Part shown: positions 1 to 10,774 of the stretch, piece by piece
Position numbering within the stretch: position 1 is the stretch's first letter
Layout of the letters: the number at the start of each line of letters is the position of its first letter
Source of the DNA: a virus
Lineage: Duplodnaviria > Heunggongvirae > Uroviricota > Caudoviricetes
Virus record (IMG/VR): IMGVR_UViG_2531839477_000013
Length of the DNA stretch: 10,774 nucleotides
Strand: one strand, 5' to 3'
The notes under the pieces: model-generated
Seen by the model: the letters and a program-made list of their open reading frames with translations, nothing else
Told to the model about the DNA's origin: nothing
Databases searched by the model: none
Translations under genes and position numbers: made by a program

Positions 1-130
1 TTTTATTTAATAGCTCCCGTTCGTGTTTTCTCTTGTTAATGGCATCTTCAGTAAATACAGGGTTACTGATAGTGACACCAATTTCAAAACAACCTTCAGA
101 CGTATTAACGTTTGGTAATAACGTTTTCAT
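1..130 (-). CDS. dicB: Cell division inhibitor DicB, N-terminal 43 codons only (gene runs off the window start)
   Basis: Minus-strand ATG at 130 with a GAGGG Shine-Dalgarno 8 nt upstream. Translation MKTLLPNVNTSEGCFEIGVTISNPVFTEDAINKRKHERELLNK matches, from memory, the N-terminus of the 62-aa DicB. The plus-strand ORF 33..269 in the track is its antisense. Confidence 0.9.
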   Translation of the reverse strand, partial: MKTLLPNVNTSEGCFEIGVTISNPVFTEDAINKRKHERELLNK

Positions 131-304
131 TATCGCGCCCTCAACAATGAGTTTTGTGATGCGGTGCCTGGTGCCTCCAGGTGACGTTAACCAGTTAACA
201 ATTAACGCCGGATACAGAGAATCCAACCATAACACTGTTTTTGGTTTTAACTGTTCCGCGTGCGCTTAGCCGCATTCACCGCATCACAAAATTCACTTTA
301 AAAA

Positions 305-357
305 GGGCGGCAGAGCAGTCACGGAGTAAAACTGATACCGCCAAACGTCACCAGAAA
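305..357 (-). ncRNA. dicF: DicF small RNA (ftsZ-targeting sRNA of the dicB operon)
   Basis: Reverse complement of 305..357 reads TTTCTGGTGACGTTTGGCGGTATCAGTTTTACTCCGTGACTGCTCTGCCGCCC followed by a T5 run (plus 300-304 is A5). This is the 53-nt DicF sequence as I recall it, in the expected place between ydfC and dicB. Exact processed ends not verifiable here. Confidence 0.85.
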
Positions 358-698
358 ATTGATAACAGAGGGCGTTGCAGCGGGGTTGTCACTTAAGCGT
401 ATGGTCAACCTGACAACCCGGTGTCCTCAACGGGGGAAGGAATAACCCCGCCATACTTACCGCCGCGCCATTTCGCGGATTGCCACAACCGGAAGCGCAC
501 GGTCGACGAAAATTTAACGACAGGCTATCTATGAACCAGCTACCTCGCCGTGCGCTTTCGCGTTATGGTCTGACTTTTCAGGGAAATATCCTTTCAGTAA
601 ACTGTCAGTGCCGGATGCTCACCCGTGTCCGGCGCACGCACTCCACCTCACCCGTGGAGAACTCCTTAATTACTAACCTTAGCTTTGTTGATTAGCTA

Positions 699-917
699 CT
701 AACGCGGGTATGTAATCATTCTGGCAATGCTTAATGCCGCTGCTTTTTCCAGATTAGTGATATCCTGCTCCAGAGCGGACAGATTTTCAGCCTGCTTAGC
801 CCTGGCTTCATTGGCCCATTTCAGATCCTGCGCTGCATTAATTTTCTGGTGCATCCACTCATAAAGTTCATCATCGGTATAGTCTGGCGCGATGATGACG
901 GGTTCTCGTTTCTGCAT
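699..917 (-). CDS. ydfC: YdfC-like small prophage protein (72 aa)
   Basis: 72-aa ORF from the track. Minus-strand ATG at 917 with an AGGA Shine-Dalgarno about 7 nt upstream. Position and length fit ydfC of the dicB operon. Confidence 0.8.
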   Translation of the reverse strand: MQKREPVIIAPDYTDDELYEWMHQKINAAQDLKWANEARAKQAENLSALEQDITNLEKAAALSIARMITYPR

Positions 918-946
918 ACTGATTCCTCGCGGTGCTGTTTCGCTTA

Positions 947-1075
947 TCAGCCGTTAGATTTTGCCGAACTGGAAAGCGCCTGTTTAAATTCGTTGAAGCT
1001 GAGAGCTTCTTCGCCTTCGGCAAGACCTTCGAAGTATTCTTCGTAAGCCTTTTCCATGATTGTGTCGAAATCCAT
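947..1075 (-). CDS. ydfB: YdfB-like small protein (42 aa), below the ORF-track size cutoff
   Basis: Hand translation of the minus strand gives MDFDTIMEKAYEEYFEGLAEGEEALSFNEFKQALSSSAKSNG with stop at 947-949. Its ATG (1073-1075) lies 1 nt after the ydfA stop (1077-1079). Length matches the 42-aa YdfB I recall. Confidence 0.75.
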   Translation of the reverse strand: MDFDTIMEKAYEEYFEGLAEGEEALSFNEFKQALSSSAKSNG

Positions 1076-1076
1076 A

Positions 1077-1232
1077 TCACTCACCTGAGTTTCTTTCCAG
1101 CCAGCGACGGGCACCATTTTCGGTTTTAAACGTTTTGCTTTTGGTATACGTCATCGCGGTGAACGTACCGTCCTGGTTGGGGAACACGCCACATACCAGA
1201 GATTCGCTGTTGCCAAGATCGATAGTATCCAT
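1077..1232 (-). CDS. ydfA: YdfA-like small protein (51 aa), first gene of the dicB operon
   Basis: Internal ATG of track ORF 1077..1286 at 1230-1232 (minus), preceded by a GAGG Shine-Dalgarno. Product MDTIDLGNSESLVCGVFPNQDGTFTAMTYTKSKTFKTENGARRWLERNSGE, 51 aa. Confidence 0.82.
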   Translation of the reverse strand: MDTIDLGNSESLVCGVFPNQDGTFTAMTYTKSKTFKTENGARRWLERNSGE

Positions 1233-1310
1233 GCTGACCTCATTTCCCCTTAACGCCGGGGTAGCGGAACTGTTTGCTGAGAACACCGTGCGGTGTCTTG
1301 ATGGAAAATA

Positions 1311-1368
1311 ATTTAGAATAACCTAACATGAGAGGCAAGTGTTTTTTGTTAGATTGATCTAACAAAAA
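1311..1368. promoter_or_regulatory. Candidate left operator pair at the dicB-operon promoter: 1347-1364 (TGTTAGA-ttga-TCTAACA, inside a 12-bp-arm palindrome 1343-1368) and degenerate 1311-1328
   Basis: Near-perfect inverted repeat seen directly. The same 18-bp motif recurs in the dicA-dicC intergenic region. Location between the dicA 3' end and ydfA matches where the DicA-repressed dicB operon promoter should be. Confidence 0.55.
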
Positions 1369-1400
1369 GGGTGGGCGCAACTAATCACTTGAAAAGAATG

Positions 1401-1808
1401 TTATTTTATTGATTTATTTTTACGCGCTTTAAGCATTTCTTCGAAGAGTTTGTTGAAGTTTTCTACTCTTGCGCGCATTTCAGACAGCAAGGCTTCCTGC
1501 TCGGAAGATGGAAGAGCATCGAATAATTCGATCAATTCTTTGTGGTTGGGAGTTAGCTCTGTTTCCACATGAAGTTCTTGTGCAGGCACTGGTGCCTTGT
1601 CTTCGTCACCAAACATTAGCCATGTAGGTGAGCACTTCAGAGCATCCGCTAAAGCAAACAATCGTTTTCCGACTGGCTGGGTTTCGTCTCTTTCCCATTG
1701 TGAAATTGTGACGTGAGCAACTCCAGCGAGGCGCGCGGCTTCTCGTTGTGTTAAGCGTAATTCTTTTCGTCGCGCCAGAACTCGCTGGCCCAGGGTTCTT
1801 GTATCCAT
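1401..1808 (-). CDS. dicA: DicA-type prophage repressor (HTH, cI/C2-like), 135 aa
   Basis: 135-aa ORF with an N-terminal HTH (LTQREAARLAGVAHVTISQWERDE) and a C-terminal ...MRARVENFNKLFEEMLKARKNK, closely resembling the K-12 DicA sequence I recall. Divergent from a cro-like gene. Confidence 0.92.
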   Translation of the reverse strand: MDTRTLGQRVLARRKELRLTQREAARLAGVAHVTISQWERDETQPVGKRLFALADALKCSPTWLMFGDEDKAPVPAQELHVETELTPNHKELIELFDALPSSEQEALLSEMRARVENFNKLFEEMLKARKNKSIK

Positions 1809-1889
1809 AGTTAGGTAATTCTAATTTTTCTTGACTTAGGTATCCCGCGCACAATAATGTTAGAAAAGTCTAACAAGAGGGGGGCTTTG
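1809..1889. promoter_or_regulatory. Divergent dicA/dicC promoter-operator region: operator TGTTAGA-aaag-TCTAACA at 1858-1875, degenerate site at 1809-1826, candidate sigma-70 promoter for dicC (TTGACT 1831-1836, AATAAT 1853-1858)
   Basis: Palindromes and promoter hexamers read directly from the sequence. The operator overlaps the -10/+1 of the rightward promoter, as expected for an OR-like switch. Confidence 0.55.
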
Positions 1890-2117
1890 ATGCTTAAAGT
1901 TGACGCAATTACTTTTTTTGGCAGCAAAACAAAGCTTGCCAATGCCGCAGGAGTGAGGCTGGCAAGTGTTGCTGCTTGGGGGATACTGGTTCCTGAAGGT
2001 CGCGCGATGCGTCTACAGGAGGCATCTGGCGGGGAGCTTCAGTATGATCCCAAAGTTTATGATGAATATCGTAAGACGAAGCGGGCGGGGCGGTTGAACA
2101 ATGAAAATCACTCCTGA
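1890..2117 (+). CDS. dicC: DicC (cro-like regulator), 75 aa
   Basis: Track ORF 1857..2117 begins at TTG. The ATG at 1890 is preceded by AAGAGGGGGG. Product MLKVDAITFFGSKTKLANAAGVRLASVAAWGILVPEGRAMRLQEASGGELQYDPKVYDEYRKTKRAGRLNNENHS resembles the K-12 DicC I recall. Confidence 0.88.
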   Translation: MLKVDAITFFGSKTKLANAAGVRLASVAAWGILVPEGRAMRLQEASGGELQYDPKVYDEYRKTKRAGRLNNENHS

Positions 2118-2622
2118 ACAGGCTCGTGAGGCTCTGGATGCCTGGATATGTCGACCAGGAATGACACAGGAGCAGGCGACGATATTAATCACTGAAGCAT
2201 TCTGGGCTTTGAAAGAGCGCCCGAACATCGATGTTCAGCGTGTCACAGATGAAGGTGGCGCGGTTGATCAGCGAGCGCTTGGTGTTAATCGAGTGAAGAT
2301 ATTCGAACGCTGGAAGGCTATCGACACCAGGGATAAGCGTGAAAAGTTCACGGCGCTAGTGCCTGCGATTATGGAGGCTATCCGGATTAGTGATTTCAGG
2401 TTGTATCGTGAAATTACTGACGGAAAAAGCATCACGTGCATGATCGCCGGGTTAAACAAAGAATATGGCGATGTGGTGGAGTCCGGACTGCTTTTTGCTG
2501 ATCCTGCCGTAGTGGATCGTGAAACTGACGAACTTATAGAAAAAGCAATTGCTTTCAAGCTTGCGTATCGACAGCAATACCAACAAAAAGCTGGATGGAA
2601 TTATGAGCCTTCTTTTTGCTGA
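2101..2622 (+). CDS. YdaT/YdfX-like early prophage protein (173 aa), function unknown (cII-position gene)
   Basis: 173-aa ORF. Its ATG overlaps the dicC 3' end by 17 nt, suggesting translational coupling. Family assignment is positional and from memory only. Confidence 0.7.
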   Translation: MKITPEQAREALDAWICRPGMTQEQATILITEAFWALKERPNIDVQRVTDEGGAVDQRALGVNRVKIFERWKAIDTRDKREKFTALVPAIMEAIRISDFRLYREITDGKSITCMIAGLNKEYGDVVESGLLFADPAVVDRETDELIEKAIAFKLAYRQQYQQKAGWNYEPSFC

Positions 2623-3568
2623 ACGCCCACTGGTTATAAACACGCAGCTGGCAATGAAAATTGGCTTAAACGAAGCCATTGTTTTGCAACAACTGCACTA
2701 CTGGTTGAGAGATACCAACTCCGGCATGGAATGTGATGGTGTTCGCTGGATTTATAACACAACGGAACAATGGCTGGAACAGTTCCCATTCTGGTCAGAG
2801 TCAACGTTAAAGCGCGCGTTTGCAAGTCTGAAAACGCTGGGGCTTTTGCGTTGTGAAAAGCTCAATAAATCAAAGCGCGATATGACCAATTTCTACACGA
2901 TCAACTATGGGAGCGAACTTTTAGATGGTGGCAAATTGAGCGAATCCATCGGTTCAAAATGCGCCGCTCCATCAGGTCAAAATGACACGATGGAAGAGGT
3001 CAAAATGAAACGCTCCATTGGTTCAAAACGACCCAATGTCATCGGGTCAAAATGGCCTGATGATCTTACAGAGAATACAACAGAGATTACTACAGAGAAT
3101 AAAAACACTTTTCGTCCGGAAGCTTCGCAACCGGACCCGCAGACGACTGAACAGGATTCTTTAACCCGGAACTCCGACGCGGTTGTGTTTAGTGCGAAAA
3201 AACGCCAGTGGGGTAGCAGGGAGGATTTGGCGTGTGCGCAGTGGATCTGGGGGCGGATCGTGGGTCTCTACGAACAGGCAGCCAGTGATGATGGCGAGAT
3301 CATGCGACCAAAAGAGCCTAACTGGACTGCCTGGGCCAATGACGTGCGCACAATGCGGATGCTGGATGGCAGAAGCCACAGACAAATTTGCGAAATGTTT
3401 GGTCGGGTTCAGCGAGATCCATTCTGGGTAAAAAACATCATGAGCCCGTCAAAGCTCCGCGAAAAATGGGACGAACTGGTCATCCGCCTGGGACGTTCAC
3501 CTGTACAGCGTTGTGTTAATCATATTTCTGAACCGGATACAGAAATTCCGCCTGGTTTCAGAGGATAA
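2603..3568 (+). CDS. Phage replication initiator: N-terminal winged-helix DNA-binding domain, iteron-containing linker, DnaT-like (primosomal protein I) C-terminal domain
   Basis: The ATG at 2603 (MSLLFAERPLVINTQLAMKIGLNEAIVLQQLHYWL...) is the first ATG; the track ORF starts at an upstream TTG at 2549. The C-terminus ...VNHISEPDTEIPPGFRG closely matches the E. coli DnaT C-terminus (...VSEPDSQIPPGFRG) as I recall it. Five iterons lie inside the gene, as in lambda O. Confidence 0.85.
   Translation: MSLLFAERPLVINTQLAMKIGLNEAIVLQQLHYWLRDTNSGMECDGVRWIYNTTEQWLEQFPFWSESTLKRAFASLKTLGLLRCEKLNKSKRDMTNFYTINYGSELLDGGKLSESIGSKCAAPSGQNDTMEEVKMKRSIGSKRPNVIGSKWPDDLTENTTEITTENKNTFRPEASQPDPQTTEQDSLTRNSDAVVFSAKKRQWGSREDLACAQWIWGRIVGLYEQAASDDGEIMRPKEPNWTAWANDVRTMRMLDGRSHRQICEMFGRVQRDPFWVKNIMSPSKLREKWDELVIRLGRSPVQRCVNHISEPDTEIPPGFRG
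2945..3054 (+). repeat. Replication origin iterons: five direct repeats at 23-24 bp spacing (2945, 2968, 2991, 3014, 3038), core GGT(T)CAAAA(T/C)G, followed by an A-rich tract with three ACAGAGA repeats (3068-3098)
   Basis: Repeats read directly: tccatcggttcaaaatg, tccatcaggtcaaaatg, tggaagaggtcaaaatg, tccattggttcaaaacg, gtcatcgggtcaaaatg. Their placement in the linker-coding region of the initiator gene parallels ori-lambda inside O. Confidence 0.75.
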
Positions 3569-3608
3569 GTGTTGATTTCAGGTCATGAGGTAATTTTAAG
3601 GGGGACTT

Positions 3609-4031
3609 GTGGCAAAAGTTTTTACACAAGAAGAGCGGGAAAAAATTAAATGGCAGGTGGTGGAACTCGTGCGCCAGAGCGGCCGTGAGACGTTACGGCA
3701 ACTGGAAGCTAAAACAGGTGCGACTAGATATCTGATGAGCGTTCTTGCCAGAGAGCTGGTAGCCAGTGGCGATGTATACAACTCCGGCTACGGGTTATTC
3801 CCCTCTGAACAGGCGCGTAAGGACTGGCAAAACGCCCGCAAAAAACTCTCGAGGGCAAAGGTGAAGAAACCTGCTGTGGTTGATCCGGACCTTATCTGGT
3901 CATCACCTGACGGAGAAATACGTCGCTACGACAGTCGCCTAAACATAATCTGTCGCGAGTGCCGGAAGAGCGAAGTTATGCAGCGCATACTGGCTTTCTA
4001 TCAGGGTAATTTTCAGGACGTGGCGCAGTGA
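3609..4031 (+). CDS. Hypothetical prophage protein (140 aa)
   Basis: GTG start at 3609 with a strong Shine-Dalgarno (AAGGGGGA) 5-12 nt upstream. The stop overlaps the next start (GTGA). No family recognised. Confidence 0.65.
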   Translation: MAKVFTQEEREKIKWQVVELVRQSGRETLRQLEAKTGATRYLMSVLARELVASGDVYNSGYGLFPSEQARKDWQNARKKLSRAKVKKPAVVDPDLIWSSPDGEIRRYDSRLNIICRECRKSEVMQRILAFYQGNFQDVAQ

Positions 4032-4474
4032 GTGCACCGGCAACCATTCTTGATATGTGCTGTGGCAGCCGCATGTTCTGGTTCGATAAGTCTGACAAAC
4101 GGGCGATATTCAGCGATATCAGAAAAGAAGGATACACATTACGCAATGGGAGACGCTTGATTATCAGCCCTGACATTATCGCAGATTTTCGTGCATTATC
4201 ATTTGCAGACGCATCTTTTTCGATGGTTGTATTAGACCCTCCGCATCTTGAGCGTGTTGGTGATAACGCCTGGATGGGAAAGAAATATGGACGGCTGAAT
4301 AAAGATGCCTGGCGTGATGATTTGCGACAGAGATTTAAAGAAGCTTTTCGGGTGTTGAGGTCGCACGGCGTTCTGATTTTTTAATGGAATGAAACGCAAA
4401 TACCGGTAAGCCAGATTCTGGCACTGACAGATAGAAAGCCTGTTATCTGTCAACGAACAGGGAAAAAACGATAA
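4028..4474 (+). pseudogene. SAM-dependent methyltransferase-like gene interrupted by an in-frame TAA at 4382-4384
   Basis: N-terminal motif-I-like ILDMCCGSRMF and motif-IV-like VLDPPH. After the TAA the same frame continues as WNETQIPVSQILALTDRKPVICQRTGKKR to a second TAA at 4472-4474. The track reports only 4028..4384. Confidence 0.55.
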
Positions 4475-4646
4475 AACCCACTGGATTATTTTTATGAAAG
4501 AGGCATCCAGTGAGTAGATTCGTAAGGTTACAGATACGTATATCTGAATAATTAAATTCAGTTCTGTAAATAAAACTTAATCCTTAACCGGATGGATTTC
4601 TGCACCCTCAGAACATCAGGAGGCCGCCCGAAAGGGCGGTAGTGAA

Positions 4647-4757
4647 ATGCGAAAGTTCAAAATTATTATTGAAACGGAAATAGCTGGTGGAGATTTTGAG
4701 GATGTATTCGAAGTGGACGATGACGCAACACCTGATGAAATTCATGACGGAGCATAA
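4647..4757 (+). CDS. Candidate small acidic protein (36 aa): MRKFKIIIETEIAGGDFEDVFEVDDDATPDEIHDGA
   Basis: Below the ORF-track cutoff. An AGGAGG at 4618-4623 is separated from the ATG by a GC-rich GAAA-tetraloop hairpin (4624-4639). Coding status unproven. Confidence 0.3.
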   Translation: MRKFKIIIETEIAGGDFEDVFEVDDDATPDEIHDGA

Positions 4758-4806
4758 GAAATTTTCTTTAACTACTGCAATTACTCATACCACGAAATAA
4801 AAGACG

Positions 4807-4998
4807 ATGAGGAAGAACAAAGTGGCTGATTTTTGTTCAGCTAAATATAACATCAGTTTTGAAGAGCGGGATGAACTATTAATGGACTATGGTGAATTAC
4901 GCGGTGGAAGTGCTGTTGATGTCGAATCCTAGCGTGATGACTATGAAGCGGGAAAAACTCCGGTCGAAGCATATTGTGATGAGTGGGGCGATGAATGA
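4807..4998 (+). pseudogene. Candidate small acidic protein ORF with an in-frame TAG at 4930-4932: MRKNKVADFCSAKYNISFEERDELLMDYGELRGGSAVDVES(*)RDDYEAGKTPVEAYCDEWGDE
   Basis: Frame read by hand. The terminal TGA (4996-4998) overlaps the ATG of the next ORF (ATGA). Weak Shine-Dalgarno. Confidence 0.3.
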
Positions 4999-5249
4999 GC
5001 GAGATTAATTATCAGGAAGGGCATGAAACGGCGGGGCAAGCAAAACCAGTGGCATGGCGATATCGCTACGTGAAAAAAGCGTTACGGACTTTCAGGGGAA
5101 GTAGTGGTCTGGTGACTGGAAATATGTACCGAAAAAAGAGGATTGTAACGACAGGCCGAACTATCAAATTCAGGCCTTATTCACTGCCTCACCAGTCCCG
5201 GTTACATCAGAAGAACTGGTTAAAGCTGTGCACTTTTATGAACAACTAA
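4995..5249 (+). CDS. Hypothetical ORF (84 aa), possibly a frameshifted remnant
   Basis: Track ORF. An overlapping alternative frame (5054-5281) reads like protein (WSGDWKYVPKKEDCNDRPNYQIQALFTASPVPVTSEELVKAVHFYEQLKRENPPTSGN) but is itself broken by a TAG at 5102-5104. Confidence 0.3.
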   Translation: MSEINYQEGHETAGQAKPVAWRYRYVKKALRTFRGSSGLVTGNMYRKKRIVTTGRTIKFRPYSLPHQSRLHQKNWLKLCTFMNN

Positions 5250-5535
5250 AACGCGAAAATCCACCAACATCCGGCAACTAGATTAATGGATTAACTATGT
5301 CGGTTAAACGACCAGCCAACTGAAAAAGCGGAAACCTGATTACAGGTTGCCAGATAAGGCAATGAGCTACCTGGCGCGGAACGGACTGATAAGTATGGGG
5401 AATGTTTTACGATGAACCTTTAGACTAAAGAGTTTGTAACGCTATGTAAGTGATTTTTTCTGGTTTAGATATTTATATGTCCGGCCAAATTGAGGTGTGT
5501 TTAAATGTAATTGCACATTGATTGTAGGAGGAATA

Positions 5536-5715
5536 ATGAAAAACGCATTGCAGTTTTTGTTTGTTGCGTTCTGGTTGTTCGCATCATGTATGCCCATCAT
5601 CTTCACAGCAAGGTATATGGAAAAAGTTGATGTTTTGATATTAATATTTGGATATATAAATGCCCTTTTTTTAGGGGTGTTCATGGCGGTCATGTGCATT
5701 GAATACTGGCGGTAA
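5536..5715 (+). CDS. Small membrane protein, two predicted transmembrane helices (59 aa)
   Basis: ATG at 5536 preceded by GTAGGAGG (5524-5531). Product MKNALQFLFVAFWLFASCMPIIFTARYMEKVDVLILIFGYINALFLGVFMAVMCIEYWR. The track ORF 5497..5715 begins upstream. Sits in markedly AT-rich DNA. Confidence 0.5.
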   Translation: MKNALQFLFVAFWLFASCMPIIFTARYMEKVDVLILIFGYINALFLGVFMAVMCIEYWR

Positions 5716-6049
5716 ATACAGCGAACTCCATTGGTTTAGTTGGATATTTACTGTGCTGGACAAAAACGGTTTGCGGGGAAATCTTAGTTAAGTAGAATGA
5801 CTGCGGGTGCTTGAGGCTATCTGCCTCGGGCATGGACACCAACGGCAGATAGAGAAAAGCCCCAGTTAACATTACGCGTCCTGCAAGACGCTTAACATTA
5901 ATCTGAGGCCAATTTCATGCTAGACACATGTAGGTTAGCCTCTTACGTGCCGAAAGGCACGGAGAAGCAGGCTATTGTTAACACCAAGCTGTAATGTCCC
6001 CTTTGAACCATTCAAAAATGTCCCCAGACAATTCTCTGGGGGATTTTTC

Positions 6050-7390
6050 ATGATCAAAGAGACTGTTACGATGAGTCATAAGGAACTCCACCGACTTCAG
6101 ATTATTCAGGAGTCAATTAATCGACATATTACTCAGGAACAAGCTGCGGCACGCATTGGCATTTCTATTCGGCAGGTTAAACGTCTGGTGCAACGGTATA
6201 GAAATGAAGGGCCTTCTGGTCTGGTTTCCCACCGACGTGGAAAGCGTCCTAATAATTCCTTTTCTACTGAATTCAGAGCAACAGTAATTTCACTCCTCAA
6301 AGGCCGTTACGCTGATTTTGGACCTACGTTTGCGTGCGAAAAATTGCGCGAGATACACGGTTTATCTTTATCCGTTGAAACTCTCAGAAAGTGGATGATA
6401 GAAGAGGGGTTATGGCGTGAACGCCGTCGTAAAATTGCCCGTATATATCAACGCCGCATGCGACGACCATCTTATGGTGAACTGATCCAGATTGATGGCT
6501 CACCTCATGACTGGTTTGAAAATCGAGGCCCCAGATGTACACTGATCGTTTTCATTGATGATGCCACCAGTGCGTTGATGGCGTTGCGTTTTGTGCCTGC
6601 TGAAACAACCCGGGCTTACATGGAAACCCTCCGGGGTTACCTTAATGATCATGGCGTACCGCTCGCTCTCTACTCTGATAGACACAGTATATTCAGGGTA
6701 AATAACCCAGAGCGGGAAGGTGAGCTGACCCAGTTCACTCGTGCGATAAAGACACTGGGCATCGAGCCAATCCATGCCAACAGCCCGCAGGCAAAAGGGC
6801 GGGTAGAGCGCGCCAATCAGACACTACAGGACAGGCTGGTCAAAGAAATGCGGCTTCAGAATATCAGTGATATTGAAACAGCAAATGCATGGTTGCCGAC
6901 CTTTATTGAAGCCTATAACAACCGGTTCGCTACGTCGCCTCGTACTACTGATAATGCTCATCTTGATGTGCACCATTCTGAAGAGGAACTGGGTTATATC
7001 TTCAGCCTACAGGCGAAGCGCGTTCTGTCTAAAAATCTCACTTTCCAGTACAAAAGCAGTGCGTTTCAGGTACGCAGTGAGAGCCGGGGATATCGACTTA
7101 GGCATTCGGTTGTTACTGTATGCGAGAACTTTGACGGTGAAATTAACGTTCTGTATGACGGGAAAGCGCTGGGCTGGGAAAAGTATGTTGATGGCCCGGA
7201 GCCTATACCACTGGATGATGAAAAGAGTGTCCATGAACGAGTGGATAATGCCCGTATTGATTTACGCTCAAAATACTATGTTAAACCTAAAGCTGACCAT
7301 CCCTGGCTTACGCGCCGAACGCAAAGTCATCAGCAAGTTAAGCCCCCGAAGTTACCTAAAAAGAAGCCTGATCCCGATAAAAAAGATTGA
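6050..7390 (+). CDS. DDE transposase-like protein of the rve (integrase core) type, N-terminal HTH, 446 aa; IS481/ISNCY-like
   Basis: First in-frame ATG at 6050 after a GGGGGA Shine-Dalgarno (track ORF starts at TTG 5975). Catalytic-looking residues IQIDGS, LYSDRHS, GRVERANQTL. Probably the full-length counterpart of the intK fragment I recall in K-12 Qin. Element boundaries not identified. Confidence 0.82.
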   Translation: MIKETVTMSHKELHRLQIIQESINRHITQEQAAARIGISIRQVKRLVQRYRNEGPSGLVSHRRGKRPNNSFSTEFRATVISLLKGRYADFGPTFACEKLREIHGLSLSVETLRKWMIEEGLWRERRRKIARIYQRRMRRPSYGELIQIDGSPHDWFENRGPRCTLIVFIDDATSALMALRFVPAETTRAYMETLRGYLNDHGVPLALYSDRHSIFRVNNPEREGELTQFTRAIKTLGIEPIHANSPQAKGRVERANQTLQDRLVKEMRLQNISDIETANAWLPTFIEAYNNRFATSPRTTDNAHLDVHHSEEELGYIFSLQAKRVLSKNLTFQYKSSAFQVRSESRGYRLRHSVVTVCENFDGEINVLYDGKALGWEKYVDGPEPIPLDDEKSVHERVDNARIDLRSKYYVKPKADHPWLTRRTQSHQQVKPPKLPKKKPDPDKKD

Positions 7391-7786
7391 AACCAAGATC
7401 GATTCGGTTGAGTGCATATCCATTCATAGGGTAGATTCTTAAGTCGCGTTTCTGGTGTTCATTTTCGGGTGGTTTGTTACTTGTTTTACCGGGGATATGC
7501 CAGAAACGCGCTGAGTCAGTCTGGGCGGTGCGCGTAATGAGGCGTTATGGTAAATAGCCTATGCTAATGTCCGCTAAGAGCAAGAAGCGGAAGTTGGCAG
7601 TTTTGTGGACTGTCCCCACAAAAGTGACTACAGAAATAGTTGCAATTCATAATTGATCATGGGTTGTCAGTTAAACTCGTAGCGATTTAAATAGACTAAT
7701 TGGGAGTGCGTCCATTACTTATATCTTGTAATGTTAACTATCAGAAATGATACAAAGATAATATGTCTTTAAAGAAAAGGCTGATG

Positions 7787-7812
7787 GCGAAAAGTGGCCC
7801 GATGAGGGCCAC
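7787..7812 (-). terminator. Probable intrinsic terminator of flxA
   Basis: On the minus strand, stem GTGGCCC / GGGCCAC (plus 7794-7800 and 7806-7812) with a 5-nt loop, followed by CTTTTCG, 15 bp after the flxA stop. Confidence 0.55.
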
Positions 7813-7826
7813 AATACGGCTGTCAC

Positions 7827-8159
7827 TTAGACGTAAATATCAATGGTGCCAGCGGTATTTGTATCGTCTTTTTTCTCTTCTTTTTTATCAGGCTGAACTG
7901 TCGCGTCTTCATTCTTTTTCTCTGCCTGCTGCCTTAACAACTGCTCCAGTTGAGCCCAGAGGCTTTCAATTTGCTTCTGTACCAATGCAGCCATTTCTTT
8001 TTTCTGCTGTGTCGTCATCCCCTCTTCCGATGAGATTTTCCCAAGCTTTTCAGTCAGCACCTGAATTTGTCTTGTGATTTTGGCTATTTCTGATGTTCCT
8101 TCCGGGGCGGAGTTGTTTGAAATAACGGTTGAGGTATTTCCCTGAATTGTGACAGACAT
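7827..8159 (-). CDS. flxA: FlxA (sigma-28 dependent prophage protein), 110 aa
   Basis: 110-aa ORF MSVTIQGNTSTVISNNSAPEGTSEIAKITRQIQ..., matching FlxA as I recall it. AAGGAG Shine-Dalgarno 7 nt upstream of the ATG. Confidence 0.9.
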   Translation of the reverse strand: MSVTIQGNTSTVISNNSAPEGTSEIAKITRQIQVLTEKLGKISSEEGMTTQQKKEMAALVQKQIESLWAQLEQLLRQQAEKKNEDATVQPDKKEEKKDDTNTAGTIDIYV

Positions 8160-8182
8160 AGATTTCTCCTTTTAAAAAAGCA

Positions 8183-8209
8183 CTATCGGCATGAACAAAA
8201 AAATCTTTA
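8183..8209 (-). promoter_or_regulatory. FliA (sigma-28) promoter of flxA
   Basis: Minus strand reads TAAAGATT-N11-GCCGATAG, a close match to the sigma-28 consensus TAAAGTTT-N11-GCCGATAA, placed about 25 nt upstream of the flxA ATG. Confidence 0.8.
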
Positions 8210-8361
8210 ATCGTATTTCTTGTGTCATTAATTGTTTGATGTTCAGATTGTTTTCCTCGCGGGCTGGCGCGCCTCAGAAAGTAAAGCTTGTTGACAGGGG
8301 TAAACGTTCGGCAATAATTTTCTGCCGCATGCGGGTGTTGCATAAAACGTGTTACGTTCCT

Positions 8362-8667
8362 TTATCGACAGGTCAGGTCACCGCTCACCCGCCGACGAGA
8401 AAGCAACACTGACATGCTAAAGCAAAAAATAGATGAATAAGTTGAGTTGTGCATATGTAGCCTGACCGTCACAAAGTATATGGTGTCTGTACCAGTAAGA
8501 TGATGGCCGGACTCTTTAAAAACGAGCTGACCTGCACAATACAGGATGGACTTAGCAATGGCTGCTCCTGGCAGAAAGCGGACAGTGATCACCGTTCTTA
8601 CGACTACTTTCTGACTTCCTTCGTGACTTGCCCTAAGCATGTTGTAGTGCGATACTTGTAATGACAT
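8362..8667 (-). CDS. YdfV-like hypothetical ORF (101 aa), doubtful
   Basis: ORF length matches the 101-aa ydfV I recall between flxA and relB in K-12. The sequence has no recognisable features and its 5' end overlaps the relBE promoter-operator. Confidence 0.3.
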   Translation of the reverse strand: MSLQVSHYNMLRASHEGSQKVVVRTVITVRFLPGAAIAKSILYCAGQLVFKESGHHLTGTDTIYFVTVRLHMHNSTYSSIFCFSMSVLLSRRRVSGDLTCR

Positions 8668-8680
8668 TTGTAATTACAAG
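8628..8680 (+). promoter_or_regulatory. relBE promoter and operator: TTGCCC (8628-8633), 17-bp spacer, GATACT (8651-8656), operator repeats CTTGTAATGACATTTGTAATTACAAG (8655-8680)
   Basis: Hexamers and the TTGTAAT/ATTACAA palindrome read directly. Position immediately upstream of relB fits the autoregulated relBE operator. Confidence 0.65.
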
Positions 8681-8691
8681 AGGTGTAAGAC

Positions 8692-8931
8692 ATGGGTAGC
8701 ATTAACCTGCGTATTGACGATGAACTTAAAGCGCGTTCTTACGCCGCGCTTGAAAAAATGGGTGTAACTCCTTCTGAAGCGCTTCGTCTCATGCTCGAGT
8801 ATATCGCTGACAATGAACGCTTGCCGTTCAAACAGACACTCCTGAGTGATGAAGATGCTGAACTTGTGGAGATAGTGAAAGAACGGCTTCGTAATCCTAA
8901 GCCAGTACGTGTGACGCTGGATGAACTCTGA
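8692..8931 (+). CDS. relB: RelB antitoxin (79 aa)
   Basis: Product MGSINLRIDDELKARSYAALEKMGVTPSEALRLMLEYIADNERLPFKQTLLSDEDAELVEIVKERLRNPKPVRVTLDEL is near-identical to K-12 RelB as I recall it. Its stop overlaps the relE start by 1 nt. Confidence 0.95.
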   Translation: MGSINLRIDDELKARSYAALEKMGVTPSEALRLMLEYIADNERLPFKQTLLSDEDAELVEIVKERLRNPKPVRVTLDEL

Positions 8932-9218
8932 TGGCGTATTTTCTGGATTTTGACGAGCGGGCACTAAAGGAATGGCGAAAGCTGGGCTCGACGGTACGTG
9001 AACAGTTGAAAAAGAAGCTGGTTGAAGTACTTGAGTCACCCCGGATTGAAGCAAACAAGCTCCGTGGTATGCCTGATTGTTACAAGATTAAGCTCCGGTC
9101 TTCAGGCTATCGCCTTGTATACCAGGTTATAGACGAGAAAGTTGTCGTTTTCGTGATTTCTGTTGGGAAAAGAGAACGCTCGGAAGTATATAGCGAGGCG
9201 GTCAAACGCATTCTCTGA
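8931..9218 (+). CDS. relE: RelE toxin (mRNA interferase), 95 aa
   Basis: Product MAYFLDFDERALKEWRKLGSTVREQLKKKLVEVLESPRIEANKLRGMPDCYKIKLRSSGYRLVYQVIDEKVVVFVISVGKRERSEVYSEAVKRIL matches RelE as I recall it. Confidence 0.95.
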   Translation: MAYFLDFDERALKEWRKLGSTVREQLKKKLVEVLESPRIEANKLRGMPDCYKIKLRSSGYRLVYQVIDEKVVVFVISVGKRERSEVYSEAVKRIL

Positions 9219-9289
9219 ACCAAAGCATGACATCTCTGTTTCGCACCGAAGGTGACACTTCTGCTTTGCGTTGACAGGAGAAGCAGGCT

Positions 9290-9445
9290 ATGAAGCAGCA
9301 AAAGGCGATGTTAATCGCCCTGATCGTCATCTGTTTAACCGTCATAGTGACGGCACTGGTAACGAGGAAAGACCTCTGCGAGGTACGAATCCGAACCGGC
9401 CAGACGGAGGTCGCTGTCTTCACAGCTTACGAACCTGAGGAGTAA
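9290..9445 (+). CDS. hokD: HokD (RelF) Hok-family membrane toxin, 51 aa, below the ORF-track cutoff
   Basis: Hand translation gives MKQQKAMLIALIVICLTVIVTALVTRKDLCEVRIRTGQTEVAVFTAYEPEE with TAA at 9443-9445. A typical Hok sequence, in the expected place after relE. Confidence 0.9.
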   Translation: MKQQKAMLIALIVICLTVIVTALVTRKDLCEVRIRTGQTEVAVFTAYEPEE

Positions 9446-9467
9446 GAGACCAGGCGGGGGAGAATCC

Positions 9468-10774
9468 CATAAGCGCTAACTTAAGGGTTGTGGTATTACG
9501 CCTGATATGATTTAACGTGCCGATGAATTACTCTCACGATAACTGGTCAGCAATTCTGGCCCATATTGGTAAGCCCGAAGAACTGGATACTTCGGCACGT
9601 AATGCCGGGGCTCTAACCCGCCGCCGCGAAATTCGTGATGCTGCAACTCTGCTACGTCTGGGGCTGGCTTACGGCCCCGGGGGGATGTCATTACGTGAAG
9701 TCACTGCATGGGCTCAGCTCCATGACGTTGCAACATTATCTGACGTGGCTCTCCTGAAGCGGCTGCGGAATGCCGCCGACTGGTTTGGCATACTTGCCGC
9801 ACAAACACTTGCTGTACGCGCCGCAGTTACGGGTTGTACAAGCGGAAAGAGATTGCGTCTTGTCGATGGAACAGCAATCAGTGCGCCCGGGGGCGGCAGC
9901 GCTGAATGGCGACTACATATGGGATATGATCCTCATACCTGTCAGTTCACTGATTTTGAGCTAACCGACAGCAGAGACGCTGAACGGCTGGACCGATTTG
10001 CGCAAACGGCAGACGAGATACGCATTGCTGACCGGGGATTCGGTTCGCGTCCCGAATGTATCCGCTCACTTGCTTTTGGAGAAGCTGATTATATCGTCCG
10101 GGTTCACTGGCGAGGATTGCGCTGGTTAACTGCAGAAGGAATGCGCTTTGACATGATGGGTTTTCTGCGCGGGCTGGATTGCGGTAAGAACGGTGAAACC
10201 ACTGTAATGATAGGCAATTCAGGTAATAAAAAAGCCGGAGCTCCCTTTCCGGCACGTCTCATTGCCGTATCACTTCCTCCCGAAAAAGCATTAATCAGTA
10301 AAACCCGACTGCTCAGCGAGAATCGTCGAAAAGGACGAGTAGTTCAGGCGGAAACGCTGGAAGCAGCGGGCCATGTGCTATTGCTAACATCATTACCGGA
10401 AGATGAATATTCAGCAGAGCAAGTGGCTGATTGTTACCGTCTGCGATGGCAAATTGAACTGGCTTTTAAGCGGCTCAAAAGTTTGCTGCACCTGGATGCT
10501 TTGCGTGCAAAGGAACCTGAACTCGCGAAAGCGTGGATATTTGCTAATCTACTCGCCGCATTTTTAATTGACGACATAATCCAGCCATCGCTGGATTTCC
10601 CCCCCAGAAGTGCCGGATCCGAAAAGAAGAACTAACTCGTTGTGGAGAATAACAAAAATGGTCATCTGGAGCTTACAGGTGGCCATTCGTGGGACAGTAT
10701 CCCTGACAGCCTACAAAACGCAATTGAAGAACGCGAGGCATCGTCTTAACGAGGCACCGAGGCGTCGCATTCTT
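9468..10774 (+). mobile_element. IS186 (IS4 family), left end at 9468; right end lies about 30 bp beyond the window
   Basis: The sequence from CATAAGCGCTAACTTAAGGGTTG (9468-) matches the IS186 left terminus as I recall it. The window ends inside the element just before the expected right inverted repeat. Inserted 22 bp after the hokD stop in a GC-rich site (GGCGGGGGAGAATCC). Confidence 0.88.
9523..10635 (+). CDS. insL: IS186 transposase (IS4 family, DDE), 370 aa
   Basis: ATG at 9523 (track ORF starts at GTG 9517). Product MNYSHDNWSAILAHIGKPEELD... with the IS4-family Y-x2-R-x3-E-x6-K motif (YRLRWQIELAFKRLK). Confidence 0.9.
   Translation: MNYSHDNWSAILAHIGKPEELDTSARNAGALTRRREIRDAATLLRLGLAYGPGGMSLREVTAWAQLHDVATLSDVALLKRLRNAADWFGILAAQTLAVRAAVTGCTSGKRLRLVDGTAISAPGGGSAEWRLHMGYDPHTCQFTDFELTDSRDAERLDRFAQTADEIRIADRGFGSRPECIRSLAFGEADYIVRVHWRGLRWLTAEGMRFDMMGFLRGLDCGKNGETTVMIGNSGNKKAGAPFPARLIAVSLPPEKALISKTRLLSENRRKGRVVQAETLEAAGHVLLLTSLPEDEYSAEQVADCYRLRWQIELAFKRLKSLLHLDALRAKEPELAKAWIFANLLAAFLIDDIIQPSLDFPPRSAGSEKKN

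Follow-up and report, generated by a model that had tools for sequence, protein, structure and literature searches.

The window, by which we mean the whole 10,774-nucleotide stretch of DNA that was analyzed, is part of a Qin-like lambdoid prophage of E. coli. Positions 1 to 2700 matched the complete genome of strain S1-IND-01-A at 99.5%, and a single match covering at least 80% of the same region was found in 771 of 5,426 complete E. coli genomes. Genes were called from the annotation of the 99.5%-identical genome record together with our own comparisons. A dicA-like repressor gene occupies 1401-1808 on the minus strand. Its 135-amino-acid product carries an N-terminal HTH_3 domain and is 57% identical to K-12 DicA; the recognition helix is nearly the same as that of K-12 DicA despite this overall divergence, and the N-terminal 70 residues match the solved N-terminal (DNA-binding) domain of P22 C2 (E = 1e-18). 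Pfam assigned only helix-turn-helix families to the repressor and detected no peptidase or LexA-like (S24) autocleavage domain in its 135 residues. The neighboring, divergent gene at 1890-2117 (plus strand; start codon taken from the annotation of the 99.5%-identical genome) encodes a Cro-type protein of 75 amino acids with 86% identity to K-12 DicC and a Pfam P22_Cro match (E = 5e-12). The names dicA and dicC given to these genes in the initial annotation are right in view of the two identities. Downstream of the dicC-like gene, a YdaT-family gene and a replication gene lie on the plus strand of the window. On the other side of the repressor gene, the annotation of the near-identical record places the dicB operon at 1-1232 on the minus strand, with ydfA at 1077-1232 (Pfam DUF1391), ydfB at 947-1075, ydfC at 699-917, and the 5′ part of dicB at 1-130; the DicF RNA was identified by Rfam at 305-356 on the same strand (76.7 bits).

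Both noncoding gaps that border the dicA-like open reading frame contain repeated 18-bp dyads with a common half-site. A search of the window for the pattern TGTTAGANNNNTCTAACA gave zero-mismatch matches at 1347-1364 (TGTTAGATTGATCTAACA) and 1858-1875 (TGTTAGAAAAGTCTAACA) and a match with three mismatches at 1311-1328. Another three-mismatch match, at 4080-4097, was rejected, being no more than chance would give and located inside a coding sequence. The shorter pattern TTAG-N6-CTAA occurs four times in the 10.8 kb of the window (starting at 1313, 1349, 1811, and 1860), where 0.16 occurrences were expected, and a count of four was reached in none of 200 shuffles. All four copies fall in the two gaps, and the pattern search thus bore out the degenerate relatives that had been noticed at 1311-1328 and 1809-1826. 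The site at 1347-1364 is contained in a longer palindrome, with 12-nt arms at 1343-1354 and 1357-1368 that are 100% complementary. The initial annotation had described these arms exactly, but they are specific to the lineage and missing from the K-12 counterpart.

The two control regions align at the DNA level with the annotated immC region of phage P22, in which OR1 to OR3, OL1 to OL3, PR, PRM, and PL are marked. In the right region, the dicA-dicC gap, the exact motif at 1858-1875 is the equivalent of P22 OR1 and aligns base for base with the K-12 operator Oc, with identical half-sites and a different center. (None of the candidate operators is assigned a strand.) The dicC promoter (1831-1858, plus strand) consists of a −35 element, TTGACT, at 1831-1836, a 16-bp spacer, and a −10 element, AATAAT, at 1853-1858, with a predicted start at about 1865. 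It was the sole consensus promoter found by a promoter scan of 1150-2000 (10/12), and it aligns with the annotated P22 PR, in which the same −35 element is paired with GATAAT. Oc covers the predicted dicC start site and overlaps the −10 element, as had been proposed, by a single base: the last −10 base (1858) is the first base of the site. Oa, at 1809-1826 (AGTTAGGTAATTCTAATT), is a TTAG-N6-CTAA dyad that aligns with P22 OR3 (AGTTAAGTCATCTTAAAT). As OR3 abuts the start of c2, Oa adjoins the dicA start codon, and it overlies the predicted dicA −10 element and start site. A middle site, Om, at 1834-1851 (ACTTAGGTATCCCGCGCA), is a decayed equivalent of P22 OR2 by positional homology. By our own count it agrees at about 7 of 14 half-site positions, and its center lies 25 and 24 bp from those of the neighboring sites, versus 25 and 23 bp in P22. 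The Om equivalent is better kept in the Enterobacter/Pantoea/PPompW group. This decayed third site in the right region comes in addition to the four sites first noticed.

A weak dicA promoter, equivalent to P22 PRM, is predicted at 1812-1846 on the minus strand (−35 GGGATA, 1846-1841; −10 TAGAAT, 1823-1818; start at about 1812). It was placed by alignment to the annotated PRM and to the 5′ end of the RM transcript. The predicted promoter is below or near the threshold of the consensus scan and rests on homology; its −10 element, TAGAAT, is kept in homologues. The resulting dicA leader is predicted to be about 4 nt long, without a Shine-Dalgarno sequence, and would be the counterpart of the near-leaderless maintenance transcript of P22. 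Lambda PRM transcripts are leaderless-like as well. The OR2-like site that would overlie the dicA −35 element is decayed.

In the left region, a dicB-operon promoter equivalent to P22 PL is predicted at 1302-1338 on the minus strand (−35 TTGCCT, 1338-1333; 17-bp spacer; −10 TAAATT, 1315-1310). Its start at about 1302, like that of dicA, was obtained by mapping P22 transcript 5′ ends onto the window. With 8 of 12 consensus positions, this promoter falls under the scan threshold and was not called by the scan. It aligns with the annotated P22 PL and the PL 5′ end, and the pattern TTG(A/C)C.-17-TAA(A/T)(T/C)T was present in all homologues examined. The promoter-proximal site at 1311-1328 (ATTTAGAATAACCTAACA), the OL1 equivalent, aligns with P22 OL1 and with a K-12 site, lies between the predicted −35 and −10 elements, and is kept in homologues. 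The distal site at 1347-1364, an exact copy of the motif and the OL2 equivalent, lies just upstream of the −35 element, 36 bp from the proximal site (35 bp in P22). The initial annotation had assigned this pair to the place where the dicB-operon promoter should be, and the assignment holds with a correction to the arrangement, the weak site being the one between −35 and −10 and the perfect palindrome the one upstream of −35. Inspection by eye of 1369-1400 for an OL3 equivalent revealed none, just one lone GATTAG-like half-site. Each of the three promoters, for early rightward, maintenance, and early leftward transcription, is thus overlapped by sites of this kind; the latter two promoters were placed by homology and conservation. 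A DicA site at dicB is listed in the Reg-Seq compilation with low evidence and an unknown location; the left region offers a concrete placement for DicA sites at this promoter.

The arrangement had been likened to OL/OR of lambda. That layout is correct, but the nearest model is P22 immC and not lambda. With lambda the window shares divergent repressor and Cro genes, operators over PR and PRM and again at the early promoter for leftward transcription, and the logic of a bistable switch. It differs from lambda in that lambda sites are 17 bp long, the operators have no sequence homology, the repressor in the window is not SOS cleavable, and each region has just two good sites. With P22 it shares 18-bp dyads, an OR3 that abuts the repressor start, the −35 element of PR, a repressor N-terminal domain (45% identical), and a Cro protein of the P22_Cro family. 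The differences from P22 are a half-site of TGTTAG(N) rather than ATTTAAG, a decayed OR2 equivalent, an unrecognized OL3 equivalent, and the repressor itself: C2 has 216 amino acids with a C-terminal LexA-like cleavage domain, whereas the 135-residue DicA-like protein is without one. Because it lacks this domain, induction cannot go through RecA cleavage. K-12 DicA likewise is without the Ala-Gly cleavage bond, and induction in K-12 goes via the antirepressor Rem (PMC10448788). Rem lies outside the window.

The Qin prophage of K-12 carries the orthologous locus with the same gene order, and its operators (Oc, Om, Oa, and those at dicBp) are described in the literature (Béjar et al., 1988, as cited in PMC3441716 and PMC10448788). 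K-12 Oc is TTGTTAGTCATAACTAACAA (Yun et al., 2012, PMC3441716). DicA-dependent repression in vivo and binding were shown for this site, and one A-to-C half-site change abolished them; Oc overlaps the −10 element of dicC, whose start was mapped by 5′ RACE (PMC3441716). DicA at Oc represses dicC and activates dicA, the transcription of which needs DicA, and single-base changes in Oc arise upon high-copy cloning of the region (PMC3441716). DicA also represses dicBp, operator sets being present at both dicCp and dicBp, and together DicA and DicC form a bistable switch (Ragunathan et al., PMC10448788). The window has the same Oc half-sites, TGTTAG and CTAACA, at the same position relative to the dicC −10 element and the dicA ATG. 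Alignment sets 1809-1826 opposite the K-12 site beside the dicA start, so that a weak site abuts dicA in both, and the two K-12 sites before ydfA, which likewise flank the −35 element of the dicB-operon promoter, align with 1311-1328 and 1347-1364. The window differs from K-12 in the repressor (57% identity), in the spacer bases, in the left distal site, which is imperfect in K-12 (TGTTAGCTATAGCATACA) and a perfect palindrome here, and in being more complete downstream of dicC, where an intact YdaT-family gene and a gene for replication occupy the place of the K-12 pseudogene ydfX.

DicA homologues were collected from genomes of E. ruysiae, E. albertii, Citrobacter, Buttiauxella, Enterobacter, Pantoea, and Erwinia and from phages PPompW, phiES15, 'Rac' 442/2, Klebsiella ST405-OXA48phi1.2, PhiR42_1, mEp460, and a Stenotrophomonas phage. 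Three frameshifted matches from the genome scan (L011 to L013) were left out, and Campylobacter matches, which covered the C-terminal helix only, were ignored. A scan of IMG/VR with the DicA alignment was useless for deep divergence because it returned near-identical alleles only; these were used as a population sample (79 alleles). In all homologues, 18-bp dyads are centered 57.5 to 59.5 and 8.5 to 9.5 bp upstream of the repressor ATG, and two further dyads lie 35 to 36 bp apart around a TTG(A/C)C −35 element downstream of the repressor gene. These positions are kept in six genera (Escherichia, Citrobacter, Buttiauxella, Enterobacter, Pantoea, and Klebsiella) as well as in Cronobacter and Stenotrophomonas phages. 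The initial annotation had proposed that conservation of the half-sites be examined in related immunity regions, and the half-sites are indeed kept. Among the six lineages of the TGTTAG group, mean pairwise identity at Oc was 1.00 for the half-sites, 0.48 for the central six bases, and 0.48 for the flanks. The corresponding values within this group were 0.90, 0.43, and 0.56 at the left distal site and 0.87, 0.32, and 0.62 at the left proximal site. The 79 IMG/VR alleles gave the same picture: at Oc, TGTTAG was present in 79 and CTAACA in 78, with five variants of the center, and at the left distal site CTAACA was present in 79 and TGTTAG in 78, with 12 variants of the center. The palindromes at 1347-1364 and 1858-1875 had been described as 7+4+7, and in the window they are exactly that, but the conserved core is 6+6+6 (TGTTAG-N6-CTAACA), position 7 being variable among relatives. 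P22 repressor binds as a dimer to 18-bp sites and leaves the central 4 bp uncontacted (PMC4267663); invariant half-sites with hypervariable centers match this mode of recognition.

The half-sites also covary with recognition residues of the cognate repressor. TGTTAG-N6-CTAACA is paired with repressors of the form TQR...(A/S)HV(T/S)(I/V)SQWE and CCTTAGG-N4-CCTAAGG with SQ(A/S)...HVTISQWE. In mEp460, ATTGAG-TTTT-CTCAAT is paired with SGSSISLWES, and in phiES15, ACTAAC-TTTT-GTTAGT is paired with SSVSVFKWEN. Contacted half-sites are thus kept and centers are free, while the half-sites follow the protein. Given the positions of the sites, the retention of the contacted bases, and the covariation with the protein, repressor binding is the only reasonable reading of these sequence comparisons.

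The same comparisons bear on the proposal that the palindromes arose by chance in AT-rich DNA, or that host factors such as H-NS/Cnu or YjdC bind them, the prophage repressor playing no part. H-NS/CnuK9E does antagonize DicA at Oc (PMC3441716), and YjdC was reported at the dic locus by ChIP-qPCR (PMC9283627). Against this, the four matches stand far above the 0.16 expected, the half-sites are kept where the centers are free, and the half-site changes together with the repressor helix-turn-helix across phages of different hosts; host-factor targets are disfavored because their sites would not show such covariation. We consider this proposal extremely improbable.

It is also very unlikely, if slightly less so, that the palindrome at 1343-1368 is an RNA hairpin or terminator that ends dicA transcription before the toxic dicB operon. 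In minus-strand RNA it can form an 11-bp hairpin (−14.3 kcal/mol in an 81-nt context, z = −3.2), the window lineage has no second hairpin in the stretch from dicA to the dicB promoter, and at this place the homologues from Pantoea, PPompW, phiES15, and mEp460 carry a GC hairpin with a T run after it. However, no U-tract follows the hairpin of the window on either strand, a terminator scan did not call it, and K-12 has no such long arms. Identical half-sites recur at 1858-1875, where a terminator is not needed, and the variation is found in the loop-side center while the half-sites are fixed, a pattern that fits recognition by a protein.

A protein other than DicA could be the main ligand of some of the sites. 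On this account the sites, or at least the weak ones at 1809-1826 and 1311-1328, mainly serve the Cro-like DicC, and DicA uses the two perfect palindromes only. When each was tested singly in vivo, neither Oa nor Om of K-12 bound DicA (PMC3441716), and in O157:H7 dicA is repressed when DicC is overexpressed (cited in PMC10448788). Oa is identical in all 79 alleles and hardly changes between specificity groups A and B, although Oc differs between them. A comparison of DicC helix-turn-helix motifs with the operator groups showed that PPompW, which has group B (CCTTAGG) operators at Oc, has a DicC helix-turn-helix of the window type and the same Oa, so that the DicC motif does not follow the operator groups neatly. 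In the lambda paradigm, Cro prefers OR3, which speaks for the same account. However, Oa might be conserved just as well on account of the dicA −10 element, TAGAAT, embedded in it, and the two P22 proteins share their operators. We regard an assignment of the sites mainly to DicC as somewhat unlikely. A preferential role for DicC at the weak sites is possible, but it is compatible with repressor operators in both regions and would refine that model rather than replace it. Since K-12 Oa alone did not bind DicA, the role of Oa may be DicC's or may need cooperativity.

On the model of repressor operators, we infer that this DicA allele, although only 57% identical to the K-12 protein, binds the sites; where transcription starts and what the weak sites and DicC do are likewise predictions. 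A dimer of the 135-residue protein would sit on each 18-bp dyad, each helix-turn-helix reading one outer TGTTAG half-site, and the central bases of the dyads would not be directly read. Occupancy of 1858-1875 would cover the end of the dicC −10 element and the start site (−10 to about +11), switching dicC off, and would favor the weak, overlapping, almost leaderless dicA promoter. Occupancy of 1809-1826 would cover the dicA −10 element and start, and this site is the likely point at which dicA is shut off by DicC, the Cro analogue, or by excess DicA. The sites at 1311-1328 and 1347-1364 would together silence the division-inhibitor operon ydfABC-dicF-dicB. The center of Oc lies some 55 bp upstream of the start predicted for dicA. 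Activators do not classically sit at such a distance, which makes direct activation from Oc uncertain. Stimulation of dicA by DicA at Oc might instead come about through cooperative filling of the decayed OR2-like site or through relief from competition by the dicC promoter.

Together, positional homology with K-12 Oc, homology with P22 immC, and conservation of the half-sites support the repressor-operator reading of the initial annotation, and we conclude that the four sites very probably serve as operators in the P22-type immunity switch of a Qin-like E. coli prophage (a probability of roughly 0.88). The finding is correct but ordinary and not novel in kind, since work on E. coli K-12 had already reported both the motif and the layout (Béjar et al., 1988; Yun et al., 2012). 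No new principle follows, as the operator sequence and a layout like that of P22 have been in the literature since 1988 and 2012; what the finding adds is precise mutagenesis coordinates for a common non-K-12 allele, found in 771 complete E. coli genomes.

More tentatively, the DicA family may form a natural series of immunity specificities, a suggestion that we would not press. The recognition helix AHVTISQWE would stay constant throughout the series, while the outer two half-site bases (TG versus CC) switch with the residues at the start of helix 2 (TQR versus SQA or SQS). The center, which is hypervariable within one specificity (5 to 12 variants in 79 alleles, with ACTTTT, ATATTT, and ATATTC among the natural spacers), could tune affinity by indirect readout. 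The suggestion also includes a near-leaderless dicA mRNA and a DicA "activation" at Oc that might mean that the strong dicC promoter overlapping that of dicA no longer competes with it, and not that DicA contacts RNA polymerase. If this is true, variation in the operator centers could set how easily each prophage's division-inhibitor operon is switched on.

Across 79 near-identical IMG/VR alleles (L029 to L108), the control regions were almost identical except at the two perfect predicted DicA operators (1347-1364 and 1858-1875). The central six bases of these operators were hotspots of variation, with 12 variants at 1347-1364 and 5 at 1858-1875. The predicted site adjoining the dicA start (1809-1826) was identical in 79/79 alleles. 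For the comparison of operator sequence with the repressor helix-turn-helix, four homologous loci (L008, L009, L026, and L109) were set against the window. There, repressors that share the window repressor's recognition helix (AHVTISQWERD) have CCTTAGG-N4-CCTAAGG as their predicted operator in place of TGTTAG-N6-CTAACA. The consistent protein difference between the TGTTAG and CCTTAGG groups lies at the start of helix 2 (TQR versus SQ(A/S)). The phage homologue PPompW pairs CCTTAGG-type operators with a DicC whose helix-turn-helix is that of the window, suggesting recombination within the gap.

No Shine-Dalgarno sequence was found ahead of the dicA ATG (window 1809-1823, minus strand; dicA starts at 1808). 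A conserved TAGAAT lies 10 to 15 nt upstream of the ATG on the same strand. By homology to the annotated 5′ end of the P22 RM transcript, dicA mRNA is predicted to begin ~4 nt before the ATG and would therefore be near-leaderless, like the PRM transcripts of lambda and P22. Two papers on K-12 report that their authors found no dicA promoter there.

Within 2101-3568, dicC is followed by a YdaT-family gene (intact, 173 aa) and then by a replication-type gene (321 to 339 aa), whereas K-12 Qin has only the truncated ydfX pseudogene in their place. The window prophage is thus less decayed than K-12 Qin. A 118-aa ORF at 4028-4384 had no Pfam match, and the 1.5 kb that follow it (within 4028-5900) have lower G+C (about 0.39 to 0.46) and short ORFs only; this stretch is possibly an insert that has decayed or is of foreign origin. 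A full-length Rfam match to sok, the hok/sok antisense RNA (104 bits, 5805-5976, plus strand), ends where a 471-aa plus-strand transposase ORF with HTH_28 and an rve_3 integrase core begins (5975-7390). No intact hok-size ORF adjoins the sok match, and the arrangement looks like a hok/sok locus interrupted by an IS element. From recognition of their translations, we take genes in 7827-10635 to be flxA (minus strand), relB, relE, and hokD, and the product of the 372-aa ORF directly after hokD (9517-10635) resembles an IS186-type transposase. There was no Rfam match to sok beside hokD.

Sequences downstream of the repressor stop in L009, L026, L027, and L111 were compared with window 1365-1400. 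The window lineage (1365-1400), K-12, and Citrobacter lack an intrinsic terminator in the stretch from the dicA stop codon to the promoter of the dicB operon. In the homologues from Pantoea, PPompW, phiES15, and mEp460, the gap after the repressor stop is longer and contains a GC hairpin with a T run. Bound repressor may be the sole block to dicA read-through into the toxic operon.

What the first reader, a model, noticed from the sequence alone, without database searches (positions are those of the whole stretch)
2603..4031. Initiator with a DnaT-like C-terminus and no recognisable helicase-loader gene after it
The C-terminal about 100 residues end in EPDTEIPPGFRG, almost the same as the C-terminus of host primosomal protein DnaT as I recall it. 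The next gene (140 aa) shows no Walker A/B motif (GxxxxGKT/S or a hydrophobic-D-E box) and no lambda P-like signature. This suggests the phage recruits the host replisome through a DnaT-like route rather than a P/DnaC-type loader.
Basis: partly seen in the sequence, partly recalled or inferred. Interest (0 to 1): 0.45.

Follow-up and report, generated by a model that had tools for sequence, protein, structure and literature searches.

The report
Loader-less phage initiator with DnaT tail
A lambda-O-type phage replication initiator has lost its neighbouring helicase-loader gene but keeps a 20-residue tail shared with host DnaT, a tail that in phages always sits just before a DnaC-type loader gene, which suggests it recruits the host's own DnaB-DnaC complex.

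Summary
The 321-aa protein (2603-3568) ends in RCVNHISEPDTEIPPGFRG, matching DnaT 161-179. The next gene (3609-4031) is a DUF977/Ren-like protein, not a loader.

The resemblance to DnaT covers only a disordered tail of about 20 residues. The preceding domain is homologous to the lambda O C-terminal domain, not to the DnaT three-helix bundle. The gene also carries a lambda-type origin: five iterons and an AT-rich tract.

Comparative results change the interpretation:
- The tail is a portable motif found on at least five unrelated initiator architectures.
- 80 of 80 DnaC-type loader genes sampled in viral contigs are preceded, 2-7 nt upstream, by an ORF ending in this tail. The same holds for E. 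coli dnaT-dnaC and Rac ydaU-ydaV.
- None of 102 lambda-P-type loaders is preceded by it; their initiators carry other tails.
- About half of tail-bearing initiators have no loader. These include viable phages with this exact module and phage LLS.
- The window's spacer appears to keep a relic of a deleted dnaC-like gene.

Best reading: the tail docks the DnaB-DnaC complex, so the phage uses host DnaC rather than bypassing it. This is inferred from association, not shown.

The parts
2603..3568 (+). Replication initiator gene (321 aa), lambda-O-type, loader-less ('O-only') version
   Evidence: PHROG 391 'replication initiation O-like', 5.6e-91. BLASTP to lambda O, E 5e-26. Same coordinates annotated in phages HannyBb and mEp460_ev081 and in E. 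coli genomes.
2633..2917 (+). N-terminal winged-helix DNA-binding domain (aa 11-105)
   Evidence: AF2 model pLDDT about 65-80 with H/E pattern of a wHTH. Best Foldseek PDB hits are the RepA_N plasmid initiators 4pql/4pt7/5kbj, prob 0.99-1.0 but E only 0.01-0.06. PHROG 6493/11233 initiator N-domains.
2952..3054 (+). Origin iterons: five copies of GKTCAAAAYG at 2952, 2975, 2998, 3021 and 3045 (23-24 bp spacing), inside the region coding the disordered linker
   Evidence: the repeat finder family D1. Pattern search gives 5 matches against 0.14 expected; 0 of 200 shuffles reach 5. Same layout as the annotated lambda ori iterons inside gene O.
3050..3109 (+). AT-rich tract to the right of the iterons, the presumed DNA-unwinding element
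   Evidence: GC 0.33 and AT skew +0.40, the lowest GC in the gene. Its position relative to the iterons matches lambda ori (established knowledge).
3218..3490 (+). C-terminal helical domain (aa 206-296), homologous to lambda O residues 188-270
   Evidence: BLASTP, 34% identity, E 5e-26. tblastn hit on lambda itself. 2947 cluster representatives in the family. No similarity to the DnaT bundle.
3506..3565 (+). DnaT-type C-terminal tail QRCVNHISEPDTEIPPGFRG (aa 302-321), predicted disordered; proposed docking peptide
   Evidence: match to DnaT. (pLDDT below 50). (portable motif; 80/80 upstream of DnaC-type loaders). (selection at the peptide level).
3569..3608 (+). 40-nt spacer. Its 3' part (GGTCATGAGGTAA + TTTTAAGGGGGACTT) aligns with the last 13 nt of a dnaC-like gene plus the DUF977 ribosome-binding site in relatives, so it looks like a relic of a deleted loader gene
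   Evidence: Local alignment to locus L025, where the DnaC-like gene is directly followed by DUF977. The match is short, so this is suggestive only.
3609..4031 (+). DUF977 / LygF / Ren-like protein (140 aa); not a helicase loader
   Evidence: Pfam DUF977 5e-29; PHROG 142 'Ren-like exclusion protein' 1.6e-47. C-terminus matches lambda Ren. In full modules it lies downstream of the DnaC-type loader.
2101..2622 (+). cII-like / YdaT-family activator (context; overlaps the initiator start by 20 nt)
   Evidence: PHROG 163, 2.6e-40; Pfam YdaT_toxin.
1857..2117 (+). Cro-like regulator (context)
   Evidence: Pfam P22_Cro, 7e-12.
1401..1808 (-). CI-type repressor (context)
   Evidence: Pfam HTH_3, 1.5e-14. 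Annotated as repressor in related phages.

Best explanation
The gene at 2603-3568 encodes a lambda-O-type origin-binding initiator with four parts. (1) An N-terminal winged-helix domain. (2) A disordered linker whose coding DNA is the origin: five iterons and an AT-rich tract. (3) A lambda-O-like C-terminal helical domain. (4) A disordered 20-residue tail (R-x-V-N-x-I-S-x-P-D-x-x-I-P-P-G-F-R-G) shared with host DnaT. The anatomy is shown; the mechanism that follows is inferred. The initiator binds its iterons and opens the AT-rich tract. Its tail then acts as a short docking peptide for a DnaC-type loader in complex with DnaB. In complete modules the partner is the phage's own DnaC homologue, encoded 2-7 nt downstream. 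In this module that gene has been deleted. The tail, which is nearly identical to the one host DnaT carries just upstream of dnaC, would therefore recruit the host DnaB6-DnaC6 complex directly. So the phage needs no loader of its own, and it depends on host DnaC rather than bypassing it. Which subunit the tail touches is unresolved; DnaC is more likely, DnaB is possible.
For: Anatomy.

The tail equals the DnaT tail.

The tail is portable. A family-agnostic DNA pattern for IPPGFRG-stop found 120 ORFs in viral contigs. They carry at least five different preceding domains: this lambda-O-like domain; an unassigned family with an FFGPxxxFE motif and no Pfam hit; DUF1376 (YdaU); DUF1376 plus a true DnaT domain; and HTH_36 plus Phg_2220_C.

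Forward association: of 101 such ORFs with enough downstream sequence, the next gene is a DnaC-type loader in 50, no loader in 51, and lambda-P-type in 0.

Reverse association: 80 of 80 viral loci chosen only through their DnaC-type loader have an upstream ORF ending [IV]PxGF[RK]G 2-7 nt before the loader start. None of 102 lambda-P-type loaders does. Their initiators end in NTDW- or WNxxExW-type tails, lambda O itself included.

The host shows the same layout. DnaT ends ...PPGFRG, then 2 nt, then dnaC. Rac YdaU ends ...PPGFRG, then 6 nt, then YdaV, which is 50% identical to DnaC.

Selection acts on the peptide. The invariant S, P, D, P, G, F, G positions use two to five synonymous codons each. 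In loader-less contexts the R and G codons change (AGA GGA, CGC GGT) while FRG is kept.

The loader-less module works. It occurs at 96-99.9% identity in phages PhiR42_1, HannyBb and mEp460_ev081. The experimentally grown O-only phage LLS has an unrelated O protein that also ends ...IPEGFRG and is followed by a methyltransferase (PMC12315714).

Deletion relic of a dnaC-like gene in the spacer.
Against: All evidence for the docking function is association; no binding was tested. Many sampled loci are close relatives, so the counts overstate the number of independent events, although at least 10 distinct C-terminal contexts carry the tail.

Reviews state that no DnaT-DnaC interaction has been documented (PMC5778457, PMC11087952). 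The 2026 cryo-EM paper favours the DnaT N-terminal domain as the DnaB/DnaC recruiter, by analogy with DnaA (PMC13377028); its text does not describe the tail.

Brezellec et al. 2017 report a 'DnaT C-ter motif' in DopC, which sits next to a lambda-P-like DopE. That may be a counter-example. I did not check whether the motif there is the tail or the bundle.

A second loader-less class in Proteus and Providencia has a different tail (WxGIW), so loader-less replication does not require this tail.

This particular prophage copy is decayed downstream (IS elements, broken methyltransferase) and may not replicate at all.
Confidence: 0.55

Rival explanations
1. A true DnaT-like restart route. After origin opening, the tail engages PriA and/or PriB, or substitutes for DnaT in a preprimosome, and DnaB is loaded through the restart machinery.
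For: The tail is shared with DnaT, a component of the PriA-PriB-DnaT pathway. The function of the DnaT tail is undescribed in the papers read here. LLS growth is enhanced by RecBCD (PMC12315714), which is compatible with recombination- and restart-linked replication.
Against: The DnaT surfaces that bind PriA (CTD, modelled from the 84-153 crystal structure) and PriB (linker) in the cryo-EM structures are absent here (PMC13377028). This route does not explain why the tail is found upstream of 80/80 DnaC-type loaders and 0/102 lambda-P-type loaders. The LLS authors attribute its RecBCD dependence to the lack of a Rec module, not to initiation.
Confidence: 0.12
2. The tail contacts DnaB helicase directly, as DnaA domain I does at oriC. 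DnaC, whether phage or host, comes along only as DnaB's bound loader.
For: At oriC the initiator contacts DnaB, not DnaC (established knowledge; PMC5778457). The association data cannot tell a DnaB contact from a DnaC contact within the DnaB-DnaC complex.
Against: Tail and loader are inherited together across different initiator families, with recombination breakpoints upstream of the tail: an identical QRCVNHISEPDTEIPPGFRG occurs on two unrelated domains. If the tail bound host DnaB, it could equally serve lambda-P modules, yet it never occurs there. A different tail (QDYRAG..DGSF) goes with distant IstB-type loaders in Oxalobacteraceae, which suggests tail-loader co-adaptation.
Confidence: 0.15
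3. The module is simply defective. The loader was lost, and the element replicates only passively or with a helper prophage's loader. The tail would then be a leftover.
For: This copy lies in a decayed Qin-like prophage with two IS elements and a frameshifted methyltransferase. The spacer looks like a deletion scar. E. coli genomes often carry several lambdoid prophages that could help.
Against: The same initiator-DUF977 arrangement occurs in isolated phages HannyBb, mEp460_ev081 and PhiR42_1. No helicase or loader is annotated in the HannyBb regions inspected (38.7 kb of 45.3 kb) or in the whole LLS genome. All 41 loader-less close relatives keep an intact tail, and loader-less tails show synonymous change with the peptide preserved. 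Zheng et al. count 34 of 314 lambdoid phages as O-only.
Confidence: 0.08
4. The DUF977/Ren-like protein, or another small neighbour, is an unrecognised helicase loader that replaces DnaC or P.
For: It is the gene immediately downstream of the initiator, and its function is unknown.
Against: In complete modules DUF977 lies downstream of a DnaC-type loader, so it is an addition and not a substitute. Other loader-less, tail-bearing initiators are followed by unrelated genes: methyltransferases, PerC-like, ParB-like. It is related to lambda Ren (PHROG 142; local match E 2e-6), which by established knowledge is not needed for lambda replication. It has no NTPase motif.
Confidence: 0.04
5. The tail is conserved at the DNA level, as the ribosome-binding site and translational coupling signal for the downstream loader gene, not as a peptide.
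For: The last two codons are AGG GGG in 47 of 49 loader-linked cases and lie 2-7 nt before the loader ATG, which is a good Shine-Dalgarno position.
Against: This can explain at most two or three codons. The invariant S, P, D, P, G and F positions further upstream vary freely at synonymous sites, including AGY/TCN serine codons. In loader-less modules the RG codons change but the amino acids do not.
Confidence: 0.03

Closest known systems
Phage lambda O protein and the O-P replication module
   Same: Same position after cII in the early right operon. Origin iterons plus an AT-rich tract inside the initiator gene. The C-terminal domain is homologous to lambda O 188-270 (E 5e-26). The gene after the loader position is Ren-like, as in lambda (O-P-ren).
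   Different: [quoted passage not shown] There is no P gene. The C-terminal tail is the DnaT type (…IPPGFRG) instead of lambda O's …LDLTNTDWIYGVDL, which goes with P-type loaders.
O-only lambdoid replication modules (phage LLS; Zheng, Casjens et al., Genome Res 2025, PMC12315714)
   Same: A single O homologue with no helicase or loader. This module is found in mEp460-type phages, which that paper cites as LLS relatives. The paper says replication of this type 'is not yet understood'.
   Different: The LLS O protein has a different architecture (HTH_36 + Phg_2220_C). The two share only the tail. The paper, as far as I searched it, does not mention DnaT or a shared tail.
E. coli DnaT (primosomal protein i) and the dnaT-dnaC operon
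   Same: The last 19-20 residues follow one motif. The gene layout is the same as in complete phage modules: tail, stop, 2-7 nt, then a DnaC-type loader.
   Different: No DnaT N-terminal oligomerisation domain, no acidic linker and no three-helix ssDNA-binding bundle (PF17948). DnaT is targeted by PriA/PriB to forks, whereas this protein is targeted by its own iterons.
Rac prophage YdaU-YdaV-YdaW module of E. coli K-12 (initiator plus DnaC-type loader)
   Same: YdaU ends …RQVNTVSLPDSAIPPGFRG. YdaV is a DnaC-type loader 6 nt downstream. DUF1627 and DUF977 genes follow. The regulatory genes upstream are of the same kinds (RacR, YdaS, YdaT).
   Different: YdaU is a DUF1376 protein with a different C-terminal domain. 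The window lacks the YdaV-like loader and the DUF1627 gene.
DopC-DopE (Brezellec et al. 2017, PMC5509034)
   Same: An O-like protein reported to carry a 'DnaT C-ter motif' (HHpred hit to 2ru8).
   Different: DopC is a domesticated chromosomal gene without iterons, and it is paired with a lambda-P-like DopE. Whether it has the tail or the DnaT bundle was not checked here.

Membership tests
DnaT (primosomal protein; NCBIfam NF002770, Pfam PF17948) | Three-helix-bundle ssDNA-binding domain (DnaT 84-153, PF17948) | tested here: not met
   No Pfam hit at E<=0.1. hhalign of the core domain against DnaT 80-160 gives probability 0.06%. No DnaT structure among the 50 Foldseek PDB matches listed. As a positive control, a phage DUF1376 protein does hit PF17948 at 3e-14.
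DnaT (primosomal protein; NCBIfam NF002770, Pfam PF17948) | Full-length match including the N-terminal oligomerisation domain and the acidic linker that binds PriB | tested here: not met
   NF002770 scores 16.3 bits against a cutoff of 201, matching only profile positions 160-179.
DnaT (primosomal protein; NCBIfam NF002770, Pfam PF17948) | Conserved C-terminal tail kRD.N..SePD..IPpGFRG | tested here: met
Lambda-O-type replication initiator | Origin (iterons plus AT-rich tract) inside its own coding sequence | tested here: met
   Five iterons against 0.14 expected; GC 0.33 in the adjacent tract. Compare the lambda annotation.
Lambda-O-type replication initiator | C-terminal domain homologous to the lambda O C-terminal domain (the loader-interacting part) | tested here: met
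   BLASTP E 5e-26, 34% identity over 148 residues. tblastn hits on lambda, 434 and HK225.
Lambda-O-type replication initiator | Lambda O N-terminal DNA-binding domain (Pfam Phage_rep_O) | tested here: not met
   No Pfam hit. The N-domain is a different winged helix, closest in fold to RepA_N initiators, at weak E-values.
Lambda-O-type replication initiator | Origin binding and unwinding activity | not testable with these tools
   Needs biochemistry or a replication assay.
O-only lambdoid replication module | [quoted passage not shown] | tested here: met
   Window ORFs. HannyBb regions 1-38739, the mEp460_ev081 early region and the whole LLS genome have none annotated.
DnaC/IstB-type AAA+ helicase loader (tested for the 140-aa protein) | AAA+ fold with Walker A/B motifs; match to Pfam IstB_IS21 or Bac_DnaA | tested here: not met
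   Only DUF977 is hit. The true loaders in relatives hit IstB_IS21 at 7e-19.
Lambda P helicase loader (tested for the 140-aa protein) | Match to Pfam Phage_lambda_P (PF06992) | tested here: not met
   No hit. The control lambda-P-like neighbour scores 3e-63.
DUF977 / LygF / Ren-like | Full-length match to PF06163 and PHROG 142 | tested here: met
   5.1e-29 over residues 1-136 and 1.6e-47. Local match to the lambda Ren C-terminus.

The most novel reading that the evidence does not exclude
The conserved C-terminal tail of DnaT (residues about 161-179) is the missing element that recruits DnaB6-DnaC6 to the PriA-PriB-DnaT preprimosome. It would be a docking peptide for DnaC-type loaders that the host acquired together with dnaC from a phage initiator-loader module. 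O-only lambdoid phages such as mEp460, HannyBb and LLS replicate by presenting the same peptide from an origin-bound initiator, and may compete with DnaT for host DnaC.
Probability: 0.4. Interest if true: 0.8.

Novelty: new variant of a known kind. Interest (0 to 1): 0.62.

Why it matters
Two open questions become directly testable.

1. How do 'O-only' lambdoid phages, about one in nine of those surveyed in 2025, load a helicase without P, DnaC or DnaB genes? The 2025 survey says replication of this type is not yet understood.
2. How does the PriA-PriB-DnaT preprimosome recruit DnaB-DnaC? The 2018 review, a 2024 JBC paper and a 2026 cryo-EM paper all call this unknown, and no DnaT-DnaC contact has been documented.

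The comparative pattern here points to one short peptide as the candidate link for both. The tail is always upstream of DnaC-type loaders, never upstream of P-type loaders, is kept in loader-less phages, and is shared with DnaT directly upstream of dnaC.

The pattern also suggests that initiator C-terminal tails in general are swappable, loader-specific docking motifs. It further suggests that dnaT-dnaC is a domesticated phage initiator-loader pair.

Tried and rejected
- Pfam and NCBIfam scans for a DnaT domain in the initiator found nothing beyond the tail.
- Profile-profile comparison of the C-domain family with DnaT aligned the tail only.
- The AF2 model has mean pLDDT 53.7. It is usable for domain boundaries but too weak for fine fold claims. 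Foldseek PDB hits were only the N-terminal wHTH at E 0.01-0.06, with no hit for the C-domain.
- The first related-loci run returned only relatives at 88% identity or more, which was not diverse.
- The lambda-P reverse scan returned only near-identical lambda P genes. It supplements the 26 diverse lambda-P-like loci of the genome scan but adds few independent lineages.
- The cryo-EM papers on the preprimosome were read for the role of the DnaT tail. The additional DnaT CTD copies were docked from the 4OU7 crystal structure (residues 84-153), and the text does not describe the tail.
- The BBRC 2019 paper on the DnaT 84-179 crystal structure is not held.
- 'PPGFRG' has no occurrence in the paper library.
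- The idea that DUF977 is a hidden loader was rejected (see rivals).
Full report
**Context**

The window is part of a lambdoid prophage of Escherichia coli at the Qin locus. Identical DNA (positions 1400-4400) lies between rspB and the flxA-relBE-hokD genes in strain S1-IND-01-A. The gene order is:
- CI-type repressor, 1401-1808, minus strand
- Cro-like, 1857-2117
- cII-like/YdaT, 2101-2622
- the initiator, 2603-3568
- a 140-aa gene, 3609-4031
- a broken methyltransferase

Two IS elements and Qin genes follow.

The initiator is 321 aa with an ATG at 2603, the coordinates used by PGAP and by phage annotators. It ends in QRCVNHISEPDTEIPPGFRG.
- phmmer against PDB aligns residues 301-321 with DnaT 159-179.
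- The NCBIfam DnaT model matches only residues 302-321 (16 bits, cutoff 201).
- The 140-aa protein is DUF977 (5e-29) and PHROG 'Ren-like exclusion protein' (1.6e-47). It matches no AAA+/IstB, DnaB or lambda-P family. Its C-terminus aligns with lambda Ren.

**The resemblance to DnaT stops at the tail**

- Pfam's DnaT DNA-binding domain is not detected.
- I built a family alignment of the C-terminal region from an exhaustive search (2947 cluster representatives at E<=1e-3) and a DnaT alignment of 105 sequences. hhalign aligns only the last 15 columns (P = 1e-4). With the tail removed, the probability is 0.06%.
- An AF2 model (mean pLDDT 53.7) shows a winged-helix N-domain (aa 11-105), a disordered stretch (109-203), a helical domain (206-296) and a disordered tail (297-321).
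- Foldseek against PDB finds RepA_N plasmid initiators for the N-domain at weak E-values. None of the 50 listed matches is a DnaT structure.
- The helical domain is homologous to the C-terminal domain of lambda O itself (34% identity, E 5e-26).

**The gene carries a lambda-type origin**

Five copies of GKTCAAAAYG lie at 23-24 bp spacing (2952-3054), against 0.14 expected by chance. An AT-rich tract follows (3050-3109, GC 0.33). Both lie in the DNA that codes the disordered linker, as in lambda gene O.

**The loader-less arrangement is real and functional**

- The initiator-DUF977 pair occurs at 96-99.9% identity in phages PhiR42_1, HannyBb and mEp460_ev081. No helicase or loader is annotated in the regions inspected.
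- 705 of 5426 complete E. coli genomes hold most of 1400-4400.
- Zheng et al. (Genome Res 2025, PMC12315714) report that 34 of 314 lambdoid phages encode only an O homologue, and that replication of this type 'is not yet understood'.

**Tails vary and predict the neighbouring gene**

Members of the lambda-O-like C-domain family end in different short tails. In 80 loci from one genome per species the tail class predicts the adjacent gene (families confirmed by Pfam):

| Tail class | Adjacent gene |
|---|---|
| WNxxExW type | lambda-P-like, 16/16 (plus 2 variants) |
| NTDW type | lambda-P-like, 7/9 (plus 1) |
| QDYRAG..DGSF (Oxalobacteraceae) | IstB/DnaC-type loader, 4/5 |
| …GFRG (DnaT type) | lambda-P-like 0/19; DnaC-type 2; otherwise unrelated genes |

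Lambda O itself ends …LDLTNTDWIYGVDL, and lambda P follows it.

**The DnaT-type tail is portable and tied to DnaC-type loaders**

Among 80 close viral relatives of the window protein, all keep the tail. 37 have a 246-248-aa DnaC-type loader beginning a few nt after the stop codon (7 nt in most), followed by DUF1627 and DUF977 genes in most. 41 have DUF977 at about +41, as in the window.

A family-agnostic DNA pattern for IPPGFRG-stop found 120 ORFs in viral contigs with at least five different preceding domains:
- the lambda-O-like domain of this window
- an unassigned family with an FFGPxxxFE motif and no Pfam hit
- DUF1376, which is Rac YdaU
- DUF1376 plus a true DnaT domain (PF17948, 3e-14)
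- HTH_36 plus Phg_2220_C

Of 101 ORFs with enough downstream sequence, the next gene is DnaC-type in 50, not a loader in 51, and lambda-P-type in 0.

The reverse test selected 80 viral loci only through their DnaC-type loader. All 80 have an upstream ORF ending [IV]PxGF[RK]G 2-7 nt before the loader start. Two of the 80 are host dnaT-dnaC. In contrast, 76 of 76 lambda-P loci have NTDW tails.

E. coli K-12 shows the same layout:
- DnaT …RDVNTVSEPDSQIPPGFRG, then 2 nt, then DnaC.
- YdaU …RQVNTVSLPDSAIPPGFRG, then 6 nt, then YdaV, which is 50% identical to DnaC.

**Selection acts on the peptide**

In the 34 distinct tail sequences upstream of loaders, S-13, P-11, D-10, P-6, G-4, F-3 and G-1 are invariant or nearly so, while using two to five synonymous codons each. 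The last two codons are almost always AGG GGG, which fits a Shine-Dalgarno role for the loader gene. In loader-less modules they become AGA GGA (as in the window), AGG GGA, CGC GGT or CGC GGA in 14 of 51 cases, yet still encode R-G. So the peptide is maintained even without a phage loader, which implies a host target.

**The loader-less state looks derived**

The window's 40-nt spacer aligns with the last 13 nt of a dnaC-like gene plus the DUF977 ribosome-binding site of a relative in which the loader is directly followed by DUF977. The match is short, so this is suggestive only.

**An independent case**

Phage LLS is the experimentally grown O-only phage of Zheng et al. Its O protein has a different architecture but ends …VDTKIPEGFRG and is followed by a methyltransferase. 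No loader is annotated anywhere in its genome.

**Mechanism (inferred)**

The initiator binds its iterons and opens the AT-rich tract. The tail then docks a DnaC-type loader in complex with DnaB. Where the phage loader gene is gone, the host DnaB6-DnaC6 complex is used.

The phage does not avoid a DnaC-type loader; it most likely borrows the host's. The PriA- and PriB-binding parts of DnaT defined by cryo-EM (PMC13377028) are absent here, so a PriA/PriB route has no structural support.

**Caveats**

- No binding was tested, and the sampled loci are not independent lineages.
- Reviews note that no DnaT-DnaC interaction has been documented (PMC5778457; PMC11087952).
- The cryo-EM authors favour the DnaT N-terminal domain as the recruiter.
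- DopC-DopE (PMC5509034) may be a counter-example that I did not check.
- Whether the tail contacts DnaC or DnaB is unresolved.
- One lead: DnaC A84, where the dnaC1331 change blocks the PriA/PriB pathway, lies in a patch that is invariant between DnaC and the phage loaders.

**Novelty**

O-only modules are known, and automated pipelines already label this protein 'Primosomal protein I'. A DnaT-like motif was noted once, in DopC. I did not find the following in the held literature, and 'PPGFRG' has zero occurrences there:
- the recognition of the tail as a portable motif
- its complete association with DnaC-type loaders
- its absence from P-type modules
- its presence in loader-less phages, including LLS

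I rate this a new variant of a known kind, with moderate-to-high interest because it gives concrete tests for two open questions.

Noticed in passing
Loci L085-L164 (genome contigs); lambda O in L367:87-986: Initiators sharing the lambda-O-like C-domain end in at least five recurrent tail classes: GFRG, NTDW, WNxxExW, WxGIW and QDYRAG..DGSF. NTDW and WNxxExW tails go with lambda-P-type loaders; lambda O itself has NTDW. QDYRAG..DGSF goes with distant IstB-type loaders in Duganella and Massilia. This suggests swappable, loader-specific docking tails.
   Followed up: partly
L118-L162 (Proteus, Providencia, Morganella, Edwardsiella prophages): A second loader-less class: initiators ending in …AWxGIWQQ…, followed by methyltransferases, KilA-like or small genes and no recognisable loader. 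How these load a helicase is unexplained.
   Followed up: no
L168 and similar loci (family D): Phage proteins made of a DUF1376 N-domain, a genuine DnaT DNA-binding domain (PF17948, 3e-14) and the tail. Some are followed by a DnaC-type loader. This suggests that host dnaT-dnaC descends from such a phage initiator-loader pair.
   Followed up: partly
window 3557-3568, compared with loader-linked relatives: In loader-linked modules the last two sense codons are AGG GGG and double as the Shine-Dalgarno sequence of the loader gene. In the window they are AGA GGA: same amino acids, but the SD is degraded.
   Followed up: yes
window 4028-4384: The SAM-dependent DNA methyltransferase ORF is truncated. 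PGAP marks the homologous gene 'frameshifted; internal stop' in an identical genome. It overlaps the DUF977 stop by 4 nt.
   Followed up: no
window 5975-7390 and 9517-10635: Two transposase genes: ISNCY family (8e-140; the homologous region of a related genome is annotated IS1202-like ISEsa1) and IS4 family. They interrupt the prophage between the replication module and the Qin-type genes.
   Followed up: partly
window 7827-8159 (-), 8692-9218 (+), 9290-9445 (+): flxA-like gene, the relB-relE toxin-antitoxin pair and a hok-family toxin gene, as in the Qin cryptic prophage of K-12. This shows that the replication module sits in a Qin-locus prophage more complete than the K-12 remnant.
   Followed up: partly
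P0001, P0002, P0004: Some sources predict a 448-aa protein that joins a YdaT-family segment to the initiator (Pfam YdaT_toxin on the product; 56 contigs for P0001). Gene-call artefact, frameshift or real fusion: not examined.
   Followed up: no
L286:3753-4313 (E. coli K-12 Rac ydaW): By visual comparison of the sequences only, K-12 'YdaW' begins like the DUF1627 proteins that follow DnaC-type loaders in intact modules, then diverges. It therefore looks like a truncated or fused remnant, not a DUF977 protein.
   Followed up: no

Follow-up and report, generated by a model that had tools for sequence, protein, structure and literature searches.

Small methyltransferase genes assigned to phrog_954 are widespread in enterobacterial prophages, where they are labelled 'DNA methyltransferase', a PHROG name that is annotation only. 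Three intact representatives are related to the locus reported here: P0001 (162 aa), an intact 157-aa CDS from a prophage of E. coli O121:H19 (WP_001275735.1), and an uninterrupted 175-codon ORF from the Stx2c-converting phage EH0430, which ends …HGVLIFKWNETQIPVRQILALTDRKPVIGQRTGKGDKTHWIIFMKEAASEQD. In related prophages this methyltransferase usually has a DUF977 gene on its left, as it does in O121:H19, whereas the EH0430 copy is located between ead/Ea22-like genes. The biochemistry of the intact family remains a modest question in its own right.

The locus belongs to a stretch of viral DNA of 10,774 nucleotides (IMG/VR record IMGVR_UViG_2531839477_000013), hereafter the window. Its best match over the whole length was found in E. 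coli isolate 12 (99.5% identity), and the RefSeq annotation of this match corresponds to a Qin-type cryptic prophage. Gene order was dicB, ydfC, ydfB-like, ydfA, dicA-like repressor, dicC, YdaT-family, replication protein O, DUF977 and the methyltransferase pseudogene, followed by DUF7167, another frameshifted pseudogene, a partial ISEsa1-family transposase, ydfW, flxA, ydfV, relBE, hokD and IS421. The antisense sRNA DicF (RF00039, 76.7 bits) was located at 305-356 on the minus strand, between dicB and ydfC, which confirmed that the window has a Qin/dicB operon at its left end. Like its O121:H19 counterpart, the window copy has DUF977 on its left; unlike the EH0430 copy, it lies after replication genes.

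With a probability of about 0.95, the segment 4028-4517 is a non-functional remnant of a phage class I SAM-dependent methyltransferase of ~160 aa, located in the early region of a Qin-type cryptic lambdoid prophage. An AAA to TAA nonsense change at an invariant residue, Lys119, is one inherited lesion, and a G insertion 78 bases downstream of the ochre codon is the other. Translation from GTG 4028, if any, would end after 118 residues, leaving a product devoid of the C-terminal strands of the Rossmann-type sheet and not expected to fold into an active enzyme. Both lesions are older than the split of at least two haplotypes and have been inherited vertically together with the prophage, which accounts for their presence in ~9% of sequenced E. 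coli; the gene is presumably decaying neutrally beside other pseudogenes and IS insertions of the same prophage.

The inactivated locus is already recorded in public annotation as a frameshifted pseudogene and is a case of ordinary prophage gene decay. In E. coli S1-IND-01-A, the PGAP pseudogene V6S40_RS02705 is 100% identical to the window over 4028-4519, carries the same two lesions and follows DUF977; in E. coli isolate 12, compared over the whole window, AC8BW6_RS23540 has the same two lesions at the same Qin position. The PGAP feature, described as 'SAM-dependent methyltransferase; frameshifted; internal stop', corresponds to window positions 4073-4517 and starts at an internal ATG (4073), whereas the ORF of the window starts at GTG 4028. 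Another form of the same stub with the same TAA, WP_001310834.1 (118 aa), occurs in E. coli W, in VE-V11-M and in phage PhiR42_1 (XSB42581.1). These copies are 98.6% identical to the window at the DNA level, with 7 base differences and 4 amino-acid changes, and share its G insertion except in VE-V11-M. They are annotated as an ordinary 'class I SAM-dependent methyltransferase' CDS, whereas the window-identical sequence is annotated as a pseudogene; the 118-aa stub is likewise an ordinary CDS in the RefSeq genomes of E. coli W, strain 33-6 and VE-V11-M. The biological weight of this routine gene decay in a cryptic prophage is small. Some caution with annotation is nevertheless in order, since RefSeq treats the same sequence as a pseudogene in certain genomes and as a regular protein, WP_001310834.1, in others, and counts of E. 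coli methyltransferases or methylome predictions should leave this locus out as an active enzyme. Literature searches on this gene, on DUF977 in combination with a methyltransferase, and on WP_001310834 returned nothing relevant.

Reading frames of the disrupted locus

The features of the locus and its upstream neighbour, all on the plus strand, are listed below.

3609..4031, plus strand: DUF977 (LygF/Ren-like) gene, intact, upstream neighbour
4028..4517, plus strand: whole methyltransferase pseudogene, 162 aa if both lesions are repaired
4028..4384, plus strand: 5' stub ORF of 118 codons with a GTG start, containing the motif I-like DMCCGS and the motif IV-like DPPH
4382..4384, plus strand: premature ochre codon TAA, next base T; ancestral AAA, Lys119
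4385..4459, plus strand: continuation of the original frame past the ochre codon, WNETQIPVSQILALTDRKPVICQRT, homologous to the conserved core of intact relatives
4460..4462, plus strand: GGG run with a 1-base G insertion (ancestral GG), causing a +1 frameshift
4472..4474, plus strand: second TAA, an out-of-frame stop made by the frameshift, the natural end being elsewhere
4461..4517, plus strand: original C-terminus GKNDKTHWIIFMKEASSE, shifted to the +1 frame; its native stop is the TAG at 4515-4517

A sequence-only reading of this DNA had described the ORF at 4028-4384, two methyltransferase-like motifs, the TAA at 4382-4384 and 29 further codons in the same frame, all of which were found again at these positions. 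The motifs of the 118-codon stub read ILDMCCGSRMF (motif I-like) and VLDPPH (motif IV-like) in their immediate context. Its GTG start overlaps the stop codon of DUF977 (GTGA), and a plausible Shine-Dalgarno sequence, AGGA, lies ~10 nt upstream. Past the ochre codon the frame stays open for exactly 29 codons, WNETQIPVSQILALTDRKPVICQRTGKKR, until the TAA at 4472-4474. At the base composition of the window, a frame would stay open by chance for 29 codons past a stop with a probability of ~0.19. As such runs are common by chance, the case for a broken gene rests on homology.

Base-level alignment with the intact copies placed ACA-GGAAAAAACGAT opposite ACAGGGAAAAAACGAT of the window. The additional G at 4460-4462 shifts the frame by +1, and the second TAA at 4472-4474 is thus an out-of-frame stop and not the natural end of the gene. 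Frame-2 translation made the family C-terminus, GKNDKTHWIIFMKEASSE, readable up to the TAG at 4515-4517. Owing to this frameshift, reversion of the TAA alone would leave the protein unrestored. A scan of positions 3500-5000 for promoters and terminators gave counts near chance; a weak terminator-like hairpin was present at 4350-4373 (3 GC pairs, 8-nt loop), followed by a T-run and then by the TAA.

Family membership and predicted fold

When the region was compared with phage records by megablast, Escherichia phage PhiR42_1 was seen to carry a near-identical copy, and the copy of Stx2c-converting phages was 87% identical. The O121:H19, EH0430 and P0001 copies share DMCCGS and DPPH with the window copy (86-90% DNA and 88% protein identity). 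They differ from it in having AAA at the ochre position and no extra G, and in keeping C39, P58, F69 and G102. With both lesions repaired, the window protein was 88% identical to P0001 over 100% of its length and matched phrog_954 with an E value of 2e-81 (aa 5-161, profile positions 52-205 of 229). Within the window lineage, no closely related intact copy was found, the best intact protein being this 88%-identical one. Homologues of the repaired protein numbered 7,015. The best 120 of these 7,015 covered 81-100% of its length, or 94-100% when the truncated P0024 and P0019 are set aside, and the intact enterobacterial members among the same best 120 had 157-170 aa, with some of ~248 aa. In an exhaustive representative search with P0001, full-length matches reached query residue ~157-160 (best 150 of 2,030 matches). 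Overall, intact homologues had 157-175 aa and read through the ochre position.

Lys119 was invariant in an alignment of 48 members as well as in one of 69 members, where it was one of only 12 invariant positions among 69 sequences extending down to 40% identity. The proposal that a one-base change had produced an in-frame ochre codon in a methyltransferase-family gene was thereby borne out, since the two nearest intact DNA homologues have AAA at 4382, as the suggested alignment with homologues showed. Intact homologues neither end at the equivalent of 4384 nor lack a counterpart of the downstream codons; they continue for ~40 residues. In the 48-member alignment, 15 further invariant positions lay downstream of Lys119, with the invariant W120, E122, T123, Q124, L133, T134, P138, Q142 and R143 falling within 4385..4459. 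Where the sequence-only reading had assumed a single lesion, the insertion at 4460-4462 breaks the gene too, and a protein repaired at the ochre codon only would still be without the last conserved beta-strand.

The signatures of phrog_954 were present in the stub, with D-x-C-C-G-S at aa 9-14 and D-P-P-H at aa 70-73; D9, D70, P71, P72 and H73 were invariant in the phrog_954-type family (69-member alignment). A functional member of this family would be open over ~157-175 aa up to a C-terminal strand of the form THW..F.K, whereas the window copy has a TAA at codon 119 and the +1 G. Judged from its sequence, the segment 4028-4517 is a small prophage methyltransferase of phrog_954 by descent only and should be regarded as a non-functional member.

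Searches in Pfam and NCBIfam yielded solely sub-threshold, generic methyltransferase matches for the window copy. The repaired protein scored 14.8 bits against PF01555 (N6_N4_Mtase), below the gathering threshold of 26.7, and this family matched only 10 of the 69 relatives, weakly (best E value 0.0012). PF08241 (Methyltransf_11) gave 18.7-20.1 bits for the window copy against a cut-off of 21.2 and matched 58 of the 69 relatives. Sequence and profile searches of the PDB gave marginal matches, with no solved structure close by sequence, and a first structure model was poor (pLDDT 64.9), its fold matches being weak. For the closest intact relative, an AlphaFold model based on a diverse alignment reached a confident pLDDT of 94.2 and a pTM of 0.89. 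It displayed strands at 7-9, 26-30, 34-37, 43-46 and 64-69 and helices at 82-87 and 95-109, followed in the C-terminal half by a long strand (110-121), a helix (127-131) and strands at 138-144 and 150-156. On the basis of this model, the class I SAM-methyltransferase fold of the intact family can be considered established. The last beta-strand of the model (150-156) is the counterpart of the C-terminus GKNDKTHWIIFMKEASSE, which matches the C-termini of P0001, P0002 and the O121 protein.

The proteins with a similar fold, PH0226 (1ve3), Trm11 (6zxv), TrmN (3tma), RsmC (3dmf) and M.TaqI (1aqi), are only 14-24% identical to the family; they are larger and have extra substrate-binding domains, whereas the model of the ~160-aa protein showed no separate recognition domain. 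These matches span RNA, DNA and small-molecule methyltransferases, none of them specific enough for substrate assignment. The motif (D/N/S)PP(Y/F/W/H) is typical of amino-methyltransferases, and the DPPH motif together with the PHROG label suggests that the ancestral enzyme probably acted on the exocyclic amino group of a nucleobase. As for the 118-residue product, it would be deprived of the end of the central strand, one helix and both C-terminal strands of the model; we infer that the seven-stranded sheet cannot form and that the product is inactive.

Two short PHROGs of 117 positions, both also labelled 'DNA methyltransferase', matched only parts of the repaired protein: phrog_11564 at aa 5-93 and phrog_6151 at aa 58-158. 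With matches confined to the N-terminal part for the former and to the C-terminal part for the latter, they have apparently been assembled from split or truncated phrog_954 genes.

Age of the lesions and decay of the gene

The distribution of the lesions was analysed by allele-specific exact-match searches among 5,426 complete E. coli genomes. A 70-mer containing the TAA was present in 472 genomes, always as one chromosomal copy, while the corresponding 70-mers with AAA or GAA were found in 0 genomes each. An 81-mer with GGG at the insertion site was present in 463 genomes, and the 80-mer with GG in 1, VE-V11-M, where the TAA was still present. The metagenome contig ERZ28647137 scaffold_4000 (398-799) had GAA in place of TAA and kept the frameshift, an allele seen once. 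Both alleles are otherwise those of the common E. coli W-type haplotype, which has both lesions, and are most simply explained as secondary changes or errors; neither of them restores the ORF. Between the window-type and W-type haplotypes there are 7 differences (4 non-synonymous, 3 synonymous), while both lesions are common to the two, and an ECOR13 phage record shows the same bases at the lesions. Being common to hundreds of genomes and to two haplotypes, the lesions are inherited and old relative to strain divergence. They are neither recent nor a sequencing artefact.

This distribution bears directly on the idea that the gene is really intact in the organism and appears broken through sequencing or assembly error. 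Homopolymers adjoin both lesions (T6 before the TAA; GGG, then A6), and some platforms miscall lengths in such runs. However, the ochre codon is a substitution and not a length error, identical bases recur in hundreds of independent assemblies from many laboratories and platforms (472 complete genomes for the TAA 70-mer, 463 for the GGG 81-mer), no intact version of the lineage is found, and the ECOR13 record agrees, so that an error of this kind has a practically negligible probability. An equally negligible place has to be given to conditional or programmed expression, by which ochre suppression or read-through would be combined with ribosomal frameshifting, or by which phase variation would operate at the G/A run. 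The GGGAAAAAA tract is slippery-looking and the site is mutable, with GG in one genome and another frameshift in P0019. Nevertheless, all intact homologues have Lys at 119 and no extra G, so that the conserved recoding signal by which a recoded gene would be recognised is missing, and two independent low-efficiency events would be required. The possible suppression raised in the sequence-only reading is likewise poorly compatible with the local context: TAA followed by T is an efficient terminator in E. coli, no tRNA gene was found in the window, and read-through would run into the frameshift. The +1 frame needed is not favoured by the A-run in its present phase, the single GG allele keeps the TAA, so that slippage alone never restores the ORF, and invariant residues have been lost in addition.

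Signs of decay were indeed not confined to the two lesions. The repaired window protein departs from the 48 intact relatives at four of their invariant positions (C39R, P58S, F69L and G102R), besides K119, which became a stop, and three nearly invariant positions are replaced as well; all these replacements fall within the 118-aa stub. In a leave-one-out control, intact members had a median of 0 and a maximum of 3. The earlier suggestion of a recent inactivation is difficult to reconcile with these replacements and with an allele present in 472 of 5,426 genomes, without AAA or GAA versions and with two haplotypes having both lesions. Divergence between the haplotypes reached 1.40% in the stub, 1.50% in the dead tail and 1.5-1.8% in the next non-coding or pseudogene stretch, against 0.2% in the intact upstream genes (0.29% for the O-like gene, 0.00% for DUF977). 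The stub differed from the upstream genes (Fisher P = 0.009) and not from the tail and downstream stretch (P = 1.0). Non-synonymous changes accounted for 4/5 of the haplotype differences in the stub, and the allele of strain 33-6 carries C12Y in motif I, the SAM-binding loop. Since the haplotype differences are clustered at 4097-4736, a recombination tract could be an alternative to relaxed selection. Two lesions, lost invariant residues, a stub as divergent as the tail and decaying neighbours are what would characterise a pseudogene in a cryptic prophage, and all were found at this locus.

The same data can be weighed against a retention of the 118-aa fragment as a functional protein in its own right, for instance in SAM binding, in regulation or as a dominant-negative form. 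The ORF is open in all sampled alleles, across hundreds of genomes; several RefSeq genomes list it as a CDS, and it forms its own protein cluster, P0123; its plausible Shine-Dalgarno sequence and the GTGA overlap point to translational coupling to DUF977, and the coupled stub ORF may still produce the fragment. A function of this fragment is nonetheless very improbable, if slightly less so than error or recoding. Two beta-strands of the sheet and 16 invariant positions are missing from it, four invariant residues inside it are replaced, non-synonymous changes outnumber synonymous ones by 4:1, and it has diverged as much as the dead tail and ~7 times as much as the intact genes nearby. The persistence of the open frame can be explained by the low divergence of the whole prophage segment (99.5-99.8% identity). 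Neutral decay of a non-functional methyltransferase remnant would account for these observations more readily.

Independent inactivations and other remnants of the prophage

Beyond the existing annotation, the present analysis adds the minor observations that the family was inactivated independently elsewhere and that RefSeq and PHROGs treat some of its fragments as genuine proteins or families. A copy of the same family in O157:H7 prophages (A4C51_RS32140, BFL22_RS32650) is a PGAP pseudogene with the description 'internal stop'. Its stop is at Trp95 (…NKDT-stop-RDD…), without frameshift and next to yfdR, as opposed to the Lys119 stop of the window copy. Copies of this O157:H7 type with the Trp95 stop were located at 1201-1674 in str. 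4276 and at 574-1047 in strain 272, and their sequence indicates an inactivation event independent of that of the window copy. P0019, from another lineage, ends …QRTGKTIKPTGLFL, with a different frameshift at the same G/A run. The run at 4460-4468 (GGGAAAAAA) thus looks like a recurrent indel site, at which the window lineage acquired a G, VE-V11-M lost it or never had it, and P0019 differs. In Escherichia phage HannyBb (1510-1812), an apparently active phage, only the N-terminal ~55 residues are left (MCCGSRM… to …DFRALP), fused to unrelated sequence. This fragment is annotated as a 'DNA methyltransferase' of 69 aa, the next ORF is unrelated (259 aa), and the junction can be read as a recombination breakpoint inside the methyltransferase gene.

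With the K119 stop plus G insertion, the W95 stop, the P0019 frameshift and the HannyBb truncation, the family was broken independently at least 3 or 4 times in E. coli prophages. It is conceivable, although unlikely, that such repeated breakage reflects selection against an active enzyme in resident prophages rather than mere neutral decay. In this case, the intact ~160-aa protein would be a minimal amino-methyltransferase acting on nucleobases, equipped with DPPH but devoid of a recognition domain, whose activity is costly to the host, and the G/A run would act as a recurrent mutational off-switch of the enzyme.

Several other observations were made along the same prophage. PGAP treats the small DUF7167 ORF at 4647-4757 as a pseudogene ('internal stop') in E. 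coli W and VE-V11-M, and does the same for the stretch at ~4972-5392 ('hypothetical protein; frameshifted; internal stop') in every relative examined. A full-length Rfam match to the sok antitoxin (CssrC; RF01794, 104 bits) was located at 5805-5976 on the plus strand, far from hokD at 9290-9445. The match runs right up to where the ISEsa1-like transposase ORF (5975-7390) starts, and a Mok-like reading frame that opens with ATGCTAGACACATGT… at ~5918 continues into the IS. By its sequence, the segment 5805-5976 looks like a second hok/sok-type locus truncated by IS insertion. The transposase ORF at 5975-7390 is of the ISEsa1 type (IS1202-like/ISNCY); it comprises 471 codons in the window and is annotated as partial in relatives.

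It is worth noting that the right end of the window seems to be shortened. The IS421 (IS4-like) transposase (9517-10635) comes right after hokD, and the closest genome has rem between hokD and IS421; the match in this genome spans 11,229 bases, in two pieces, against 10,774 for the window, which seems to be without ~0.45 kb at this place. In the same E. coli isolate 12, replication protein O (4102-5045, corresponding to window 2549-3568) is split into two CDSs with a 23-base offset, one of 300 bp ('hypothetical protein') and one of 633 bp ('phage replication protein O'), where the window has one ORF of 339 codons. A different gene of the same prophage is thus decaying in this sister strain.

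Follow-up and report, generated by a model that had tools for sequence, protein, structure and literature searches.

Probable remnant of a decayed accessory operon in a Qin/DicA-type cryptic prophage of Escherichia coli

A run of small acidic reading frames beside a phage methyltransferase raises the question of whether a working function is encoded or whether the genes are decaying. The run lies in a 10,774-nucleotide stretch (the window) of IMG/VR virus record IMGVR_UViG_2531839477_000013. A preliminary description had presented positions 4647-5281 as a candidate anti-restriction cluster that included tandem paralogues, with pseudogenisation of the whole segment as the alternative. The alternative is supported and was understated, as the methyltransferase and the three genes that follow it, here termed A, B, and C, all carry disabling lesions. 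The preferred reading, held at a probability of about 0.88, sees in the segment what is left of a short operon: three accessory genes, unrelated to one another, that have been killed, as has the upstream methyltransferase, in a cryptic prophage of the Qin/DicA type. The finding is one of ordinary cryptic-prophage decay, not of a working anti-restriction cluster.

The prophage and its surroundings

The window is part of an old, defective lambdoid cryptic prophage of the Qin/DicA type in E. coli. It carries the DicF sRNA (305-356, minus strand, an RNA family match), ydfC/B/A in that order, a DicA-like repressor (1401-1808, minus strand), and a cro-like gene, followed by a YdaT-family gene (2101-2622), an O-like replication gene (2549-3568), and a DUF977 gene (3609-4031). 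Beyond the decayed segment lie a sok/hok-leader RNA (5805-5976, plus strand; a complete match to Rfam RF01794 at 104 bits), an IS1202-family (ISEsa1-like) transposase (5975-7390), flxA (7827-8159, minus strand), relB-relE-hokD (8692-9445, with an intact hokD at 9290-9445 after relBE), and IS186 (9517-10635). DicF, flxA, relB-relE-hokD, and IS186 surround the region in a K-12 Qin-like arrangement. Given these flanks, the window looks like a less-deleted relative of K-12 Qin in which the cro, YdaT-like, O-like, and DUF977 early genes are still intact.

The segment itself is common. Of 5426 complete E. coli genomes, 2559 match positions 4400-5500 (1101 nt) used as a query, with an identity of 99% or more in 499 records and of 100% in one strain. 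In that strain hokD stands directly after the sok/hok leader. In the window no hok reading frame follows the leader at 5805-5976, which ends where the first listed transposase ORF begins. This hok locus therefore appears to have been cut by an IS insertion or rearrangement.

Lesions in four consecutive genes

The first gene of the segment is a small phage DNA methyltransferase of the phrog_954 type with a DPPH motif (4028..4517, plus strand), present here as a pseudogene. The intact reference, a 160-residue protein of a Klebsiella phage (L008:2489-2971), reads ...VLIFKWNETQ...GKNDKTHWIIF, whereas the window reads ...VLIF*WNETQ...GKKR* in frame 1 (asterisks are stops), with GKNDKTHWIIF picked up again in frame 2. 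Two lesions are seen. AAA has become TAA at 4382-4384, a stop that the preliminary description had placed correctly, and one extra A in the A-run at 4463-4468 shifts the frame. The PGAP annotation of the strain without differences from the window over 4400-5500 labels the gene 'frameshifted; internal stop'.

Gene A (4647..4829, plus strand) belongs to DUF7167 and phrog_1997 and encodes 60 residues when intact. An ORF at 4647-4757 had been noticed and is indeed present in the sequence, but the TAA at 4755-4757 is not its natural end, since orthologues have AAA (Lys37) at this position. Further changes in the window copy are G11E, E35G, E54D, and N59S. With the stop repaired, the protein matches PF23768 at 45.3 bits across profile positions 1-60 (cutoff 24.4) and phrog_1997 at an E-value of 1.2e-28, and it is thus a member of the family. 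The intact Rac copy scores 55.1 bits against PF23768, while the 36-residue fragment really encoded in the window reaches 24.1 bits, just under the cutoff. Members of PF23768 (DUF7167) and PHROG 1997 are, like gene A, about 60 residues long and borne by phages or prophages of Escherichia, Shigella, and Klebsiella; the window copy differs in stopping at codon 37. Intact 60-residue copies occur in the Rac locus (L001:2602-2784) and in L004, L006, L011, and L012, and PGAP describes the gene in strain SOI121 as 'DUF7167 family protein, internal stop'. The conserved antisense ORF at 4608-4745 (45 residues) was considered and rejected as a gene, being a by-product of the GAN-rich acidic coding strand.

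Gene B (4822..4998, plus strand) encodes 58 residues when intact and corresponds to the C-terminal part of phrog_519. It had been described as an ORF beginning at ATG 4807 and resembling gene A in an 'MRK-x-K' start. The frame from 4807 does end at TGA 4996-4998 and does contain a TAG at 4930-4932. Its start, however, was misplaced. ATG 4807 is internal to gene A and lacks a Shine-Dalgarno sequence, and the Rac, 606R7, and ArgO145 copies have AAG in its place. The conserved start codon, ATG where the gene is intact and GTG in the window, is found at 4822, 8 nt after GAGG. This weakened start is one of three lesions, the others being Trp16 to Arg and Trp37 TGG to TAG at 4930-4932; in the family alignment W37 is invariant and W16 nearly so. 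Gene B matches phrog_519 over positions 76-137 (E 4.5e-23), the repaired window protein at 50.2 bits and the intact Rac copy at 83.2 bits, and no Pfam or NCBIfam model covers it. An exhaustive profile search gathers 74 cluster representatives, mostly stand-alone proteins of 50-65 residues, sharing the motif F.EW..L...A...GGSAAD.DAWR.DY.AGKTP.EAW.DEWG. PHROG 519 is an unnamed family of unknown function that two papers mention, apparently only in passing; gene B belongs to it, but as a pseudogene in the window.

Gene C (4995..5415, plus strand) is a heavily decayed pseudogene of phrog_660, encoding 171 residues when intact. It was observed earlier that 4995-5281 can be read as protein in two frames and has a TAG at 5102-5104; this holds, but the gene does not end at 5281 and goes on to TGA 5413-5415. 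Alignment to the intact 171-residue copy L011:2950-3465, and to L001 and L002, reveals a 1-nt deletion after 5079 (GG to G, beside the A6 run 5073-5078), the TAG at 5102-5104 where the intact copy has ATG, a 90-nt deletion between 5267 and 5268, a TAG at 5279-5281 where the intact copy has CAG, and a 4-nt deletion between 5312 and 5313. PGAP labels this gene, too, 'frameshifted; internal stop'. Intact forms have 171 residues in strain EC7518 and 119 in phage vB_EcoM-606R7 (L004:3424-3783), and intact gene C matches phrog_660 over positions 34-193 (E 8e-73). PHROG 660 is an unnamed family of unknown function that has no Pfam or NCBIfam model, and the window copy is a pseudogene member of it. 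The TAG at 5102 is common to the window and the Rac copy. In the adjacent A-run, the following G is lost in the window, Rac has A8, and L002 and L005 are intact. A shared stop beside lineage-specific slippage points to stepwise, independent decay.

These corrections change the gene model to four dead genes instead of two live acidic paralogues. The nonsense codons reported for three consecutive genes are real; with the TAA at 4755-4757 recognised as another, the count of consecutive broken genes rises to four. Paralogy of A and B finds no backing: BLASTP gives no alignment at E≤100, hhalign returns a probability of 0.09%, and the predicted folds differ. AlphaFold models A as beta-beta-alpha-beta-alpha with an acidic C-terminal helix (pLDDT 78) and B as a three-helix bundle (pLDDT 78.6). 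The GG...D.V..DD...TP.E pattern that had linked them is a chance likeness, with a GG-to-TP spacing of 14 residues in one and 18 in the other and different structural contexts. The claim of a strongly acidic run stands for intact A (net charge -15, 33% D+E) and intact B (net charge -12, 28% D+E) but not for gene C, which is not acidic (net charge -3).

In all four genes the lesions fall where intact orthologues have sense codons or in-frame positions, and the full-length products of A, B, C, and the methyltransferase cannot be made here. The 36-residue N-terminal fragments may conceivably keep a residual role. In strains nearly identical to the window, RefSeq/PGAP lists three of the four as pseudogenes, namely the methyltransferase, the DUF7167 gene, and gene C. 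Public annotation already records the pseudogene status, and catalogues give the families as 'unknown function'.

One could suspect the stops of being artefacts of sequencing or assembly, or of being read through, which would leave the genes functional here. Nothing specific favours this beyond the A6 runs at 5073-5078 and 4463-4468, which are error-prone in some technologies. The same stops are present in the independently sequenced strains SW071618 and SOI121, Shigella flexneri SFBU0723, and phage PhiR42_1, and the lesions include deletions of 90 nt and 4 nt besides two kinds of stop (TAA and TAG). For readthrough, E. coli has no natural ochre or amber system able to rescue four genes. Functional copies of these four genes in the window are therefore scarcely credible.

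Intact copies, their neighbours and their leader

Intact relatives indicate what the segment once was. Genes A and B overlap by 8 nt (GTGGCTGA) and B and C by 4 nt (ATGA), and these overlapping junctions suggest that A, B, and C are translationally coupled. Gene A is also preceded by a distinctive leader (4619..4639, plus strand), consisting of a Shine-Dalgarno GGAGG at 4619-4623 and a hairpin CCGCCC-GAAA-GGGCGG at 4624-4639. The Shine-Dalgarno sequence lies 23 nt from ATG 4647 in linear distance and 7 nt when the hairpin is folded out. The hairpin is stable, has a GNRA loop, and forms part of the minimum-free-energy fold. It is kept in five of five copies, with one stem mismatch in 606R7, and it accompanies the cassette into ArgO145, where the sequence farther upstream differs. 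The leader alone (about 4564-4647) also stands before other cassettes in other phages. No T run follows the hairpin and a terminator scan makes no call on it; an Rfam scan of 4400-5500 finds no RNA family even at E≤1. T4 gene 38 is an example of a split ribosome-binding site, and the gene A leader may, by analogy, be such an arrangement.

The neighbourhood of the intact genes varies. The intact A-B pair occurs at the Rac prophage position and in the ea region of the Stx phage ArgO145, by an ead/Ea22-like gene. Upstream of A/B, Rac, 606R7, and EC7518 have a Zn-ribbon protein, and ArgO145 and strain 06_3044 a 70-residue protein; in strain C8 an ead/Ea22-like protein lies upstream, and in the Klebsiella phage an unrelated protein. 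Downstream of A, strain C8 has a TraR/DksA-family gene and the Klebsiella phage an unrelated 70-residue protein. That A can precede genes other than B indicates independent cassettes of a mosaic accessory region. Adjacency to a methyltransferase, earlier read as a clue to function, is peculiar to this lineage: in the Klebsiella and O157 elements the methyltransferase is followed by other genes, not A/B. The O157 methyltransferase copy is a pseudogene as well.

This organisation resembles the nin and ea/b2 accessory cassettes of lambda. They share the position of A-B-C, after the replication genes and before hok/Q, or in the ea region, as well as mosaic neighbours and overlapping genes with coupled starts. 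No named lambda nin or ea family is matched by A, B, or C in Pfam, NCBIfam, or PHROG, however, and the likeness is one of position and evolutionary behaviour only.

The preliminary description had counted on these frames being conserved as coding sequence in related prophages, and for the intact copies this is the case. Intact A differs between L001 and L011 by 8 synonymous and 2 non-synonymous changes (dN/dS 0.04, Nei-Gojobori), and intact B between L011 and L009 by 9 and 2 (dN/dS 0.04, same method). Across intact A and B alleles dN/dS is about 0.04-0.06, each value being based on few substitutions, about 10 per comparison. As their divergence is mostly synonymous, A and B are real genes elsewhere. 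Between the window copy of gene A and its nearest intact allele lie the stop, 2 synonymous changes, and 4 non-synonymous changes; copies in the window clade differ by 0 synonymous and 1-2 non-synonymous changes. In gene B, the loss of W16 and of the ATG start, with the drop in the phrog_519 score from 83 to 50 bits, fits the same relaxed constraint. These small counts are consistent with purifying selection on the live copies and its relaxation in the window lineage.

Both kinds of allele are widespread. Probes of 61 nt centred on the stops, which by themselves do not tell TAG from TGG, match the window-type allele family in 506-672 and the intact Rac-type family in 1221-1278 of 5426 complete genomes. 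All window-type copies that were read (L002, L003, L005, and L010) carry the stops, which are shared by further E. coli strains, Shigella flexneri, and the ECOR13 prophage PhiR42_1. More than a thousand complete E. coli genomes, as well as Stx phages, carry the intact versions, WP_001224662.1 (DUF7167) and WP_000753060.1, which are conserved under purifying selection yet uncharacterised. A literature search returned nothing on DUF7167, the WP_ accessions, or PhiR42.

Gene A has no breadth outside enterics, as a scan of one genome per species found only two loci, one of them on a 3-kb contig (L009, JAIHTM010000290.1) binned as a 'Collinsella sp.' MAG. The gene A cassette of this contig is 99% identical to the E. 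coli sequence, and the contig is likely a binning contaminant. A further odd host attribution is that of 'Actinobacillus phage vB_Apl-pPE4' (PP818812.1), which is 89.5% identical to the prophage segment over 700 nt.

Readings of the decay

The proposal of an anti-restriction function sees anti-restriction or DNA-mimic factors in the small acidic proteins, and an anti-defence island in their combination with the methyltransferase. The acidity of A (33% D+E) and B (28%) is comparable to that of T7 Ocr (29%), and this acidity is all that A and B have in common with DNA mimics such as Ocr and ArdA. Searches of Pfam, NCBIfam, PHROGs, and PDB sequences give no match to Ocr (PF08684), ArdA (PF07275), or KlcA/ArdB even with permissive E-values, and PADLOC, NCBIfam, and PDB sequence profiles return nothing meaningful. 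In the fold test, Ocr, ArdA, KlcA, and other known DNA mimics are not among the matches listed. A Foldseek comparison of model A with viral predicted structures gives no match at E≤0.001, all listed matches being uncharacterised or unnamed. Besides the lack of a sequence or profile match to any anti-restriction family, every component in the window, methyltransferase included, is a pseudogene, the linkage of A/B to the methyltransferase is not conserved, and A sometimes precedes genes other than B, which argues against a fixed functional pair. An anti-defence island is thus very improbable, and the lead, which was based on acidity and a chance motif, is removed.

Under the preferred reading of a decayed operon, lambdoid phages would carry an accessory operon, comprising the DUF7167 gene A, the three-helix gene B, and the phrog_660 gene C, between the replication genes and the hok/Q-antiterminator region. 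In a resident defective prophage these genes would sit in a delayed-early operon kept silent by the DicA-like repressor, and silent genes of no use to the host would not be maintained. Inactivation would then have come through point nonsense mutations, homopolymer slippage, and deletions, with amino-acid changes continuing to accrue afterwards. Neutral decay is the likely mechanism. 'Grounded' prophages, Qin among them, reportedly lose genes by point mutation, slippage, deletion, and IS insertion.

Alternatively, inactivation may have been selected, with intact A and/or B harmful to the lysogen through leaky toxicity or as a trigger of abortive infection. The listed lesions all fall within 4028-5415, while the early genes farther upstream (cro, ydaT-like, O-like, and DUF977), spanning 2.2 kb, are intact. 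Codon 37 of gene B has also become a stop repeatedly, as TAG in the window and 606R7, TGA in L016, and TAA in L015, and many frameshifted B variants exist. The sequence backgrounds of these stops vary: TCC-TAG in the window type, GCA-TAG in 606R7 (L004:3359), GCG-TGA in L016, and GCA-TAA in L015, whose downstream sequence has also diverged. Public data hold many further independent inactivations of gene B, including TAG, TGA, and TAA at codon 37 and several frameshifts. Some window-type alleles have CAG (Gln) at codon 37 ('VESQ'; P0099 and P0103).

Selection for loss is nevertheless unlikely. By the same probes, more genomes carry intact A/B (1221-1278 of 5426) than the broken allele, and with a dN/dS of about 0.05 these genes are not generally deleterious. 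The W37 codon TGG is one transition from two different stop codons. A stop at W16 leaves an ORF too short to call, so that protein databases reveal only the W37 events. Breakage of gene C and the methyltransferase extends to Rac and O157 copies, as general decay predicts. The recurrent stop at codon 37 is therefore probably a product of mutational bias and ascertainment. Recoding or selection at this codon was rejected as the main reading, as the stops differ, TGG is stop-prone, and shorter truncations go unannotated. In the window, the TAG at 4930 may have arisen by deamination of 5-methylcytosine on the bottom strand of a Dcm site, for which, in the context TCC-TAG, a change from CCTGG to CCTAG is the expected one; no window-type allele with 'VESW' was seen, however, and some read CAG at this codon.

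As to what the intact proteins do, A and B may, as a best guess, be small acidic products of early infection that bind to a protein of the host or of a competitor. Their size, charge, and genome position, together with a weak predicted fold resemblance of A to small phage inhibitors (T7 Gp2, T4 Dmd, and small Acr proteins), suggest such a role. In a more specific version, the products of the intact A cassette, with its hairpin leader, and of gene B would inhibit a host protein as uncharacterised small acidic factors, and the knock-outs of B would reflect a carriage cost; this version is unlikely. If it were true, the target would perhaps be a defence or DNA-handling enzyme, the core and acidic tail of A would recall T7 Gp2 and small Acr proteins, and the window would hold a fossil of such a system.

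One further reading frame lies at 5536-5715 (plus strand) and encodes a hydrophobic protein of 59 residues (MKNALQFLFVAFWLFASCMPIIF...LILIFGYINALFLGVFMAVMCIEYWR). It has no Pfam or PHROG match, is missing from the RefSeq feature tables of L001 and L003, and is absent from strain EC7518. A strong AGGAGG (5526-5531) stands 4 nt before its ATG, the product probably has two membrane helices, and the Rac copy (L001:3398-3616) is near-identical, with one A-to-V change.

Follow-up and report, generated by a model that had tools for sequence, protein, structure and literature searches.

Hok/Gef toxins (PF01848) are small hydrophobic proteins of the inner membrane, built from one N-terminal helix and a periplasmic tail that contains Cys. 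Morons, as recognized in comparisons of the phages HK97 and HK022, are extra genes with deviant base composition that carry their own promoter and terminator. Small proteins with a predicted helical hairpin also recall the class II holins or pinholins and the exclusion proteins of the T4 Imm type. The locus described here carries hokD in a lambdoid prophage and, upstream of it in the same orientation, an ORF for a 59-aa protein with two predicted helices. We propose that this ORF is a real gene for an inner-membrane hairpin protein, that its product represents an undescribed family of E. coli and Shigella, and that it serves as a dispensable accessory factor; for this explanation as a whole we estimate a probability of about 0.6.

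The window, by which we mean the whole 10,774-nt stretch of DNA analysed, comes from an E. coli prophage of the lambdoid, Qin-like type and represents its early region. The gene for dicF (305-356, minus strand) is followed by dicA, dicC, a gene of the YdaT family, a replication-O-like gene, a DUF977 gene and a methyltransferase gene, as identified from the PGAP annotation of ATCC 8739 and the list of ORFs. After the methyltransferase gene come decayed genes of the nin region, the AT-rich islet under study, the leader of a hok gene, a transposase gene, flxA, ydfV, relB, relE and finally hokD. At its right edge the window runs into an IS186 copy, of which it contains the left end.

The 59-aa ORF is located on the plus strand, starting with ATG at 5536 and ending with the stop codon TAA at 5713-5715 (5536-5715 including the stop), and its product has the sequence MKNALQFLFVAFWLFASCMPIIFTARYMEKVDVLILIFGYINALFLGVFMAVMCIEYWR. 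Its assignment as the gene of a two-helix membrane protein of a new and unnamed family is based on the list of ORFs, the homologues, the coding tests and the predicted structure. The Shine-Dalgarno sequence AGGAGG, read directly from the sequence, is located at 5526-5531 on the plus strand, 4 nt before the ATG; this hexamer occurs three times on the plus strand of the window and never on the minus strand. Two hydrophobic stretches, at about residues 4-24 and 33-55, are separated by the charged turn ARYMEKVD, and the AlphaFold2 model based on a 10-sequence alignment shows helices at residues 2-26 and 31-58 with a mean pLDDT of 73.6. The ORF, the AGGAGG placed 4 nt upstream and the predicted hairpin are all in agreement with the initial annotation, which had described a 59-aa two-helix membrane protein with a strong ribosome-binding site.

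The family includes a second branch, for which we use the name branch 2, the window type being branch 1. Branch 2 (P0037 and its variants P0040 and P0041) came to light when 1.84 billion cluster representatives were searched exhaustively with HMMER, and its common form (P0042), present in more than 1000 contigs by profile search, is UniRef A0A2S5RMW9_ECOLX, labelled as an "uncharacterized membrane protein" in JGI. The branch 2 protein is exactly 59 aa in length and 41% identical to the window protein without any gap. In the 10-sequence alignment, W13, S17, C18, P20, I21, I22, T24, L36, F38, G39, N42, A43, L44, G47, E56, W58 and R59 are invariant, giving the family motifs W13, S17-C18-x-P20-I21-I22-x-T24, F38-G39-x-x-N42-A43-L44-x-x-G47 and E56-x-W58-R59, all of which are shared by both branches. 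Of 5426 complete E. coli genomes, 1045 carry the branch 2 gene between ttcA and uspF, in what is left of a decayed prophage. The genes around it are all pseudogenes (an integrase fragment, a DUF1627 fragment, frameshifted permease genes and hok), and the ORF itself is intact in 14 of 14 loci. The initial protein search recovered solely E. coli and Shigella sequences of at least 74% identity, and profile searches of 5.8 billion proteins (word-indexed) and of 1.84 billion proteins (full HMMER) recovered only the two branches.

The choice of the start codon was examined by the same comparison. The ATG is supported as the start site by a Shine-Dalgarno sequence in both branches: the alleles in 127 related loci include AGGAGG (n = 60) and AGGGGG (n = 64), and the branch 2 ORF carries AGGGA. 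A 72-aa version starting from GTG at 5497, used in some GenBank records, was rejected, as in-frame stops close the extension in branch 2 and the Shine-Dalgarno sequence precedes the ATG at 5536 instead. An 85-aa ORF on the opposite strand (5442-5699), labelled as "hornerin" or hypothetical in records from two phage depositors, was also rejected, with several stops in branch 2 and a dN/dS of about 0.8.

The base composition falls over the islet, as the initial annotation had noted. GC is between 0.345 and 0.37 in 200-nt windows over 5401-5800, and amounts to 35.7% in the segment 5416-5757 against 45-47% in the flanks and 46.7% in the whole window, although three comparable AT-rich dips (GC 0.35-0.365) exist elsewhere in the window, at 1301-1500, 4401-4600 and 7601-7800. 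The borders of the islet given in that annotation, 5250-5720, had to be redrawn. The hokD locus of ABU 83972 (L143), which is without the ORF, is homologous to window positions 5311-5415 and 5758-5975, and contains 74 unrelated nt in place of the 342 nt in between. Based on this comparison with ORF-less hokD loci, the AT-rich cassette containing the 59-aa ORF is defined as 5416-5757, with a length of 342 bp and no strand of its own. The remaining 5250-5415, some 165 nt, is the 3' part of an unrelated decayed nin-region pseudogene with a frameshift and an internal stop (4995-5416, plus strand), which is marked as such in the PGAP annotation of ATCC 8739, where the stretch is identical, and which has intact homologous CDSs in L004 and ABU 83972. 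The homology of TW14425 (H100/L142) to the window begins only at 5419; as an IS1 transposase gene is located just upstream, this breakpoint may represent an IS insertion rather than independent support for the border.

Among 5426 complete E. coli genomes, 1585 match a 551-nt query covering 5250-5800. On the left the matches begin at different points (query positions 5, 41, 80 and 170), indicating mosaicism upstream of the cassette; the DNA between about 5419 and the hok leader is always kept together among the matches. The cassette was found at 1658 places in these 1585 genomes, as compared with 10829 places (4722 genomes) for hokD-type loci, so that about 15% of hokD-type places carry it. The presence or absence of the islet among related prophages, a point that the initial annotation had proposed to check, is thus settled: the cassette is optional at hokD loci. 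It is also carried by the inducible or isolated phages PhiR42_1, vB_EcoS-640R1 and 813R8. K-12 MG1655 is without the whole stretch between ydfX and ydfW, including the islet, and it is because of this deletion from K-12 that the 59-aa gene has never been studied.

The decisive context, overlooked in the earlier reading of this DNA, is that the cassette abuts a hok/sok-type locus with a leader starting at 5805. A cmscan search placed the Rfam family RF01794 ("sok") at 5805-5976 of the plus strand, with 104.1 bits (gathering score 59) and E = 2.5e-23. In uninterrupted loci (L003, L004, L005, L006 and L007), the leader leads directly into the hokD ATG on the same strand, indicating that the matched segment, 5805-5975 in the window, is the sense 5' leader of a hokD-type mRNA, with the Sok antisense RNA encoded within it. 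A plausible hok promoter, TTGCGG and TAGAAT with a spacer of 16 nt (5771-5798, plus strand), was picked up by a relaxed hexamer scan 6 nt before the leader, its assignment being deduced from where it stands with respect to the Rfam match. The leader in the window is severed from its coding region, and hokD itself, identified from the list of ORFs, by alignment to intact loci and by the PGAP annotation of the matching DNA in ATCC 8739, is located at 9290-9445 on the plus strand.

The separation is due to a 3.3-kb transposon (5976-9276, plus strand), inserted at the hokD start codon and carrying flxA, ydfV, relB and relE. The leader halts at 5975 inside the hokD ATG and the locus resumes at 9276/9277. 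The transposon ends with TGT...ACA, its terminal inverted repeats are imperfect (21 of 28 positions matching), and a 15-bp direct repeat, GGAGAAGCAGGCTAT, flanks it at 5961-5975 and 9277-9291. Elements of the IS1202 family are characterized by TGT/ACA ends, imperfect repeats of 24-28 bp and, in one subgroup, duplications of 16-17 bp (PMC10132070); we assigned the transposon to this family because its ends, repeats and duplication match these hallmarks. The PGAP name of the transposase varies: one record has "IS1202-like element ISEsa1 family", others have ISNCY. Filled sites were counted in 760 genomes, and empty sites are widespread. The relBE-hokD arrangement arises from a cargo-carrying transposon of the IS1202 family that decapitated a hok/sok locus.

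Both branches of the 59-aa family precede hok sequences. In branch 1 the hok leader begins 90 nt after the stop codon of the ORF; the branch 2 ORF is followed after about 55 nt by a 66-nt hokD remnant, 79% identical to the 3' coding part of hokD, with an in-frame stop and with the leader and the N-terminal half deleted. The linkage between the ORF and hok is therefore old. It is not obligatory, since most hokD-type loci are without the cassette and each gene survives beside a dead copy of the other: the branch 2 ORF is intact next to a dead hok, and in a divergent copy (L010) three separate 1-nt deletions break the ORF while the adjacent hokD is intact. It follows that neither gene needs the other, and the loss in L010 beside an intact hokD indicates that the 59-aa gene is dispensable.

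This arrangement bears on the possibility that the hairpin protein is a partner of Hok, acting at the membrane as a modulator, an immunity factor or a co-toxin, and that the cassette and hok/sok form one module. The immediate upstream position in the same orientation in two diverged branches, and the fact that no plus-strand terminator was detected from the end of the ORF to the hok promoter (5716-5804), are in its favour, as is the observation that other hokD-type loci are also preceded by small hydrophobic ORFs unrelated to it, one of 27 aa in ABU 83972 and one of 81 aa with two hydrophobic stretches at the hokD locus of the plasmid pYLPI7b. (The 81-aa membrane protein of pYLPI7b was considered as a homologue of the 59-aa protein, and no homology was found.) The low occupancy of hokD-type places and the mutual independence of the two genes speak against a partnership, and the linkage could be mere co-inheritance within the nin region; we therefore regard a Hok partner as rather unlikely, even though it fares best among the alternatives. 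Taken as an ancient two-gene membrane module, in which the hairpin protein tunes, gates or neutralises Hok or kills jointly with it, the idea is doubtful. If true, such a module would explain both the position of two 41%-identical lineages upstream of hok and the unrelated hydrophobic ORFs elsewhere, and the hok system, for which control purely at the RNA level is assumed, would gain a component acting as a protein.

Returning to the 59-aa protein as the product of an accessory gene in its own right, we searched for known relatives. The initial annotation could fit the protein to no known family, and all searches were in agreement with that statement: Pfam, PHROGs, NCBIfam and PADLOC gave no match at E up to 1 (the Pfam search including the Hok/Gef profile PF01848, and the PADLOC defence models being without a match for either branch), no PDB entry was matched in a profile search at E up to 10, and Foldseek of the AlphaFold2 model against BFVD returned generic helical hairpins only, the best at E = 0.69. 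No PGAP annotation over the ORF was present in any record checked, including five loci read in detail, and no feature was annotated over 5420-5800 among the 40 records listed; the branch 2 ORF is likewise unannotated in RefSeq among the records listed. Some GenBank records label the ORF as "hypothetical protein" or "membrane protein". A literature search by peptide strings and database accessions found no paper on the 59-aa protein, and the upstream ORF is not mentioned in those passages of a recent Hok survey preprint that the search covered. As judged from these searches, the family is undescribed and apparently restricted to E. coli and Shigella, with the branch 2 protein as the sole relative of the window protein, and we classify it among the small prophage-borne membrane proteins.

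A holin or pinholin identity was rejected: PHROGs and Pfam gave no match, and the gene is located upstream of ydfU, rusA and Q in the nin region and not in the lysis cassette. A membrane protein that protects the lysogen, by superinfection exclusion or abortive infection as the initial annotation had suggested, would suit a small two-helix inner-membrane protein encoded at an accessory position of the prophage and varying in presence between related prophages, and the survival of an intact ORF in a remnant with all neighbours decayed would fit a benefit to the host. The absence of matches to PADLOC defence models and PHROG families, and the absence of a detected promoter of its own for expression in a repressed lysogen, make this assignment an improbable one, to be ranked with the two-gene module above.

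The evidence that the ORF is a gene at all comes from the coding tests, in which the window ORF was compared with that of a branch 2 locus (L132). Because the family consists of just two tight branches, there is in essence a single deep comparison behind the statistics on covariation and selection. In it, the nucleotide identity is 59% over the ORF without any indel, and the differences at codon positions 1, 2 and 3 number 25, 17 and 31. In contrast to the ORF, the non-coding DNA upstream can be aligned between the branches only with several indels. The values of pN and pS are 0.34 and 0.72 (the latter saturated), giving a pN/pS of 0.47, and the Jukes-Cantor-corrected dN/dS of about 0.19 is the lowest among the six frames; the 59-aa frame is the sole frame open in both branches. 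In a neutral simulation, in which 73 random substitutions were introduced with replacement bases as observed, the frame stayed open in 2.6% of the trials (P = 0.026), and 24 or more identical residues were retained with P = 0.008 among the open simulants. The hydropathy correlation between the branches is 0.80, a value reached by none of about 500 open simulants. Polymorphism is lower in the ORF than in its flanks, with 7 of 180 sites polymorphic against 21 of 209 in branch 1 (P = 0.014), 2 of 180 against 40 of 1246 in branch 2 (P = 0.083), and P = 0.009 for the two branches combined. Lack of conservation in related islets had been named at the outset as an observation that would speak against the gene; the full ORF is present in 124 of 126 related loci, and the 41%-identical second branch adds to this.

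These results were weighed against the alternative that the ORF arose by chance, or is decaying, in a T-rich and AT-rich spacer upstream of hok and encodes no functional protein today. Hydrophobic residues are readily encoded by T-rich sequence, PGAP leaves the ORF unannotated in all records checked, and the phage depositors annotate the opposite strand. In branch 1 all 10 variable sites of the ORF are non-synonymous and none is synonymous (P of about 0.1 if neutral), a pattern that would be expected from relaxed selection, with most of the changes being conservative. Besides the broken copy in L010, frameshift alleles at a T7 run and copies interrupted by IS1 exist. However, the conservation of frame, length, 24 identical residues and hydropathy is very unlikely under neutral change, polymorphism is below that of the flanks in both branches, and the opposite-strand ORF contains stops in branch 2. 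Since the frame and the properties of the protein are conserved across the branches and polymorphism is lower than in the flanks, the ORF is more than chance, and we consider a meaningless ORF to be quite improbable. We read the combined pattern as that of a probable real gene under moderate constraint, dispensable and sometimes lost, as expected for an accessory gene in decaying prophages.

With the ORF taken as such an accessory gene, its expression signals were searched for in the surrounding DNA. A consensus scan of 4900-6200 revealed no sigma-70-like promoter with a score of 9 of 12 or higher, and the relaxed hexamer scan found nothing above 7.5 in 5300-5560, both scans being crude enough for weak promoters to escape. 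No tRNA gene was found. The sole minus-strand terminator-like site, at 5348-5333, falls in a poorly conserved segment that is not part of the cassette. The gene shares its orientation with the early-right operon, which extends from dicC to the Q antiterminator, and read-through transcription from this operon is the simplest interpretation. The initial annotation had likened the islet to a moron. The optional presence and the low GC are in agreement with this comparison, as two of the three features of a moron (optional presence and deviant composition) are found in the cassette, whereas a promoter or terminator of its own was not found, so the likeness holds in part. Having no detected promoter, terminator or antisense partner of its own, the gene is neither a classical moron nor a classical type I toxin. 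An independent type I-like membrane toxin with its own antisense or divergent small RNA, an idea suggested by a small hydrophobic protein with a strong ribosome-binding site beside a bona fide type I system, is very improbable in view of the absence of any Rfam match within 5416-5757, of any antisense promoter above 7.5 or minus-strand terminator within the cassette and of a Hok/Gef match in Pfam, together with a length of 59 aa and two helices, most type I toxins having one helix.

In the explanation that we favour, phage transcription starting upstream would most likely read through into the 59-aa gene, whose strong ribosome-binding site would then serve for translation. The protein would probably be inserted with its N- and C-terminus in the cytoplasm and the short acidic or neutral turn in the periplasm; the termini are placed in the cytoplasm because of the positive-inside rule, given the MK or MRK N-terminus and the acidic loop in branch 2. 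The residues conserved across the branches are polar or small, and are located in the periplasm-proximal halves of both helices (S17, C18, P20, I21, I22 and T24 in the first; F38, G39, N42, A43, L44 and G47 in the second) and in the I-E-x-W-R tail at the C-terminus. Such a conserved patch suggests a specific surface for helix packing or partner binding rather than a generic hydrophobic peptide. In the inner membrane the protein may thus oligomerise or bind another membrane component, and may serve phage or lysogen as a dispensable accessory factor.

Small membrane proteins are systematically overlooked by annotation, and the 59-aa gene is an instance despite its presence in 1585 genomes (window type) and 1045 genomes (branch 2), two sets that were counted separately and may overlap. 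Because of the statistical signs of constraint on the protein and the survival in a decayed remnant, it represents a cheap and well-defined candidate for small-protein studies, and the fixed position of the cassette upstream of hok provides a concrete hypothesis to test.

In comparison with the known systems, the class II holins or pinholins and the T4 Imm-type exclusion proteins resemble the 59-aa protein in size and in the predicted helical hairpin, but they show neither a sequence match nor a significant fold match to it. The Hok/Gef toxins share with it the character of a small hydrophobic inner-membrane protein, HokD being encoded next to it in the same prophage region and orientation; in contrast to their single helix and Cys-containing tail, the 59-aa protein has two helices and no sequence relationship to them, and its ORF is without a mok-like overlapping frame, a long structured leader with tac/ucb elements or an antisense RNA. 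Like the lambdoid morons, the 59-aa gene is optional at the same position and lower in GC than its neighbours, but it is without a recognizable promoter or intrinsic terminator of its own and is apparently embedded in the early-right transcription unit. The branch 2 paralogue shares with the window protein the length of 59 aa, the two-helix layout, the motifs and the hok-derived sequence after the ORF; it differs in residing in a fixed chromosomal remnant among pseudogenes and a dead hok, whereas the window type belongs to the nin region of a prophage.

In B2-type E. coli, the interval between ttcA and uspF (positions 4100-5600 of the branch-2 locus L132, and the compared loci L146-L150) contains a heavily deleted lambdoid prophage remnant, whose integrase fragment, DUF1627 fragment, hok 3' remnant and metal ABC permease genes are pseudogenes without exception. 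Among the reading frames of this remnant, only the branch-2 59-aa ORF is intact, and this applies to each of the 14 loci examined. On the opposite strand of the 59-aa ORF, annotations of deposited phage genomes include another ORF (window 5442-5699, minus strand; 6193-6444 and 5114-5365 in the compared loci L002 and L003, respectively), which was once given the name 'hornerin'. Since conservation of this frame does not extend to branch 2, its annotation as a gene is probably spurious. Also on the minus strand, just downstream of dicF, a match to STnc100 was detected at window 153-293, with a score of 38.6 bits (E=1.3e-5, Rfam) against a gathering score of 47, and thus below the threshold.

The 59-aa ORF itself includes a run of seven T residues (window 5670-5676). 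This run reads T6 in one of the 126 IMG/VR loci, and several 55-aa frameshift variants, as would be expected from T8, are present in the protein databases, mostly from automated read assemblies. These length variants could be either slippage mutations or homopolymer sequencing errors.

Two hokD-type loci without the 59-aa cassette carry unrelated small hydrophobic ORFs at the equivalent position 5' of hokD. In ABU 83972 (locus L143, 2372-2455), the ORF overlaps the stop codon of the preceding gene and encodes a 27-aa single-helix peptide, MTWPEALTTVGIAMAVALVVYSICRWG. On plasmid pYLPI7b (locus L145, 2239-2484), the product is a protein of 81 aa that has two hydrophobic segments. No sequence similarity was found between either product and the 59-aa protein. 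The presence of such ORFs in front of hokD may be a coincidence or a pattern.

On the downstream side of hokD, a copy of IS186 (window 9469-10774; left end, CATAAGCGCTAACTTAAGGGTTG) is inserted at the G-rich/C-rich target GGGGGAGAATCCC, 23 nt 3' of the hokD stop, a position that would be within the 3' part of hok mRNA. ATCC 8739 and other loci are without IS at this position.

The hok mRNA leader (window 5805-5975; Rfam RF01794, 104 bits) is orphaned, being now located 3.3 kb 5' of the hokD coding region that it formerly served. The spacer is a 3.3-kb transposon (window 5976-9276) that carries an IS1202-family (ISEsa1-like) transposase together with flxA, ydfV, relB and relE. Its ends are TGT...ACA, with terminal inverted repeats matching at 21 of 28 positions, and it is flanked by a 15-bp target duplication (direct repeats at window 5961-5975 and 9277-9291), the insertion point being exactly the hokD start codon. 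The filled site was identified in 760 of the 5426 complete E. coli genomes, and empty sites are common. In K-12, the hok leader has been lost through the ydfX-ydfW deletion. Based on the transposase, the terminal sequences, the inverted repeats, the target duplication and the insertion point, the classical order relBE-hokD ('relBEF') looks like the outcome of an insertion in which a transposon with cargo genes separated the leader of a hok/sok locus from its coding region.

Follow-up and report, generated by a model that had tools for sequence, protein, structure and literature searches.

A probable IS1202-family cargo transposon at hok loci and its likely part in the relBE-hokD arrangement of Escherichia coli K-12

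Introduction

The window analysed here is a stretch of 10,774 nt from a virus of the Caudoviricetes (IMG/VR record IMGVR_UViG_2531839477_000013). An earlier note, made from the sequence alone, had described in it a 446-aa ORF with an N-terminal HTH and D, D, E motifs, placed the limits of a possible element near 5990–7625, and left three options: an active insertion sequence, a domesticated phage gene, or the carrier of an adjacent passenger islet. The questions raised by this locus are thus what the gene belongs to, where that unit begins and ends, and into what it was inserted. The third option was the correct one. Window positions 5976–9276 very probably form one 3301-bp cargo transposon, of the ISEsa1 type within the IS1202 family, inserting at hok loci. 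Its parts are arranged in the order left end, tnp, cer-like Xer site, cargo block (flxA, ydfV), relBE and right end (Table 1). The family is already known, while the architecture and target specificity are apparently undescribed; the open-access literature yielded no report of hok targeting, of relBE as cargo, or of a transposon origin for relBE-hokD. The earlier note had missed three features, namely the target duplication, the hok/sok locus as target, and the Xer site.

Table 1. Features of the element and its target locus, in positions of the 10,774-nt window.
Feature	Position	Strand	Basis or remarks
hok/sok leader, stranded part of the target	5805-5976	+	Rfam RF01794 (sok), 104 bits, full model 1-157
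Left target-site duplication copy, GGAGAAGCAGGCTAT	5961-5975		Same as 9277-9291; single copy in empty sites
Left inverted repeat (IRL), TGTTAACACCAAGCTGTAATGTCCCCTT	5976-6003	+	Inner conserved AATGTCCCC at 5993-6001; pairs with right end
Left subterminal repeat, AATGTCCCC	6017-6025	+	Element nt 42-50
Hairpin: subterminal repeat paired with tnp ribosome-binding site, then T-run	6021-6042	+	Terminator-like, predicted
tnp, intact 446-aa DDE transposase, IS1202 family, ISEsa1 type	6050-7390	+	Domain and family matches
cer-like Xer recombination site	7407-7555	+	Core 7527-7555, putative accessory sequence upstream
Palindrome AATGTCCGCT-N10-AGCGGAAGTT	7566-7595		End of conserved left module, left cargo boundary
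Variable cargo segment, slightly AT-rich	7596-8563		Contains flxA and the larger part of the ydfV ORF
flxA, passenger	7827-8159	-	Annotation in identical DNA; tblastn
ydfV ORF, passenger	8362-8667	-	Annotation; 5' part overlaps relBE upstream region
Conserved right module	8564-9276	+	Half of second palindrome CTGGCAGAAAGCGGAC, relBE promoter region, relB, relE, right end
relB antitoxin	8692-8931	+	NCBIfam PRK11235, 133 bits
relE toxin	8931-9218	+	NCBIfam RelE_StbE, 54.7 bits
Right subterminal repeat, GATGTCATG (minus strand)	9227-9235	-	nt 42-50 from right tip
Right inverted repeat (IRR), ending ...GCGTTGACA-3'	9249-9276	-	Inner motif GGTGACACT at 9251-9259
Right target-site duplication copy	9277-9291		Includes hok ribosome-binding site and AT of start codon
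hokD ORF, belonging to the target locus	9290-9445	+	Annotated in identical DNA; 72 nt behind relE

Ends of the element

The tips of the mobile unit read 5'-TGT...ACA-3' and are flanked by a perfect 15-bp duplication, with the left junction at ...GGAGAAGCAGGCTAT/TGTTAAC... and the right at ...GTTGACA/GGAGAAGCAGGCTATG.... Both the ends and the duplication are defined by comparison with empty sites, which the earlier note had proposed and which was carried out here. In-silico removal of 5976–9276 gives an uninterrupted hok locus matching that of phage mEp460 at 241 of 245 positions without gaps, and 14 of the 15 phage records listed give a match of 244–245 bp in two pieces. The earlier failure to find terminal inverted repeats holds for 5990–7625 but not overall: the ends are at 5976 and 9276, and they were missed because the right one lies 1.65 kb past the range considered. 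The limits given there do not stand, and the element includes relBE.

The left inverted repeat and the reverse complement of the right end are identical at 16 of 22 positions (21 of 28 over the longer stretch), with a conserved block at nt 18–26 of both. The same right end recurs in every enterobacterial relative examined, and the TGT tip and inner nt 18–26 motif are kept in relatives from Scandinavium, Hahella and Chromatiales. The subterminal motif likewise recurs at the same distance from both ends of relatives, and is conserved as far as Hahella. IS1202-family elements have an extra internal binding site close to each end (PMC10132070), and the repeats at nt 42–50 are presumed to be second transposase-binding sites. 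Family characters thus found are the TGT/ACA tips, imperfect inverted repeats of 22–28 bp and a second block near position 20, and the 15-bp duplication fits the lengths typical of IS1202 subgroups (5–6, 15–17 or 27–28 bp). A simple IS has 1.3–2.0 kb and the transposase as its sole ORF; because this element has 3301 bp and passengers (flxA, ydfV, relB and relE), with relatives of up to 12843 bp, it is counted as a transporter IS or transposon.

The motifs quoted in the earlier note as candidate end signals are all present: the two copies of AATGTCCCC, a hairpin at 7601–7623 containing a third TGTCCCC, and a 10-bp inverted repeat (7445–7455 with 7500–7510). They turned out to have different meanings. 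The AATGTCCCC pair is indeed an end signal, forming the inner part of the left end and the subterminal repeat. Words like it are no commoner in the window than chance allows (four against 2.2 expected, a count reached by 40 of 200 shuffles), and the two exact copies are taken as meaningful because their positions, nt 18–26 and 42–50, are conserved as far as Hahella. The hairpin with the third TGTCCCC is cargo-specific, being absent from other cargo variants, and the 10-bp inverted repeat is inside the cer-like Xer site region, so neither is an end signal. Two further candidates were rejected. The best inverted repeat within 5700–7800 pairs 5989–6010 with 7482–7503 (15/22), without TGT/ACA tips or a flanking repeat; its right-hand partner falls in the cer-like region. 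Position 7595, where plasmid alignments all stop, was considered as a right end, yet it is the cargo boundary.

RNA folding of 5990–6075 gave -27.3 kcal/mol (z = -3.76), and none of 200 shuffled sequences was equally stable. The hairpin predicted within this stretch is presumed to act as a shield against read-through from the hok promoter.

The transposase

The ORF is intact, as the earlier note had read it, with catalytic residues D149, D210 and E254. The additional residues D170/D171, and Q261 at E+7, belong to the IS1202-family signature as given in 10.1101/2022.12.17.520857. Domain matches comprise an N-terminal HTH (HTH_28/29/32/23) and an integrase core (rve_3), and NCBIfam ISNCY_2 matches over its full length with 466 bits (cut-off 250). 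The product is identical at 445 of 446 residues to WP_004196353.1, a plasmid-borne "IS1202-like element ISEsa1 family transposase", and counted from the second Met (Met8) its length is 439 aa, in agreement with ISEsa1 (PMC10132070). A sequence search of solved structures with the transposase gave no match. In E. coli chromosomes the tnp ORF bears a PGAP pseudogene flag; on plasmids, an ORF of the same length is annotated as intact. Many E. coli copies have a 27-bp deletion within the HTH region, and some of the copies are therefore probably inactive.

Cargo and its boundaries

Homology between cargo variants breaks at the 7566–7595 palindrome, and the conserved left module ends at about 7581–7606. 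The 10-bp arms of this palindrome are perfect in one relative (L010), and in three others (L012, L014 and L027) secondary IS insertions lie inside it. Beyond it, the cargo segment is swapped for other genes in relatives; its GC content is 0.39–0.44, compared with 0.48–0.52 in tnp. Whether ydfV is a real gene is doubtful, and other cargo variants keep just its first 20–39 codons. The flxA cassette is found alone in another E. coli locus (L093), which gives no hint of the route of cargo capture.

The right module is 96–99% identical among elements with differing cargo, and relB adjoins the right end in 13 enterobacterial elements. Variants sharing the ends and relBE measure 4486, 4600, 9083 and 12843 bp, the largest carrying ncrYCBA and chrBA (nickel and chromate resistance). 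Secondary IS insertions into the 4600-bp form account for further sizes of 5822, 6093 and 7320 bp.

The internal Xer site

In Xer recombination sites of the cer type, the XerC arm is flanked by about 180 bp of accessory sequence, and recombination depends on XerCD, ArgR and PepA. The core found here, GGTGCGCGTAA-TGAGGCG-TTATGGTAAAT, fits an 11-bp XerC arm, a 6–8-bp spacer and an 11-bp XerD arm. The XerD arm is identical to that of ColE1 cer at 11 of 11 positions, and the XerC arm to that of E. coli dif at 10 of 11 (references from PMC2410131). The site is kept in all enterobacterial relatives, and is 73–80% identical to a non-coding stretch in thousands of mobilizable plasmids of 2–15 kb. Alignments with these plasmids stop at the XerD arm and span 110–150 nt upstream of the core, an extent that fits a putative cer accessory sequence.

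The hok target

Leader and hokD, which flank the element in the window, are contiguous in empty sites, and prophages L005 and L006 have the direct leader-hokD join. In four occupied sites (the window, L008, L009 and L010) the RF01794 match runs up to the left tip of the element and stops precisely there; in empty sites (L006, L091) it continues into the start of hok. The element is 99.6–99.9% identical in the window, in the pnd locus of an IncI/K plasmid (L008) and in the hok locus of an Enterobacter IncF plasmid (L009), against just 55–61% for the 200-bp flanks of these copies. Independent sites have their own perfect 15-bp duplications (TGGAGGGGCTATGAT, GGAGAAGAAGGCCAT, GGAGAAAAAGGCTAT, GGAGAAGTCAGCTAT, GGAGAAGAAGCCATG and others). 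In Enterobacteriaceae the element was found repeatedly at one position of hok-family loci, in about 12 distinct sites with hokD-, hokE-, pndA- and hok/flm-like toxins. The orientation is constant in all cases in which both ends were located, with the left end facing the leader, and the insertion point is directly after GGCAA, 3' of a short hairpin at the leader 3' end. Besides the transposase, the ORFs of the element are flxA, ydfV, relB and relE, none of them a helper targeting protein.

Among relatives, duplications are of 15 bp at 17 sites and 16 bp at 11, and Hahella has at least 12 copies of a cargo-free 1449-bp relative with duplications of 15–16 bp. Some relatives occupy non-hok sites (L014, L023, L028, L042 and L080), so hok targeting is a strong preference and not an absolute one, and part of it could reflect which insertions survive.

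Alternative explanations

The conventional reading would be an autonomous IS of about 1.6 kb (ISEsa1 in the style of ISfinder, about 5976–7590), with flxA, ydfV and relBE as ordinary prophage neighbours. In its favour, a length of 1609 bp and an inverted repeat matching at 15 of 22 positions are on record for ISEsa1 (PMC10132070), the conserved left module stops near the corresponding place, and the weak 15/22 match between 5989–6010 and 7482–7503 could be taken for its ends. However, right ends near 7500–7600 have no TGT/ACA tip or direct repeat, the 1609-bp definition itself comes with no target duplication (PMC10132070), and the enterobacterial loci examined included no 1.6-kb copy that lacked cargo and was flanked by duplications. 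With the whole 3301-bp unit moving between unrelated replicons and perfect duplications at 5976 and 9276, this reading is very improbable. Fixation in Qin-type prophages of a transposase gene that is domesticated or in decay is less probable still, to the point of being negligible: K-12 and many other strains do hold just fragments or the 27-bp deletion variant, and there is the PGAP pseudogene flag, but the window ORF is intact and differs from plasmid copies at one of 446 residues, and the element is altogether absent from many related phages and prophages, and plasmids of at least five genera carry it. The near-identical copies in unrelated plasmid loci and the many phages with empty sites likewise exclude the domesticated phage gene among the options of the earlier note.

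The remaining alternatives concern how the block came to lie at so many hok loci. Spread by homologous recombination or module exchange among related hok loci, instead of transposition, could draw on the hok leaders and reading frames beside every copy for homology, and in one case (L007) the duplication and right flank are shared while the left flank differs. Against it, the block is far more alike than its flanks. The 15 bp duplicated at each site are those of the local sequence, with the repeats abutting the TGT/ACA tips exactly, and duplications of 15–16 bp also flank the Hahella copies and the elements at non-hok sites. There is little reason to give this reading weight. Somewhat more room, though still not much, is left for a weak sequence preference, with the hok bias arising from tolerated or favoured insertions riding on mobile replicons. 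CAA is found 5' of the duplication at many unrelated sites, Hahella included, the non-hok insertions exist, and the sampled databases are rich in plasmids and prophages. Such a preference does not readily give insertions that share one nucleotide position and one orientation across about 12 different hok-type loci, two elements in tandem at one hok site (L026), or the low copy number in E. coli genomes (median 1, maximum 3 per genome). A transposon with a strong preference for hok loci remains the favoured reading.

Comparison with known elements

The listing of ISEsa1 gives 1609 bp and a 15/22 inverted repeat, with neither a target duplication nor a target, and ISEsa1 is placed on a separate small branch of the IS1202 family (PMC10132070). 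The family was formerly called the ISNCY/IS1202 group. By its NCBI label the transposase is of the same type, and the left module of about 1610 bp (5976 to about 7590) matches the listed length. The window element differs in having 3301 bp, a 16/22 repeat and a 15-bp duplication, and beyond ISEsa1 as published it has four passenger ORFs, an Xer site and a specific target. Compared in this way, through its published description, ISEsa1 appears to cover the left arm alone. In C. sakazakii BAA-894, the source strain of ISEsa1, neither pESA2 nor the first 50 kb of pESA3 contains the element.

Within the same family, the ISAjo2/ISAba32 subgroup shares the TGT/ACA tips, the inner repeats and an oriented insertion at a fixed distance without a helper protein. 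Its targets, however, are pdif/dif sites, entered 5 bp from the XerC arm with duplications of 5–6 bp, whereas the window element has a hok leader as target, a 15-bp duplication, and an Xer site that is internal (core at 7527–7555) and not adjoining. The ISTde1 subgroup also makes long duplications (15–17 bp), with no cargo or target specificity reported. Transporter IS of the family (ISKpn21, ISKpn65 and ISRel10) likewise have passengers between tnp and the right end, but only one unrelated hypothetical gene each; elements of the window type have a constant right module (relBE) and an exchangeable central cargo that lies between palindromes and can reach about 10 kb. There is also a likeness to Tn7, in a transposase that the literature calls TnsB-like, TGT...ACA ends, several internal repeats, cargo and homing in one orientation. 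Unlike Tn7, which has a 5-bp duplication and glmS as target, the window element has no homologues of TnsA, TnsC, TnsD or TnsE, duplicates 15 bp and enters a toxin-gene leader.

Proposed movement and its consequences

The 15-bp target duplication can be read directly from the DNA; transposition, binding by the transposase and recognition of the target we infer from sequence comparison. As conservation and the family literature suggest, the DDE transposase would bind two A(A/G)TGTC(C/A)CC repeats per end, cut at the TGT/ACA tips and join them to target DNA with a staggered cut of 15–16 nt. Insertion leaves the hok reading frame without its promoter, without mok and without the Sok-regulated leader, doubles the hok ribosome-binding site, and puts hok 72 nt downstream of relE, giving the order relB-relE-hokD. 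Prediction found no terminator-like site between 9218 and 9290, and in K-12 hokD is co-transcribed with relBE; hokD and relBE are probably co-transcribed here as well.

Since hok loci mark plasmids and prophages, they may, speculatively, be safe and mobile landing sites. It could also be speculated that the element's own relBE replaces the addiction function lost by insertion, with a multimer-resolution site added. More broadly, and with the balance tipping slightly in favour, ISEsa1-type elements may not be insertion sequences of 1.6 kb at all but a family of "stability-swap" transposons, 3–13 kb long, with the hok/sok toxin loci of plasmids and prophages as their homing sites. They would detach hok from its promoter and leader and place it behind their own relBE, bring a cer-like multimer-resolution site, and exchange cargo (nickel, chromate, cation-efflux) at palindromic boundaries, and one of their insertions would have given rise to the relBEF operon of K-12.

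The remnant in E. coli K-12

The earlier note took the ORF to be the intact form of a fragment surviving in K-12 Qin, and so it is: ydfW corresponds to window 7241–7390, the last 49 codons of tnp. K-12 keeps the window from 7206 onward only, as ydfW-flxA-ydfV-relBE-hokD, and its Qin region is identical in DNA to window 7206–9445. This region (relBE-hokD, or relBEF, with ydfW/intK) differs from the window in having no left end, hok leader or 86% of tnp, and because of these absences the transposon in K-12 is unrecognisable and immobile. The K-12 form would have arisen by a later deletion running from a ydaT-like gene into tnp. It is highly likely that insertion of the transposon produced the textbook relB-relE-hokD arrangement of K-12.

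Significance

These results would correct the definition of ISEsa1, a name common in automatic annotation, for which the published ends appear to be wrong and the target duplication and target are missing. They add a second target class to the IS1202 family, in which another branch homes to Xer sites. The element is a vehicle for metal resistance: in Klebsiella, Enterobacter and Citrobacter it moves nickel, chromate and cation-efflux genes from one plasmid hok locus to another. Addiction modules are also seen to interact, in that a type I system is disrupted by a transposon with a type II toxin-antitoxin system on board. For E. coli, a transposon origin would explain an old oddity of K-12, where hokD (relF) lies behind relBE without a regulatory leader of its own.

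Element Ends and Target Duplication

By comparison with E. coli genomes, positions 5700–5975 of the window are the leader of a hok/sok type I toxin locus, with an Rfam sok model match at 5805–5976 (104 bits). In two related prophages (L005 and L006) the hokD reading frame follows directly on this leader, while in the window 3.3 kb lie between them; the inserted unit is therefore 5976–9276 (3301 bp), and not the 5990–7625 that an earlier note had assigned to a transposase-like gene with unidentified ends. The left junction is ...GGAGAAGCAGGCTAT/TGTTAACACC... at 5975/5976 and the right is ...GCGTTGACA/GGAGAAGCAGGCTATGAAG... at 9276/9277, with the hokD ATG at 9290. [quoted passage not shown] No inverted repeat with sensible tips was found inside 5700–7800, so the lack of terminal repeats reported earlier holds for that interval, but not for the element overall. 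In-silico removal of 5976–9291 leaves a sequence that aligns gap-free with the phage mEp460 hok locus at 241/245 identity; of the 15 listed phage records, 14 give a two-piece match of 244–245 bp. The comparison with empty sites (L005, L006, mEp460) that had been recommended thus defines both the ends and the target-site duplication.

Features of the element and its surroundings in the window
Feature	Position	Content	Remarks
tnp ORF	6050–7390 (+)	446-aa product	transposase
Xer site, cer-like by sequence	7407–7555, core 7527–7555	GGTGCGCGTAA-TGAGGCG-TTATGGTAAAT	conserved non-coding stretch 3' of tnp
Left cargo boundary	7566–7595	palindrome	closes conserved left module
Variable cargo	next 970 bp after palindrome	flxA and most of ydfV ORF	
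Conserved right module	from 8564	half of related palindrome, then relB, relE, right end	
IS4-family transposase ORF	9517–10635	372 aa	NCBIfam IS4_1, 133 bits
DicF RNA match	305–356 (-)		Rfam, 77 bits
STnc100 match	153–293 (-)		Rfam, 38.6 bits, under that family's gathering score

The DicF and STnc100 matches, with the surrounding repressor, replication, and antiterminator genes, identify the window as a Qin/Rac-type lambdoid prophage. The IS4-family ORF starts ~70 bp downstream of hokD, so that a second mobile element abuts the same hok gene.

Transposase Gene and End Motifs

The tnp product matches four overlapping N-terminal HTH families and the rve_3 integrase core (Pfam), and is covered full length by the NCBIfam ISNCY_2 transposase model (466 bits; cut-off 250). 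With catalytic residues D149, D210, and E254 it is the full-length HTH and D, D, E transposase that had been recognized from the sequence, as well as the intact form of the K-12 Qin fragment, since K-12 ydfW is the last 49 codons of tnp. Extra residues D170/D171 and Q261 (E+7) are also present; the IS1202 family signature includes such extra D residues and a Q at E+7 (10.1101/2022.12.17.520857). The product differs by one residue from WP_004196353.1, which is found on many plasmids and named by NCBI “IS1202-like element ISEsa1 family transposase.”

In E. coli chromosomes (L001, L007) the NCBI pipeline annotates ydfW as a gene in its own right and labels the intact ORF a pseudogene “missing C-terminus”; a plasmid ORF of the same length (L009) is annotated intact. 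The pseudogene call looks like an artefact of the K-12 ydfW annotation carried over. Many E. coli copies, including those of phage PhiR42_1 (L092) and E. coli C, have a 27-bp in-frame deletion in the first HTH, falling between two 14-bp direct repeats (6098–6111 and 6125–6138); the window has the undeleted form.

The motif A(A/G)TGTC(C/A)CC occurs at nt 18–26 and again at nt 42–50 of both element ends, a layout kept in relatives whose transposases are only 62% identical. This fits the inner repeat domain and extra internal binding site described for IS1202 family ends (PMC10132070; 10.1101/2022.12.17.520857). The short motifs quoted earlier are all where they had been placed, but of the three sets suggested as end signals only the AATGTCCCC pair, the left-end repeats, can be kept; the third TGTCCCC with its hairpin sits in variable cargo, and the 10-bp inverted repeat is within the cer-like Xer site. 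A stable hairpin (z = -3.76) forms between the second left-end repeat copy and the tnp ribosome-binding site, with a T-run after it. Because the element is always downstream of the hok promoter, we infer that the hairpin keeps read-through out of tnp.

Mobility and Target Choice

The 3301-bp unit is 99.6–99.9% identical in the window, at an E. coli IncI/K plasmid pnd locus (L008), and at an Enterobacter IncF plasmid hok locus (L009), with 200-bp flanks only 55–61% identical and a perfect 15-bp duplication of its own at each copy (TGGAGGGGCTATGAT in L008, GGAGAAGAAGGCCAT in L009). To find relatives, the transposase was searched against a single genome from each species, and scripts then located ends and duplications. 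About 12 distinct hok-type target loci were identified, with toxins resembling hokD, hokE, pndA, and hok/flm. The insertion point is identical in all: GGCAA, itself preceded by a short hairpin (GCCGNAAGGC in most), stands directly before the duplication. The left end is towards the leader wherever both ends were located, and the Rfam sok model stops exactly at this end in the window, L008, L009, and the occupied site L010. One hok site (L026, 6654–11600) has two related elements in tandem, the first bounded by a mere 10-bp repeat. In L025, around 9927, the left end directly adjoins the start of a hok gene in inverted orientation, a sign of rearrangement between elements.

Judging from the sites themselves, specificity for hok loci is strong but not absolute, since insertions at non-hok sites exist (L014, L023, L028, L042, L080). 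CAA directly precedes the duplication at many of these, as at many sites in Hahella sp. SMD15-11 (L030–L040, L057). This genome carries a cargo-free 1449-bp relative in 12 copies or more, at unrelated sites and with 15–16-bp duplications; the long duplication is thus a property of the group. At several Hahella sites (G/T)(T/C)CAA lies directly before the duplication, apparently a target preference general to the group; one pair of copies there stands in tandem.

Internal Organization and Relatives

Every enterobacterial relative has the Xer site in conserved form. Its XerD arm agrees with ColE1 cer at 11/11 positions and its XerC arm with E. coli dif at 10/11. The 110–150 nt upstream of the core have 73–80% identity to a non-coding region in thousands of small mobilizable plasmids, in alignments that stop at the XerD arm.

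Among enterobacterial elements the left and right modules are common and the middle differs. The 3301-bp form has flxA and ydfV; others are of 4486 and 9083 bp (other cargo), 4600 bp (cytochrome b and a cation-diffusion transporter), 5822, 6093, and 7320 bp (the 4600-bp form with secondary IS insertions in palindromes), and 12843 bp (ncrYCBA nickel and chrBA chromate genes). A model prediction preceded discovery of the 12.8-kb element, and its right end, duplication (GGAGAAGTCAGCTAT), and hok reading frame are exactly where expected. Of the readings proposed earlier for the transposase gene, carrier of the adjacent passenger islet is the right one.

Related palindromes, GTCCGCT-N10-AGCGGAC, bound the cargo block, the second at about 8564–8584. 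Both arms of the left palindrome resemble the putative transposase-binding motif AATGTCC. In relatives, secondary IS insertions lie exactly inside these palindromes, and Scandinavium elements have several palindrome copies (observations covering the window and L010, L012, L014, L027, L028, and L042). These palindromes may be sites of cassette exchange. In the E. coli EC6622 chromosome (L093, 3001–4017) the flxA segment alone, window 7567–8583, is found palindrome to palindrome at another locus, without tnp or relBE.

Comparison with Published Elements

The published ISEsa1 is 1609 bp long and encodes a transposase of 439 aa; its inverted repeat matches 15/22, and neither a target nor, “when multiple examples were examined,” a target duplication is reported (PMC10132070). 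The left module of the present element, which runs from 5976 to about 7590, equals this 1609 bp in length, from which we infer that the entry probably covers the left arm only. A companion survey has no mention of ISEsa1; the only members to which it assigns passenger genes are five others (10.1101/2022.12.17.520857). The element would work like the ISAjo2 group of the same family, which targets Xer sites where this one carries an Xer-like site inside, and more loosely like Tn7; it falls outside both by target, duplication length, and helper proteins. The open-access literature searched yielded no account of insertion targeted to hok, of relBE as cargo, or of relBE-hokD having arisen from a transposon. 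The transposase gene family is known; what seems to be undescribed is where the element truly ends, its 15-bp duplication, its targeting of hok loci, and its modular cargo together with relBE and an Xer site.

Consequences for hok

After insertion, neither the promoter nor mok nor the Sok-regulated leader is still joined to the hok reading frame. The hok ribosome-binding site is duplicated, and mok is truncated by a TAA in the left tip (annotated in L009 as a 21-aa DUF5431 protein). hok comes to lie 72 nt downstream of relE, and no terminator-like site separates the two. E. coli K-12 retains only window 7206 onward; a later deletion fused ydfX, a ydaT-like remnant, with tnp at codon 386, leaving ydfW-flxA-ydfV-relBE-right end-hokD. 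This accounts for the place of hokD there, after relBE and with no leader belonging to it. Of 5426 complete E. coli genomes, 760 have the element in full, at up to three places per genome; it is also found in the isolated temperate phage PhiR42_1. In our interpretation, the element would swap the hok addiction system for its own relBE and add a resolution site.

Follow-up and report, generated by a model that had tools for sequence, protein, structure and literature searches.

Layout of the locus

The window, i.e. the whole stretch of 10,774 nucleotides that was analysed, is part of a Qin-like lambdoid prophage. Near-identical loci are annotated with dicB, ydfA-C, dicC-type, replication, flxA, ydfV, relB, relE and hokD genes. 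The features of the window discussed here are the following:

305-356, minus strand: DicF
5786-5975, plus strand: separated 5' part of the ancestral hokD locus, with tac, the start of mok and the sok region, ending in GGAGAAGCAGGCTAT (5961-5975)
5976-9276, plus strand: ISEsa1 (IS1202-family) unit of 3301 bp, with transposase, ydfW, flxA, ydfV, relB and relE
8692-8931, plus strand: relB
8931-9218, plus strand: relE
9290-9445, plus strand: hokD (relF) coding sequence, 51 amino acids, intact, with stop codon TAA at 9443-9445
9446-9467, plus strand: 22-nt spacer between the hokD stop codon and IS186 (GAGACCAGGCGGGGGAGAATCC), holding a stem-loop remnant (5' arm GGCGGGGGA at 9453-9461, loop GAA at 9462-9464, and TCC, the first three nucleotides of the 3' arm)
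9468-10774, plus strand: IS186, left-to-right, with terminal repeat CATAAGCGCTAACTTAAGGGTTG from 9468 and left inverted repeat at 9468-9490
9517-10635 (annotated start equivalent 9523), plus strand: IS186 transposase ORF, intact and on the hokD strand

The relB and relE frames were taken from the list of open reading frames and are annotated in the near-identical loci L003 and L008. The hokD coding sequence shows no differences from the hokD (WP_000813254.1) annotated in these two loci and is also identical in L001, a prophage sok-hokD locus; its Hok-family NCBIfam score is 48.5 bits, under the cut-off of 73. The relBEF genes are co-transcribed as one transcript; once this has been cleaved, its relF (hokD) part normally predominates (PMC3598666).

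The IS186 copy and its left junction

The part of IS186 that lies in the window is identical to K-12 IS186A (1307/1307 nt, 9468-10774). The window ends 32 nt before the right end of the 1339-bp element (missing part: CAGATGGTTCAACCCTTAAGTTAGCGCTTATG); the left 23-bp terminal repeat is present, and the right junction with any target duplication lies beyond the window. The transposase ORF matches the IS4-family NCBIfam model NF033592 with 133 bits (cut-off 115); IS186 is classed in the IS4 family and carries the PGAP label 'IS421 family'. An earlier note on this DNA had placed the insertion 22 bp after the hokD stop, and this position is correct: the stop codon occupies 9443-9445, the 22 nt follow at 9446-9467 and IS186 begins at 9468.

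The empty site and the 3' RNA structure of hokD

IS-free genomes align to the window at 99.7-99.8%, break off at 9468 and go on without IS186. In strain 400660 (L008), the 22-nt allele of the window is uninterrupted in a relBE-hokD-rem context, and the sequence is identical to window positions 7682-9467. This flank allele (CCAGG...GAGAAT) is rare, being found in one of the 24 other relBE-hokD loci sampled; it is also present in the hokD::IS186 loci L001 and L004. After the hokD stop codon the empty sites contain a 9-bp stem-loop (GGCGGGGGA, GAA or GAAA, TCCCTCGCC), an fbi homologue (CCTCAACGCACCCGC) at +49 to +63, which is complementary to the 5' end of hok mRNA, and an intrinsic terminator (AACCCGCTTCGGCGGGTTTTTG) at +68 to +85 from the stop, the sole terminator-like site after hokD. 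The insertion point of IS186 is after the third base of the 3' arm, so the stem is split at 9467/9468, and the insertion shifts both the fbi homologue and the sole intrinsic terminator of relB-relE-hokD 1.34 kb downstream. Neither the fbi homologue nor the terminator of the empty sites is present in the window through its end. On the plus strand from 8500, no terminator-like site is found before a weak one at 10523. The suggestion that the insertion truncates or replaces the native 3' region of hokD is therefore borne out by the empty sites, in which this region runs well past the position corresponding to 9467.

A full-length hokD-type mRNA was rebuilt from L001, in which the 5' half is kept, by removing the IS and one copy of the repeat. 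The minimum-energy fold of this mRNA has the classical hok architecture: the tac sequence GCGGGUGCUUGAGG (nt 1-14) is base-paired with the fbi homologue (nt 376-390), a 9-bp hairpin lies directly after the stop and the terminator is located at the 3' end. For the uninterrupted 3' UTR the fold reaches -37.5 kcal/mol (z -2.6), which none of 200 shuffles equalled; the window sequence, with the IS in place, folds like its shuffles (z -0.4). In R1 hok, tac/fbi pairing and 3' processing are established control steps; single substitutions which break CG pairs of the post-stop 3' stem abolish the processed mRNA, and such 3'-stem substitutions were recovered as loss-of-function (toxicity) suppressors (PMC9841398).

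IS186 target preference and the hok hot spot

The target consensus of IS186, as quoted in PMC6925257, is 5'-GGGG(N6/N7)CCCC. The empty site, GGGG-GAGAAT-CCCT, matches seven of the eight consensus positions (CCCT for CCCC). With the IS in place, the window has only three positions with at most one mismatch to the target, one of them being the site at 9456 (GGGGGAGAATCCCA). The window junction (...GAATCC|CATAAG) is in register with the 10-bp-duplication junctions of hokC, hokE, L009, L010 and EH10-18-47, and the left copy of a 10-bp target duplication is predicted to be GGGAGAATCC, at 9458-9467. The other IS186 junctions found at the homologous hok position are given below, with the orientation of IS186 relative to hok, the distance from the stop codon and the target site duplication (TSD):

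K-12 hokC: right-to-left, 22 nt, TSD GGAGTGATCC
hokC of strains 4/2-1 and 1409: left-to-right, 22 nt, TSD GGAGTGATCC in 4/2-1; in 1409 the flanking copies differ by one base
K-12 hokE: left-to-right, 21 nt, TSD GGAGTAATCC
Chromosomal Hok/Gef gene (L009): left-to-right, 22 nt, TSD GGAGAAATCC
Plasmid hokD-like gene (L010): left-to-right, 22 nt, TSD GGAGAGATCC
Prophage sok-hokD (L001, L004): left-to-right, 23 nt, TSD GGGAGAATCCC; both junctions seen in L001, the left one in L004
relBE-hokD of LR-03 and RM10410: right-to-left, 23 nt, TSD GGGAGAAATCC
relBE-hokD with mosaic hokD, EH10-18-47: right-to-left, 22 nt, TSD GGAGAAATCC

Window included, at least eight distinguishable junction types are seen at this one position; both orientations of IS186 occur at hokC and at relBE-hokD, and the duplications vary among loci. 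Duplications of variable length made by IS186 at one target are also named in the title of Sengstag et al. 1986 (cited in PMC3562002). Among 5426 complete E. coli genomes, at least 1017 have a hok/IS186 junction in the orientation of the window and 2197 carry IS186 (8487 left ends), both counts including shared descent. In the same prophage, IS186 has also struck a GC palindrome that follows rem and does not belong to a hok gene. The hok 3' hairpin is a recurrent IS186 hot spot. Both the statement that K-12 hokC and hokE are flanked by IS186 (22 and 21 nt after their stops, at the homologous position) and the proposal of a recurrent target agree with these data.

The same arrangement was looked for in JGI metagenome contigs and GTDB species representatives by exact-pattern scans, using the window junction and a relE-hokD-IS186 pattern with a flexible junction, which matches the window itself. 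No case of relE-hokD with the GAGAAT allele and a left-to-right IS186 was found there or among the 5426 complete E. coli genomes. Likewise, none of 20 long contigs among the matches listed for two common window proteins (6238 and 7180 blocks) has IS186 after hokD. The junction TCC|CAT of the window occurs in no other sequence found; all seven closest genomes have TCCC|CAT. The broader statement that no complete genome carries relBE-hokD::IS186 was rejected, as a search with the predicted right junction found three with the opposite orientation (LR-03, RM10410 and EH10-18-47), i.e. only 3 of approximately 1165 relBE-hokD genomes.

Origin of the insertion

Very probably, IS186 transposed in place into the GC-rich palindrome encoding the post-stop stem-loop of hok (GGCGGGGGA-GAA-TCCCTCGCC). 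This is favoured because the identical empty allele exists in the same context in strain 400660 and because the junction is one base off that of the other loci with the same allele. In such a case the right end of IS186 would be followed by GGGAGAATCCCTCGCCACC... and the remaining hokD 3' region; the right side would read ...GTTAGCGCTTATG|GGGAGAATCCCTCGCCACCTCTGATGTG... and continue into the terminator ACCCGCTTCGGCGGGTTTTT and rem, and GGGAGAATCC would be present twice. The right flank of the L001/L004 type, by comparison, reads ...GGGTTTTGTTTTTTCCTAGC and has no rem.

It is unlikely that IS186 was instead imported together with its 22-nt flank, with another hokD::IS186 locus as the source and homologous recombination or gene conversion as the mechanism. 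The candidate donor would be a Qin-like prophage variant with a complete sok-hokD (PSS-08-1, 2013C-4991), with crossovers in the identical hokD coding sequence on the left and in IS186 or downstream prophage DNA on the right. Such an exchange is consistent with the comparison of window positions 9276-10774 with L004 (no mismatches and one 1-nt gap) and with the flank allele, which is found in 1/24 of the other relBE-hokD loci and yet is that of L001 and L004. Opportunity would also exist, as both locus types occur together in one genome (2013C-4991) and the PSS-08-1 copy lies in a Qin-like prophage at the same chromosomal position. However, the junction differs by one base, TCC|CAT in the window and TCCC|CAT in all seven closest genomes, and the identity over IS186 does not discriminate, since IS186 copies are nearly all identical. 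A donor is also not needed for the rare allele, which strain 400660 has uninterrupted in relBE-hokD, identical over the preceding 1.8 kb. Still less credible, to the point of being very improbable, is a short-read assembly artefact in which relBE-hokD-rem was misjoined to sok-hokD-IS186 through the identical 170-bp hokD sequence. The window does end within IS186, and repeats are common places for contigs to end; no second case of the arrangement turned up in the collections searched, and genomes with both locus types exist; but a chimera made from the known sok-hokD::IS186 would show TCCC|CAT, and a chimeric assembly is unlikely because the junction of the window is in no other sequence found. 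This junction also shares the register of the 10-bp-duplication junctions, and three complete genomes have a real relBE-hokD::IS186, so the arrangement is biologically ordinary.

The ISEsa1-relBE unit on the 5' side of hokD

The sok, mok and tac elements are not located directly upstream of hokD on one transcript; they lie 3.3 kb upstream. An Rfam sok match covers 5805-5976 (104 bits), and 5786-5975 shares 92% identity with the DNA that precedes hokD in L001. Between this 5' half and hokD is the 3301-bp unit, flanked by a 15-bp direct repeat (GGAGAAGCAGGCTAT) at 5961-5975 and 9277-9291; the second copy spans the Shine-Dalgarno sequence of hokD and the AT of its ATG. The unit starts with TGTTAACACC... 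and ends with ...GCGTTGACA, its ends match at 22/30 positions as inverted repeats (TGT...ACA), and its transposase is of the ISNCY/IS1202 type (466 bits). Its right end, 9247-9276, abuts the second copy of the repeat. Position 7595, where homology to plasmid pMS7884B stops, was considered as the right end of ISEsa1 and rejected, because there is no inverted repeat at this position (7/30 positions, vs 22/30 at 9247-9276). In pMS7884B, the relE end is about 11 kb from the end of the ISEsa1 transposase, and the unit appears split. K-12 lacks window positions 2381-7205, so that neither the hok 5' half nor the unit's left end is present there.

The unit is also found at hok genes of plasmids:

pEnt261: unit 98.9% identical, at the same hok position, with GGAGAAGAAGGCCAT on both sides
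pSH12_Vir: unit at the same hok position, with GGAGAAAAAGGCTAT on both sides
IncHI2 plasmids: larger variant of the unit, left side seen in pENT-8a4, right side in pGW1, pGMI14-002_1 and a Serratia plasmid
Citrobacter IncFII plasmid: unit at hok, seen on its left side only

In total, the unit is present at the ribosome-binding site and start codon of at least four different hok genes, in three of them with matching 15-bp duplications on both sides. Its relE end has matches of at least 99% identity on 736 plasmids from many genera, and in 678 of these the match spans at least 80% of the query. The catalogue entry for ISEsa1 gives a length of 1609 bp and no detectable duplication (PMC10132070). 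Other members of the IS1202 family make 15-17-bp repeats.

We consider it likely that two unrelated insertion sequences use hok genes as landing pads, ISEsa1-relBE at the Shine-Dalgarno sequence and start codon with a 15-bp duplication and IS186 at the 3' stem, and that the relBEF operon is a product of this. Site-specific insertion of the unit would set relBE before an intact hok reading frame. If this is true, the limits of ISEsa1 as catalogued are wrong, and E. coli relBE is a passenger of a hok-targeting transposon; the reading also accounts for the earlier failure to detect a duplication of ISEsa1. Our literature search found no paper linking ISEsa1 with relE or hok. In the window, the two halves of the ancestral hokD locus survive on either side of a transposon-like unit, and this offers a concrete and testable origin of relBEF.

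Predicted consequences for hokD expression

Judging from the sequence, in which the stem is split and the terminator displaced by 1.34 kb, relBE transcripts probably run into IS186. Transcripts of relBE-hokD would then read into the element, sense to its transposase, and lack a protective 3' stem or terminator; for want of these the hokD part of the mRNA would be less stable and the output of HokD lower. The transposase is on the hokD strand, and read-through may also raise its transcription. The earlier note was right on the replacement of the 3' end, but it had in addition linked the insertion to the fold-back elements of hok mRNAs, and this part is not supported: the tac, mok and sok partner at 5786-5975 was already cut off by the 3.3-kb unit. 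Because the ISEsa1-relBE unit had already parted hokD from its 5' half, we infer that fold-back (tac/fbi) control is not what IS186 removes here. For annotation purposes, hokD of this locus should be read as severed from all hok regulatory elements on both sides.

Selection and target preference

The recurrence of IS186 at hok is explained first by target preference, which by our inference can account for it alone; selection for toxin silencing may add to it. That the recurrence comes mainly from selection seems doubtful. Under such selection, the insertion would be kept since it destroys the stem and removes fbi and terminator, which disarms hok and leaves its reading frame untouched. Two of the three IS186 copies of K-12 lie behind hok genes, and among the 2197 genomes with IS186 at least 1017 show a hok/IS186 junction, counts of genomes that are, however, inflated by shared descent. 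Also in favour are R1 hok, where breaking the 3' stem abolishes toxicity (PMC9841398), and gef/hokC, where IS186 downstream of the gene is believed to interfere with the fbi element and with the usual processing of the mRNA (PMC3562002). On the other hand, every site struck agrees well with the IS186 target, which was defined independently, the non-hok GC palindrome near by after rem was also struck, only 3 of about 1165 relBE-hokD genomes carry IS186, and regulation of relBE-hokD is already dismantled, which leaves little to select against.

Target preference and selection can be told apart by test, as the hokD hairpin is polymorphic. Three alleles are seen (GGCGGGGGAGAAT..., GGCGGGGGAGAAAT... 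and GGCGAGTGAGAAAT...), and about half of the sampled relBE-hokD loci carry a G-run-free allele (GGCGAGTGA...), which should be a poor target of IS186.

Comparison with known systems

The insertion of the window adds one more case to a known hot spot; it groups with those of K-12 at hokC (IS186A) and hokE (IS186B) and is not of a new kind; in itself it matters little, the hot spot having been known since these were described. Common to all three are the element, the homologous GC-rich hairpin, the register ...ATCC|CATAAG, a target of the form GGGG-N6-CCCC, and the displaced fbi homologue and terminator (PMC3562002); for K-12 gef/hokC, the 3' end of the mRNA is believed to fall within the IS (PMC3562002). 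Differences are also present: K-12 hokC and hokE keep their sok, mok and tac 5' halves beside the toxin gene, whereas hokD of the window does not; the IS186 of K-12 hokC is in the opposite orientation; and the target of the window, in contrast to those of hokC and hokE, is a 7/8 match to the consensus (CCCT).

LR-03, RM10410 and EH10-18-47 share the relB-relE-hokD context and have IS186 in the same hairpin, with both junctions visible (11-bp duplications, GGGAGAAATCC, in LR-03 and RM10410, where rem follows, and a 10-bp duplication, GGAGAAATCC, in EH10-18-47). They differ from the window in the orientation of the IS and in the hairpin allele (GAGAAAT, or a mosaic hokD), and their insertions are therefore independent of that of the window.

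Compared with the 3'-stem mutants of R1 hok (Le Rhun et al. 2022, PMC9841398), the same post-stop GC stem is destroyed and exposure to 3'-5' exonucleases is expected. The R1 cases are single substitutions in a complete hok/sok locus established by experiment, whereas that of the window is a 1.3-kb insertion at a hokD driven by the relBE promoter and known from its sequence. As quoted in PMC6925257 and PMC3861542, IS186 at lon is alike in its preference for a short GC-rich palindrome and in repeated independent insertions at one site; there a promoter is lost, whereas in the window it is the 3' stem and terminator of an mRNA.

Distribution of the ISEsa1-relBE unit across hok genes

Of the ancestral hokD locus, the 5' half has survived 3.3 kb upstream in the window; the elements of this region are as follows.

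5786-9291: whole region, from the hok 5' half through the second 15-bp repeat
5961-5975 and 9277-9291: 15-bp repeats flanking the ISEsa1-relBE unit
5976-9276: ISEsa1 (IS1202-family) unit, 3.3 kb, terminal repeats 22/30

The cargo of the unit comprises relBE as well as flxA, ydfV and ydfW. Based on the loci compared (the window, L015, L018 with L022, L016, L017, L019, L047 and L048), at least four different hok genes, both chromosomal and plasmid-borne, carry the unit at the Shine-Dalgarno sequence and start codon; in three of these genes, 15-bp duplications match between the left and right sides of the unit. ISEsa1 is described in ISfinder as an element of 1609 bp without duplication (PMC10132070).

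Two plasmid loci, L020 (Providencia) and L021 (Salmonella), present a different flank: at position 3746 the relBE unit's right end (...GCGTTGACA) adjoins the non-hok sequence CCCTCTGATTTAGAC..., which represents either another target or a rearrangement at a later date. IS26 is found upstream in both plasmids; downstream, L020 contains IS5 and L021 the IS21-like ISSen3.

Hairpin alleles and IS186 targets

The hokD 3' hairpin is polymorphic across the 25 relBE-hokD loci sampled, including the window. The allele GGCGAGTGAGAAATCCCTCGCC, which has a perfect 6-bp stem and no G-run, is found in 11 loci and the K-12 type (GGCGGGGGAGAAAT...) in 10, while the GAGAAT type of the window is shared only with L008 (strain 400660). 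All IS186-occupied relBE-hokD alleles seen possess a G-run, and IS186 may target the GAGTG allele only poorly.

The sister prophage L002 (NZ_CM194533) contains IS186 at 12423-13761, after rem and approximately 480 bp further downstream. Its target there is a different GC palindrome (GCGGGGCTGAACTCCCGC), the duplication spans 10 bp (GGCTGAACTC), and the site is a second target of IS186 inside the same 0.5 kb.

Behind hokC in strain 1409 (L011, NZ_CP063369), IS186 (1766-3104) is flanked by non-identical repeats: the left one, GGAGTAATCC, is identical to the K-12 hokE duplication and the right one is GGAGTGATCC. The difference suggests an exchange between the hokE-linked and hokC-linked copies of IS186, or a point mutation.

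Prophage context and lineage

One small RNA confirms the Qin-like prophage context of the window:

305-356, minus strand: DicF (Rfam, 76.7 bits)

In the relatives, DicF is followed by dicB and ydfD. Because the window differs from both of its closest complete-genome relatives, L003 and L008, at seven positions (2917, 4361, 4916, 5033, 6014, 6475 and 7681), its lineage is absent from the 5426 complete genomes searched; the difference at 5033 is a 1-nt insertion.
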